From Octopus sinensis (taxonomy: Eukaryota): a stretch of 64,000 nucleotides of DNA. Numbering within the stretch: position 1 is the first letter of the stretch; every line of letters starts with the position of its first letter. The stretch covers positions 46,314,001 through 46,378,000 of the forward strand of contig NC_043007.1 in assembly GCF_006345805.1 (NCBI RefSeq). The letters are read 5' to 3'. Both the position numbers and the translations under genes were made by a program. Positions 1 through 64,000 of the stretch are shown here, piece after piece. A model generated the notes under the pieces. That model was not told where the DNA came from. It searched no databases and worked only from the letters and a program-made list of their open reading frames with translations.

Positions 1-543
1 TATATATATATGCATATAAATATAGGTATGTATGTATATATATATAGTCGTACATACCAATGTTTAAGATGATACACACTATAACTGCAGAAACAAGGAA
101 AACATCACCATAAGAAGAGATTGTTAATCCCTTCGCTCAACAAACATCATTGTATAACAACTGGTTACCTGTTGAAACCAGAATTTATTGAGCTGAGTTA
201 CGTCTTGAATGAAATAGAAAAAAGTAGTGTACTACCATCCTTAAATCTGCTGAAAGAATACCCCCTCATAAAATGTGCAGAAGGAATAGCAAATATATCG
301 AACCCTACTACACACACATCCGTCCCCATATTGCTACCACTACTTCTGCTAATCCCATCACCTACCAAGTACACAATGAAATACCCACATAGCTAGACTG
401 ATTCTCATACTGGCAGGAAGAGTTAAATAGCCCTCTCTGATTCATCCACTAATGCAGTATCACCTGGTGAAATGAATCAATGATGATAATCAACCGGATG
501 CCCATTGATACTACGGATAATACTGTGATAATCCTAAGGGTAC

Positions 544-590
544 GGACTCTGATGTTAAAATCATGTGATTTGTGGAAACGCGCGTAGCGA
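544..590 (+). ncRNA. Degenerate minimal hammerhead-like motif at the end of a (TA)n-flanked repeat
   Basis: CTGATGT(549-555)...AAATCA-TG-TGATTT stem...GAAAC-GCGC-GTA(575-586). The palindromic tetraloop stem III is typical of PLE hammerheads, but the core has one substitution and stem I does not pair. Confidence 0.4.
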
Positions 591-821
591 TGTATTAAAC
601 ATTTATAAATTCAATCCTAGAATTATATATATATATATACCTGTGTGTGTTTGTGAATTTTGGTTGCAAGATTCATAATGAAATGTCGTGTGTTGAAACA
701 GATGCAGTTGTATTTCGGGACGGTCATTTGTTTTTGTCAAGTAAACACATGCACTGTATAATCGTTCTTCACTCGTTTGTTACAGTTCTTATTCTAACTC
801 ATGTCCATTGTCCGGAAATCT

Positions 822-924
822 TTAGTTATACATTTGTGACCTCCTCAGTGACACTTCCCTTCTTCGTGTGCTCTCGTGCTCTGACCATCCTCAAATAAAA
901 CAATATATGCATAAATATATATAA
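822..924 (+). repeat. 103-bp direct duplication, copy 1 (copy 2 at 3352-3454)
   Basis: TTAGTTATACATTTGTGACCTCCTCAGTGACACTTCCC...ATAAATATATATAA occurs twice with 2 mismatches. Confidence 0.95.
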
Positions 925-2134
925 GAGAGTTTGTATGTGTGTGTGTGTGCGCGCGTGTATGTTCCTTACGCATTCGAAAACAGAGTTGCCGTTTTTTGAC
1001 GTATGGGGTATCAAGAGTTTCAACATACTTTTGGCTACCAACTAAACTATATTTTCCTTCACTTATTTGCATTACAAAAATTTAACATTGTCATTTTCGT
1101 TTTAGTCACCTATCGTAAACGCCATCTTTTACCACCATCACGATGACAATGCCGTCACATTTTCTATATGTGTTCCAGCGATCGTTACGTACGTTAGGCC
1201 GATGATTGACATGTATATATGCGTAACTAAATTTCTGTGACACCTGAAACACACGCACACATTTAAAGACACAAAAAGACACACACAGGGACAGAGGCAG
1301 GCTTGAGGTGTGCGTTAATATATGTCTGTGTGTCTGTTATTATATGTATATGACTTTATACTCAACAGTGAAACGCGCTGATATTGAAAGTTGCAACGAC
1401 AAGGTTTCATTAGAAATTGAAAATAGTTTCGCACCTTCAGTTACAACCAAAATTGCAGTGTTTGATTACGAGACTGACGATGTGTGGATAATGAAAATAA
1501 CGCTTCTCGGATGACAGTTGATTGACAACTTTGAGAGTTATAACGAAACATAGCCGCTGCTTATTATCTGTCAACCACATAAACTTTGCTTTTCACTCAA
1601 CAACTCTTTTTTACAACTAAAATAACCTAGGCAACTACTCGGGTCGCACAATTTTAAGGTCATTTCCAGACAGTATTTCAATGTGCTTCTAATGTTTTAC
1701 TTTTATCCGATGTTTCACGCATGCATATAATTCTACAAGGACAAACATTTAGGAAAATGTTCACATAAATATTGTTTTAAAATAAGTCACAAAGACATTA
1801 CATTAAAAACCAACTATTTCTCTATATGTTATGAGGAAATACAGTCACTCTGTCTGTTTCTGTCTGTCTCTCACGCACAAAAAAGATGTATGCATATGTA
1901 TTTATGGGCAAAGGTGAAGAATACCTACAGTGTGTGGTTAGGATTAGGGTTACGCTGAAAACAGGTGGCGTACGTATTCTTTACCTCTGTCTATTTATGT
2001 ACGTATATATGAAAGATAATGCGTGTGCGCGAGAAAGAGAGAAAGAGAGAGAGAGAGGAGGTGCGTGAGACAGTGACACTTACTCATACATGCAAAAACA
2101 TTTATTCATCACGACACACACTTTCATTCACTCA

Positions 2135-2172
<38 letters not shown>

Positions 2173-3351
2173 TTCATGCACACACACACGCGTCCATTTT
2201 ATATTGACGTACATCATTCCCTTTCTCCTCTCTTTCTCTTTCACCTCTCACGTCAAAGCAAATGCCGCTTATTCATTTTATCCTCTCTCTCAATTTCTGC
2301 TCTCTCCGATGTATAAAGAAATTAAAATAATTTTACGGAAATTAACGAATAATCATATGATCCCATATATGTCGATTTGACAACTTTGCTTCCTTAAACG
2401 AACGGATACCATAAAACAACTTCCTTTCACACACACACACATACACAGACACATACACACACGCACACAAACAAACACACACGGACACACTCTAGGTAAA
2501 ACTTCTGTGCGAATTATGTTAATACTTGCAGTGTGCACGAGTTAATTTAAAGCTCACATCCAATTGAAATAATCCTTTTCTATTGCGTAATTTGTGTTTG
2601 TGATAAACGTATTTAAAAACCTGATCATCGATATAAACTTAAAAGAAAGTTTTCTCATAAAGTTTTTCCGGAAATCGTGTCCTTTACCTCTTTTTTCTAG
2701 CATGTCCGAGGTGAAATTTCCGCTCACTCACCTTATTCTTTTCCTAAATTTCTTCAGATTCCTATTTTTACAATACAGGAGATTAGGATTTCATCCTCAA
2801 TATTTTTTATTTTCTCCCTCTCCACACAAAATTCACTTTATACTTTTTTCAAATATTTTTTTCTTGGTAATCCATGGAGAAAAAACAGTGAGTACGAATC
2901 TTTACGAATTTTACCCATCACCTCATCACTGTAAAAAAGTTGCACACTTCCAATATTTCACGTTTAGCTTTGTGGAAAGCGGGGACGTTTCTTCAGATAT
3001 AATGTCCTTTACCTGTTGTTTCTAACATACCGGGTCTTCTGGTGGTGGTTTTGGATTTTTAAGTCTTCTATTTCAGTAGAATTATACGCATGCGAGAAAC
3101 ATAATGCAAAAGTGAAACCGATGGATAGGCGAGGTGGGGGAATAGATTCTGAGTGTTTCATTAAGAATAATTAAACTATAACAATATATGTATTTCCCAG
3201 ATTCTCTGTATTTTTCTACGTAGATAAAAAAATAAAATAAAATAATATATATATATATATATAAAATTCGAAAAAGTTACAAATTAAGAAAATGCGGTGA
3301 GGATGGGAGGAACTTGAAATTTTGTAGATGTGATTTCTGGACAAAATCATA

Positions 3352-3454
3352 TTAGTTATACATTTGTGACCTCCTCAGTGACACTTCCCTTCTTCGTGCG
3401 CTCTCGTGCTCTGACCATCCTCAAATAAAACAATATATACATAAATATATATAA
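3352..3454 (+). repeat. 103-bp direct duplication, copy 2, fused to the 5' end of a truncated LINE
   Basis: Matches 822-924 and is followed immediately by LINE coding sequence. Confidence 0.95.
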
Positions 3455-4466
3455 ACCTGGAGAAGTAAAATTGAAAAAGAGATTGAATTTATGAGAAGGG
3501 AAATATCAATATTAAATGAACTAACATGTGGAAATGATATAAGATCCAGAACAGGAAGAAAGATGAAGAGAAAATTTGGATCCTCACCAAGAGAAGAACT
3601 GATATCAATGAAAGAAACGCTGAAACAAAAAGTTCAAGCAAAAGCCCAAAGAATACGAACATTTGAGAAGAGAAACAAGTTTTACAAGCAAAATAAGCTG
3701 TTCACATCCAATGCCAAAAAATTCTACAGAGAAATAGGGAAGGAGAAAGTAACCGTTAAAGACCCCCCTCCCATGGAAGAAGTTCAAAACTTTTGGAAAA
3801 TGATTTGGAGTGACAAGAAGACGTACAACATAAATGCAGACTGGATTATACAAACAGAAGGATCCTACCAAAATTTACAACAACAATGGGAAGACATCAC
3901 AATAGCAGACCTAAGAAAGGCACTCACGAAGGCCCATAATTGGAAATCCCCCGGTAAAGATAGGGTGCCGAATTTCTGGCTCGCATCGCTCCCATGCGCA
4001 TACCGTAAGCTAGTTCAGCTGCTCAATGGAATTATGAGAGACCCAAAGAAAACACCTGAATGGTTAGCAAGTGGTATTACTTACCTACTCCCAAAGAATA
4101 ACGAAACCAACCTTCCAAAAACTATAGGCCTATAATCTGTCTATCCACCACGTATAAAATCCTAACATGTATCCAGGCGGAGAAAACATATGCATTCATG
4201 GAGAAGAACGATATTTTCCCCATCGAACAAAAAGGGTGCCGCCGAGGCTCATACGGATGCAAAGATCAACTGCTAATTAATCGTATGATCCTTGAGAACT
4301 GTCACAACAAGCGCAGAAATCCCTAAAATTAACGAATTAGTGAGTTTAGTTTAATGGTCTACCAATGTATACTATGAGTTTCTTTGCCCTAGGAGTCGGG
4401 AAGACACTCGGCAAGAAATGGAAGCAAATTTGAAAGAAGAGGAAAAAAAAAAAAAAAAAAAAAAAA

Positions 4467-4500
<34 letters not shown>
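3455..4500 (+). mobile_element. R4/Dong-type non-LTR retrotransposon fragment (5'-truncated, internally deleted) with 3' UTR and A/(TAA)n tail
   Basis: ORF 3491-4135 has WKSPGKDRVPNFWL and TYLLPK, followed by [19 protein letters not shown]. The RT stops at ~4320 and joins a 3' UTR homologous to 44090-44200(-), then polyA/(TAA)n. Confidence 0.9.
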
Positions 4501-5479
4501 GGGAGTTTGAGCAAACTAGTTCGGTTGTTGCCATAAATTGATTACAGAGCAACATTGTTTGGTGGAGCAGTAGCACTTCCATAGTGGTTGACCAAGAGAT
4601 GAACGGTGTTCTGCTTGAAGTAAAAAGAACAAGTATGCAAGAGAAATATTAAAATCATCTAACAGGCAAAGAAATATGTAACGCACCTAAACTTAAGAAG
4701 AATACAAATTACTAATCCCCAAGCTGCAAATTATAATAACCAATGTTAAAAAGGATGTTATTAGTTATCGGTGACCACGATGCAAACTAGCATCCTTGTA
4801 TTTGATTTCTGACATGTTATTGTGAGCCATTCAACGACGATAATAGAATATGACGAGGCAATACGTAAAATGACCAGAAATTTACATATACTTTGATGGA
4901 AAAACTAAGCATCTTATCTTTGTGCTACTAGGTCAGCAGATTTTCTTTTGAACAGAAATTACATGCTAGGTATGATCTCATAAAAACATATTCAAACGCT
5001 CGATTTTCTGATTTTAATATTTGTCACGCCTACCATCACAAAAGTAAATTTATCCACAGAATAAATTACCTCTTTCCACAAATGTACTAATTTACAGATA
5101 ATTACGTTTGTCTTAAAGCGTTTTCATAGAGTTCCACATCTCAATACCTTATCTGTTTTCACCGATAACTCCCATGTTGACAGAAATGGATTTTGACAGC
5201 GTTCATGATTCAGAGGAGGTATAAATTACATTGTAAATAAACAATTTTGTACACAGAAAATATAAGAGAAAGGCAATATTCTAAGAAATGTCACTTTCCT
5301 ATATTAATTTGTCAACTTACCCTTAATTCTTTTACCAAGAAGTTCGCTATACTAGACTCGGTCTCCCATAAAATTGTTAAGGATTCGCAATCAACGTTCT
5401 TTTGTCTGTGGCCAACATTATGTTGTACGGTGCAAACACTATTATAGATGGGAAACAGATTTAATAGAGGAGTTTCTGA

Positions 5480-6120
5480 GATTGAAGAGTGACAAATGTG
5501 CCAAGGGAAGAAGCTTATTAACATTAATATCATGCTCAAAAAGGTAATAGATTGAAAGGAATTAGAACAAAGATATAATTACACATATCTGCACAGTGCA
5601 GAACACATGGAAATGGAAATGATAGAAGTAATATGCCTTTTAAATTAATAGTTAAAATATAGCTAAATATATAGATATCAGTGTTCCCGCTGTACTAGTA
5701 ATAGCTATAATAACTATGCGCAGATTAGATGAATACGGCAAAGTAGTACATTTACAATGAAAATAGGGATGTAGAGGTCATCAGCAACTTGAAATTGTAC
5801 AAGTTCACGATAAGATCACAAACAACGTCTAAAGAACTATGGAAAGCTATTACAAAGAGCTATTAAATTTCATTCTGGGCCAAATCGAAAGATAAAATAT
5901 AGTTCTTGCAGTTTCAGGTGAAGAACCCAATACAAAATTGACACGAAACTAATAAACAATTACGAGGAGAAAGGATCAACAGCAACAGAAGTTGTGAGAG
6001 GTCTAAAAGTGAACTGACTTAGGCCTTATATTGTTATCTTAACACACTATCAAAAACAGTCCCTACAAGTTAGACATAGACAACTGAGAATATTGGTACT
6101 GTCTGAGACGCCTAGAGTTT
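5480..6120 (+). mobile_element. Highly decayed R4/Dong-like LINE remnant
   Basis: Short motifs DKCAK and KELEQRYNYTYL resemble the post-RT region of the younger copies; many stops. Confidence 0.4.
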
Positions 6121-8330
6121 CAAGATGAAACCAACAGGTTTTGTTTGCCGTGCAATATCAGAACCCACATTCCAGAAATTACCAATTTTCAAGTAATTGC
6201 AGAATGTGTGGAAACTGACAAGAAAATTTTAAATCTCGTTGTTTATTTTTCGTTACCTAATTTTTCAACTGATAAAGAATATATATATATTTGAGATTCC
6301 ATACATTGAAAGTAAAATCTATTGTCTGATATAACGGCATAAACGAGATTGTAGGTGCTCTGAAAACAGTGCCAGAGAATGGCAAATTGCTCACACAATA
6401 TGTCTATCTAAACATAAAAATGGATTAGACATTATTGTCAAGTAAACAACTTGGAAAGGAAGTAACTTTTGGCCGCAGTATCATTCACATAATACGAAAC
6501 CTATTTGTAATAAGATGCAATGATTTATCTATACATAATGATATGTTGATAGAGGAAACCAGAATGTGTGAAATGAAGACAGAAAATTCCCTCTATAAAA
6601 GAAGATAATTTAGGAATGAATATAATTTGATGCAAATGAAAAAGTTCATAATACGTTCTCACGAAACAAACATTTACGCATATATAATTTATACAGAAAA
6701 TAAAAACAATAGTAAGAACTGCACGGATATTATGTAGGCGACTATGATTACAACTGAAAACAAATATGCCAAAGTAAAGCCAGCACATACTCGATGGGCG
6801 TTGAACGTCTCTCGGTTGTGCAGTAAAATCACGCAATAAAATTTACACGACTGAACAGTAATAATAACGACGGTTTCTCAGTTACTTTCGCTTTAAGTTT
6901 ATTCCGTTTTGAAAAAAAAGACATACGTTTACATAGATGTATTGATTGATTAAAGTCTTCTGGGTCTGTAATAAAAACATTTGTTTCAATGATTTAGATT
7001 AACTGAGGGAATAGCTGCGATGATCTGAAATACTCATTCGAATTATAGTTATAAAAAGTATGTTAGTAAACTATACTGGAATATTTATTGAACCACATAG
7101 CATTAGATTCTATGCTGCTTGTTTCCATATGAAACTTACATGAACGCAAATAGAAAAGAATCCAATGATGATTCTCCTTTATTTACTTCGTAAAGGATGA
7201 AAGAACTGCTCATTTTTTATACTCGAAAAACCGAAAAAAGGAATTACGATAGAGTGACGATTATTCTGATAGTATTAAAAGTAATCGGAGGAAAGTTTAT
7301 GCTTGTCAAATTATTTTCATATCCATCAGATAAACTCGTTTGCTGTTTACAATTATCCATGTCAAGTATTCATGTAATGTATGTGTATCATGGGCATTTA
7401 CATCTCTCGTTTTGTACAAAAGCTAAATGTCTTAAGGCAACATGAATATTTTATTTGGAATGCAGACGATTATCTAATTACTGAACAATAATAGTAGATA
7501 ATAAAGTTTGTAGCTTTATTATAAAAATAATATATGACTTCATGCCATATGAGAAAATATTACATTACCTTGCATATGTTGCTTAATGGTTTGATAATAT
7601 TTCAGGAAAGGTTCTCATTACCATATATAAACCAGAAAATATTCGAAGAGAAAGGAAAAGTGTTGATACCGGCAAGTATTTTTTCTTTTTTTTTTGCGGG
7701 CGGGTTATTTTCTGAACTTTATATACTAACAAACATGGAATCCGATTGCATATTTATTAATGATGAAGAAATAATATATCTAGTTGGCATTATTTTCTTA
7801 CGTTTCTCAGTTTCGATTTTCATTTGTGAACTCTAAATATATTTGGAATACCTTCATCATATTCTACGAGAGTCATTCAAATTTTGAAAGCTAATGGAGT
7901 AAATATTTCTATCGAAATGTTCCTTTGTGAAAATCTTTCACACATACAACCCGAATAATATTGATTTGTTGCAAAAACATAACTCATAATATGAGTGAGA
8001 TAGATAGATGAATAGATAGATAGAGAGAGAGATAGAGAAAGAGAAAGATATTTTTGTCGCAAAACATTGTGAAAATATCGCCTTCACGACAATTTTATGG
8101 AGAATAGATATTGCATCTACACGCCATCTTAAATTCATTAATCATAATGATTAGTCCCCTATTTTTCAATCCTCGCTCTATCCATCGTAAACACTAGTGG
8201 TACAGTCAATCCTTTTGATCCTAATAAGTGAACGGCTGCAAAATGTATCGACCTGAGAATGATAAAAGTCTACACCCGAGGATATACAAACTCCAACTGT
8301 CAAAATTTTATTAATTTTAATTTACGACTA

Positions 8331-8540
8331 AGGCGGCGAGCTGGCAGAATCGTTAGCACGTCGGGTAAACTGCTTAGCGGCATTTCGTCCATCTTTACAA
8401 TCTGACTTCAAATTTCACAGAGATTGACATTTACCCTTTTAGCGGAGATAAGATACGTATCAGGCAAGTACTGGGATTGATGCCACCGACTTAACCCCTT
8501 CCCTGGACTTACATTACTGGAGTTAAAATTTGAAACCAAT
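8331..8540 (+). mobile_element. SINE (octopus-type family)
   Basis: Head AGGCGGCGAGCTGGCAGAATCGTTAGCACG; homologous to copies at 36631-37290 and 47041-47248. Confidence 0.75.
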
Positions 8541-11500
8541 ATTTATTTACGATTCCTCTCGGTCGATACAATATCTGTAAAGGATTGGAAAATTATGAAT
8601 TCAGATTCTTCAATCAGCATTTTGTTGTGGTTGAAATAAGTGCCAATACTGTACAAATGTGGATTTGGTGGAAGGGACCCATTCTATATTAGGTTTATGA
8701 ATGTATGTCTTCGTAAAACGAAAAATAAGAACAAATTAATCTGAGAAATCAATGTCATTTTTTTCCCAAATTCCTTCTGTGATGATCTGAAAAATACTGT
8801 GGAGTGACACGCAGAATTCTGTCAAACGGGTTATATACTTCTACATTTGGTAATGTGGCGGTTTATAAATGGTATAAATCCTCATAAAATTAGTAGATTG
8901 ACGGAGAATGAGGCTGATTTTAGTTGTGATTCAATGTGACAGCTATTATATCTATAAATTTGTTTACGGGCGATAACTGTTTGAAAAGATATTAAACAAT
9001 ATTATTTAACTGCTTTTTACCAATTTATGCCCGCCTTTAATGAGTTTGTATATATTATGCTAACATTAATCCCCTAAGTAAATATGTAGCAATTTTGGTC
9101 TTTGTTAGAAAAACAAAACCTTAGTAAATGTTTCAATAACACCGGAAAAGTGGCATGAATAATATAATACATAAATATACATATAGAAATATATACATCG
9201 AGAATACATTGCATATCAGTAGTAAATTATATTACTTCTTTAGTTTTCAACATGTGTAATCCATTATTTTAGGAAATTTAATACAAATAACATTTTAATG
9301 TTTAATTGATTCAGGAAATGATGATTATATCTGTTGCCATAAATAGTACAAAAACAAAATGTTTATCGAACAAATCTTATTCATTTAGTAATCAATCTCT
9401 TAGTTCCGAGCGTGTTGAAATCTACGGAAATATAATTAATATTTGTGAGATTGTTTCTCTGCCGATGATAATTTATCGAGTTCATTTATACTACATACGC
9501 TTAATGAATTATCCTAATTAATAATGATTTTGTTCTTAGTAATTAATAATTCTAATGCTTTAAATAAATTTTTGAACAAATATTTCTAATTTTAAAAATA
9601 TTATGTTATATTAGATCTCACGTTGGATCCTTTTTGAAATTTGTAACGCAACCTGTTCGCGAGCACTTCAATGTAATAAGTGCTGCTCCGAAAAGTATTT
9701 GCTAATATCCGTTCGTTTATAACAAGACACTGTGTAGTAACGTACAGCTAACGTTTACAACGGATAGATTTTTGTTCAATGAAAGTCTAATTATGATGAA
9801 AAGTAACGAGTGGCATTTGTAGCATTGCTTGAGTAATGAGAAAATTTATTATGTATTCAGTGACACAGAGCTAACCAAAATAGAAAGAGAAATTGAATTT
9901 TCAATTAACCTTACATTCCTTTAGCCTTGTTCATATATATACATGTGTGTCTGTGTCTGTGTGCATCGAAAAACATATTTGCATGTTCACATTACTGTTT
10001 TTCTTTCAAGCAAAGTTACACCAATATGTCAAAACAATTAAATGTAACAGTCACATATATGTCAGTTGTTTTCTGGTATTTTCTCTTGATATGTTCTTCA
10101 CTGTCTAACTCTTTCCCTTCTCCCTAGTACCTCACATGCATGTGTGTATGTATATATGTATGTATGCATACATGCATGCATATATATATGTATTATGCTA
10201 TGTTAGATATATTTTATATATTACGTACATACATTTATACATGCATATATGCTTATAGATATTATTTTATATAGATTTAAATGTTCACATGTACGTGCTG
10301 CACAGCACAAGACATTTCATTTTAATATTGATCTTTCATGGAATTACAATATTAAATTGTTCGGACTAGACAACCAAGTAGCATATAGAATAGACGAAAT
10401 AATTTATTGGGTCAACACAATTATATATTTCAGGATTTTGTTGTATATCTCCTACAACGACTAAAATTTCTGGCAATCACGGCAAGGTTCATGATTCCCG
10501 GAGACATGCTTGCGATAATATACGGCGTAAACCATTTATACTATGAAACCAATTTTTTCAACATAACTTTCATGGATTAGGGTCAAGGTCAATCTATTCG
10601 GAGGTATATTTGATTGAAGCAAGTTTAATCATGTTTTCTGATCCGGTTTTATACAACATTATATAATACATGTTGCTTTCGAAGTGAAAGCAGGGAAAGT
10701 GACGAAAATGAATTCCCATAAATATTTCATCGCGTTCACTATAAATTTGTCAATTATTATTGATTAGCTAGAATACATTACCAGAGTAAATGTTATGTCA
10801 CCTTAAGCTGGATCCTTCGCATTTAATGGAGGCAAGATCATAGGTAATTAAAAGTTCTTAGGAATCATGCTGTCGAACAGATATAGTAAACCACTTCCAA
10901 GATTATTGGAGAGGATGTGAAATGACACGTTCTTGGTAACAAATTGGCATGATTAGGGGATTATCTTCGCCGGAACATAGTTATAGAAACGAACATATCG
11001 CAGGAGTAATCGGACATGACTTCAGAAATAGAGATTATGCAGAGAAAATTGTTAAATCCTAAGCAATAAAAATTGCAGTGACGAACACACAATCTAAAGA
11101 ATTAGCGTCATTCACAGAATGTATAAAACGAAGAGAATTTCATGGTAGCCATGAAATTCTCTGATGCCACTAGACAAATAAATACAAGAATTGCCAAGAG
11201 CAACAAGTTATCAGCTATAACAAAATCCCCAAAATAATTTGAACTATATTTAACGTGTATATAAAACTGAGCAAAATACAGTGTATAGAAAGTATCACGA
11301 ATTATAATTTTTTGCACTATAAATTTTATGACATAAAAACTAAAGAGATTTAACTTAAATTTGCATGTCGTGTATATGACAAAATTGTACTTCTATACCT
11401 AAATTATTTTCTTGAAAGTTTTAGCCGAGTGATAAATGCTAATTGTTAGATTTCCTTTTACGCTTACATAAGATGTAATGGCATTTAATGGTATTTTGTG

Positions 11501-11834
11501 CAATCTTTTTTTTTATTCGACAAAGATTAACATGAGCTTACGCGTCGTATTAATTCATATTAAGTGCATAGTAAAATGTATTAATTAGCAAATTCAGTAA
11601 AATACTGAGAGCTTTAAGGTAGTTAAGTGAATAATAGTTACTACTATTTTTGCCCTGTGCTCAATTGCTGATGCAGTATTCATTAAATTTCTACATTTCG
11701 GCTTCGATAATGAAAGTACTTGTCAAAAGTCGATGTCGAGTTAACCACTTTACTTTCTTCTTTTGGGTGTTGTAACATTAAAGCTTTGAAGTGTGGGTCT
11801 GTGAGGAGGGTGGAAGTGATAAAATACCTCATAA

Positions 11835-13153
11835 TACTGGTCAACATATTTTCTGGCACAAGGTTTATCAATGGTTTTCAGCTAATTTGGGGGTACTGAA
11901 TTCGAAACTTTGTCTACAACAGCTTTTTTGAGATATAAAATCTTTTAGTTTTGCTGGAAATAATTATGTAATGCTCATAGAGGAAGAACTTTAAAAATTT
12001 AATAGACATGTCTTACTTTTTAATCTAATAAATCAAAACTTTGTGGGAGTAAATGAACATTAGCATGTAACAATTCGACTTGGTGATAAAATATGAATAC
12101 AAAATCTCTATTCATTGTGTTTGGATATGGAACCGTACGTGGAAATTCTGATCATCTTATTACTGAAAGAATTACCTGTTTTTTTATGTTATCTCTTGTG
12201 CAAATCTTCTGGAATATCTCTTTTCAAGCTCCAGCAGTAATCTGCCACCATATTTAAGTCCCATTTCTAATACTTTTACATCTTGATGAAAGTCTCCACT
12301 TTGTTCTCCGCTAACATCACTCAAGTTCTCTGGAAATCCACACACGTGACTGTGTAAGTAGTGCAATTTAACGCTCATTCTACATGCAAGTGCTTACAAA
12401 CTCAAGAACAGCTCCTCGACAATCTCTTGATAGTCGTCAGCTTTCCTCTTCCTCAGAATATTCCACACTACATCAGATAAGGCTTTACAAGCACTAGCAT
12501 CCACTGCACTCATTGTTGTAACACAATGTGGATCCCCAAGCTGTGTTCTTATTTGATGTCCATCAAATATTCCTACCATCTTGTCATTGAGACTTGGCAT
12601 TTATATCTGAAACAGTCGACACAGTGGTCAAGAGCTTTGATGAATTGCTTCATCACACCAAGTTTCAACACAGGTTCTGCAAACTTTGTGGGGAACCCAG
12701 GTTTTGTCCTCGTCTCCAAGTGTTACTTTAAAGTAAGCAAGGTGCACCTTGATAAAGCTATTAATGCTGCACCTTTCAGCACGTAGAGCGAAGTATCCAC
12801 AAACGTAACAGAAGATATCAGGAACATTACAGCACGTCCTTCTTTTTGATGTTGTATCCATAACTAGATCACAGTGGTTCAATTCACACCTGAAGAGAAG
12901 AGGAAGGTCTTAAATCAAAATTCAGCCTGAACATATTCAAACTTAGTATGACAATCCAGCCAAAGTTCCCGTAAATAGTAGTGTAAAGTTAAATTTTGGT
13001 ATGTTCCAGGTAAATAAAAATATATACCAATGCAGTAAAATGTGATGTGATAAAGCAAGTTTGAGGTTACTTTTGGAATCAGCACCCAAAAATTAATCTA
13101 AAAGAACTCTAAGATTTTGTCAGAAAATAAAAGTTTTATTTTGTCGACAACTG
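11835..13153 (-). mobile_element. Chapaev3 (CMC superfamily) DNA transposon, internally deleted and frameshifted
   Basis: Fragments CCNVPDIFCYVCG...DKTWVPHKVCRTC, GIFDGHQIR and MSVKLHYLHSHVCGFPENLSDVSGEQSGDFHQD. Imperfect TIRs (TACTGGTCAACA... / ...TTGTCGACAACTG) are flanked by TAA on both sides. Confidence 0.8.
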
Positions 13154-14399
13154 TAATATTGCAAGTGCAATTTTTTAACCTTGATATTACAATTGTTTAA
13201 CCTTTATCCATATAATTTTACCACAATAGTGACTATTTTGGTGAAATTTTATGCATAATTGCCCACTTACATATATTGTAGTAGAAAAATTATCTCACAT
13301 GCTAGATACTTCCAGCTATAAAGGTCTTCTTAAATCAACATCTGCTGAACCTATGATGTGACTACTGTTGTACAAAAAAAGCAGTTCAACCTTTTCGAAC
13401 AAGTTCACTCACAGATTACAATTTACATCACGTTGCATTGTAAATCATGGTGGGTTATCCAGACTTCAGTTCACTTTCAGTGAAAATTCTCTGTTGGTGC
13501 AAATATGCACAAATCACGTCTGACTATATTTTCTGTATAGATATCAGACTGAAATATTGACAGCAAAGCATAAACTTTATAATCTTTACATCTTTGCACA
13601 CATCCAGAAATTATATTTTTCATTTTCTCAAAGATTTAACTTATCATACAAGTCATAATTGGCATACCGGCGAAAACTTTTAATTAGATTTGAGCTGTAA
13701 ATGCTTTTTTTACTGTCGTGAACACACGATCAGGTATTGGTCAGATAGATCTCATTGAATTCATTCAATAAATACATTTCGACAAATAAGATGCTCACTT
13801 GATCTATGAAAAAATCGAACACTGTATATGAAAAAAAAAACAATTACAAATTTAAATTACTGAAAAATTGATAACAGTCATTCTTATGCCAATAACTAAT
13901 TATTCTTCAATGAGAAACAATGTATATAATAAGTGAACAATATATGTATGCAATTGCAATCGGAACAAATATGATAGAGAAATGACAAAATCATAAATGC
14001 GGTCTCTTTTATCTATGATATAAATTTTGATCAAGCAATAATAGTCAAGTTGTAAAGCGGGATCTGAAAATCAAAGCTTTCATTATTGAATCAATTATGA
14101 GAAATGAACGTTTGAAGTCATTATACATTATACTAAAAGATTGTCCCTGAGTATTCTGTTTGTGTGTTTGGGGAGTGTTTGGTTGGGTGTGCATATGCAT
14201 TCGTGTGTAGAACACTAATACACCAATGCATATAAAGCATTAATGTTAGGAGGATATATATTTACAATAGCTATGGTAATTTAAACATACGTTGCAAAGA
14301 TTTAGGCCAAGACGTTTCTGCATTTTCTGTAGAATAATATGCAGATATATTCATGAATGTACAATTAGGCAGATTTATTTGCACATATACTTACTTAGA

Positions 14400-14760
14400 C
14401 GTATTAGTAATATATAATACTCTTCCTCCACAAGCAGCCAAAACGGATATGCGTTCTATCACTCAGCTCCACATTATTCAATGATTTAGCGTATCAGTTT
14501 CATGTATCCCCTTCAGATAATATCAAGGGAGTTGTGTTATCTTCATCCTTTGGAAGATGCCAAATTATAGCTTCCAATATAGCCTTGCATTTACTAAAGG
14601 ACCGGTAAACCTACCTATAACCTACTCTGCATTGTGCAATTCCACCTAACTCTATACTAATAATGATGCACGGAATGTATCTTTAAATTTCCTGTTTGAT
14701 CTTGTTAATATCATCATATGGTTTAAGTCATTGCATCAAACTTGGTGTTATCTCGTGTAA
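14400..14760 (-). mobile_element. Highly decayed LINE (R4/Dong-like) remnant
   Basis: Weak YMDD-like and DRLYLPR-like traces on the minus strand. Confidence 0.3.
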
Positions 14761-15256
14761 TTATGAAGCCAAAGTTCGTTTTCACAGTCTTCGTTTCTGT
14801 TGTTTGTAAAGAATCTCACTTTCCGATAACTAGATAAAAAATGTATGGACACATGATATATGAGAGTGTATCATTCACTTTTGGTGTCAGAGAACTAAAT
14901 GTTTATACATCATTTTGGTAACTTTGGCCTTTTTTTTTTACATTTTAATTTGCGTTCTATATGTCTTTCTTACATTTTAGTTAAATGCCCCTTATATATA
15001 TGTCCCTTATATATATACTTCTTACAAATAGTGCTTGACATTATTGATTACATTTTACAAAACAACACGAACGGAAAAAAATTCATCAGGAAATTTATTT
15101 TGGTCTACATTTATAGTTTAAAGTGTTATAAAGCCAGGAATAGTCTTTGGGGAATCGTGTTGCATAAAATATTTACCGATTGATGAATGATGTTTATGCA
15201 AGTAACTTCCTATAAGAAATTTCTTTTTATATAAAATACTTTTTGAAGCAAGCTGG

Positions 15257-15599
15257 TTATTATTACCTCCATCTTCGCCAATGCGGAGGTATTGTTTTTT
15301 AGTCATGTTTCTTTGATTCTTTGTTTGTCCATAGACAAGATATCTCAATAACCGCTGAATGGATGAAACTTTAAGCGATGTTTGGTCTTGTGACTAGCAC
15401 AAACTGATTAGACTTTGAGATCGATTGAGTACCGGACACATATTCTGGATTCTTTTTTCTTTTTTTTGTTTAATTTAATTTTTAAGAGCGATCGGCTTCA
15501 TTTTTAGTATTCTCATTTGTGAGAGGAGTCGAGTTTATTTCAGATATTCTCGTTTTAAAAAATCATCTCTGTCTAATCGTTGTGAGGACATTGGTGTTG
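15257..15599 (+). mobile_element. Non-autonomous Helentron-like (HINE/DINE-type) element, 5' part
   Basis: Starts TTATTACCTCC...GGAGGT (subterminal inverted repeat), followed by a GTTT-rich tract and AAGATATCTC. The matching 3' end lies at 24330-24380. Confidence 0.65.
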
Positions 15600-16302
15600 T
15601 AGTCGAGTCAAATGATTCCCGGTTGTATTTGAATAAAAGAAAAGGAAGCGCAGAGCCTGGAACAAGGGAAAGCGAACGAGCAGAGAAAAAATGAAAGGCC
15701 AACAAAAGTTAGTGAAGGGATCGAGGAGCGAAGACAGAAACCTTTACCAACAATCAGCAAGGAGAAGAAAGTACAGAAGAAAAAGGAAGATGAAAGAGAA
15801 ATGATAACAATAAAGAATGAGAGACATACAGAGATAGAAATACCAGCAACAGTAGAAGAGACTGGTGAAGAAAATCAGAGAGGTATCGAAAGCAAAACAA
15901 GAAATATGATACACTACACAAAAAGTGTAAAGATAGAAAACAATTGCGAAAATGAAGCATGTAATTAGAATTAAATTGTCACCCAACGAGTTCAATGTAG
16001 GTTTCAAAGCTGATCTTCTGGAAAGAGCGAGAGGAGAAAGGTTAAAGGAATTGTGTGGTGAAAAGTTAGAAGTAACACCGGTACAGTATCGGGATCTTTA
16101 CCCTTTGAAAGGAAGATCGGGAAAATAATTTTTTGCAACTAAACACTTTCAAACTTTGGACACTGGTAGAATTTGTCATATAAAACATCTTTTACTTGTA
16201 GTGTTGTTGAGAAAAATTTGTATTTTCAAAGTTATGTCGTGTTAAATTTGTATTTCGGTAATTTCAACCAATCAATGACATGTATTCAGCTGAATAAAAT
16301 TA

Positions 16303-16545
16303 AAAGGGTAAAGACCCCCTTCGGTCATGAATGACCATGGGATTGCACCTAGAAAGTTACCCTCCTAGACACAAGTCCGGGCAAGGTTGTTTATGGAAGA
16401 CCAGCAGTCGCCCATGCATACCAGCCTCCCCTCTCCACGCCACCAGTGTTATCCAAGGGAAAGACAAAGGTCGATACAGCTTGGCACCAGTGACGTCGCA
16501 ACTCATTTCTACAGATGAGTGAACTGGAGCAACGTGAAATAAAGT
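16303..16545 (-). mobile_element. 5'-truncated SINE nested in the MITE
   Basis: GC-richer block ending GAGTGAACTGGAGCAACGTGAAATAAAG, recalled as a SINE central domain in reverse; it interrupts the MITE just inside the left TIR. Confidence 0.6.
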
Positions 16546-16840
16546 TACTGCAGTTGTTTATCAACTGCAGTAACTTTGAATAAAATTACTGCAGTTGTTT
16601 ATCAACAACAACTTCCGGTGGTGTATATTTCGTTTTTCGCTGTTATTTTTGACATATTTCATCTCAGTTACGTTTGTATGAATAAACGAGTGTATCTCAA
16701 GCTTGTTTATTTCACGGCACCACCAAAATCGTTCGTGCATTTCAACTGCTTTAGTTTATTTCCCTGTTTTTCAGCTACTATTTTCGGAAATACTTTTTTG
16801 CCCCCCCCCCTCCAATTTCTTCATTTTTCACTTTTTTCTG

Positions 16841-16930
16841 TAACTCTAACCCTAACACTAACTCTAAAACCCTAACCCTAATCCTAAACCCTAACCCTAA
16901 CCCTAACCTTAACTCTAAAACCCTAACCCA
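16841..16930 (+). repeat. Degenerate telomere-like (CCCTAA)n tract inside the MITE
   Basis: TAACTCTAACCCTAACACTAACTCTAAAACCCTAACCCTAATCCTAAACCCTAACCCTAACCCTAACC. Confidence 0.9.
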
Positions 16931-18362
16931 AAAAACTAAAGCTAAAACAATACAAACGCACGAACAATGTCATAAATAACAGTGACAGACGAAATATACA
17001 TCGCCGATAGTCGTTACAACGGTAGTAATTTTATTCAAATGAATACACGTCATTGATTTGTTGAAATTACCGAAGTACGACTACTTTAACACGAAATAAC
17101 TTTGAAAATCTAAAATTTCCTCAACAACACTACGAGAAAAAGAGGTTTTATATGACACATTCTACCAGTGTCCGAAGTTTGAAAGTGTTTAGTTACAAAA
17201 AATTATTTTCTCGATCTGCCATTCAAAGGGAAAATATCCCTGTATCGTTTTGACTAATTGCCGCCGGTGGTGGCATTCGAAAATTTAATGAAGTAATTGG
17301 TGTAAATGAGGCGTAAATAAGAACAGAATATTTAGTGACCTTATGTAAATTTTTTAAAAAAAGAGGAAAGAACGGAAAACCAACAGGTACAAGACAGAAT
17401 ATTGAACTGTTAGTAAAACGTTATATAAACTGCCAGCTTATGGATGGTAGGTAAGTCATTTCATGCCCATTTTTCATTGTATCCATAAATTCATACGATA
17501 TGTGATTTTATGTACCCCATTGTATTGTATTGTATGTACTTGTATTGTTCCCTCTCTTTAAGAGCCATGTGCTCAATAAAAGAAATTTGGACATTGGTGT
17601 TGTAGTCGAGTAATTTGATTCCCTGGTGCATTTGATGTGTGTTCGCTTCATGTGAGTTTTGTTGTTGTTTAAATTATTGAATGTCTACCGCACCTAATTG
17701 TTGTATTACTGAATTGTTAAATTTAGTGTTACCTGTTGAATATCATTTTCTTCTCCATTTATGGGTGAAGTTGTGAATAAAAACATTATGGAAAGTCAAC
17801 CATTGCCAGCAGGCAGTTATGCTGCAGTAATTGGGAATACTCTAACGGCAGATATCCTGCAAGTAAGAGAAATTCGACTGAACGACACAAATTTTAAGAA
17901 ATATGATGTTTACAAATGGAGGAAGACAGCCTGAGGCTGACGCCGCCCGAAGAAATTATGGAAAAAAAACAGAAAAAAGGGCAGTAATATACAGAACGCT
18001 GTCTATTGCTACAAAATGAGTTGAAATAGGTGCAGCAGAGGCAGTCGAAGAATGCCTGAAGGAAATCAAAAGCCTAACTGTATATAACGCCAAAGAAAAG
18101 AAATACGGCACAGTGGAGGTGCGCTTCGCGAGTGAACAAGAAGCGATAAAACACTCCACTGTGTCTTTGGGATCAACTGAGTGGGTACTTCTACCAACCT
18201 ACTGTTGAACACGTGCAGCTAGAGTGAGTAATGGTAGAGTGCCCCCAGAAATTGACGAGGCGTGGCTGGTGTCAGCCATCTTCTATAATACAAAAGAGGA
18301 AACTAAAATACTTAAAATCAATAAGAACTACGGAGGTAAACTGATAGGAATACGGCCTTGAG

Positions 18363-18683
18363 ATGATGGTCCATTTCAGTTTACGAGAGCTCCACATATT
18401 TGCAGAGGAATTAGTGTTACCGTACGAGACGAACCTAAGTGTTGTAGTGGAGGGAAGACCACCCATATGTTTTCAATGCGGAGTACGGGGACACATGAAA
18501 GCTAAGTGTCCTCAGAGACAGGAAGAAGAGGTGAAGGAGATGGAACAGCAGGAAAAGATAGACGTGCAAGGCATAGAGGAGCAGAGGCTAGTGGAAAATA
18601 TGGAAGAAACATACACAATGGTGAAGAGGAAGAAAAGACAAGAAAACGCGAAGTCACTACCAAAGAGTCCCATGAAGAAATGA
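18363..18683 (+). pseudogene. Gag-like ORF1 fragment with CCHC zinc knuckle
   Basis: VVVEGRPPICFQCGVRGHMKAKCP. Confidence 0.8.
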
Positions 18684-18974
18684 AAATGTAGTGTAGGGGA
18701 GAGACAAGGGTTACCAAAAGGATGAAAAGTGAACAAGCAGAAAAGAAACGAGATGTCGGCAAAATTAAGCCAGAAAGACGAAGAGAGAAAACAGAGAGCA
18801 ATACCAGCAATTAGCAAGGAGGAGAAAGTAAAATGACAGGAAAAAAGGAAGATAAAAGAGAAATGACAACAGCATCGAGTGAGAGACAAGCAGAGAAGAA
18901 AGAGGTGGAAACACCTGCAACAGCAGAAGAACTATGATACAATACAGAAAACATTTAGAAATTGAAAACAAGAT

Positions 18975-19143
18975 ACATTATTTACATTATTTACATTCGT
19001 CGATAGTTGTCCTCATCTTATTTTTTGATAACACAACGTTTCGGTTGATATACCTTTCAGCCTTCTTCGTATGTCGGGGAAATTTCGAACCTGGGTTCTC
19101 AATCCTAAGATGTTTTTCGATGTTGTTGTTGTTGTTGTTGTTG

Positions 19144-19214
<71 letters not shown>

Positions 19215-19290
19215 GTTGTTGTTCAGGTCACTGCTTGGAATCGAACTCGGAATCTTGGGGTTAGTAACCCGCACTCTCAACCACAGCGCC
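18975..19290 (-). mobile_element. tRNA-headed short element with (AAC/AAT)n linker and degenerate hammerhead tail, left inverted copy
   Basis: Minus strand: A box TGGCGCTGTGG, B box GTTCGATTCC, (AAT)n, then GACAT-ACGAAGA-AGGCTG..CAACC-GAAACGTT-GTGTT (19030-19075). Confidence 0.75.
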
Positions 19291-19420
19291 ATATGCCCGT
19301 TGGCGTAAAGGTTAAGAGCGCGGGCTACTAACCCTAAGATTCCGAGTTTAATTCCAAGCACAGACCTGATCAACAACAACAACAACAACAACAACAATAA
19401 TAATAATAATAATAATATTA
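19291..19420 (+). mobile_element. tRNA-derived head of the right copy of the same element (tail resumes at ~23670-23858)
   Basis: TGGCGTAAAGGTTAAGAGCGCGGGCTACTAACCCTAAGATTCCGAGTTTAATTCC is an inverted repeat of 19222-19290, followed by (AAC)n(AAT)n. Confidence 0.75.
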
Positions 19421-22400
19421 ATTGACGCTACAACTACTGGGGCTGCTGCTGCTAATGATGAAAAATGAGGCCCCAGACTCACAGATGCAAAATTAACCTC
19501 TATTAAAAAAGTGGTAGAGAATGACCTAAATGTGAGTCAGGAAAGAAATAACGAAGCTGAGGAGAGGAATGTTGGGCCACAAGCATTGACTGAAAGGCGA
19601 CCATCTGCCGAAACGACTCAAGATCCTGAAGAAAAAGGGAAATATAATGACACTAGAAAAAACAGCCCGGAAAATGATGTCGAAACAGCATTTAAAGACC
19701 ACATGTTTGTTGAACAACACGGTAAATCTATCATTGAAATGAAGCAAGAAGTTCTGAATGAGCTTGCAGTTGTAGGCCATACAACTATGAATGATAGGAA
19801 ATCACTCCATAAACTCTCAAATGCACACCAACATAAAACACAAATAAAAATTGGCAACTGCTTACACAAGAAATCACACACCAACTAACACGCGATCTTA
19901 ATAAATTAAATGAAATTATTTACTCTATCACTAAGGTAAAAGACGTTGTTTAACACCGAAAAAGCCAACAATACCAAATTCGAAAAGAAAATCAAACTGG
20001 AGGAGTAGAACTGAAACTGAAATTGAATCATTGCGAAGGTAGATATCAATATTAACTGAGCTAATCTCTGGAAATGATGTAAGATCAACAAAAGGCAGGA
20101 AGATTGTGAGAAAATATGGACACTCAACAAGAGAAGAACTAATGTCAGCGAAAGAAACACTTAAACAAAAAGTTCAAGCAAAAGCTCAGAGAATACGCAG
20201 ATTTGAGAAAAGAATCAAATTCTACAAGCAAAATAAAATGTTCAAATCCAATGCCAAATCATTTTACATGGAAATAGGGAAAGAAAAAATAACCATTGAA
20301 AATCCACCCCTAATGGAAGAAGTTGAAAACTTTTGGAAGGGGATCTTGAGTGATGACAAACCATACAAGGAAAATGCAGAGTGGATCAAACGCACCCAAG
20401 ATAACTACAAAAATCTACAAGAACAGGTATAGGAAGACATCTCAATCGCCGACCTAAGGAGAACACTAACGAAGGCTCATAAGTGGAAATCCCCTGATAT
20501 TGATAGAGTACCAAATTTATGGCTCTCATCACTCTTGTTCGCACACAAAATGTTAGTAATACTTTTATTTAATAGTATTACGAAAGACCAGAAAAAACAC
20601 CCCATTTGATGGCAAATGGTGTTACTTACCACCTCCCCAAAAATAACAAAAGGAAAGAACAAAAAACTACCGGTCTATAGCATGTTTATCTACTACCTAT
20701 AAGATTTTGACATCTATTCTAGTAGAGAAAACTTATGTTTATGGAAGAGAATAATTTCTTTCACACTGAACAAAAAGGATGCAGACGAGGCTCATACGGA
20801 TGCAAAGATCAGCTCCTAATTAATCGCATGATCCTTGAGAACTGCCATAACAAGCGCAGAAATCTCAGCTCTTCATGGATTGATTATAAAAAAGCCTTTG
20901 ACATCATACCGCATTCGTGGATTCTGAAATCGCTGGACATTTTCAAAATTTCTCCTGTGATTTCAGATTTTTAAAGTATATGTCACTATGGAATACGAAG
21001 CTCCAATTATATATTTCTAATGGAGTATTGCGCTCAAACAACATTAGCATAAACTGGAATTTTCCAAGGTGACTCACTTTCACCACTAATTTTCTGCATA
21101 GCACTAATACCACTCTCAAGTCAACTGAATAGAACAGGATATGGCTACAAAATTGACAACAGGAAAATAAGCCATCTATTTTATACGGATGATTTAAAGC
21201 TATATGGCAAAACTGATGAAGAGCTTGAAGGATTATTACATACCGTGAAAGGATTCAGTGGTGATATCGGGATGGAGTGTGGCCTTGAAAAGTGTGCCAA
21301 AGCCACTTTTAAGAAAGGGAAATTGGTAAAGTCTAGTTCAATCGAATTAGGTGTCGAAACAGTAATAAAGGAACTTCAGCAGGAACAAACCTATAAATAC
21401 CTAGGAACAAATGAAGGCTCTGGTATCTAGCATGCAAGCATGAACGAGAAGGTTAGGAAGGAATGTTATAGAAGAGTTCGAGCAGTCCTGAAGTCTGAGC
21501 TGAATGCATATAATAAGGTGTTAGCCAAAATTCCTTAGCAGTACCAGTTGTTCATTATAGCTTCAATGTGTTTAACTGAAATACCAGTGAAATAACGAAA
21601 ATTGACAGAAAAATCCACAAGCTACTGACTTGTAATAAGATGCACCATCCAAAGGCAGCCGTGGATCGCCTTTAGCTTCCCAGAGCTCAGGGAATTCGAG
21701 ATTTGATCCAGCTTGAACTTACATACAAACCACCACAATCGGACTGGCCAAATACCTTGAAGCAACCAACGATTGGATGCTAAAACTTGTTGAAAAACAT
21801 GAAAGACTGAAAAGACTTCACTCTATTCTCAAAGAGAGCAAAAAATTTGCTGCTAGTCTCTTAGATACCCACCATATTGATCAGGCTGAAGGAAATGCGC
21901 CAACTGCAGCTGCAAAGAAAATAAAATTATTTGCAAAGACAAAAGCACATGAAAATTTAGCTAGCAGATGGGAACAGAAACCTCTCCATGGCAAGTATGT
22001 GGCCCGTAGCAAACAATCTGATGTCGACCAGAAACACACGCACCAATGGTTACGAAGCTCAGGGCTAAAGCAGAGAGTGAAGTTTTCATATTAGCTGCTC
22101 AACACCAAAGCTTATTAACTCGGAACTACCAAGCCAATGTAATAAAAAATGGAGCTGACCCAAAATGCCGATTCTATAACGATGAGATTGAAACAATAGA
22201 CCACATAATCTCAGGGTGCAGAGTCTTAGCACCTGCAGAATATAAAGCAAGACATGACAGAGTCGGCCAGTATTTACATTGGACAATATGTCGGTATTAT
22301 AAAATCAAAACCGCTGACAAATGGTATAAACACTATCCTGAAGCTGTGATTGAGCGAGAAAATGTGTCGATTCTATAGAACTTCCCCGTACAGACCGACA

Positions 22401-22902
22401 AGACTATAACAGTTAATAAACTGGATATTATTATAAAAGATCAGACAAAAAAGATGTGTTTATTAATTGACATGAGTATCCCTTGCGATCACAATATAGC
22501 GGCGAAAGAATTTGACAAGATTAGTAAATATAAAGACCTGCTAATAGAAATTGAAAAAATGTGGCATATCAAGGCGACTACAGTACCAGTGATTGTAGGA
22601 TCTCTAGAAACCTAATTGAAAATGATTCCAGGTTTACTATCCCTACAGGAAGTGCAAAAAATCGTATTAACTGGAACGGCTCATGTACTGAGAAGAGCAT
22701 TATCGCTGTGAAAAAACATCCATCAATGAATTTATTTATTTATTAATTTTTAAATACATATTTTATATGTGAATTAGAGTGTGTAATCTGGGAATGCATA
22801 CATTGAACTTCTCTGTCCCAGGTGTATGGTAAACACTCGGCGAGAAACGGAAGAAAATTTGAAGAAAGAAGGAAAAACATAATAATGATAATAATAATAA
22901 TA

Positions 22903-22934
<32 letters not shown>

Positions 22935-22950
22935 TAATAATAATAATAAA
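19421..22950 (+). mobile_element. Near full-length decayed R4/Dong-type RLE LINE
   Basis: RT motifs [41 protein letters not shown] and YTDDLKLY; CCHC-type CRFYNDEIETIDHIISGC; RHD and KYKDL (RLE region); 3' UTR then (TAA)n. Multiple stops and frameshifts. Confidence 0.95.
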
Positions 22951-23597
22951 TGCCCGGATGCAGTACCAGGCAGTGGCTCTCATGGCTTCTAATCTTAACT
23001 GATTGGAAGTGTTATCATGTACGTTGTTTTGTCTTGGTATAAAAGATGGGCTACAGCAAATATTCTGCTCAATACCACAGATTTGCTTGTCAGTTGTTTG
23101 ACGTTAACCAGTTGAGCATGTCCCTTAGTGGCTGACGATAAGTGCATCTCTGATCACGAGCAGAAGTAGTGTGGGAGCATCATAGCCATGTGTTGAGAGG
23201 GATTCTTTGGGGTTTTAATAAGTCACCTCTGGAAACATGGATGGATCACAAGCAGAAGTAGTGGGGGAGCATCATAGCCATGTGTTGAAAGGAAATCTTT
23301 GGAGTTTGGATAATTCACCTTTGGAAACATGGGTGTTTCATTCAACATCCTTAAACAACCCTTATTCTGGGACCTTTTGAGCGGGATGGGCTACTCAACA
23401 TGAAGAAAATTCTAACTGGCCCCCACCTGCAAGGTCCTGTGCTGTTTATCTTGATATGAGATCACCATGTCGCGCACATATGGTTGTGATGCATGTGCCT
23501 GGTGTACCCTTATCAGACGGGTAGTCATGATGGGTATATTGGGCTTCGTATATTTTACCTCAGTGTCACTTTGATGGCATGAACTGCTCTCACTCAA
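22951..23597. mobile_element. Non-coding interspersed repeat flanked by (TAA)n, with an internal ~95-bp duplication
   Basis: Closely matches 61640-62090. GATCACGAGCAGAAGTAGTG...GGAAACATGG is duplicated at ~23152 and ~23245. Confidence 0.8.
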
Positions 23598-23636
23598 TAA
23601 TAATAATAATAATAAGAAGAAGAATAATAATAATAA

Positions 23637-23669
<33 letters not shown>

Positions 23670-23672
<3 letters not shown>

Positions 23673-23858
23673 CAACAACATCAACATCGGAAACTACTTT
23701 AAGAGTGAGAACCCAGGTTCGAAATTGCCCCAAGACACCTGTTGAAGGTTGGAGGGTATATCAGCCGAAATGTTGTGTTATCAAGGAACACGATAGGGAC
23801 AAATATCCGTCGAATGTAAATAACGTTCATAATTCCTCCTCTCTTAAATATAGAATTG
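23670..23858 (+). mobile_element. 3' tail of the tRNA-headed element with degenerate minimal hammerhead
   Basis: GAGAACCCAGGTTCGAAAT..GACAC-CTGTTGA-AGGTTG..CAGCC-GAAATGTT-GTGTT (23734-23779); homologous to 18975-19120(-). Confidence 0.75.
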
Positions 23859-24329
23859 AAAAAAGATCACAAAAATGAAAAATTTAATTAGGGTGAAATT
23901 AGCGCCTAAACTGTGCAATAAACGATTTAAAGCAGTCTTATTTGTAAAAGAGAAATGTGAAAAGTTGAAGGAACTATTCGGGGAAATGATAGTGATATCA
24001 GTGTTAGTTTCGATTCAATGAGTTGCCACCGGTGGTGGTACTTGAGGACATAGTGGAATATCTAATATAAAGGAAAGTGAGTGAGATATTTATCACTTTA
24101 AAATAAGGAATTTTTTCTAAAGTGATGAAAAAAGAATAATGATGTGTATAATACATAAACAGTAAACTGGAACTGCCTGCTCATGGAGGGCAGGTAAATC
24201 ATTTCATCTCATTTATAATTTATTCATAATTTCATCCGCTATATGTCTTGTGTACCCCACTGTATTGTTTTGTCTGTCTTTGTATTGACCCATCTTTATA
24301 AGGGGCTTTGTGCCTAATAAAAGAAATCA

Positions 24330-24380
24330 AGACGTTGGTGTTGCCTTGCCGGAGGTTTGCGTTCTCTGAGTGTTCTTGTT
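24330..24380 (+). mobile_element. 3' end of the Helentron-like element
   Basis: GACGTTGGTGTTGCCTTGCCGGAGGTTTGCGTTCTCTGAGTGTTCTTGTT: subterminal IR GGAGGT, a small hairpin and a CTAGTT-like end. Confidence 0.65.
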
Positions 24381-25329
24381 GTGATATATATTTTCACATA
24401 GAACAAAGAACTAATAGCAAGTTTATCTTAGAGGATTATTTACTATGCAATATTCAGCCTTTCGACTGCCTTCCAACACATCCCTCTCTCTCTTTCTCTA
24501 TCTTTGTTGCTCTCTCTTTCTTTCCCTCTCTCCATTTCTCTCTCTCTCTCTCTCTCGCTCACGTTCGCCCTCTCTCTCCCACACACTCTCTCTCTCTTTA
24601 TTTGATTAAAATCTGCTTGAATTGAATCCTCGTGCAGTAGCTGAAGTTTACCAGCTTATACATTTTCTCTTCTTCACAACACTCCCACATTCTTATTTCT
24701 CCTTAGTTTACATTGAGTGGCTTTTTTTGTTGTATGAATCATAATTAAGATTGTTGCACAACTAATAATAAAACTGCAATATACTATTCCAATGAAACGA
24801 TATTAGTAACATCCCTTCCTCTGCCAAATACAGATTTAACACTCTAATATCGAAAATATCTTAAGGTGAAGAAGCATTACCAATTGTCCCTTCATTGTGT
24901 GAAAGCAAATACCAATAGTTTGTTTGTGTACTCTTGAATAAGGTATATATACTCGACATCATCACTATTTACAAAAACAAAACTGCTTGCCGTGATCACT
25001 ATGTTCTCTTCCTCAAAAGACACGATGAAGATTTTCAACAGAAGAGATTAATTTCCTATCATTCATCCTAATTACCCAGTTACATTTGAATCTCTTATTA
25101 TATATAGTCCATCAGGAAGAAAGTGAGCGATTCGCTAAATACAGCTCCTTCTCTAGATGTGTGACATAAATCACTTTTATCTTGGGTACCATACAATTTG
25201 AGAATCTGCATTTATTTTAATTAGTGGAAATTGTTCAAAGCCTTGTTAAAGCCAACAACCAACTCATCCTGTCCATTCGAAGATTTCTCTTGGCGCTATA
25301 TCATGTAATGTATATTACATGATGATACA

Positions 25330-26055
<726 letters not shown>

Positions 26056-26857
26056 TTACATTATATATAAGGGCTTAGTAAAATAAATTACTTTGCCACA
26101 TACTGAACTCATTAGAAATAGCAGCTAAAGAAATTTCTTCAGCTATTTCTAATACTTAAAGAAGATCTCTCTCAGATAGTGTTTGCCTAAACTAACTCAC
26201 AAAAGTATGGGGGAAAACACATTAAAAAATCAAGTGCAAGGGTTATTTGAGAACGTACGTTTCTAGATTAGTCAATTCGACATTTCTTTCTTCAGCTCAG
26301 AATTCCTTGAATCGGATTTGGGAACACTGAAAGTCGGGAGCATACCCTTTCGGCTTCTAATCACCTCTAGAATTCTGCTCAAACTAAAAGTGCTATCAAA
26401 TTCGAATATGCAAGCGAAGAATTTCTGCTCTCCCCTTTCCACCAGCGTGGGTTAAAATTGACAAACACCATGTATTAACGGTGAAAACCGCAGCATTTAG
26501 CAGAGAATATATATATACGTATTTAGCATTTAGCAGAGTATATATATATACGTATTTACGCTTATTCCATTTGCTTATACACGTGGATCACTTACACATA
26601 CTTTTGTAATCAATTAATAAATAAATATATTTGAATGTTCACTAGTTGATATTTGTCGATTGTTTATCCTCTCCATTTTCCTATTTGCATTATAAATCCT
26701 GGGTAAATATCTAATTTACTCCCACGCGTACCTGATATTCAGTTGTGATATTGCCATGCAATAGTAAGCATTTGGTTATAAATACATAGGTACACATCCA
26801 GTAGTATATTGTATATGTCATACCCCTTAGATGGTTACTTAACCTCTAACTCATACA

Positions 26858-26902
<45 letters not shown>

Positions 26903-27099
26903 CAATTTAAATACATAACCAAAAGAGCTACTAATAGTTTCATGGTAATATGATACTTGACCAGGTATATTAAAAAAATATGCCATCTATCTGAAAGCAT
27001 CTTTTAGGCTCTTTTAACGCGTTACATATATTTTAAAAGCAAGGATGCTGAACAGTAAGGAAATAAGAAAAATACGTGGAAGAAAGTGAGGAAATTTAC

Positions 27100-27620
27100 T
27101 GCAAAACGTGGAACGAGAAAGGGAAACGAAATCAAGAAAACAACGAACGTCGTCGTTCCTGATTGCAGAAAGCTCATTAAATACAACTGGTTTAGAAAAG
27201 AATAACATCTATATCAAAATGTTCCAAACAGTAACACAATCCAGAGCGGGTGGTGCCCTCCTATTCAATAAAAGAAACATGTCCATGTAGGTACACCATC
27301 TAAAACTTTCAGCCCTGGAATTAAGTAGTGTATTAGATTTGTTGGTTCGAAGAGGCACGTGAGATCTTTCTGATACGCGTAATTTGCAATTCTTAGATCC
27401 GTTAACATATAGCTTGGATTTCTCCACTATTCTCCACTTAATCGCATGTAGTGTGCAGCTGATCTTCAAATTACATGCTTATTTATATTTCTTTTATCTC
27501 GGTGCATGAAACAAGGCCCGTCGTTTGCATAACGACTCTTGAATTCGCCCTCACACAATTTGATGCAATTCTTCTTTGCAATTGATTTGTCTTCGAGCGT
27601 AGCTATACTTCAAACTCGTA
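27100..27620 (-). mobile_element. Penelope-like element 3' fragment (GIY-YIG endonuclease C-terminus)
   Basis: ORF 27209-27469: IKWRIVEKSKLYVNGSKNCKLRVSE...NTLLNSRAESFRWCTYMDMFLL fits the PLE C-terminal pattern W.I...C.LC..EK...LLN.R.E....C.H...FLL. Confidence 0.8.
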
Positions 27621-27860
27621 TATGGCGAAATTTATCACGCATGCCTGGCTGCAGCCAAACTGGAGAATCACTAGCTAGAATCTTAGCCGAAGAAATAGAC
27701 CCAAGGACTTATTATTTTTGAAGCATGGTATTTATTCTATGGGTTGTCTTTTCCGAACCGCTAAGTTACTGGGACGAAAACACATTAACACCGCTTGTCA
27801 ATCTGTGGTGGGGGAAAGTACCAACATAAAAGCACACACACAGAAATATGTACGTGTAAG

Positions 27861-27906
<46 letters not shown>

Positions 27907-28595
27907 GCTTCCATGTTTATCCTAGCCTTCTGTATTTCGTAGTGCTCTATAAAACTACTTCTGTTAAATATATTCTGTTAAATAAAAACGCCTCCCCTAT
28001 AGTTCCCAATAAAGTATAGTCTTCTAAAATATAATTCATATTTGTTCCTTCGAGACATTTTTATTAACCCATCACGATACTATCCTGTGTGCCATTAACA
28101 TGAGACGTCTCTTCCATAGCTTAGGACATTCCACAAACTATTAACTGACTTGTGGCCATTCTACGCTTTTGCAGTAGGAATCGGCGTTATCTTTCAGTAA
28201 CTGAATCTGATGTCTAAGCAGCTTATCTACATTAACACTTGCGATATCTATAATCAACTTCCAAAAACTGTAGGCTTATATTATCAATCTTCTCTGTATC
28301 ATTATTATCATAATCATAAAATTTTTCATTGATAAATATAAGATATCTCCATTTTATTGATGGATTAAAATATGTACAGATATGAAAGATACATCCTACC
28401 AGGAAAAATATATTTCTAATTAACTTAATAATGTTGCGTATTTTATCTATAGTATTTTATCTCCTTTGAATGGTGGGAAATTATGTATATCTGGTGAACT
28501 AATAAATCAAATTCTTTAAAGAACTGCAATACGTCTGTACGAACATGCATACATTCGATACATACATAAACATAAACACACACACACACACATAC

Positions 28596-28627
<32 letters not shown>

Positions 28628-28631
<4 letters not shown>

Positions 28632-28873
28632 TAAGCAATAAGGGTTTAGCAACGAGTTGCCTTACCACATACCGAATTTAGAAATAGCAGTCAAAGGGTT
28701 ATAGCTATTTCTTCTACTAAAAAGGGAGATCTCAGTAAAAACAGCATTTCCAAATGCTGTTTTTACTGAGATCTCCCTTTTTAGTAGAAGAAATAGCTAT
28801 AACCCTTTGACTGCTATTTCTAAATTCGGTATGTGGTAAGGCAACTCGTTGCTAAACCCTTATTGCTTAGTAT
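28628..28873. repeat. Apparently perfect inverted repeat, 122-bp arms, 2-nt spacer
   Basis: CTAAGCAATAAGGG...ACAGCATTT-CC-AAATGCTGT...CCCTTATTGCTTAG; begins at a (TA)n tract. Confidence 0.95.
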
Positions 28874-28965
28874 TACTTAAATTTTCCTCGAATGAGGCTT
28901 TTACATGCCGAAGACTACTTGGTGTAAGTGATAATTTTTCCAAATTAATTAATTTCACCCTTCAT

Positions 28966-28999
<34 letters not shown>

Positions 29000-29305
29000 T
29001 AGATAAACATATGCATATATATATATGCATATATTTATACATGCATACATGTATGTTTGTGTGTTTGTATATATATATGTGTGTGTGTGTCTACATATAT
29101 ATTTACATATATATTATGTATGCATACATATATACATATAATTACGTACACATATATACATATATGCATATATGTGAATATATGAATATTTCTTTAATTT
29201 ATATGTCTGCATATACACATGTATGTGTGCGTGCGTTTGTGTGTTTGTTCATTTACGTATACATATACATACACACACAGAGAAACACACATATGTGTGT
29301 ATATG

Positions 29306-29383
<78 letters not shown>

Positions 29384-30289
29384 CATGAGTGTGCGTTTGT
29401 CTATGTGCCTCTGTAAATACGTAAATACACACACATGCACATACTCATAAAAGCATACATAGATATATATGCCAATACCTACGTATGTATGTAGCTGTTC
29501 TAAAAATCTAAGATTTCCCGCCTATATTCTGACTGAAATCTCTATGAATGAAATATCAAATTGCCAGTTGATTTTATTAGTTTAAATCTACGCATCGAAG
29601 CATTTGGAAACTACTAGTGGGTTTTACCTCAAGTCTCAGTCACTCAGTTACGGCCTATGTTTCTGTTATGTTTGATATTGTTATAAATACCATAGAATCT
29701 CTTTTCGATTGCCTAGATTATCTCGAAGCATCTGACTCTGAACCCAGTCAAATGATGTTAGCACAACACACAAGTGAGTTATATTAATTCTTGCTTTTTG
29801 CTCGTAAATATTGTTTTGTGTTATGCAAATATTTTAGTGCAATTCGTTGTGGACCGAGGTGCACAGCTGTTTTTCACATCGAGTTTAATTTCGAATTTGA
29901 CCAATATCAGTATAATATATAATTTTAGTAATTTTTTATCCATTAAATGTGTCGAAGGGAGACACAATTCTGTGTTCTGCAATACGTTATGTAATATACT
30001 CAACTTTAAATTTTATCTCTCTTCTTAAGTTAATTATTTAACTATTTACCTAAAAGGTTAAATAACAGCAAAAAGCCTAAATATCAGATAAACAAATTTG
30101 GCTACCTAATTTAGGAGAAAGACTGTTAAGAGTATCTGTTCTACAGTCGGTAACACGCACAACCATCAATCGATAGAAGTACAGAATCCGTACTACAAGT
30201 AATAGCGTTTCTCTTTTTCTGTTTCAAATTGATAATTACAATGCATAAAATCCATAGACGTGAATGACTTGTGATGTTTTCTTACAGCT

Positions 30290-30450
30290 TCTCTATCGTC
30301 CCAATTCAAATCAATTTCCGACTACCAAAGTTACTCACAAAATTTTGATTGATGCTATAGTAGAAGACATTCGCTCATAGGACGACGCAGTGGGTCTACA
30401 CCCGGAGCCATGTGGTCGGGTAAGAAATTTTTACTACTCAATCATGCCTG
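30290..30450 (-). mobile_element. Degenerate tRNA-derived SINE
   Basis: Reverse-strand similarity to the SINE at 38023-38185. Confidence 0.55.
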
Positions 30451-30739
30451 CACCTGTAAAATAGTTATGGTTCTTAAATCTTGGCACAGACTCTTAAATC
30501 TTGGCAATTTTAGGGGAGGACTCTGTGTTGATATTGCATGCATAAATAATGATATAATGATCATGAATGTAACAGTTTTATACGTTGCAACCATGGAAAT
30601 CTCGCTTGTATCTGTGCAAAAGATAGCAGCGATATGTGTAAAGATTTTCATTCGGCCAAGAGTAAACGTGTTTGCACTACATACAGTCGTTTCTACAGCA
30701 AATCATGGAGGACACGATATATACGAGTCTTAATGTTAT

Positions 30740-31810
30740 ATCATAGTCCCCTGAAATACGGTTTCCGATGTTTGGTCGGGTGATCGCATTGGATTACTGC
30801 ATCCCACAAGATGCTGCAAATCTCGTTTTCAGTGACTCCTTCTGGAGATTTTCTTATACCAAGTCTTAGCTATTTGTGAGTCCTGGTTTCTACAGAGCTT
30901 CCAATTGATCATTTTTGCCACAGTTTCATGGTGTATTTTGTATTCAAGTTTTGCCAATTTCGGGTATTCGCCATGCGTTTCACCTCTCTCACCACATATT
31001 CTTCATTTGTCTCTATCGGTAGTGTTGTCTATTCTACACTTCATATAATTGGTCCTAAACACTTGTTCCCGAGCTGCGCATATAAGTACTTCTGTCTCTA
31101 TCTTCCGGTCAATCCTCCTCATCCATTCGGCGTTCACATCTCTTTTTCCCTCCCATGCTTTTTCTTTTTTTTTCGTTCACGTCTTGTTTAAATTTTCACA
31201 TAGTTACACAATCTTTAGTGTTGATGACATCGGCCCCTTCGCGTTTTTCAACCCTATTCTCTTTTCCTCCTCTTCGATATAGTCCTGGCAACCGTTAAAG
31301 CTCTCCCACCCTTTCTTCTAGACAAGTACAGCCTATCAGTTTCACTTTTAGTCTGGAAGGGTCCGTGTATTGTCAACATTTTTCTGGTCTTGGTATCAAT
31401 TTTATTCATTTCTCTCTTCTGCCATTTTATAATTCCCGCTCCATACCGAAGTGGTGCTATTGCCCAGGTATTAACAGCTTGGATTTTATTTCATCCAGTC
31501 AATTTTGAGTGCAACACCAGCCTCAGCCTTCGGAAATACTCCATCCTGAGATGCTCATGATATCCTGGCACTGCCACGTCAATTATAAGGCACTCCTGTT
31601 TGTCTCTCCTAAAGGTTACTATAACCGGCCTTCGGTATTCTAATAACTTGTCTGTCTGAAAGTCAAAGTCCCAGAGGATTTTTGCCTTCCTCTTTTCCTC
31701 CATTACCTTATCCAGTGTATGTTAGTACCAAACACCCGTAAACACATACCCTTACTTGCGGTATAGTAGTCAGATGAGGTTTTCGTCTACCTTGTCGTGT
31801 CTACGCTTAT
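30740..31810 (-). mobile_element. Rearranged RLE-type LINE fragments
   Basis: 31555-31250: NKIQAVNTWAIAPLRYGAGII...TDRLYLSRRKGGR. 31810-31555: RHD...KILWDFDFQTDKLLEYRRP...CLIIDVAVPG. Confidence 0.8.
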
Positions 31811-31849
31811 ACTCTATATTATTATTGCTTTTGTTGTTGTTATTATTAT

Positions 31850-32215
31850 TTAGTAGTCTTTTTTTATCACGTGCTTTCACTGCACTACCGAGAGCAGCTC
31901 TGTGTGCCTTGGGTATGTGCTGCGGTGTGTTGCGGTGTGTTGCGGTGTTCTTATTGTTTCTGTATTGAAAGTGTTTTACGTAGGAAGTGTGCGGTGCTTT
32001 GTAGTGATATATTCTGTATTTTATACATATTTGTTAGTCCTGGTGTTTTTGTTATGTATTTGTCTGGAAGTTATTTTCATCATATCTAACGCGCGTACTA
32101 TAATAGGAATTGTTTCTGTTTTTAAGCTCCACATTCGAGTTACGTCTATTTCCAGATCTTTGTATTTAGTAAGTTTCTCCGTTCCTTTTGCTAAAACAGT
32201 TTCCATAATTGCTAC
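31850..32215 (-). mobile_element. R4/Dong LINE 3' terminal fragment with (TAA)-like tail
   Basis: EKLTKYKDLEIDVTRMWSLKTETIPIIVRAL, then 3' UTR and a TAA/CAA tail. Confidence 0.85.
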
Positions 32216-32234
32216 CTAATATATTCCAAAATTT

Positions 32235-32370
32235 CAAAGTCCGCCGAGGCCGACTTTGCCTTTCATCATTTTGGAGTAGATAAAATAAGTTCCAGCCATG
32301 TACTGGGGTCAAATTAATCGACTTACACCACCGTTGAAATTGCTACCCTGAGCCAAAATCTGAAACCAAT
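32235..32370 (+). mobile_element. SINE fragment
   Basis: CCGCCGAGGCCGACTTTGCCTTTCATC...GATAAAATAAGT...TACTGGGGTC, as in the 36873 copy. Confidence 0.7.
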
Positions 32371-33899
32371 ATATTCCAACATTTTCAATATAACCCACAG
32401 TAACTGAATTCCTCGTAAAGTTCTGCTGGTTTCAATATTGCTGTAAATTGATACACGTCAGCTATACAATGAAGCATTTTTATCACCTAATATGGGTTTC
32501 TTTTCGATATCATGGTAGATATATGACAGTGGTTATCATTGTCCCATGCTCATAACTTAAAAATAGATATTAAAATTAAGTAAAACACGAAATTTCGAAT
32601 GTACACTGTCATATAAATGCGGTGAGCTTACTTCAGCTCTGAAACCCCGATACATTCTCTCTCACACACAGATAGAGTACACGCATATACATATAAATCC
32701 GTCTATTCATTTCTGCGTGTATGTGTGTCTCTGTGAATATGTGAGTGCGAGTACATATCTATTTATTCAAACATGAGAAATCGCTATTTTGAATGTCAAC
32801 CGAAATTATCGCACAAAGAGATACCACAGCTGGTAAAAGAATGATAAAAATATATGCAGATACATGACTCGAGATCGTCTCTGAATGCAAACAATAACTC
32901 TGAAAACTTTAGACTAGATTTTATGGTTCTTGCTTCCATTTAATTAAATGCACCAACACATCTTAATAGTTGATTTTTCTTTATTGCTTGCTGGAAAATT
33001 AAGAAAAGCATTCGTTTTATTACTTCCATATATACTTTTGATTTTACCTCGATCGCATTAGCATAGGTGGTCAGCAAGCAATATATTTGCAGAATAAGCA
33101 TAAAGAAAGATATGTAAGACGTAAAAATATCTCTTTTATTTATTACTTTGTTTTTACTATTTCCATTTCAAATCAATTGATGAATTAGAAAGATATTTAT
33201 ACAGTTTGATAGACTGCATATCTATAAAGGAACAAAAACGCTAGACTTTATATTATCAAGTATAGAACACAGTACTTTCAAGGGTGGTCAACAAATGACG
33301 TCTTTTTAGCTTCCGCAATGGGCGTGTCGTTTATTAGTAAGATCCCTTTTTTATTAGTAAGGGTTTTAATTGAGGATCATTCTACCAGAAGAATCCCATT
33401 AGGTAATAACCACCATCTAGAAAAGATATTTATAAAGAAATAATAATGTAAAAAAAGAAGATATGTAATTTAAGTTTTAAGATATATTTATCTTATCTAA
33501 TGTTAGCACAAATATTAACAGTCATGGAAAACAACATAGGAACGCAGACAGACACACATATACACGGTTGCACACATACACGTACGCATTCCCTCATATT
33601 TAATGCAAAAGGTGGTTTGGTGAAAAACACATTTATACATACATAACACGCATACACGCATATATGTATGGATATGGGTTGAGTGCGTGTGTAGATGGTA
33701 ATATGCATGCATGTAAAATTATATTTCTGAAAATAGTATATGCGCGTATGTCATAACATACATATATGCATATACGCGTGCGCGCACGCACACACACACA
33801 CACACATGTATATTTCCAAGATCCAATAGTGGGAGAAACACGCAAAAAAAGTATTCCATTCAGTGAAAGATAAATATCATTTTAAATACACAACAGATA

Positions 33900-35450
33900 A
33901 AAAATAATGCAACGAAGTTGATTACCCACTTATGCAGTTTGAAGTCAAACTACAGACCACTTGCAATTAAGTGGAGAATGTTGGAGAAATCTGAGCCATA
34001 TGTTAATGGATCTAAGAAATACAACTTACACGTAAGAGAAAAATCTCGTATTCGTCTTTGATTCAGAAGAAAGGGAGAAAGTGTTAAAGAAACTGAGAGC
34101 ATGGTTAGTGCCATGGATGTGGGAGAGGAGGGGAGGAAAGCCACTAGGTGTCAAAGATGCGGTCGAGGCAGTTACAGGCGGGGACGATGGGGCGGCCAGT
34201 GATGATGGGCTTGTGGATTTGGGGAAGAAAGTAAATGGTGGGGGTGCGTGGAGTGCGGACAATGAATTTGGAGGTGATGGGAGACGGGAGATGTGGGTAT
34301 GGATAGTGGAGGACACAGTTTGTTGGTAGTTTGGCGTGGGGCTGGAGGTCAGAGGGCAATAGTAGGAGGTGTCTTGAAGTTGTAGAGGTCTGGGCGTTAC
34401 ACCACTACGGCTCCACCCTTGTCGGCCGATTTTATGATAATATTTTTGTGGAGTTAGTGACATCGCAGGGCTGAGAGTTCAGTCGAGGAGAGGCGAAAGT
34501 GTCGGGGACGCCTGCGAATGTCAAACCGGTCCACAACACATTGGTAGATTCTTGGTAAAATGATCAACTGCTTGGGACTGACCAGGAGCTGGCGTCCAGT
34601 GGGTTGCTCGGTGAAGCAGTCCTCTTCATTAGATGTAAGTGGTGTACTGTGGAATAGTGCATATAGCCTGAAGCGGCGCACAGAGCTATGAATGTCCGCA
34701 CGGGTCTGAAGTTCGTTACTGGATGGAATGAGGTGTATGAAGCGCAGACCTTTACTTACAAAAGAGTGCTTGTAAGTAAAGATCAGGATGAATGATAACA
34801 ACAGACTGACGTGAGGACAGGGTTGATGAGTTACATGTAGGCGGGATGGTGGGGGCAATGGGAGGCTGGGAGGAAAATGAAGAATAAGTGCGTGGGGTGT
34901 GGGAGTAACGAAAAGTAGGATGTGGATGAGGGGGGAGTATATCTGGGAGGAATGGACATGAGGAAGGGTGGGTGTAGTGACATCGGGTGTGAGGTGTTGG
35001 TTGGGGATGTGGAATGAAGGAGTGAGTGGAGTTTATGTTGTTTAGTGCGAGCGAGGAACTATGAAAACTATGATTTAAATGGATTATGAAGCGTAGAGTG
35101 GAATGTGCAGCAGGATGTGAAACACAGGAGAAAAATGTAGAATAATTGAGAGGGATGAGGCAGTCGAGGGTGTGCATTTTAGAGATATTAGAACGAATGG
35201 TGGCACGCATAATGCGATAAGAAGTAGTACGGAGCATGGGTAGGATGGAAGAAGCAGAGTGGTAAGTGAGGTGGAAATTGAAGTCGGACAGAAGTTATTG
35301 GAATTAAAGTTGCAAAGTAGAACATCGGCAATTCTGTCATAAATCATCTCAAGCCAGTAGGTGAGGGCTAACACTGTGAAAATGGTACTGGCTACAAGTT
35401 CCAAGAGGGTTACATAATGGAGAGAAATGCGAGTCTGGAGTTGTTTTGTT
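33900..35450 (-). mobile_element. Penelope-like element, decayed N-terminal/RT-start region
   Basis: KGLRFI...VRRFRLYALFH; IKSADKGGAVV (ATAAAATCGGCCGACAAGGGTGGAGCC on minus); PRTPTIYFLPQIHKPIITGRPIVPACNC. Confidence 0.85.
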
Positions 35451-35529
35451 TTAGTGCAAACCTTGTTTGCTGGTGAGCTCAAACTGCTACACCTCACATA
35501 AGAATTAAATGATCCTCTGTCGATGATGA

Positions 35530-35690
35530 GGCATCTGCTTTTCACCACAGGCGGAGCTGATGCCCTCAACATAAGCAATACCAATGAGTTCAATTATAAG
35601 TTTTATGAAGAATTAAATGATGTCATCAACAACGTTACCAACAAAGACAAGCTAATTACTCTTGGTGACTCTAATACAATACCTGTTGCG
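35530..35690 (+). mobile_element. APE-endonuclease fragment of an RTE/L2-like LINE
   Basis: FYEELNDVINNVTNKDKLITLGDSN resembles the FY..L.......D..I.LGDFN motif. Confidence 0.65.
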
Positions 35691-35744
35691 ACAGCAGTTC
35701 TAAAGAATGAGAGATTGGGAAGCAAAACTGCACTGATGTTCTAA

Positions 35745-36472
35745 GTTTATAGACATGCAATGACCCTCTTCCAAAATTCACTTGTCTGTGACGAAAAATA
35801 CTCCTCCAATACCGTTCTGAACTCGTCTACAGAATTCATATTTTATCCGTTCAAATGATTTTGCAGACTGCAGAATAAATGATAATCAGATGGGAGAATG
35901 TCCGGCAAATATGTTGGGTGAGACATTTAAACTGTTCCAGCTTTTGGAATGTCATCCTCGCTGTATGTGGCCGAGCATTGGACTCGGAAAGTTTGTGAGG
36001 AAGCCATTCACCCAATTTGGTGCATTTTCCGATTTCATGCAGGTGTCGATGAATGGTTGAATTACCAAATCCAAGTTTGTCTGCCACTTGCGCAATAGTT
36101 ACGATGAGATTTTGTTCTTCCAGGGTTTGCAGGATGTCCCCGTCCAGCTGTATAGATCTTCCCGGATCTCACATTTATTGTCCGATCCTCATATACTGCA
36201 CTAATTTTTCTCACACTTTCCATTGCATTGTTGCCTTTAGTGAACTCAAGAAACAAAATAATCCGAATATGGTCATTTGTCATTTCCATTATAATAGCTT
36301 TGAAAATATAACTGTTAAATCGAACAGCACCTTTAAAACTTGCAGTAAGAATAAAAAGGTAAAATTACTACGTGCTTTTACAGGTGGTTGATTCAAGTAG
36401 TTTTTCTCGTCCCCCTCTGACTTTTAGTTCATGCAATTGAAAAATCCGCATTATGTATGGGATGACTCAATA
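35745..36472 (-). mobile_element. Mariner transposon relic with internal deletion
   Basis: HIRIILFLEFTKGNNA (HTH); LADKLGFGNSTIHRHLHEIGK..WLPHKLS fused directly to NARPHTA. One TIR-like end (TATTGAGTCATCCCATACATAATGCGG) at 36446-36472. Confidence 0.9.
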
Positions 36473-36630
36473 CGCACGCACACATACATAAACACAGAAA
36501 CACACACACGGACGCACGCACACCAATTGTTATCTTTTAAGTGTTAAAAATACATTCGTTAAATGTGTCGGTCTCACTAGCGTGCCGTTTCTTACATATT
36601 GTTTCCATTGCTCTCACATAGATGTATGTA

Positions 36631-37290
36631 GAGCTAGCAGAATCATTATCACGCCGGGCGAAAGGTTTAGTGGGATTTCGTTTGCTGTTACGTTCTGAGT
36701 TCAAATTCCACCGAGGTGACTTTGCCTTTCACCCTTTCGGGGTCAATAAATTAAGTACCAGTTACGCACTCTGGTCGATGTAATCGACTTAATCCCTTTG
36801 TCTGTACTTGTTTATCCCCTCTATGCTTAGCCCCTTGTGGGCAATAAAAAATATATATATATACATATATGCAGGACGGCGAGCTGGCAGAATTATTAGC
36901 ACGCAGGGCGAAATGCGTAGCCGTATTTCCTCTGCCGTTACGTTCTAAGTCCAAATTCCGCCGAGGTCGACTTTGCCTTTCATCATTTCGGGGTCGATTA
37001 AATAAGTACCAGTTACGCACTGGAGTCGATATAATCGACTTAATCCGTTTGTCTGTCCTTGGTTGTCCTCTCTGTGTTTAGCCCCTTGTGGGTAGTAAAT
37101 AAATAGGTACTTCGTCTGCCATTAAGTTCTGAGTTCAAATTCCGCCGAGGTCGACTTTGCCTTTCATACTTTCGGGGTCGATTAAATAAGTACCAGTTAA
37201 GCACTGTGGTCGATGTAATCAACTTAATCCCTTTGTCTGCCTTCGTTTGTCCCCTCTATGTTTATACTCTTGTGGGAGCATTAAAGAAAT
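36631..37290 (+). mobile_element. Cluster of three tandem SINE copies (one partial)
   Basis: Repeated TTCTGAGTTCAAATTCCGCCGAGGTCGACTTTGCCTTTCAT...TAAGTACCAGTT...TTTAGCCCCTTGTGG. Confidence 0.85.
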
Positions 37291-38022
37291 AAATATATAC
37301 ATGTATGCGTATGTGTGTGCTTGTATGTGCGTTTGGTGCAGTGTGTGTGAGCGTGTGGGTGGTGAGTGGTGGATAGGTATGTGTGTGGTGGGGGATATGT
37401 GTGCGTGCGAGCCGGCTGTATTGGCTGGTGGACATTTAACAATCTCAAACTGCGAGTGTCACTGTAAAGAGAAAATGAGATGTTGTCAAGAGCGTCTTGC
37501 CGCAGACAGATAGCTCTAACATATATACCGTAGGTTAATTACTTTATATATCACAACTGCAAACGTATCAGCGACATTGGAATGAAAAGACTAATTTATA
37601 ACTCAACTTCAGTAATTACAGAAGAAATATTAACTTACTAGAAAAGCCGTGACTTTAGATATAAGAACTTCATAGAAAATATCAAATACACAATGGAATA
37701 AAGAAAACTACATAATACCACTACTTATTTATGGCTTTTTTGGCAATATTTTATTACTTTCTTAAACCTGATCAAATTTCTTACGCGTTCATTTTGCTTA
37801 AGAAATTTATTACCTCCATAAAGTCAGTTTATTTCAATGCAATTCACCATTTATTGCAGCAAGCATTAAATGTACATACATGTATAGACTAAACACGTGC
37901 GCACGCACACACACGCATATGCACACACGTACATACACAAAGAAATATATATATATATATATACAGAGAATGAGAGAGAGATAGAGATGGATTGATAGAT
38001 ATAATACACACACACACATATA

Positions 38023-38185
38023 ATGGCATGAGTGGCTGTGTGGTAAGTAGCTTGCGTACCAACCAGATGGTTCTGGCTTCAGTCTCACTGCGAGGGACTT
38101 GAGTAGGTGCCTTCTGCTTTAGCTTCTGGTCGGCGAAAGCCTTGTGAGTGGATTCGGTTGACGGAAGCTGAAAGGAACCCCTCGT
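38023..38185 (+). mobile_element. tRNA-derived SINE
   Basis: A-box-like TGGCTGTGTGG and decayed B box; ends in (TA)n. Confidence 0.7.
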
Positions 38186-38399
38186 ATATATATATATATA
38201 TATAATAGAAATATGTTACAAAAAGAAAATAGAAACTGCACAGGGTAATGTAAGGGAAAAGTAAGGAAATCAACAAAAATGCATATTGTAAATAAAAAAA
38301 TAGTAAAGGCTTTTTTAGGAAAAGTAACGAAAGATAAAAATATATAAATATATAAAAAATATGTAAAAATATATTTAAAAATATAGAAAGATAAAATTC

Positions 38400-39735
38400 A
38401 TGTACGTGGACACAATATAAAAAGCAAGTTCTATCTTAGGGGGACCAAAAGCCTAACAAAGATTTAGCCATATATGGACCTGATACAAAAAGTTCAGTTC
38501 TTGAATTTAGACATGTAGCGGGGTCTAAGCTGCTTTTCCAGATGAGCCGTCTTTCCATATCACAAAGACTGCACGTTTCACTACCGTTGTTGTTAGGATT
38601 ACACTTGGCAAAGATCTTCCAATGGATGTTGTAACTGACAACTTTATCTTTTAAGGACCATATATAACTGGGTAATTTTGTCGTTTTTCTTTTATCCCAG
38701 TGCTCAAGGTGTAATTGTTGAACCTGATCTTAAAATTCCCCTTTGTAAGACCCGCATATTTCTTTGACGAAACTGTGTCCTTAGTGGTCGTAGTGTTTAC
38801 GGTGACTTCATAAATGATGATCTCAGGCATGCAAGCTCCATTTAGTGGGGCACAAATTTTTATTCTTGCATGAACAGCTGGTTTCATTTTCTTGTTTTTG
38901 TGTGTTGTGTGCGATTATATATTTAAAATTATTAGTTGAGCTAAAACTAATTGTTAGGTTATGCCTGCTGAAGAGATTTCTATAATTATAATTGATTGGG
39001 AAATGCCTATCTGTAAGTGATAAGAAATATTTACCTATATGAAAGGTCACTTCGGGAAAGTAAGGGGTGTGAACCAGATAGTTTTCCTATTCCTATGTTT
39101 CCTTTTATTTATTATTGGACAAGTGATAAGTGTATAGGTTATTTCCTCGCTAAATCCATTATCTTTTAGAGCATTATTATATACTGGGGCAATGTCTCTA
39201 TCGGAGGAAAGGCTACAAATTCTTTTCTAATGATTTTAACTAAATTTTTAAACACTGGGGGCATGGCCGTAACCCAAATTAATATAACTACGTCTATCGT
39301 TGGGCTTCCTATAAGGTTTCTAAATATCCTTATTTATATTTACGGATACATCCAAGAAATTGACAACCGTCAGGTTGCTAAGACCGAAAATTTTCATCAT
39401 TTCGATAATGTCCTTCCTAAACCGATCTTGTGCTAGTCCATTGCTATTTGTGTTTAAAGCTAGGGCATCATCTTTGTAAATGGAGAAATATACGTCAGGA
39501 AAAGTCTTGTCCAACTTATCGAATAGGAATAGTCCAATGAGTTCGCATATGTCTGTTCCATCATATGACCCCATACTCACATGAAAAGCACCCTCTGTAT
39601 CGGTAGTCTTGGCCAACTCTGCGTTCTCACTGAAGAGTAAAGTCTTTCTAGCATGGAAAATTATGTCCATATCTTCTGTATTAATTTTGTAAAATTCGCT
39701 TGAGAAGGCGATGGCTTTATCCGGCGAAGGCAAGT
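38400..39735 (-). mobile_element. Penelope-like element, RT core to GIY-YIG endonuclease (decayed)
   Basis: HARKTLLF...FHVSMGSYDGTDICELIGL...YKDDAL...VNFLDV; then CSC...CP, IIYEVTV...KYAGLTKGNFKIRFNN (GIY-YIG). Confidence 0.92.
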
Positions 39736-40141
39736 GAGCATATGCATATATAGCAGGTACGTATTTAGACGTGTATTTGAATATAATTGTGCACGTATAG
39801 TTATGTGTATGTGTATGAACGCGTGTGTGTGCGGATATGTATATGTGTACATGTATGGCGACTTATATAGGCGTATGTGTTGGTGTGCATGTATGTGTTT
39901 CACGCGAGTGTGAGTGCGCATAGGCATATAGGCACATTACGTGGGTGTGCGTGCGCGCGTGTATATCTATGTACATGCGCACATACGCGATTTCTGTGAG
40001 CATTTTTACTTTTTACTTTCTCCACTTCGCTTTCTTTATTTAACGGTCATTCTCATAACATTTTTGTCTTAATAACAGTCAATCACATATCAATTTACCT
40101 TTGTTTAACGGTCATTTTCATAGCATTTTTGAATGCCTTGT

Positions 40142-40198
40142 TAACTGACGAGATGCCGGAGTAGGTTTCCGCCCCGGCATCCGAAACTCCTAGTTTTA
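40142..40198 (+). ncRNA. Type I hammerhead ribozyme motif with intact core
   Basis: TAA-CTGACGA-GATGCCGG..CCGGCATC-C-GAAA-CT-CCT-AG-TT-TTA: 8-bp stem II, short stems I and III, predicted GUU site. Confidence 0.65.
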
Positions 40199-40413
40199 TT
40201 ATGGCAAGTGAATAATTGTCACATATATTACAGCTAAATTCCGTTATTTACATAATATTTAGGTCCCATTCATTCTTTTGTTTTCATACCATTTCTGGCA
40301 GAACTAGGAGTATTTACTCCTATTTCTAGCAATGTAGGTCATACCACACACTTTACTTACATTTACTGAGGATTGAATGTTTACTTTATGGTGTTGTACC
40401 CTGCTGTATATTC

Positions 40414-40454
<41 letters not shown>

Positions 40455-40461
40455 ACATATA

Positions 40462-40521
<60 letters not shown>

Positions 40522-40576
40522 CGTATAATATATATATATATAATATATATATATACAATATATATAATATATAATA

Positions 40577-40776
40577 CTTTATTTAAAGCAGCAGAAAATT
40601 CAACAAAATCTGTTATTCTGAGTTTCTCGTTGCCGTTCATCAGACAGTTTTTGTTAGAATGGAACCGATATATCAATTGATATATCAGTTCCATTCTAAC
40701 AAAAACTGTCTGTTGAACGGCAACGAGAAACTCAGAATAACAGATTTTGTTGAATTTTCTGCTGCTTTAAATAAAG
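40577..40776. repeat. 200-bp palindrome with a hammerhead-like motif in each arm
   Basis: 100-bp arms centred on CAATTG, 2 mismatches. Left arm (-, 40610-40647): CTGT-CTGATGA-ACGGCAACGA-GAAA-CTCAGAA-TA-ACAG. Right arm has CTGTTGA. Confidence 0.9.
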
Positions 40777-40871
40777 CATATTACTCTACCACTGGTATTT
40801 GAGTACTCTTTTTTTCCACCTTGTTTCACATTTATGTGTTTACTCCGGTATATATATATATATATATATAT

Positions 40872-40973
<102 letters not shown>

Positions 40974-41159
40974 ATATATATATATATATATGGATACGCA
41001 TATATGGGTCCAGGACACCACCTACAGCAAACAACATGACTTACGAAAAGAAATCGGTTAAATACGTAAACGACAGACAAAACATGGAGAACCGGACAAA
41101 TAACACAAAAAGCGGCCCTACCATGAATACCAAAATAGAATTTAGGATTTACAGTAGGT

Positions 41160-43925
41160 CAAATTTGTGTGTGTTGTGTCTTATCTAGTTCATGGATTCC
41201 TAAGTATTTTTAAGTTTGGCTTTGGTCTAATACATTTAATTCATTGGTTTTATCTAGTGTGATGTTGCTACTCTTAACTAGTTTTCCTCTTTTCAGGGTT
41301 ACTTTGGCGCATTTCTCTAATCCAAATTTCATATCTATTTCTTCGGTAAATCCATGAATTGTCTTTATTAGTGTTTCCAGCTGTTTGTCATTTGTAGCGT
41401 ATAGTTTTAGGTCATCCATATATAAAAGGTGGCTGATCGTTTTGCCGTAACATTTATATCCGCATCCAGTTCTGTTCAGCATATCTGATAGAGGTGACAG
41501 TGCCAAGCAGAAAAGGAGTGGAAAGAGCGTATCTCCCTGGAATATTCCTCTTCTAATGGGGATGGCTTTGGTTTTCACAAAAGTCCCTCTTTTGTTTGGG
41601 GCTGTAGCACTGTCTGCCATTTATTCATACAGTGTCCTATGTATTTTATAATTGTTGGTGCTACTTTGTTAATGGCTAGTGTTTCGGGGATCCATGTGTG
41701 GGGGATGCTATCAAACACCTTTTTGTAGTCGATCCAGGCCATACCGAGGCCTTTCTTCTTTCTGTGGCTGTCTTCAGTTATGGCTTTATTTATCATTAGT
41801 TGATCCTTTACAGCCATATGAGCCTTTGCGGCATCCTTTCTATTCTTCTGGAAACAGGTTGTTTTCGTCCAGGTGCTTGTTCAATCTTTGCGATATCACT
41901 GCAGTAAATGCCTTGTACATTGTAGGGAGACAGGATATAGGTCTGTAGTTTTCTGGTTTTGCTGTCTCATTTGATTTGGGAATTAAGATGGTTTTCCCCT
42001 TCGTGAGCCATTCAGGCATTGTCTCTTGCTCTGCTAGTATGTTGTGAAGGTTTTCAGCCAGATTTTGTGCATTCCTGTTAGATATTTCAACCAGAAGTTG
42101 GGGATCTTGTCATGCCCAGGTGCCTTCCAGTTGCTTCGTCTTTGTAGTGCCTGGGTGACCTCTTCAGTTGTTATGGGGGTCCAAAGTTCCTCAGATGCTG
42201 AGTTTGTTGTTTTAATACTCCTTGTTTTTGGTTGTTCGTTCGCCGACCATATTTCTCTCCAGAATTCTTCCACTACTTCTGCTGTTGGTGCTGCATTGAT
42301 TTCTATTTTATTTTTGCCAAGTTCTTGTTAGAACTTTTGGGGGTTGGAGTTGAACTGTTTGTTTTGTTCAAAGAAACGTTGGCGTTTCTCGTACCAGCGG
42401 AAACTTTGTGCTTTGGCAAGGATGCCTTGCTTTAGCTTTTTTTAAATCTTTTTCTGTGATGTTATATTTGCGGAGTATTTTTGTTTTCTTTTTATTTGCT
42501 CAGTAGCGTTGATTGTCTACTGATTTCATTAAGAATCGACAGATCTTTTCTCAATTTTTGTATTTTGTTTTGGATGTTATTTATCCACAGGGTTTGTTTG
42601 GGTGGCGGTACTCCTGCTTGGATGGGTTTGAGTGAGTATCCAACTTCTTTTGTGGCTGCAGTGGCTGCTGCGTTTACTAAGTCATTTAGCTCAGTGATAT
42701 CGCTTTTTTGTTTCAATGGCTATTAGTTCCGTGACGGCTAGGTTTATGCTGTTTATAATTGGTGTTGTTGTTTTGTCTATATTGATTTTTGGGAGGTATG
42801 GTCGGTGGTCCATTTTGAGCTCTGTGATTTTCATTCTTTGATTATTCTACTTTTTATAGTATCATAATTATTAGGCTCCCCTTCGTTGTTTCCAGGATTT
42901 AGATTTGTGTCGCTTCCTTTCTGATTTGTATGTTTGTTTGTCGTGTTTTGGCTTGCTGTTTGTCGTGTATTATTATGCATCCTTACGGTCTGGGTTTGTT
43001 GTTTTTGGTCTACATCGGTTTTGTTGGAAATGTTACGTTTGTCTTCATGTTTTACTGTTTCAGTGTTTATATTATTTGGCATTGTTGTGTGGCTTCTATC
43101 TACATTTTCCTGATGTATTTTTTTTTAAATGTTCTATTTCTATTCCTGATATTTTTTTAGCGTTGAGAATATATCTAGGTATAGTTGCTAGTTTATTAGG
43201 ATTCATTGCTGTATCCAGGTCTTTATTTATGTTATTTTTCTTCCATATTTTATATGTATATGTTGTTGTGTTTTCGCTCTTTGGGTAGAGCACTGCTGTA
43301 AAGTAAGCGTGTAGGATTGAAATATATTCCTCACGTGTCCATTTATGCCTTTTTGGCTTTATTTGCGGGGCATCAGGAACAGCGTCCGGCCCATTATTTT
43401 GTCGGTCGTCATTTTCGTAGGGTATCGGTCCGTTCATTTCTGTTGTCACATTGTTTTGCACGTGTAGTTTTTCGTACATTTTATGTTGTAAGTTTAATGT
43501 ACGTACTCCCCGATTTTTATTCTTGGGTTGAATAATACCGGTATTATTTAACTTATTCGTAGTTCTTTTGTACATGGTGTATGGGGCCGGAGTCGATCTG
43601 GTGTTAATGGATCGTAATGTATCACGCATGTTTACATGTGTTGTGTTAGAGGTAGAGATGATATCGAGTTAAAATACATCATTTCGTTTTGAAAATAATA
43701 ATAAATTTCAATGAGTATTATTATCTCGGATATAGTCCAATCTTTTGTCAGTTATTTTTTAGCTCCATGCGATGTCTTTGTTTCCGATGTTTGTGGATAG
43801 ATTTCGGAGCACTGTTTTATCGCCCTCACATGTTAAACGTCCCCGGTGTTCCGTTAAACGTCCCCGGTGTTCTGTTCGTTAAACGTCCCAGGTGTTCCTG
43901 TTCGTTAAACGTCCCCGGTGTTCTT
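41160..43925 (-). mobile_element. R4/Dong-type LINE, 5' two-thirds (3'-truncated)
   Basis: N-terminal KRHKWTREE; NWKAPGHDKIPNFWLK, WIDYKKVFDSIPHTW, GIFQGDTLFPLLF and YMDDLKLY. Upstream are (GAA)n/(TAA)n tracts. Confidence 0.93.
43832..43923. repeat. Four copies of a 20-bp unit GTTAAACGTCCCCGGTGTTC at the LINE 5' end
   Basis: Starts at 43832, 43853, 43878 and 43904, with 1-6 nt spacers. Confidence 0.9.
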
Positions 43926-43960
43926 CTTCTTCTTCTCTTCTTCTTCTTCTTCTTCTTCTT

Positions 43961-44059
<99 letters not shown>

Positions 44060-44084
44060 ATTATTATTATTATTATTATTACTT

Positions 44085-44476
<392 letters not shown>

Positions 44477-44658
44477 CATTATTTAATTTACACCACGTAT
44501 CCATTTCGAAGTAAGTTTATCTTAACCTTTTTGATGCAACTTTACTCTATACTGTTTTCTAACCCATCGTTCTCTAATTGTTTACTGTTGATGACGTCCT
44601 GTACCTGTATATGCATATATATATTATTCCTTAATTGAACGCCATGTTTTATGTATAT

Positions 44659-44705
<47 letters not shown>

Positions 44706-46098
44706 AATAACGAAGGCAGTTAGATGCAATAAAAAACCAAATCTGTCTGTGTGTTTGTATGTTTGTGATATATTTGTATAAAGATATATGATTATTCACT
44801 TCTCCCTGTCCACTGATATTCTGTGTATAAATTCATTATTCTAAATAGCTTTCTAAAATCGAAACGCCTTATTTACGAAACTAAAATAAAACCATCAGCC
44901 ATTTTGATTAAGATATTACTGAAGCGTTAGTGGAATTCACATTTTATAGAGAGCTAGTTGATTTGGGGCTGGTCTATAGATTGCGAAGGTGGATTGTTTC
45001 TTGTAGCTCGCCGCAGGTTGTGTGCTTTGTTTCACGTTAATCTACTGAATCGTATGGAAAGAACAAAAATCATAAACCCAGTGCTAATGACGCCACTCTC
45101 ATTGCAGCAGTCGCATCGTACATGTTTCGTTGGATCAAGATCGGAAGGAACAATAAAGTGTGTACGACCGATCACAATTACATTCACACCTAAGACAACA
45201 GACAGGAAACACGTATAAAATGTCAGAATGGATAAAATCTCAATCACGATTATTTCGCTAAGACTGTTAAAATTTATATTGCCTGTTCATCGAAACATTA
45301 TACTGCAAGACAGTCATATAATTATGTCCAGTGTATTTAATAAAGTTTAATTATATATGAAGTATTGGATATTATACCATAGCATTGCAGACATAAAATT
45401 GACTGCACTGGCAAACATAACGATAATCAGAAACGCATGGAAATGGATAAATACATCGAAACACATCAAGAATGATAAATGTAGCGATAGGAAGAAATAA
45501 AAAAAAATAAAAAAAACTGCAGTTCTCACACAGCTAATACTTATTTGTTGTACAGAAATACAACGTGAAGGAGAGTATACAAGATAACAAATAAATAAAT
45601 TGTACGTCAGTGATGAAAAGACTTGCGGTTTCAGTTTTGCAAAAATATCTTGGGGAATCTATTAATCTTGTGGCATTTCATACAGGAAAATATTGTTGAA
45701 TAGATTGTATAGATATAAACACAAATATAATCGAGAAACGAAATGGATTTAATATGAAAACAAATTGTAAGTAAAAGGATATTTGAAATAAAGAAAGAAG
45801 GAAAGAAAATAAGAAAGAAAGGGAAAAGTAAGAACGAAAGACACATTAAGAAAGTTTTAAAGAAAAAGAGAAACAAGTGAATGCGACAAGAAAAGAAACA
45901 AAAAAAAATATCGGTTAGTATCACATTATTATTGAGGATAATTTGCAAGCCCTCTTCTCTGATTTTTCGAAATTGAACAAGGATAGTTTAAAGGTTCACT
46001 ATAAATTTCAAACGTTATCTTCATTACTATTAGATTGCCGGATGGAAAATGATGTTAATGGTGAGTATATTCCTGACTTGTGGATCAACGGTGTAGCA

Positions 46099-46380
46099 CA
46101 GTGGTTCCCAAACATTTTCGGTCTGCTGCCCCTTGACACCGAGCGCTGCCGCCGGAACTAACTGTCACAAACATAGACCTCTCTCTGAAGCTAATTCAAA
46201 TCAACTGTATTTCACAAATAAAACTTAACCCAATGAATCCATTATTTTGTTGTACATGATTCGCTCCCCCATTCTCGCCCCAATTGTTACATGAATCGCT
46301 ACCCCATTACACTCCCATTTTCCTTCAACGCCTCCTTGAAACTTTCTACCGCTCCCAGTGGGGGCAATACCACACACTGG
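46099..46380. mobile_element. hAT-like MITE remnant
   Basis: Terminus CAGTGGTTCCCAAAC; only a partial opposite end (GGGGGCAATACC). Confidence 0.5.
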
Positions 46381-46449
46381 TGTAGAATCTCGTTGATAAT
46401 ACTCAGCAGTAAATATATCCCAGATGCACAGCTGGTCCTGACACATAAG

Positions 46450-46488
<39 letters not shown>

Positions 46489-47040
46489 CATATTAACGAA
46501 AGCGACTAGATGCAGTATAAAACCTGTCTCTGTCACTCCCCTCTCGCCCTCTCCCTCACTCTCTCTCTCTTCCGCTCTGTCTTTGTCTCTCTCTCTCTCT
46601 CCCTCTCTCCCCTCTCTCTCTATATATATATACATATACAGATAAAGAGAGCGAGAGAGGGGGAGAGGAGAGAAAGAAAACGTGTGAGAGATTGACAGAC
46701 AGACAAAAAGGCAGGCAGAGGGCGTTGGTGTAAGGTAATTGATGAATATGTATTTCGAACAAAAATAGATATCTTATATTGAAAATGTAGAAATCTTTAT
46801 TTCAGAACAATGGTAGACAATCTATTCATCTAGATATCTTGAAATTGTATAGAGCTTGACATTCCTTCAATGACAAACTCGTTGTCAGAATCAAGTATTT
46901 CTTGTGTATGTTTCACTAAACACCTGCGATGGCATGTATCTACCTAGCCATTTTAATGTGGGTGAAGCGTATCTCCCAACAACAATGCCCTTGGCGTAAT
47001 AGTGTAGTCGATTCAAATTAATAGAGCAAAGTGATCATAT

Positions 47041-47248
47041 TCTTTTCTACTCTAGGCACAAGGCCCGAAATCTTTGAGGAAGGGGCCAGTCGACTAGATC
47101 GACCCCAGTACGCAACTGGTACTTAATTTATCGACCCCGAAAGGATGAAAGACAAAGTCAACCTCAGCGGAATTTGAACTCGGAACGTAGCGGCAGACGA
47201 AATACTGCTAAGCATTTTGCCCGGCGTTCAAACGTTTCTGCCAGCTCA
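47041..47248 (-). mobile_element. SINE (same family as 8331)
   Basis: Reverse complement starts GAGCTGGCAGAAACGTT...TGCTTAGCAGTATTTCGTC. Confidence 0.8.
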
Positions 47249-47978
47249 AACCACAAAACTCTCCTGGTTCTAGTCCTGCGTGTTCTACTAAGGGCATTTT
47301 CGTTTTGCTATACTGTATCTTCTCCGAGAATCCTTTGTTTCTTAGTGCGTCATTATCGTACGGCGCGGCATTACGAAATGCCGTCTCATCTGAAGATATT
47401 GATGATATGATCCTTCCTATTTTGCTAAGTATATTCTGGGGGATTGCAAGTGGGTAATTGAACCTTCCACCATCTATAAACTGCCTAACGCTTCAATATA
47501 TTTAAACGTATCCCTACGCCAACTATGAATTTTATAGATGGCATTTTGCCTGCCGCATCTTTTAACGATAATTTTAAACGTATGCCCAGAAATAAGACTA
47601 ATCACACGTCCATTTTCCTTTTTTTTTGTTAAGGATATCCAAAGTTCTCATTATTTTTCATATTAATATTTATCAAATTATACTCTCCCTATTTAATTCT
47701 GGAAATGATTTCTGTTCTATTATTTTATTGCTTTATTGTTGTGTTGTGTATTCCTTGTCTTAAAGAACACATATAGTTAGACTTGCAAGTCTGGAAGAAA
47801 ATCCATTAATTTATACTCGCATTACATAGAATAATGTATTTTGTACTCTAATTTTAATTTTATAACTGTATACTTTTAGATTTAATTTCCTTTTGTTTCA
47901 TCTTATTTCAAACATTAATGACCTACAAATTTTCTCTCCTAAATTGAAAGCTTCAGTCCTTGAAAAAATGTATAAACA

Positions 47979-49395
47979 CAGTAGAACATCGCCGTACAAG
48001 TATCACATTGTACGAGTAATTTGCTGTACGAGCTGAGGCTCGTGCAAATTTTTCGTCTGAAAGTACGAGTGGAAATCCACAGTACGAGCGAGTTTCATAC
48101 AAGCGACCGCTAGTCAGCGCTGAGCTCGCAAACGCACTACCAACAAGCGCAGCTTTTGCTCAGTGCACGTGTTTATATCGTCGCAATATCCTTGCTGTGT
48201 CTTTACCAGTGCTATTTTGGTTTTGGGAGTTTTTGGTATTATGTTATAATAATTGCTTGTTTTAGCCATTTGTCCTAAGAAGGTTAGTGCAAAGGTCAGT
48301 GCTGAGAAGGAAAAGCTGATTACGATAGAATTGAAGGAAGACATCAGCGTGCATATTTAAGGCCAGTCGTGACTGGTTCGATAATTTCAAGAATCGGACT
48401 GTTGTTCATAGCATCGGCGGGTATGGAGAAGCAGTGAGTTCTGACAAGAAGGCAGCTGAAGATTTTGAAAGCTAGACTAACTGTCTAATGCGAGTGGAAA
48501 CTTGAAAATTAAGTTGCTCGTCGTGTACCATTCCGAAAACCCACGAGCGTTCTAGTCGCACAAAATCTTGAAGGAGAAGCTGAAGGTCACGTGGAGAGAG
48601 CAACCACAGTAAAACCTTGGTCACCAGGCAATTGTTCGCCGTGTGGGTCAACCTTATATTCGGACCAGCAGTGAAAAAAGTACCATCTGGAGAATGTTTC
48701 TCTGAAGGCCTCCTCATCTTCGACAATGCTCCTACTCACCTTCTTAACTTCGAAGATGATATTCTGGCCGAATTTAAATTCATAATTCATAAAAGCTCTA
48801 TACCTTTCACGCAACACCACTCCTATCTTGCAACCCATGGGCCAACAGGTGATTTCTAATTTTAGGAAATCGTTCACCAAACACCTGTTTCGTCAGTGCA
48901 TTGTAGACACCGAAAATACAAATCTAATCGTTCGTGAATTTTGGAAGGAGTATTACAACATTGTTAACTGCCTGAAAATCATAGACATGGTCTGGCAGAA
49001 TGTAACGAGGAGAACGCTGAATCCTGCATGGAGGAAACTGGCCTGACTGCGTGTAAGAAAGAGACTCCATGGGTTTTGAGTCTGAGACACCTGTAGTCGA
49101 GTGTCTCTTGGCAAGACCATAAGCCTCGAGGTTGAGAAGGGGGATAAACAATCTCGTCGAGGAATACTAAAATCAGCTGACAACAGATGAACTCCTGCAG
49201 CTTCATGAGCATTAGCATTACTATACGGTGGAAGTGATAGGTTCCCCGGGGGAGGACAGTGTAACGGAAAAGGCTATCTCTACGAGTGATATAAAATCAG
49301 TGTTGGCAAAGTGGCAGTATGTTTCTGAATCTGTAGAAAAATATCCTGAAAAAGTAGGCACAGGTCTTGCAGGACACTTTATTTGATGACACTGA
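47979..49395 (+). mobile_element. Tigger/pogo DNA transposon relic
   Basis: Left end CAGTAGAACATCG; VYHSENPRAF, VTRQLFAVWVNLIFGPAVKK, LLIFDNAPTH and LQPMGQQVISNFRK. Confidence 0.9.
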
Positions 49396-49656
49396 GCAAA
49401 GAATCACTACCGCACTAGAGACAGTTACCCAAGACGTGCAGCAGCATGTTTGGGTGGAGCTGGACTACGGACTTGACGTTTGGTGTATCTCAGTCGTTAC
49501 ACATATTGGACATTTGTGAAATCGTTCATAGAATCCACATACTTTTGAATTTCTCATTCAAGTTCGGAGGAATAAATCTTATGTCACACAACATTAAGCC
49601 TGTTCAGTTTCACTTGCTTTAACTATGTTGTTTCTGCGATATTTACATCTCAAATG

Positions 49657-49711
<55 letters not shown>

Positions 49712-50328
49712 CAAGTATAATCATTGCAGGGAAAGAAAAGATTCATATAACTTTTATGTATATATGTATGTGCATGTGTATATTTATAATTGTTATTCTG
49801 TCATTACTTTACTGAAACCGATGTCATTCTCAGGAATCTGATGCTGATTCTTTGTTACTTTGCTTAGGATAACCGACAACTGAATACAATGAGTTTTCTT
49901 TAAAATTCCAGAAGAAAGTAGAAAACACGGAAGTTTACAAATTTTTTCTTAATAGAACATTTACACATCTGTTTTAATACATCTAAAGCACTAATACGAA
50001 ATATGTTCGTACACATTGATTTCCTGACGTAAATGTCCAAGCAACCTATTCGTACAATTACTTGTATGTATAAATATTTTGACAGGCTTAGAATATCACA
50101 TTTTATTTCCAATTTCCTTTCGGGAGAATACAAAATCATGATGGCATTTACTAGAGCATTTCTCCAACAAACAATATCGTAAATCATATACAAGTAAATA
50201 TATATATATATATATATATACATAAATGCCTCACACTAGGAGGGACAGAGTCATTACTACCAAAATTATACTAATCATACCCAAATGCAGTTTTTCAAAG
50301 CAAAGCAAGACATTTAAAAATGAATTAT

Positions 50329-50384
50329 GTTCTGTATCACCGTGATTTCACATACAACTTGCGTCTAATGATCGTCAGCAGAAC
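50329..50384 (-). ncRNA. Type I hammerhead ribozyme motif, monomer 1
   Basis: Minus strand GTTCTG-CTGACGA-TCATTAGAC(GCAA)GTTGTATGT-GAAA-TCA(CGG)TGA-TA-CAGAAC. Confidence 0.85.
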
Positions 50385-50803
50385 TGATTCTGAATACATC
50401 ATAAATAAACTAACCTTACGTAGCGAAGACGAACAGACAACTCTGCTCTCCGGCCAAGCACATGGAATGTCTATAAATCATATATCCGGTAAATGGCGGG
50501 CTTTTTACGAACTGCATGTCGGGTAATGAAAAGTATTTCGGAATAAGTTTAACAATTAAGGATAATCTCTTAATAAGGGATCTTAACAAGAAATTATCAG
50601 GTAGCTAGCGTGAAAACCTCATAAAAGAAAAGAATCCGAAAATAATTTTTTCTTCTGAACAAATTAATTATATCTATATTGTATAGAGGGCATTATTACA
50701 CATAAATGCCTCACACTAGGAGGGACAGAGTCATTACTACCAAAATTATACTAATCATACCCAAATGCAGTTTTTCAAAGCAAGACATTTAAAAATGAAT
50801 TAT

Positions 50804-50859
50804 GTTCTGTATCACCGTGATTTCACATACAACTTGCGTCTAATGATCGTCAGCAGAAC
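50804..50859 (-). ncRNA. Type I hammerhead ribozyme motif, monomer 2 (same motif in monomers 3-9; altered in monomer 10)
   Basis: Same 56-nt motif; predicted AUA cleavage between 50810 and 50809. Confidence 0.85.
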
Positions 50860-53800
50860 TGATTCTGAATACATCATAAATAAACTAACCTTACGTAGCG
50901 AAGACGAACAGACAACTGCTCTCTCCGGCCAAGCACATGGAATGTTTATAAATCATATATCCGGTAAATGGCGGGCTTTTTACGAACTGCATGTCGGGTA
51001 ATGAAAAGTATTTCGGAATAAGTTTAACAATTAAGGATAATCTCTTAATAAGGGATCTTAACAAGAAATTATCAGGTAGCTAGCGTGAAAACCTCATAAA
51101 AGAAAAGAATCCGAAAATAATTTTTTTCTTCTGAACAAATTAATTATATCTATATTGTATAGAGGGCATTATTACATAAATGCCTCACACTAGGAGGGAC
51201 AGAGTCATTACTACCAAAATTATACTAATCATACCCAAATGCAGTTTTTCAAAGCAAGACATTTAAAAATGAATTATGTTCTGTATCACCGTGATTTCAC
51301 ATACAACTTGCGTCTAATGATCGTCAGCAGAACTGATTCTGAATACATCATAAATAAACTAACCTTACGTAGCGAAGACGAACAGACAACTGCTCTCCGG
51401 CCAAGCACATGGAATGTTTATAAATCATATATCCGGTAAATGGCGGGCTTTTTACGAACTGCATGTCGGGTAATGAAAAGTATTTCGGAATAAGTTTAAC
51501 AATTAAGGATAATCTCTTAATAAGGGATCTTAACAAGAAATTATCAGGTAGCTAGCGTGAAAACCTCATAAAAGAAAAGAATCCGAAAATAATTTTTTCT
51601 TCTGAACAAATTAATTATATCTATATTGTATAGAGGGCATTATTACACATAAATGCCTCACACTAGGAGGGACAGAGTCATTACTACCAAAATTATACTA
51701 ATCATACCCAAATGCAGTTTTTCAAAGCAAGACATTTAAAAATGAATTATGTTCTGTATCACCGTGATTTCACATACAACTTGCGTCTAATGATCGTCAG
51801 CAGAACTGATTCTGAATACATCATAAATAAACTAACCTTACGTAGCGAAGACGAACAGACAACTGCTCTCTCCGGCCAAGCACATGGAATGTTATAAATC
51901 ATATATCCGGTAAATGGCGGGCTTTTTACGAACTGCATGTCGGGTAATGAAAAGTATTTCGGAATAAGTTTAACAATTAAGGATAATCTCTTAATAAGGG
52001 ATCTTAACAAGAAATTATCAGGTAGCTAGCGTGAAAACCTCATAAAAGAAAAGAATCCGAAAATAATTTTTTCTTCTGAACAAATTAATTATATCTATAT
52101 TGTATAGAGGGCATTATTACACATAAATGCCTCACACTAGGAGGGACAGAGTCATTACTACCAAAATTATACTAATCATACCCAAATGCAGTTTTTCAAA
52201 GCAAGACATTTAAAAATGAATTATGTTCTGTATCACCGTGATTTCACATACAACTTGCGTCTAATGATCGTCAGCAGAACTGATTCTGAATACATCATAA
52301 ATAAACTAACCTTACGTAGCGAAGACGAACAGACAACTGCTCTCTCCGGCCAAGCACATGGAATGTTTATAAATCATATATCCGGTAAATGGCGGGCTTT
52401 TTACGAACTGCATGTCGGGTAATGAAAAGTATTCGGAATAAGTTTAACAATTAAGGATAATCTCTTAATAAGGGATCTTAACAAGAAATTATCGGGTAGC
52501 TAGCGTGAAAACCTCATAAAAGAAAAGAATCCGAAAATAATTTTTTTCTTTGAACAAATTAATTATATCTATATTGTATATAGAGGGCATTATTACACAT
52601 AAATGCCTCACACTAGGAGGGACGGAGTCATTACTACCAAAATTATACTAATCATACCCAAATGCAGTTTTTCAAAGCAAGACATTTAAAAATGAATTAT
52701 GTTCTGTATCACCGTGATTTCACATACAACTTGCGTCTAATGATCGTCAGCAGAACTGATTCTGAATACATCATAAATAAACTAACCTTACGTAGCGAAG
52801 ACGAACAGACAACTGCTCTCTCCGGCCAAGCACATGGAATGTTTATAAATCATATATCCGGTAAATGCGGGGCTTTTTACGAACTGCATGTCGGGTAATG
52901 AAAAGTATTTCGGAATAAGTTTAACAATTAAGGAATAATCTTAATAAGGGATCTTAACAAGAAATTATCAGGTAGCTAGCGTGAAAACCTCATAAAAGAA
53001 AAGAATCCGAAAATAATTTTTTTCTTCTGAACAAATTAATTATATCTATATTGTATAGAGGGCATTATTACACATAAATGCCTCACACTAGGAGGGACAG
53101 AGTCATTACTACCAAAATTATACTAATCATACCCAAATGCAGTTTTTCAAAGCAAGACATTTAAAAATGAATTATGTTCTGTATCACCGTGATTTCACAT
53201 ACAACTTGCGTCTAATGATCGTCAGCAGAACTGATTCTGAATACATCATAAATAAACTAACCTTACGTAGCGAAGACGAACAGACAACTGCTCTCTCCGG
53301 CCAAGCACATGGAATGTTATAAATCATATATCCGGTAAATGGCGGGCTTTTTACGAACTGCATGTCGGGTAATGAAAAGTATTTCGGAATAAGTTTAACA
53401 ATTAAGGATAATCTCTTAATAAGGATCTTAACAAGAAATTATCAGGTAGCTAGCGTGAAAACCTCATAAAAGAAAAGAATCCGAAAATAATAATTTTTTT
53501 TTCTGAACAAATTAATTATATCTATATTGTATAGAGGGCATTATTACACATAAATGCCTCACACTAGGAGGGACAGAGTCATTACTACCAAAATTATACT
53601 AATCATACCCAAATGCAGTTTTTCAAAGCAAGACATTTAAAAATGAATTATGTTCTGTATCACCGTGATTTCACATACAACTTGCGTCTAATGATCGTCA
53701 GCAGAACTGATTCTGAATACATCATAAATAAACTAACCTTACGTAGCGAAGACGACAAAGACAACCTCTTCCGGCCAAGCACATGGAATGTTTATAAATC

Positions 53801-54726
53801 ATATATCCGGTAAATGGCGGGCTTTTTACGAACTGCATGTCGGGTAATGAAAAGTATTTCGGAATAAGTTAACAATTAAGGATAATCTCTTAATAAGGGA
53901 TCTTAACAAGAAATTATCAGGTAGCTAGCGTGAAAACCTCATAAAAGAAAAGAATCCGAAAATAATTTTTTCTTCTGAACAAATTAATTATATCTATTTG
54001 TATAGAGGGCATTATTACACATAAATGCCTCACACTAGGAGGGACAGAGTCATTACTACCAAAATTATACTAATCATACCCAAATGCAGTTTTTCAAAGC
54101 AAGACATTTAAAAATGAATTATGTTCTGTATCACCGTGATTTCACATACAACTTGCGTCTAATGATCGTCAGCAGAACTGATTCTGAATACATCATAAAT
54201 AAACTAACCTTACGTAGCGAAGACGAACAGACAACTGCTCTCTCCGGCCAAGCACATGGAATGTCATAAATCATATATCCGGTAAATGGCGGGCTTTTTA
54301 CGAACTGCATGTCGGGTAATGAAAAGTATTTCGGAATAGTTTTAACAATTAAGGATAATCTCTTAATAAGGGATCTTAACAAGAAATTATCAGGTAGCTA
54401 GCGTGAAAACCTCATAAAAGAAAAGAATCCGAAAATAATTTTTTTTTCTCTGAACAAATTAATATATCTATATTGTATAGAGGGCATTATTACACATAAA
54501 TGCCTCACACTAGGAGGGACAGAGTCATTACTACCAAAATTATACTAATCATACCCAAATGCAGTTTTTCAAAGCAAGACATTTAAAAATGAATTATGTA
54601 TTTGTCTGTATACCGTGATTTCACATACAACTTGCGTCTAATGATCGTCAGCAGAACTGATTCTGAATACATCATAATAAACTAACCTTACGTAGCGAAG
54701 ACGAACAGACAACTGCTCTCTCCGGC

Positions 54727-55354
54727 ATGTAATAATGCCCTCTATACAATATAGATATAATTAATTTGTCAGAAGAAAAAAATTATTTTCGGATTCTTTT
54801 CTTTTATGAGGTTTTCACGCTAGCTACCTGATAATTTCTTGTTAAGATCCCTTATTAAGAGATTATCCTTAATTGTTAAACTTATTCCGAAAATTTTCAT
54901 TACCGACATGCAGTTCGTAAAAAGCCGCCATTTACCGGATATATGATTTATAGACATTCCATGTGCTTGGCCGGAGAGAGCAGTTGTCTGTTCGTCTTCG
55001 CTACGTAAGGTTAGTTTATTTATGATGTATTCAGAATCAGTTCTGCTGACGATCATTAGACGCAAGTTGTATGTGAAATCACGGTGATACAGAACATAAT
55101 TCATTTTTAAATGTCTTGCTTTGAAAAACTGCATTTGGGATGATTAGTATAATTTTGGTAGTAATGACTCTGTCCCTCCTAGTGTGGGCATTTATGTGTA
55201 ATAATGCCCTCTATACAATATAGATATAATTAATTTGTTCAGAAGAAAAAAATTATTTTCGGATTCTTTTCTTTTATGAGGTTTTCACGCTAGCTACCTG
55301 ATAATTTCTTGTTAAGATCCTTATTAAGAGATTATCCTTAATTGTTAAACTTAT
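54727..55354 (+). repeat. Inverted block of ~1.3 monomers closing the array
   Basis: ATGTAATAATGCCCTCTATACAA... is the reverse complement of the monomer end; the block runs into (TA)n at ~55354. Confidence 0.95.
55040..55095 (+). ncRNA. Type I hammerhead ribozyme motif in the inverted monomer
   Basis: Stem I GTTCTG(55040-45)/CAGAAC(55090-95), CTGACGA(55046-52), GAAA(55075-78), stem III ATCA/TGAT, predicted cleavage after A55089. Stem I extends GAAT(55034-37)/ATTC(55099-102) across an internal loop. Confidence 0.88.
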
Positions 55355-55527
55355 ATATATATATAATATATATATATATATCTATATATACATGCATACA
55401 TACATACATATATATATACATACAAACACATATATATGTATATATATATATATAATATATATATATTATATATATATAATATATATATATAAATACATAC
55501 ATATATATATACGTAATACATACAAAC

Positions 55528-55598
<71 letters not shown>

Positions 55599-55871
55599 AA
55601 TATATATATTGCATCGCCTCTTATCGTAAATATTTCTCGAATATTTATATTGCAGTATATTAGCAACTGAAAATTTAGGAAATGACGATTTGACATAAGA
55701 ATAGTTGACTGTACAACATGTATTCGTGTGTGTCTCTGTGTGTGCGTGCGCGCCATGATTGTGTGTGTATAAAGTAGAGGCTCATATATATGTATATATA
55801 ATATACATATATATGTATATATATATATATATTATATATATATATACATATTTATATATATATATTACATA

Positions 55872-55935
<64 letters not shown>

Positions 55936-55945
55936 TATATATACG
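55352..55945. repeat. (TA)n-rich microsatellite region
   Basis: Direct observation. Confidence 0.9.
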
Positions 55946-57554
55946 CACACGCACAGTACAAATATACATTTATTATATACATATGCATTAATATAACTAT
56001 CGATATTTACTACTTATATACGCTAGACAAGATACATGCTGCCTTTTATACAATTTATCAAATGGAATGTGATAGTGTTAAGAATTTAAAATTCATCTAT
56101 GAAATTCAGGAGATATATCAATCAAAAGCGGCATTCACCGTTAAGTTACTCATCTCGGATTTTTCATCAAATGTATACGTTTACATAGTCGTTAAATTCT
56201 TAGGAAATGTAACTGTTTCCTTTTGTTCAAATATTATGTGTCTCAGTGACGATTGCTAGAGAAACAATTATCCTCGTAGCAATCAGTCACAGCGAAACGG
56301 TTTCGGTTACCAGTGAGGCTAATATTTCATTCAATGACGTATATAACGCTAGCTAATTTCGTATTTAATGTGAGGAAGTATTTCGTTTACCACAGAAATA
56401 AAATATGCTTCAATAAAATTTGCCTCTGAAGCATAGGATTTGTGTAGTTGTGACTGAATGAAGAACATTCTAGATAATATATTACATATGATTGCCTATG
56501 ATCTATTATATGCATTCTCGTAAATTATACTTGTCACCTTTACCTTTCAGACGCTTAGCGTAGATAAATACATAACAAGCAGTTACTCGGAGTTATTCTT
56601 CTCACACACCCTATCTTTCATATTTAAGCATCGCTAAATATGTTTATCGCGGCTTTGAACATTCGTTCTTTCTGAAAAGAAATCGGTGCGACTGCAGAGC
56701 TTGCAATCTTTTCTCATGCTGTAAATACAATTTGCACTTCATATATCCATGAATGTCGATGAGCGGTGCAGCATGAAAGATGAAAATAATGTAATTTCAA
56801 AATTAACAGAGGACCGTGTTGTTGATATTACTCATTGAAATTATTATGAAATCATCGGATGGTGTAAATCTGATAATTTCGAAAGAAAAATAATTTATTC
56901 TTCTTAGTACTATTACCGGAAAAAGCAAATATCTCTAATTTCGTTTGAACTGCAGCTTACTAGGTGTTTGAACGGGTGTTGTTAAATACACATAAGTTAA
57001 ATATAATACGTAGCTCAGCGGTAATAGATTTGCTTCCCAATCACAAAGTTCCAACATTATACCTACTGCAGGACATCTTCGGCAAGTCTTGTCTACTGTA
57101 GGTCCGGCCTGACTGAAGCCTGGAGAGTAGATTCGCGAGAGGAAAACAAAAAGAAGCCTGTACTATATATTTGTGTGTATATATAAATATATGTGTGTGT
57201 GTATGTGTGTGCATGTATGTGTACCAATGTGTGTATGACATTGTTTGTATTTACCCTACCACCACTTGACAATCGGTGCCTGTTTGTTTGTTTACGTGCC
57301 CGTACCAGACTTAGAAAAAGTAGTTACTGGGTCCATTTGTTCGACCCTAGCCTTGAAAACGGTGTCCCCAATATGGCTGCTGTCTGATGAGTGAAACAAG
57401 TAATATATAAAAGATGGATGCCTATCTCGGTGCTCATTTATCTAGCCAGTAATCTTACTCTCACTTTCTCATTTTATGTACATCTATACTTTTATGAAAG
57501 CTTGGATACATTTAGATTTAATAATAATTTTTCTAACTTTCTCATTTTTGCACA

Positions 57555-57900
57555 ACGCCAGCAAATTTGAAGAGAACGTACAAGTCGATTCCAGTGATAC
57601 CGGCACTTCATTGGGATTTTATTTCAGAAACCCCGAAAGGATGACAGAGAAAGTTGACTTCAGTGGGATTTCAACGCAGGAATTTTTTATCCAGGTTAAA
57701 TGCCGCTAATCATTTTTTCCACCACGTTAAAGATTGCGTAATACCTAAACACACAAATAATATTTCAAATTTAGGCACAAGACTAGTATATTCGGAGAAG
57801 GGGATAAGTCCATTACATCGACCCAAGTGATATTTATTTTATCGACCCCGAAAGGTGGAAATACCGCTAAGCATTTTGACCAGCGAGCTAACAACTCAGC
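57555..57900 (-). mobile_element. Two degenerate SINE copies
   Basis: ACCCCGAAAGGATGA and TCGACCCCGAAAGG..CCGCTAAGCATTTT match 47041-47248. Confidence 0.6.
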
Positions 57901-58287
57901 CAAATCGTGAAAATTTCACATTCCTTTATAAAGATCGTTATAGGAACAACACAATGTTTTGATTATAAGACCGAACATGACTTTTTGTAAAATCTTAGCT
58001 TTTATAAGGATATTTTAATATGATAACGTCATGTCGTACTTAAACAAACTTGCTTCCTACGTTTCCAGACTCTGCTTAATTAATATCGCGCAGATGTTTA
58101 TATTAATTTATTAATCTAATAGTTTTATAAATTATAGTCTAAATGTATATTCATAACAATAACTACAAGTATATTGAAATACATTCTAACATATGATCAT
58201 GAGTTTTATTTAGATACTGGATTAAGGAGATATCAGGAATAAATTTCCTGTCACTAATGCTACATTAGTGCTATTTTTTCCACGCCC

Positions 58288-58318
<31 letters not shown>

Positions 58319-60055
58319 TGTATGTATGTATGTATGCATGTATGTATGTATGTATGTATGTGTGTGTGTATAAAAGTTACACCCATGTTTTTCTTCCAGA
58401 GAAATACATCCCCTAGACAGAATAGTTGCTATTATCCAAAAACGTTTCATCCACCTATGTCGAAATATCATCATAGACCTGTATACTCAATAACTCACAA
58501 GAGAACACTGACTCTATAGTGAATAAAGATGAAGGACTAACGTAAATGAAATAGACCACTCATTCTTCACCACTAGTTTGATAATTAAGTACGTAGTATG
58601 TTAAAATGCTAATCTCTATTATAGAATGTAAGATCAGTTATTTGGAGGAGAGAGTATTAGTCGTACCATAGACCCCAATACTTGTGTTACACTTTATTTT
58701 CTTCTGCGCAGAACGATGAAACGCGAACTTATCTTCGGCGGGATTTGAATGCAGGGTCGGGAAATTACCATAGATCATTTTACTCGACGTTCTTCCTATT
58801 GTATTAACTCTTCTCAGTAGTACATATATAATAATGTAAATACCCTTTTTACCAGCAAAATATATTTTAGGTAAAGTTTTTAATTTTTTCCAATGGCCAA
58901 GATGCATGTCAATAATTCATTCGTTAAGGGTCATGTGAAGTTAAAACTTAGTCATTACTAACCCCAACTCCATTCTAACCCTACACAATAGTACATGGCA
59001 AGGTACTCTCTTGTGGGTTAAGTACAGAGGGTGGTATTTTGGCCGAAGTATAGAGGTTTCAGAAAAGGTTAGCCCCAAAATATGTTACATATAAGCCCAC
59101 TAATTTGCGAACATGTCCTCATATCACGTGAACTAGTCACTCAATCTAAGGGTAAACGCGGAAGAACAGAATCAGAGCAATGGTAGCTGTAAATAAAGTA
59201 CAGTGAAATCATTGCTGTGTCTATTCCTATATAGATCAGGGATGATTTTGGCTTAACATTTTGAAGTTATATGAATTTATTAAATTCGCTCACAATCATG
59301 GACTATTTTCTTTCACAGTCAAATCGATGTAGTGTTAAACAGATCATCACCAGAATTTCTTATTTTTGATTAACACCCTGCTTGTTTCTGCTGTATACTT
59401 TGTATGTTTTCATGATGAAAATTCACAGGCGGTCCAAATGTCACTTAACATGTAAAAGCATAATCATCACCTCCACGATTTCTGAATAGGATATATTCAC
59501 ATGATGCAATTGACCTTAGTCTTCAGATCAACCACTATCCTAGACATGCATTGCTAATTTATGGTTTTATTACTATTACATTTAAGTCACGTAGGCACGT
59601 TGAAAGAATCCACAAGTCCTATCTGGTTTCCTTGAATTTTAATGGCAATTGCCTCAACTGCAAGTTGAGGTATTTATGTAGAACGTATTTGAAAATGGTT
59701 TCTGCGAATATTTTCCTATTAATTTTCATAGATGATAAATATACCCTGCCAGTCTGTGCGTGTCTTATTTAGATACAGTAACATATGGAATATTAAAATA
59801 CTTCTGTCTAAAATGTTTTAAAGTAGGTGGCATTAAGTGTAGTAACTTTTAAATGATTGCAATGCGCTAATTAAAATTTTCGTGTTTAACTAGCATCAGT
59901 TAAAGAGAATATTACTTCTTAGTGCCATTGTTTTGAATCATGATTAAATAAACGGAAATAATTAACTATTAATCATTAGTATGCACTTGCCTTTAATCTA
60001 ACGAAATCATCTGTATACGTTTGAGTATGTGGGCGTGCCTGTTTACGTGTGTATA

Positions 60056-60119
<64 letters not shown>

Positions 60120-61566
60120 TGTATGTCTACGTGTGTATGTATGTATGTGTGTATATGTGTGTGTGTGTGTTTATCGAGACACAATGCCACTGAGAGAGAA
60201 TTCTGGAGATATGTAGTTAAAAACAGATTAATGACTAATAGGCTCCATTGATGGATAAAAGCAAGGAATACATGTATATCCACACTCAAGTAAGAATCCT
60301 ACAAATACTAAATTATAGATGGAAGGATCCAACAGTGTAATTGCTGGAATAATGTTCAAGATTCTGGGAGGTTATTTTCTTCAGCGTTGTCAGCTCTCTA
60401 AACAATGGCAATTAATTGATGAACGCTTCAAGCATTTACTGAACTACGCCCTGACCTTGAACTTGTTTACAGTTAGCAGGTGTATTAGAGAGTTATAAAT
60501 AATTTTCCTTGAAAGGAATGTTGGTGATGTCAGACGTAATGCAAGCCTTTGGAATATTCAATCTATAAGGCTATCACCAGTTGAACACGCCTGTCATTTA
60601 TATCTTATATGCTATGCTAATAGAGAATGGCTATTATATCTCAGCAAGTCTTCAGCAGTAAAATATTGTTGCTGATAGTTTTTGTTCTTGCCTAGCTAGC
60701 CACCGTCTAACATCACTGATTGACAAGATCTTTAATAACGACCGTTACTGGCTTCACCTTCAATGAGTCCATTGCCTCGAGGACTATACTGTCAAATGTG
60801 TCATCTGCTTTCATACAAAACAGGACTGAATTCGAGCGTGATCCAACTATTATTTCTAGCAAAATTTGTTAGCCTGCAAAGGCAACGTTAACGTGAACAT
60901 AACGATGTATGAATAGAATATTTCTAGAAAATTCATTGCATTTCCTCTAAACTAGAAGAGGCAATAAATAATGTGTACAAAGTTCAAAAGAGATTTTAAG
61001 TTACATTATTCAGCTAAACAAATCTAGTGGTTTATGGACAGCACCTATGATATAGATAATAGATAGGATTTGCGCACAGTTGTAAATATGCATTTACGCA
61101 TAGTTGTAACTTTTAAGCGTATCAATAGAATTCTTTCCATTAATTATCTGTCAAAAAGTAATTAATTTTCATGTCGAGTGCGTACGTCTTCCCAAGTAAT
61201 TAAAATTCTTTTATTGTTTCATTTTTGCATTTATTCTATAAGCAATTAGTCAAATTCAGCAACTTTTGATGAACGCACTCTTTTGGTCTGTTGGAGAGAA
61301 GTAGCATAAACTTGAAATGACTATCACAGTATATTATTAAGGATGTTCAAACTTGACAAACCGTATATTGTCTGCAGCTTCAGAAGATATCTAAAGTACC
61401 CTAGAAGAATTTATGGCAAATATTTCTTTAAATATATAGTATTTGAACTGAAAACGTAAAGACGGACGAAATGCAGTTAAACATTTTGCCCCGCGTGCAA
61501 TCAATTCTCAAAGCTTACCGCCTTAATAATAATAATAATAATAACAATAATAATAATAAAATAATA

Positions 61567-61636
<70 letters not shown>

Positions 61637-61639
61637 CCA

Positions 61640-62090
61640 AATGTTCTGCTCAATACCACAGATTTGCTTGTCAGTTGTTTGACCTTAACCAGTTGAGCAT
61701 GTCCCTTAGTGGCTGACGATATGTGCATGTCTGATCACGAGCAGAAGTAGTGGGGGAGCATCATAGCCATGTGTTGAAAGGGATTCTTTGGAGTTTGAAT
61801 GGTTCACCTCTGGAAACATAGGTGTTTCGTTCAACATCCTAAAGCAACCCTTATTCAGGGACCGTTTGAGCAGGATGGGCTACTCAACCTGAAGAAAATT
61901 CTAACTGGGCCCCACCTGCAAGGTCATGTGCTGTTTATCTTGATATGAGATCACCATGTCGCGCACATATGGTTGTGATGCATGTGCCTGGTGTACCTTT
62001 ATCAGACGGGTAGTCATGATGGGTATATTGGGCTTCGTGTATTTTACACCCCAGTGTCACTTTGATGGCATGAACTGCTCTCTCGCTCAA
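61640..62090. mobile_element. Non-coding interspersed repeat between (TAA)n tracts
   Basis: Closely matches 23060-23597. Confidence 0.85.
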
Positions 62091-62133
62091 TAATAATAAT
62101 AATATTATTAATAATAATAATAATAATAATAAC

Positions 62134-62193
<60 letters not shown>

Positions 62194-62194
62194 G

Positions 62195-64000
62195 AAGATA
62201 TAAGATCTGCTCTCAGGAGGTCAAGCAAATGGAAGTCTCCAGGAAAGGATAAAATTCGTAACTTCTGGTTGAATGACTTCCCAGAGAGCCATGAACTGCT
62301 ATCAGAATTTTACAATGATGTTTTGCAACACCCTAGTAGGATGCCTCCTTGGCTAGTTAATGGGTTAAGATTCCTGCTTCCAAAAAGTGAAGGAACAAAT
62401 GAACCAAAAAACTATAGACTCATAACAACTATGTATAAAATGCTAACATCTGTCCTGACGGAATATACCTATAGCTTTTTAATCGACAGCAGCATATGAA
62501 CAGAAAGGATGTAAACGTGGATCCTATGGTTGTAAAGATCAACTACTCATCAATAATATGATCTTAGAAGACTGTCACAAACAACACAAAACCTTATCAA
62601 TAGCCTGGATAGAATGTAAAAAGGCTTTTGATAGCCTACCACATAGCTGGATAAAGAAATGCCTGGAAATGTATAAAATAGCGCCTACTCTGCGAGACTT
62701 CTTGTCTGTAAGTATGAGATCATGGAGAACCACACTAACTTTGAACAGTGACAATGAATCTCTAAATGCTGGTGATGTAAAAATTTCATGTGGCATTTTC
62801 CAGGGTGACTCACTATCACCACTCCTCTTTTGTTTACCCTTGATACCTCTCTCAAAATTGCTCAATGACGCGCAGTACGGATATAAAATGTTTGATAAAA
62901 ATATAAATCATTTCATTTACATGGATGATTTAAAGCTCTTTGCAAAGAATGACCAACAACTCAAGGGCTTACTAGCGATTGTCAAAAAATTCAGTGATGG
63001 CATCAGAATGCAATTTGGCCTCGATAAATGTGCAAAAGCTACCTGTATCAAAAGAAAAATGACGGAAATATCTAATGTTAACCCTGACCAGCAGAATGTT
63101 ATAACAAATTAGACCCAGCGGAGAGCTACAAGTACCTAGGGGTAATTGAACGGGACGGAATAAGGCATTCAGTGTTGAAGGGAAGGATCAGGAGAGAATG
63201 TTATCGCAGAGTAAGAGCAATACTCAAGACAGTGCTGAATGCGAGGACCGAAGCGGTCAATGCTTTAGCCATACCAGTCGTGACTTACAGTTTCAATATC
63301 GTTAACTGGTCCATTACTGAAATATGTAATCTTGACAGAAAAATACAAAAACTGTTGACAATGCATAGAATGTACCACCCTAAGGCAGATACAGAACGAC
63401 TTTATCTGCCAAGAAAAGAGGGAGGCCGTGGACTTTTACAACTGGCAATAACAATGAAGATTGCTACAATTGGCCTAGACACCTACCTGAAAAACTCTGA
63501 GGACTGGGTGTTAAAACTTGTCTCAAAACATGAAAACAAGAAAGCATCATATTCAGTAACAAAACAGGCAAAGAAATATCTAAGTGAATTCCGAATACAA
63601 CCAATTTCGGAATTAGACATACAAGAAACAAGTACAGAAAAAGCTAAGCGCATGAAAACCCGTGCTAAATATGCGGCCTTAGATATTCTGAATGATAAAT
63701 GGCAAGAAAAACCTCTCTATGGCAAATACCCAAAGAGAGCGAATAATGCAGATGTTGACAAAGCCCTGACCCATCAATAGCTAATTGCCTCTGGCTTAAA
63801 ATCTGAAACAGAAGGGTTTATCATAGCAGCTCAAGATCAATGCCTACCAACAAGAAACTACCAGGCCAACATATTAAAGATCAGAAGCAGTCCAACGTGT
63901 CGTGTATGCAAGAAACAAAATGAAACCATTGACCATGTGGTCTCCAAGTGCAGTCTTCTAGCGCCTACAGAGTATCTCAACAGGCATGATAAAGCTGCAC
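62195..64000 (+). mobile_element. R4/Dong-type LINE, 5'-truncated, runs off the window
   Basis: [82 protein letters not shown]. Confidence 0.95.

Follow-up and report, generated by a model that had tools for sequence, protein, structure and literature searches.

A hammerhead-bearing tandem family in (TA)n tracts of Octopus sinensis: a non-LTR retrozyme very probably mobilised by Penelope-like elements

In the 64-kb stretch of Octopus sinensis DNA analysed here (the window), an element at 50220-55354 consisted of two back-to-back arms inside a TA microsatellite. The long arm (50220..54726, minus strand, hammerhead sense) held 9.5 head-to-tail units. TRF gave a period of 474, 9.5 copies and 97% matches over 50220-54726, consistent with the tandem ~475-bp monomers described in an earlier sequence-only reading. 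That reading had placed the array at 50221..55354; the array was confirmed and its start was corrected to 50220. Positions within the unit are given as q, the number of nucleotides after the cut site on the 476-nt family consensus. The long arm had its 5' start at q357 (54726) and its 3' end at q110 (50220). The short inverted arm (54728..55354, plus strand, 1.3 units) had its 5' start at q110 and its 3' end at the fixed q268 site, and the two arms were joined head-to-head at 54727. The inverted copy had been noticed before, with its motif correctly placed at 55040-55095 (+), but its role as a structural half of the element was missed, and the two-site priming signature of Penelope-like elements (PLEs) in (TA)n was overlooked. 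Both ends of the element lay within (TA)n, next to a target remnant on the left (50198..50219) and a target microsatellite on the right (55355..55609), neither of which has a strand; any target-site duplication would be hidden by the TA repeat. A tRNA search of the window found none.

The hammerhead pattern was scanned on both strands of all 64 kb. Nine intact type I hammerheads were found on the minus strand, at 50329..50384 (predicted cut between 50335 and 50334), 50804..50859, 51278..51333, 51751..51806, 52225..52280, 52701..52756, 53176..53231, 53652..53707 and 54123..54178, together with one damaged copy on the same strand (54605..54655) and one plus-strand copy in the inverted arm (55040..55095, predicted cut after 55089). 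This bore out the proposal of one type I hammerhead per monomer, nine intact and one in the inverted copy, and also that of an altered stem I/III region in monomer 10 (54655-54605), which may be either a true change or an assembly error. The hammerhead was composed of a 6-bp stem I, CUGACGA, a GCAA-capped stem II, GAAA, stem III AUCA-CGG-UGAU and the cleavage triplet AUA; the type I core CUGANGA, GAAA and UH and the three stems were all present. The 4-bp extension of stem I (GAAU/AUUC) claimed earlier was paired in the predicted fold. The G10.1-C11.1 pair was absent, with U.U at that position. The sole additional match in the window, at 26299-26248 with a 4-bp stem I, looked like chance.

The cut-to-cut monomer, represented by 51284..51756 (minus strand, 473 nt), is the predicted linear or circular RNA. 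Its GC content was about 0.33, and it was non-coding, the longest ATG ORF being 33 aa in sense and 78 aa in antisense. The unit had no RT + GIY-YIG ORF, and no PLE protein match was found within the array. The linear fold of the monomer had an energy of -122.8 kcal/mol (z -5.0, none of 100 shuffles as stable) and the circular fold a z of -5.6 (40 shuffles), with -92 kcal/mol for the antisense monomer; only the hammerhead strand folded much better than its shuffles. In the linear fold, the 5' end lay in stem I, close to the 3' end. The hammerhead region had a fold z of +0.92, and the hammerhead fold (-9.0 kcal/mol, probability 0.003) was not the minimum-energy one (-10.6 kcal/mol); as modelled, the hammerhead fold appears marginal. 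Two short hairpins occupied q84-141 and ended at the q141 priming site (for example 51616..51673, minus strand). The q141 and q268 sites lie 127 nt apart, and the ~127-nt "tail" between them (for example 51490..51615, minus strand) contained two predicted hairpins. As a speculation, looping-out of these hairpins might shorten the tail from 127 nt to about 35 nt. The idea was consistent with the fold of the 476-nt family; the sister-family counterpart of this stretch was no more stable than its shuffles (z -0.12).

An Rfam search gave no hammerhead match in the window and none in 10 related loci, where relatives with G-C at the base of stem II were likewise missed. The genome was scanned for a related hammerhead motif with the O. 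sinensis 476-nt family excluded. The pattern matched 715 genomic sites, compared with 12 for a reversed control. Stem I, which was outside the search pattern, was paired in 161 of 175 cells, compared with 23-52% when slid. Taken together, these two results indicated that the hammerhead is not a chance match, and they revealed a large set of hammerheads that escape Rfam. Diverged sister families, about 60-75% alike, retained the core, and their stems covaried, which answered the earlier suggestion to look for covariation. The q84-141 hairpins were common to the sister families and may be a candidate RT-binding signal. No PLE protein match was found within 1.5 kb of 30 sister-family hammerheads. 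U.U closed stem II in 24 of 35 related motifs and G-C in 8 of 35, so that U.U at this position is, by sequence comparison, a normal variant. The caution raised earlier about U.U was weak, since most related motifs share it and, according to the main text of PMC7229834, the axolotl retrozyme hammerhead HHR_Amex2 has U.U at the base of stem II and cleaves. Within the 476-nt family, none of 48 variable sites fell in the 12 core positions, with about 1.2 expected, which was not significant.

The family was then followed across the genome. Exact hammerhead 20-mers numbered 806, and exact q268+(TA)n ends numbered 243. The genome-wide monomer search suggested earlier gave at least 328 matches in the 33 scored of 1131 candidates, from hundreds of dispersed insertions; identity was 97-100% among the matches listed, in line with the claim of a young family. 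The 3' ends were fixed and the 5' truncations were variable. In a typical copy a pair of arms met head-to-head within (TA)n; the end of one lay 268 nt past the cut and that of the other earlier, usually at 141 nt, with q110 as a minor site. Head-to-head pairs numbered 76 in 88 loci. Among 70 complete pairs, 66 were q268+q141, 2 were q268+q110, 2 were q268+other and none were alike; at loci chosen independently of their ends, all 21 complete pairs were unlike. A TA run adjoined 68 of 72 q141 ends, which had not been selected for TA, and a microsatellite or TA target was present at 154 of 162 ends overall. Arm 5' ends formed no clean peak at the cut site: they fell in q1-20 in 16 of 150 cases, with 6.3 expected, and a comparable clump was seen at q41-60. 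Two simple mechanisms were rejected as general. Pure fold-back self-copying was rejected because the q268 arm was the shorter of the two in 22 of 67 pairs, though it may still account for insertions with short mirror arms. L1-type twin priming on linear RNA was rejected because mirror arms hold the same bases twice.

Median substitutions were 1 within an arm, 2 between arms and 10 between loci. All 15 locus-private fixed substitutions were in both arms and in nearly every copy, and no fixed substitution was restricted to one arm; this comparison covered 35 loci with two arms, one of at least two units. The results suggested, at the sequence level, that each array was copied repeatedly from one RNA molecule, probably a circle. 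Seven of the 15 private substitutions were clustered A-to-G changes. At locus L047, 4 of 4 private changes were A-to-G, and at L044, 3 of 3, in every unit of both arms; each haplotype occurred at a single locus genome-wide. A third array had two fixed A-to-G changes, and the A-to-G case is based on these three loci. Since the private changes are in nearly all copies of both arms, they point to a single edited RNA monomer as the template for many rounds of copying, probably through reverse transcription of the rolling-circle type. Six of seven edited adenines were in predicted helices, against a background of about 68% of all adenines. G-to-A changes were also skewed (8, compared with 1 C-to-T), and for one 28-nt stretch the count across the genome was 730 with A or G allowed and 726 with T or C allowed, with no clear skew. 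Contigs from four runs (three presumed RNA, one of unknown kind) covered one monomer in 30, 26, 30 and 30 of 30 bins, and some bridged the cut site; circle, uncleaved multimer and DNA look the same in such contigs.

PLEs were searched for with a GIY-YIG profile, which gave at least 147 matches among 150 scored of 5029 candidates. Intact Neptune-type PLEs were present in the genome, with intact RT+GIY-YIG ORFs of 775-883 aa and a CX4CxxC linker; one family was 98-99% identical, and PLE copies ended in (TA)n. Among the 43 PLE loci taken for comparison, no sequence-related partner of the monomer was found, the only two matches being weak and AT-rich (E 0.01-0.03). The link to PLEs is the insertion signature: two fixed internal ends, the (TA)n target and an inverted 5'-truncated arm are together of PLE type.

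By its sequence features, the family is a non-LTR retrozyme, and it is a new one with unusually direct mechanistic evidence. It is very probably mobilised by PLEs. The full scheme, a non-autonomous retroelement moved by a Penelope-like RT/GIY-YIG protein, is favoured to a lesser degree and would have four steps. Firstly, arrays would be transcribed, the predicted hammerheads would cut the transcripts to ~476-nt monomers, and a host ligase would close them; cutting and ligation are proposed by analogy with the known retrozyme family. Secondly, a PLE protein would cut both strands of a (TA)n tract, and two cDNAs would be primed internally on one RNA, at q268 and at q141 or q110. What is observed is that the ends in (TA)n are fixed and differ between the arms; from this we infer the enzyme. 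Thirdly, on broken RNA both cDNAs would run off a common 5' end and give short mirror-image arms; on an intact circle each cDNA would go several rounds, so that arms could reach about 12 identical units and their 5' ends would be unrelated. Both patterns are observed, and the circle is presumed. Fourthly, the two cDNA ends would be joined head-to-head. The ribozyme is likely active in vivo, probably with the aid of dimer formation or a protein. That long arrays were made at insertion from one circular monomer is somewhat more probable than the contrary. The most specific form of the proposal is evenly balanced: each long insertion would be the relic of a single circular RNA, in some cases with A-to-I editing; a dimeric Penelope-like RT would have started on this circle at two fixed sites 127 nt apart and gone round it repeatedly, in both target directions.

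The strongest competing explanation keeps the same PLE two-site priming and takes a linear uncleaved multimeric transcript as template; short partial tandems would grow later by slippage or unequal exchange, and the ribozyme would be weak or incidental. It agrees with the marginal hammerhead fold, with PLE cleavage being dispensable in vitro (PMC11167929) and with the local amplification model of a 2026 preprint (bioRxiv 10.64898/2026.07.22.740005), and 10 of 23 mirror pairs crossed the cut site. The short arms of the edited loci L047 and L044 were only 1.1 and 0.7 units, which fits one edited unit copied twice and then expanded. In the window, the start of the short arm coincides with the end of the long arm at q110, a pattern like that of twin priming; one arm stopped at the other's priming site in 5 of 49 cases (2.6 expected, p 0.11). 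However, no variant was fixed in one arm only, and arrays of 10-15 units (C6m, L074 and L035) held 0-1 singleton substitutions. Both arms were often multi-unit and their lengths were correlated (Spearman 0.59, n 48), so that a simultaneous and very fast expansion of both would be needed. Mirror phase was common in short insertions (22 of 30) and almost absent in long ones (1 of 37). Later growth is considered unlikely, though a serious contender.

A further explanation is that the ribozyme cuts and no covalent circle forms, the RT jumping repeatedly from the 5' end of a linear monomer to its own 3' end, held nearby by stem I. One template per insertion is explained equally well in this way, the two ends of the linear monomer are close together in its predicted fold, the 5' end being part of stem I, and a few irregular junctions lay near the cut (window unit 10, L048, L063, L072 and L101). 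Complex junction changes were, however, not enriched at the cut site compared with the rest of the unit, and the great majority of junctions were exact, which makes such jumping improbable. It is very improbable that the hammerhead is a fossil in an ordinary satellite propagated as DNA, or in a foldback or DNA rolling-circle element. The motif is unrecognised by Rfam and the lack of core changes is not significant, but the dispersed insertions number in the hundreds, with 3' ends that are fixed and 5' truncations that vary, and strand-specific folding, clustered strand-specific A-to-G changes and stems covarying in families about 60-75% alike also stand against this reading.

If the most specific form of the proposal, with one circular RNA per long insertion, is true, the genome would provide evidence that a circle made by a ribozyme is reverse-transcribed in rolling-circle fashion from two primers, and that retrozymes write host RNA editing back into the germline. 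The family is young, with hundreds of clean-ended insertions in a genome with intact PLE ORFs. Its template is defined (476 nt), two priming sites on it are predicted, the target is (TA)n and candidate enzymes are available, so that both the life cycle of retrozymes and the way in which the inverted copies and tails of PLEs arise become directly testable. The literature still treats the spread of animal retrozymes as a hypothesis: PLE machinery is called a "strong candidate", and both local amplification and rolling-circle copying are under consideration.

The main text of Cervera and de la Pena 2020 (PMC7229834) describes metazoan non-LTR retrozymes of coral, mussel and axolotl with units of 170-400 nt, and proposes that PLE RT makes tandem cDNA from circles. 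The O. sinensis family resembles them in that its units are non-coding, repeated in tandem, low in GC and furnished with one type I hammerhead apiece, and in its self-paired monomer; it differs in its unit of 476 nt. That main text does not describe a head-to-head pair of arms in (TA)n that uses two fixed priming sites. Cleavage and circles are demonstrated there, whereas the O. sinensis family is known from sequence alone. Li, Clavereau and Pollet 2026 (bioRxiv 10.64898/2026.07.22.740005) treat retrozymes as non-autonomous PLEs of 51-972 bp. The unit, called large in the sequence-only reading, is thus above the range in the main text of PMC7229834 and within that of the preprint. PLE co-occurrence and dispersed monomers and multimers are also shared with the preprint, which sampled no mollusc and in which 8 of 9 predicted retrozyme dimers failed to cleave. 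The PLE link is homology to PLE terminal repeats in the preprint and an insertion signature in O. sinensis, where no homologous PLE was found; array origin is local amplification there, whereas the present data tilt towards array formation at the time of insertion.

Non-autonomous Chlamys PLEs such as MRC1, in the part of PMC8557442 devoted to them, are likewise non-coding PLE passengers with multicopy head-to-tail insertions; unlike the O. sinensis family, they resemble their autonomous partner at the 3' ends and most lack a canonical hammerhead. PLE priming is internal, at two sites and on both strands (PMC11167929; Poseidon of Anolis), with unprocessed RNA as the main substrate. In O. sinensis the priming sites were strictly split between arms, whereas no strand difference was found in vitro in PMC11167929. 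The O. sinensis unit has no ORF, and its tail is 127 nt, compared with 30-40 nt in PLEs. In the part of PMC8557442 on Neptune and Naiad, PLEs form inverted 5'-truncated copies with a tail at one end and a (TA)n bias. The O. sinensis family is consistent with these accounts (PMC11167929 and that part of PMC8557442) in its two internal priming sites, one-ended tail, inverted 5'-truncated copy, AT-rich or (TA)n targets and hammerhead upstream of the priming sites.

Tandem-repeat analysis placed the array at 50220-54726 of the window, with a period of 474, 9.5 copies and 97% matches, and an inverted copy of 1.3 units followed at 54728-55354. The motif scan found nine intact hammerheads on the minus strand, one damaged motif and one on the plus strand. 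The tandem array and the hammerheads of its monomers, both claimed in the sequence-only reading, were therefore confirmed. (TA)n adjoined the element at both ends. Unit positions (q) were numbered on a 476-nt consensus from 230 units, q1 being the first base past the predicted cut. A minus-strand stretch at 51444-51470 (about q290-315), common to the family and its sister family, resembles the Pol III B box consensus and is a possible internal promoter. Elsewhere in the window, two decayed Penelope-like (PLE) ORF fragments lay on the minus strand (34382-34765 and 39320-39862); one matched a PLE protein, and the other carries RT motifs that are presumably Naiad-like. Fragments of broken non-LTR retrotransposon RTs lay on the plus strand at 3455-4135 and 62483-63780, and SINE-like tandem copies were present at 36631-37276.

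The monomer matched many chromosomes at 97-100% identity among the matches listed (33 scored of 1131 candidates), as expected from the earlier claim of a young family. Exact genome-wide counts were 806 for a hammerhead 20-mer, 946 for a 32-mer and 243 for the q268 end joined to (TA)n. Including the window, 88 loci were analysed, 60 from the top of the q268-end list and the others from DNA-match and motif lists, which are biased to long arrays. These held 76 head-to-head arm pairs. Five pairs that ran off the end of the retrieved sequence, one reading q268/q268 for that reason, and one inner pair of an interrupted locus were left out. The outer 3' ends of the 70 complete pairs were q268 and q141 in 66, q268 and q110 in two (the window being one) and q268 with another position in two. 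In loci chosen independently of ends, 21/21 complete pairs had unlike ends (17 and 4 from two sets, one duplicated insertion counted twice). The inner 5' ends varied freely. A TA run was present at 154/162 outer ends and at 68/72 q141 ends.

One two-armed insertion (C14:8941100-8950100) had two copies separated by 783 bp, whose unit numbers are the same (3.6 and 5.1), through either a segmental duplication or an assembly artefact. In another locus (L070:3620-5320), one arm was broken by a 1.7-kb foreign insertion. Monomer words occurred in sequencing runs of four organisms from seven studies; contigs from three of these matched the monomer at 90-100%, and the family therefore extends to related organisms.

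The proposed covariance-model check was negative, as Rfam models gave no hammerhead match to the family motif. In isolation, the hammerhead fold was predicted to be marginal, with a probability of 0.003 and an energy of -9.0 kcal/mol where a misfold reached -10.6 kcal/mol. Stem III was predicted not to fold alone but to be able to self-dimerise (-11.9 kcal/mol), which fits the dimer model outlined in PMC4209133. The comparative sequence evidence argues more strongly for a ribozyme. A hammerhead pattern excluding the family matched 715 places genome-wide, and its reversed control matched 12. In a set of 35 distinct motifs, stem I was paired in 161/175 cells (23-52% when slid), and stem II pairs 2, 3 and 4 formed in 33, 31 and 34 motifs, counts that are not probabilities because the motifs share kinship and the core and stem III, imposed by the search pattern, carry no weight. 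Each stem I column held several pair types, and the base of stem II was U.U in 24/35 motifs and G-C in 8/35; the suggested covariation check thus found stems I and II paired, with varied pair types in stem I. Within the family, heritable ribozyme changes occurred at N7, the GNRA loop, the stem II mismatches and the stem I junction, and the internal U.U of stem II became a pair, in either direction, in 9 and 37 loci. None of 48 variable sites fell within the 12 core positions, which is not significant taken alone. The monomer fold had a z of -5.0 and was far better in the hammerhead sense than in antisense.

Many of the 715 matches came from a sister family whose sequence is about 60-75% like that of the family unit; its hammerhead occupies the homologous position, and it has comparable double ends in (TA)n. 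This older family (L111-L122, L146-L148; 227 exact 24-mers) had the same two-ended inverted layout, its copies being mostly sub-monomer or partial-tandem. Across the whole genome (loci L169-L198), type I hammerhead families with at least six distinct stem sets were present among 30 loci, many of them with a (TA)n end 100-270 nt past the cut; Rfam gave no match in 10 loci scanned from related families.

Median substitutions between units were 1 within arms (556 pairs), 2 between arms (278) and 10 between loci (25,501); singleton differences cannot date the arrays, because they are partly assembly errors. All 15 locus-private fixed substitutions were in both arms, and no variant was fixed in one arm only in the 35 loci with arms able to show one. 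Seven of the 15 were A-to-G in the hammerhead sense, clustered as 4/4 private changes in L047 and 3/3 in L044, in every unit; each haplotype was at a single locus genome-wide (5 exact matches apiece). In a third array, with one arm fetched, one of the A-to-G sites recurred with a second fixed A-to-G. A-to-I editing is ADAR chemistry. The simplest reading of these sequences, resting on three loci, is that a single RNA unit was edited before reverse transcription. Genome-wide over one stretch, A-to-G had no clear skew (730 versus 726), and G-to-A changes were skewed as well. A short partial tandem expanded after insertion, the model outlined in bioRxiv 10.64898/2026.07.22.740005, can likewise distribute edits over the two arms. 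The template start was the same in both arms in 22/30 insertions below 700 nt versus 1/37 longer ones (5.8/67 expected). Short insertions would be run-off from broken RNA, and long ones would be copied from an endless template. The predicted cut site left no clear mark in arm 5' ends or unit junctions.

PLEs are described in PMC8557442 as leaving an inverted 5'-truncated copy, a tail at one end and a (TA)n bias, and the family's ends and arms follow this pattern. The PLE tail is attributed in PMC11167929 to two internal RT start sites after both strands of AT-rich DNA are cut. In the family, the tail was 127 nt and the two sites were strictly divided between the arms, which suggests that a single RNA is gripped by a dimer. 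On this sequence evidence, the family would work like a non-autonomous PLE.

As a guide to candidate enzymes, GIY-YIG matches were plentiful, at 147/150 scored of 5029 candidates. Four ORFs (775-883 aa) matched both RT and GIY-YIG; a fifth ORF, carrying an internal deletion, matched GIY-YIG but not RT. Intact ORFs were present in young PLEs of the Neptune type at L138:3032-5374, L139-L141 and L144:2245-4569. One PLE family had copies 98-99% identical, (TA)n at the end and a CX4CxxC linker, the Neptune/Nematis type in PMC8557442; another contained a minimal hammerhead whose stem II is closed by U.U. The scan found no canonical hammerhead in the L138 family, whose tail of ~35 nt was optional; the L144 family had a minimal hammerhead, with U4 changed to C in 2/3 copies. 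None of 43 PLE loci had sequence in common with the monomer, and therefore no partner PLE was assigned. PLE ends or fragments lay in or near TA tracts hit by the family (L040 left flank, L082:3358-4585), consistent with a shared target.

The literature search, which covered few subscription papers, found no published cephalopod retrozyme, in line with the sequence-only reading, and no edited copies used as evidence for circle copying. Two-armed retrozyme insertions were not found in the literature either; the supplement of PMC7229834 may show insertion structures. Cephalopod hammerheads are already known, with 235 Rfam hits reported for giant squid in PMC6962438. The family opens the mechanism of retrozymes and PLEs to experimental test. 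By every sequence feature tested, it is a non-LTR retrozyme as outlined in PMC7229834.
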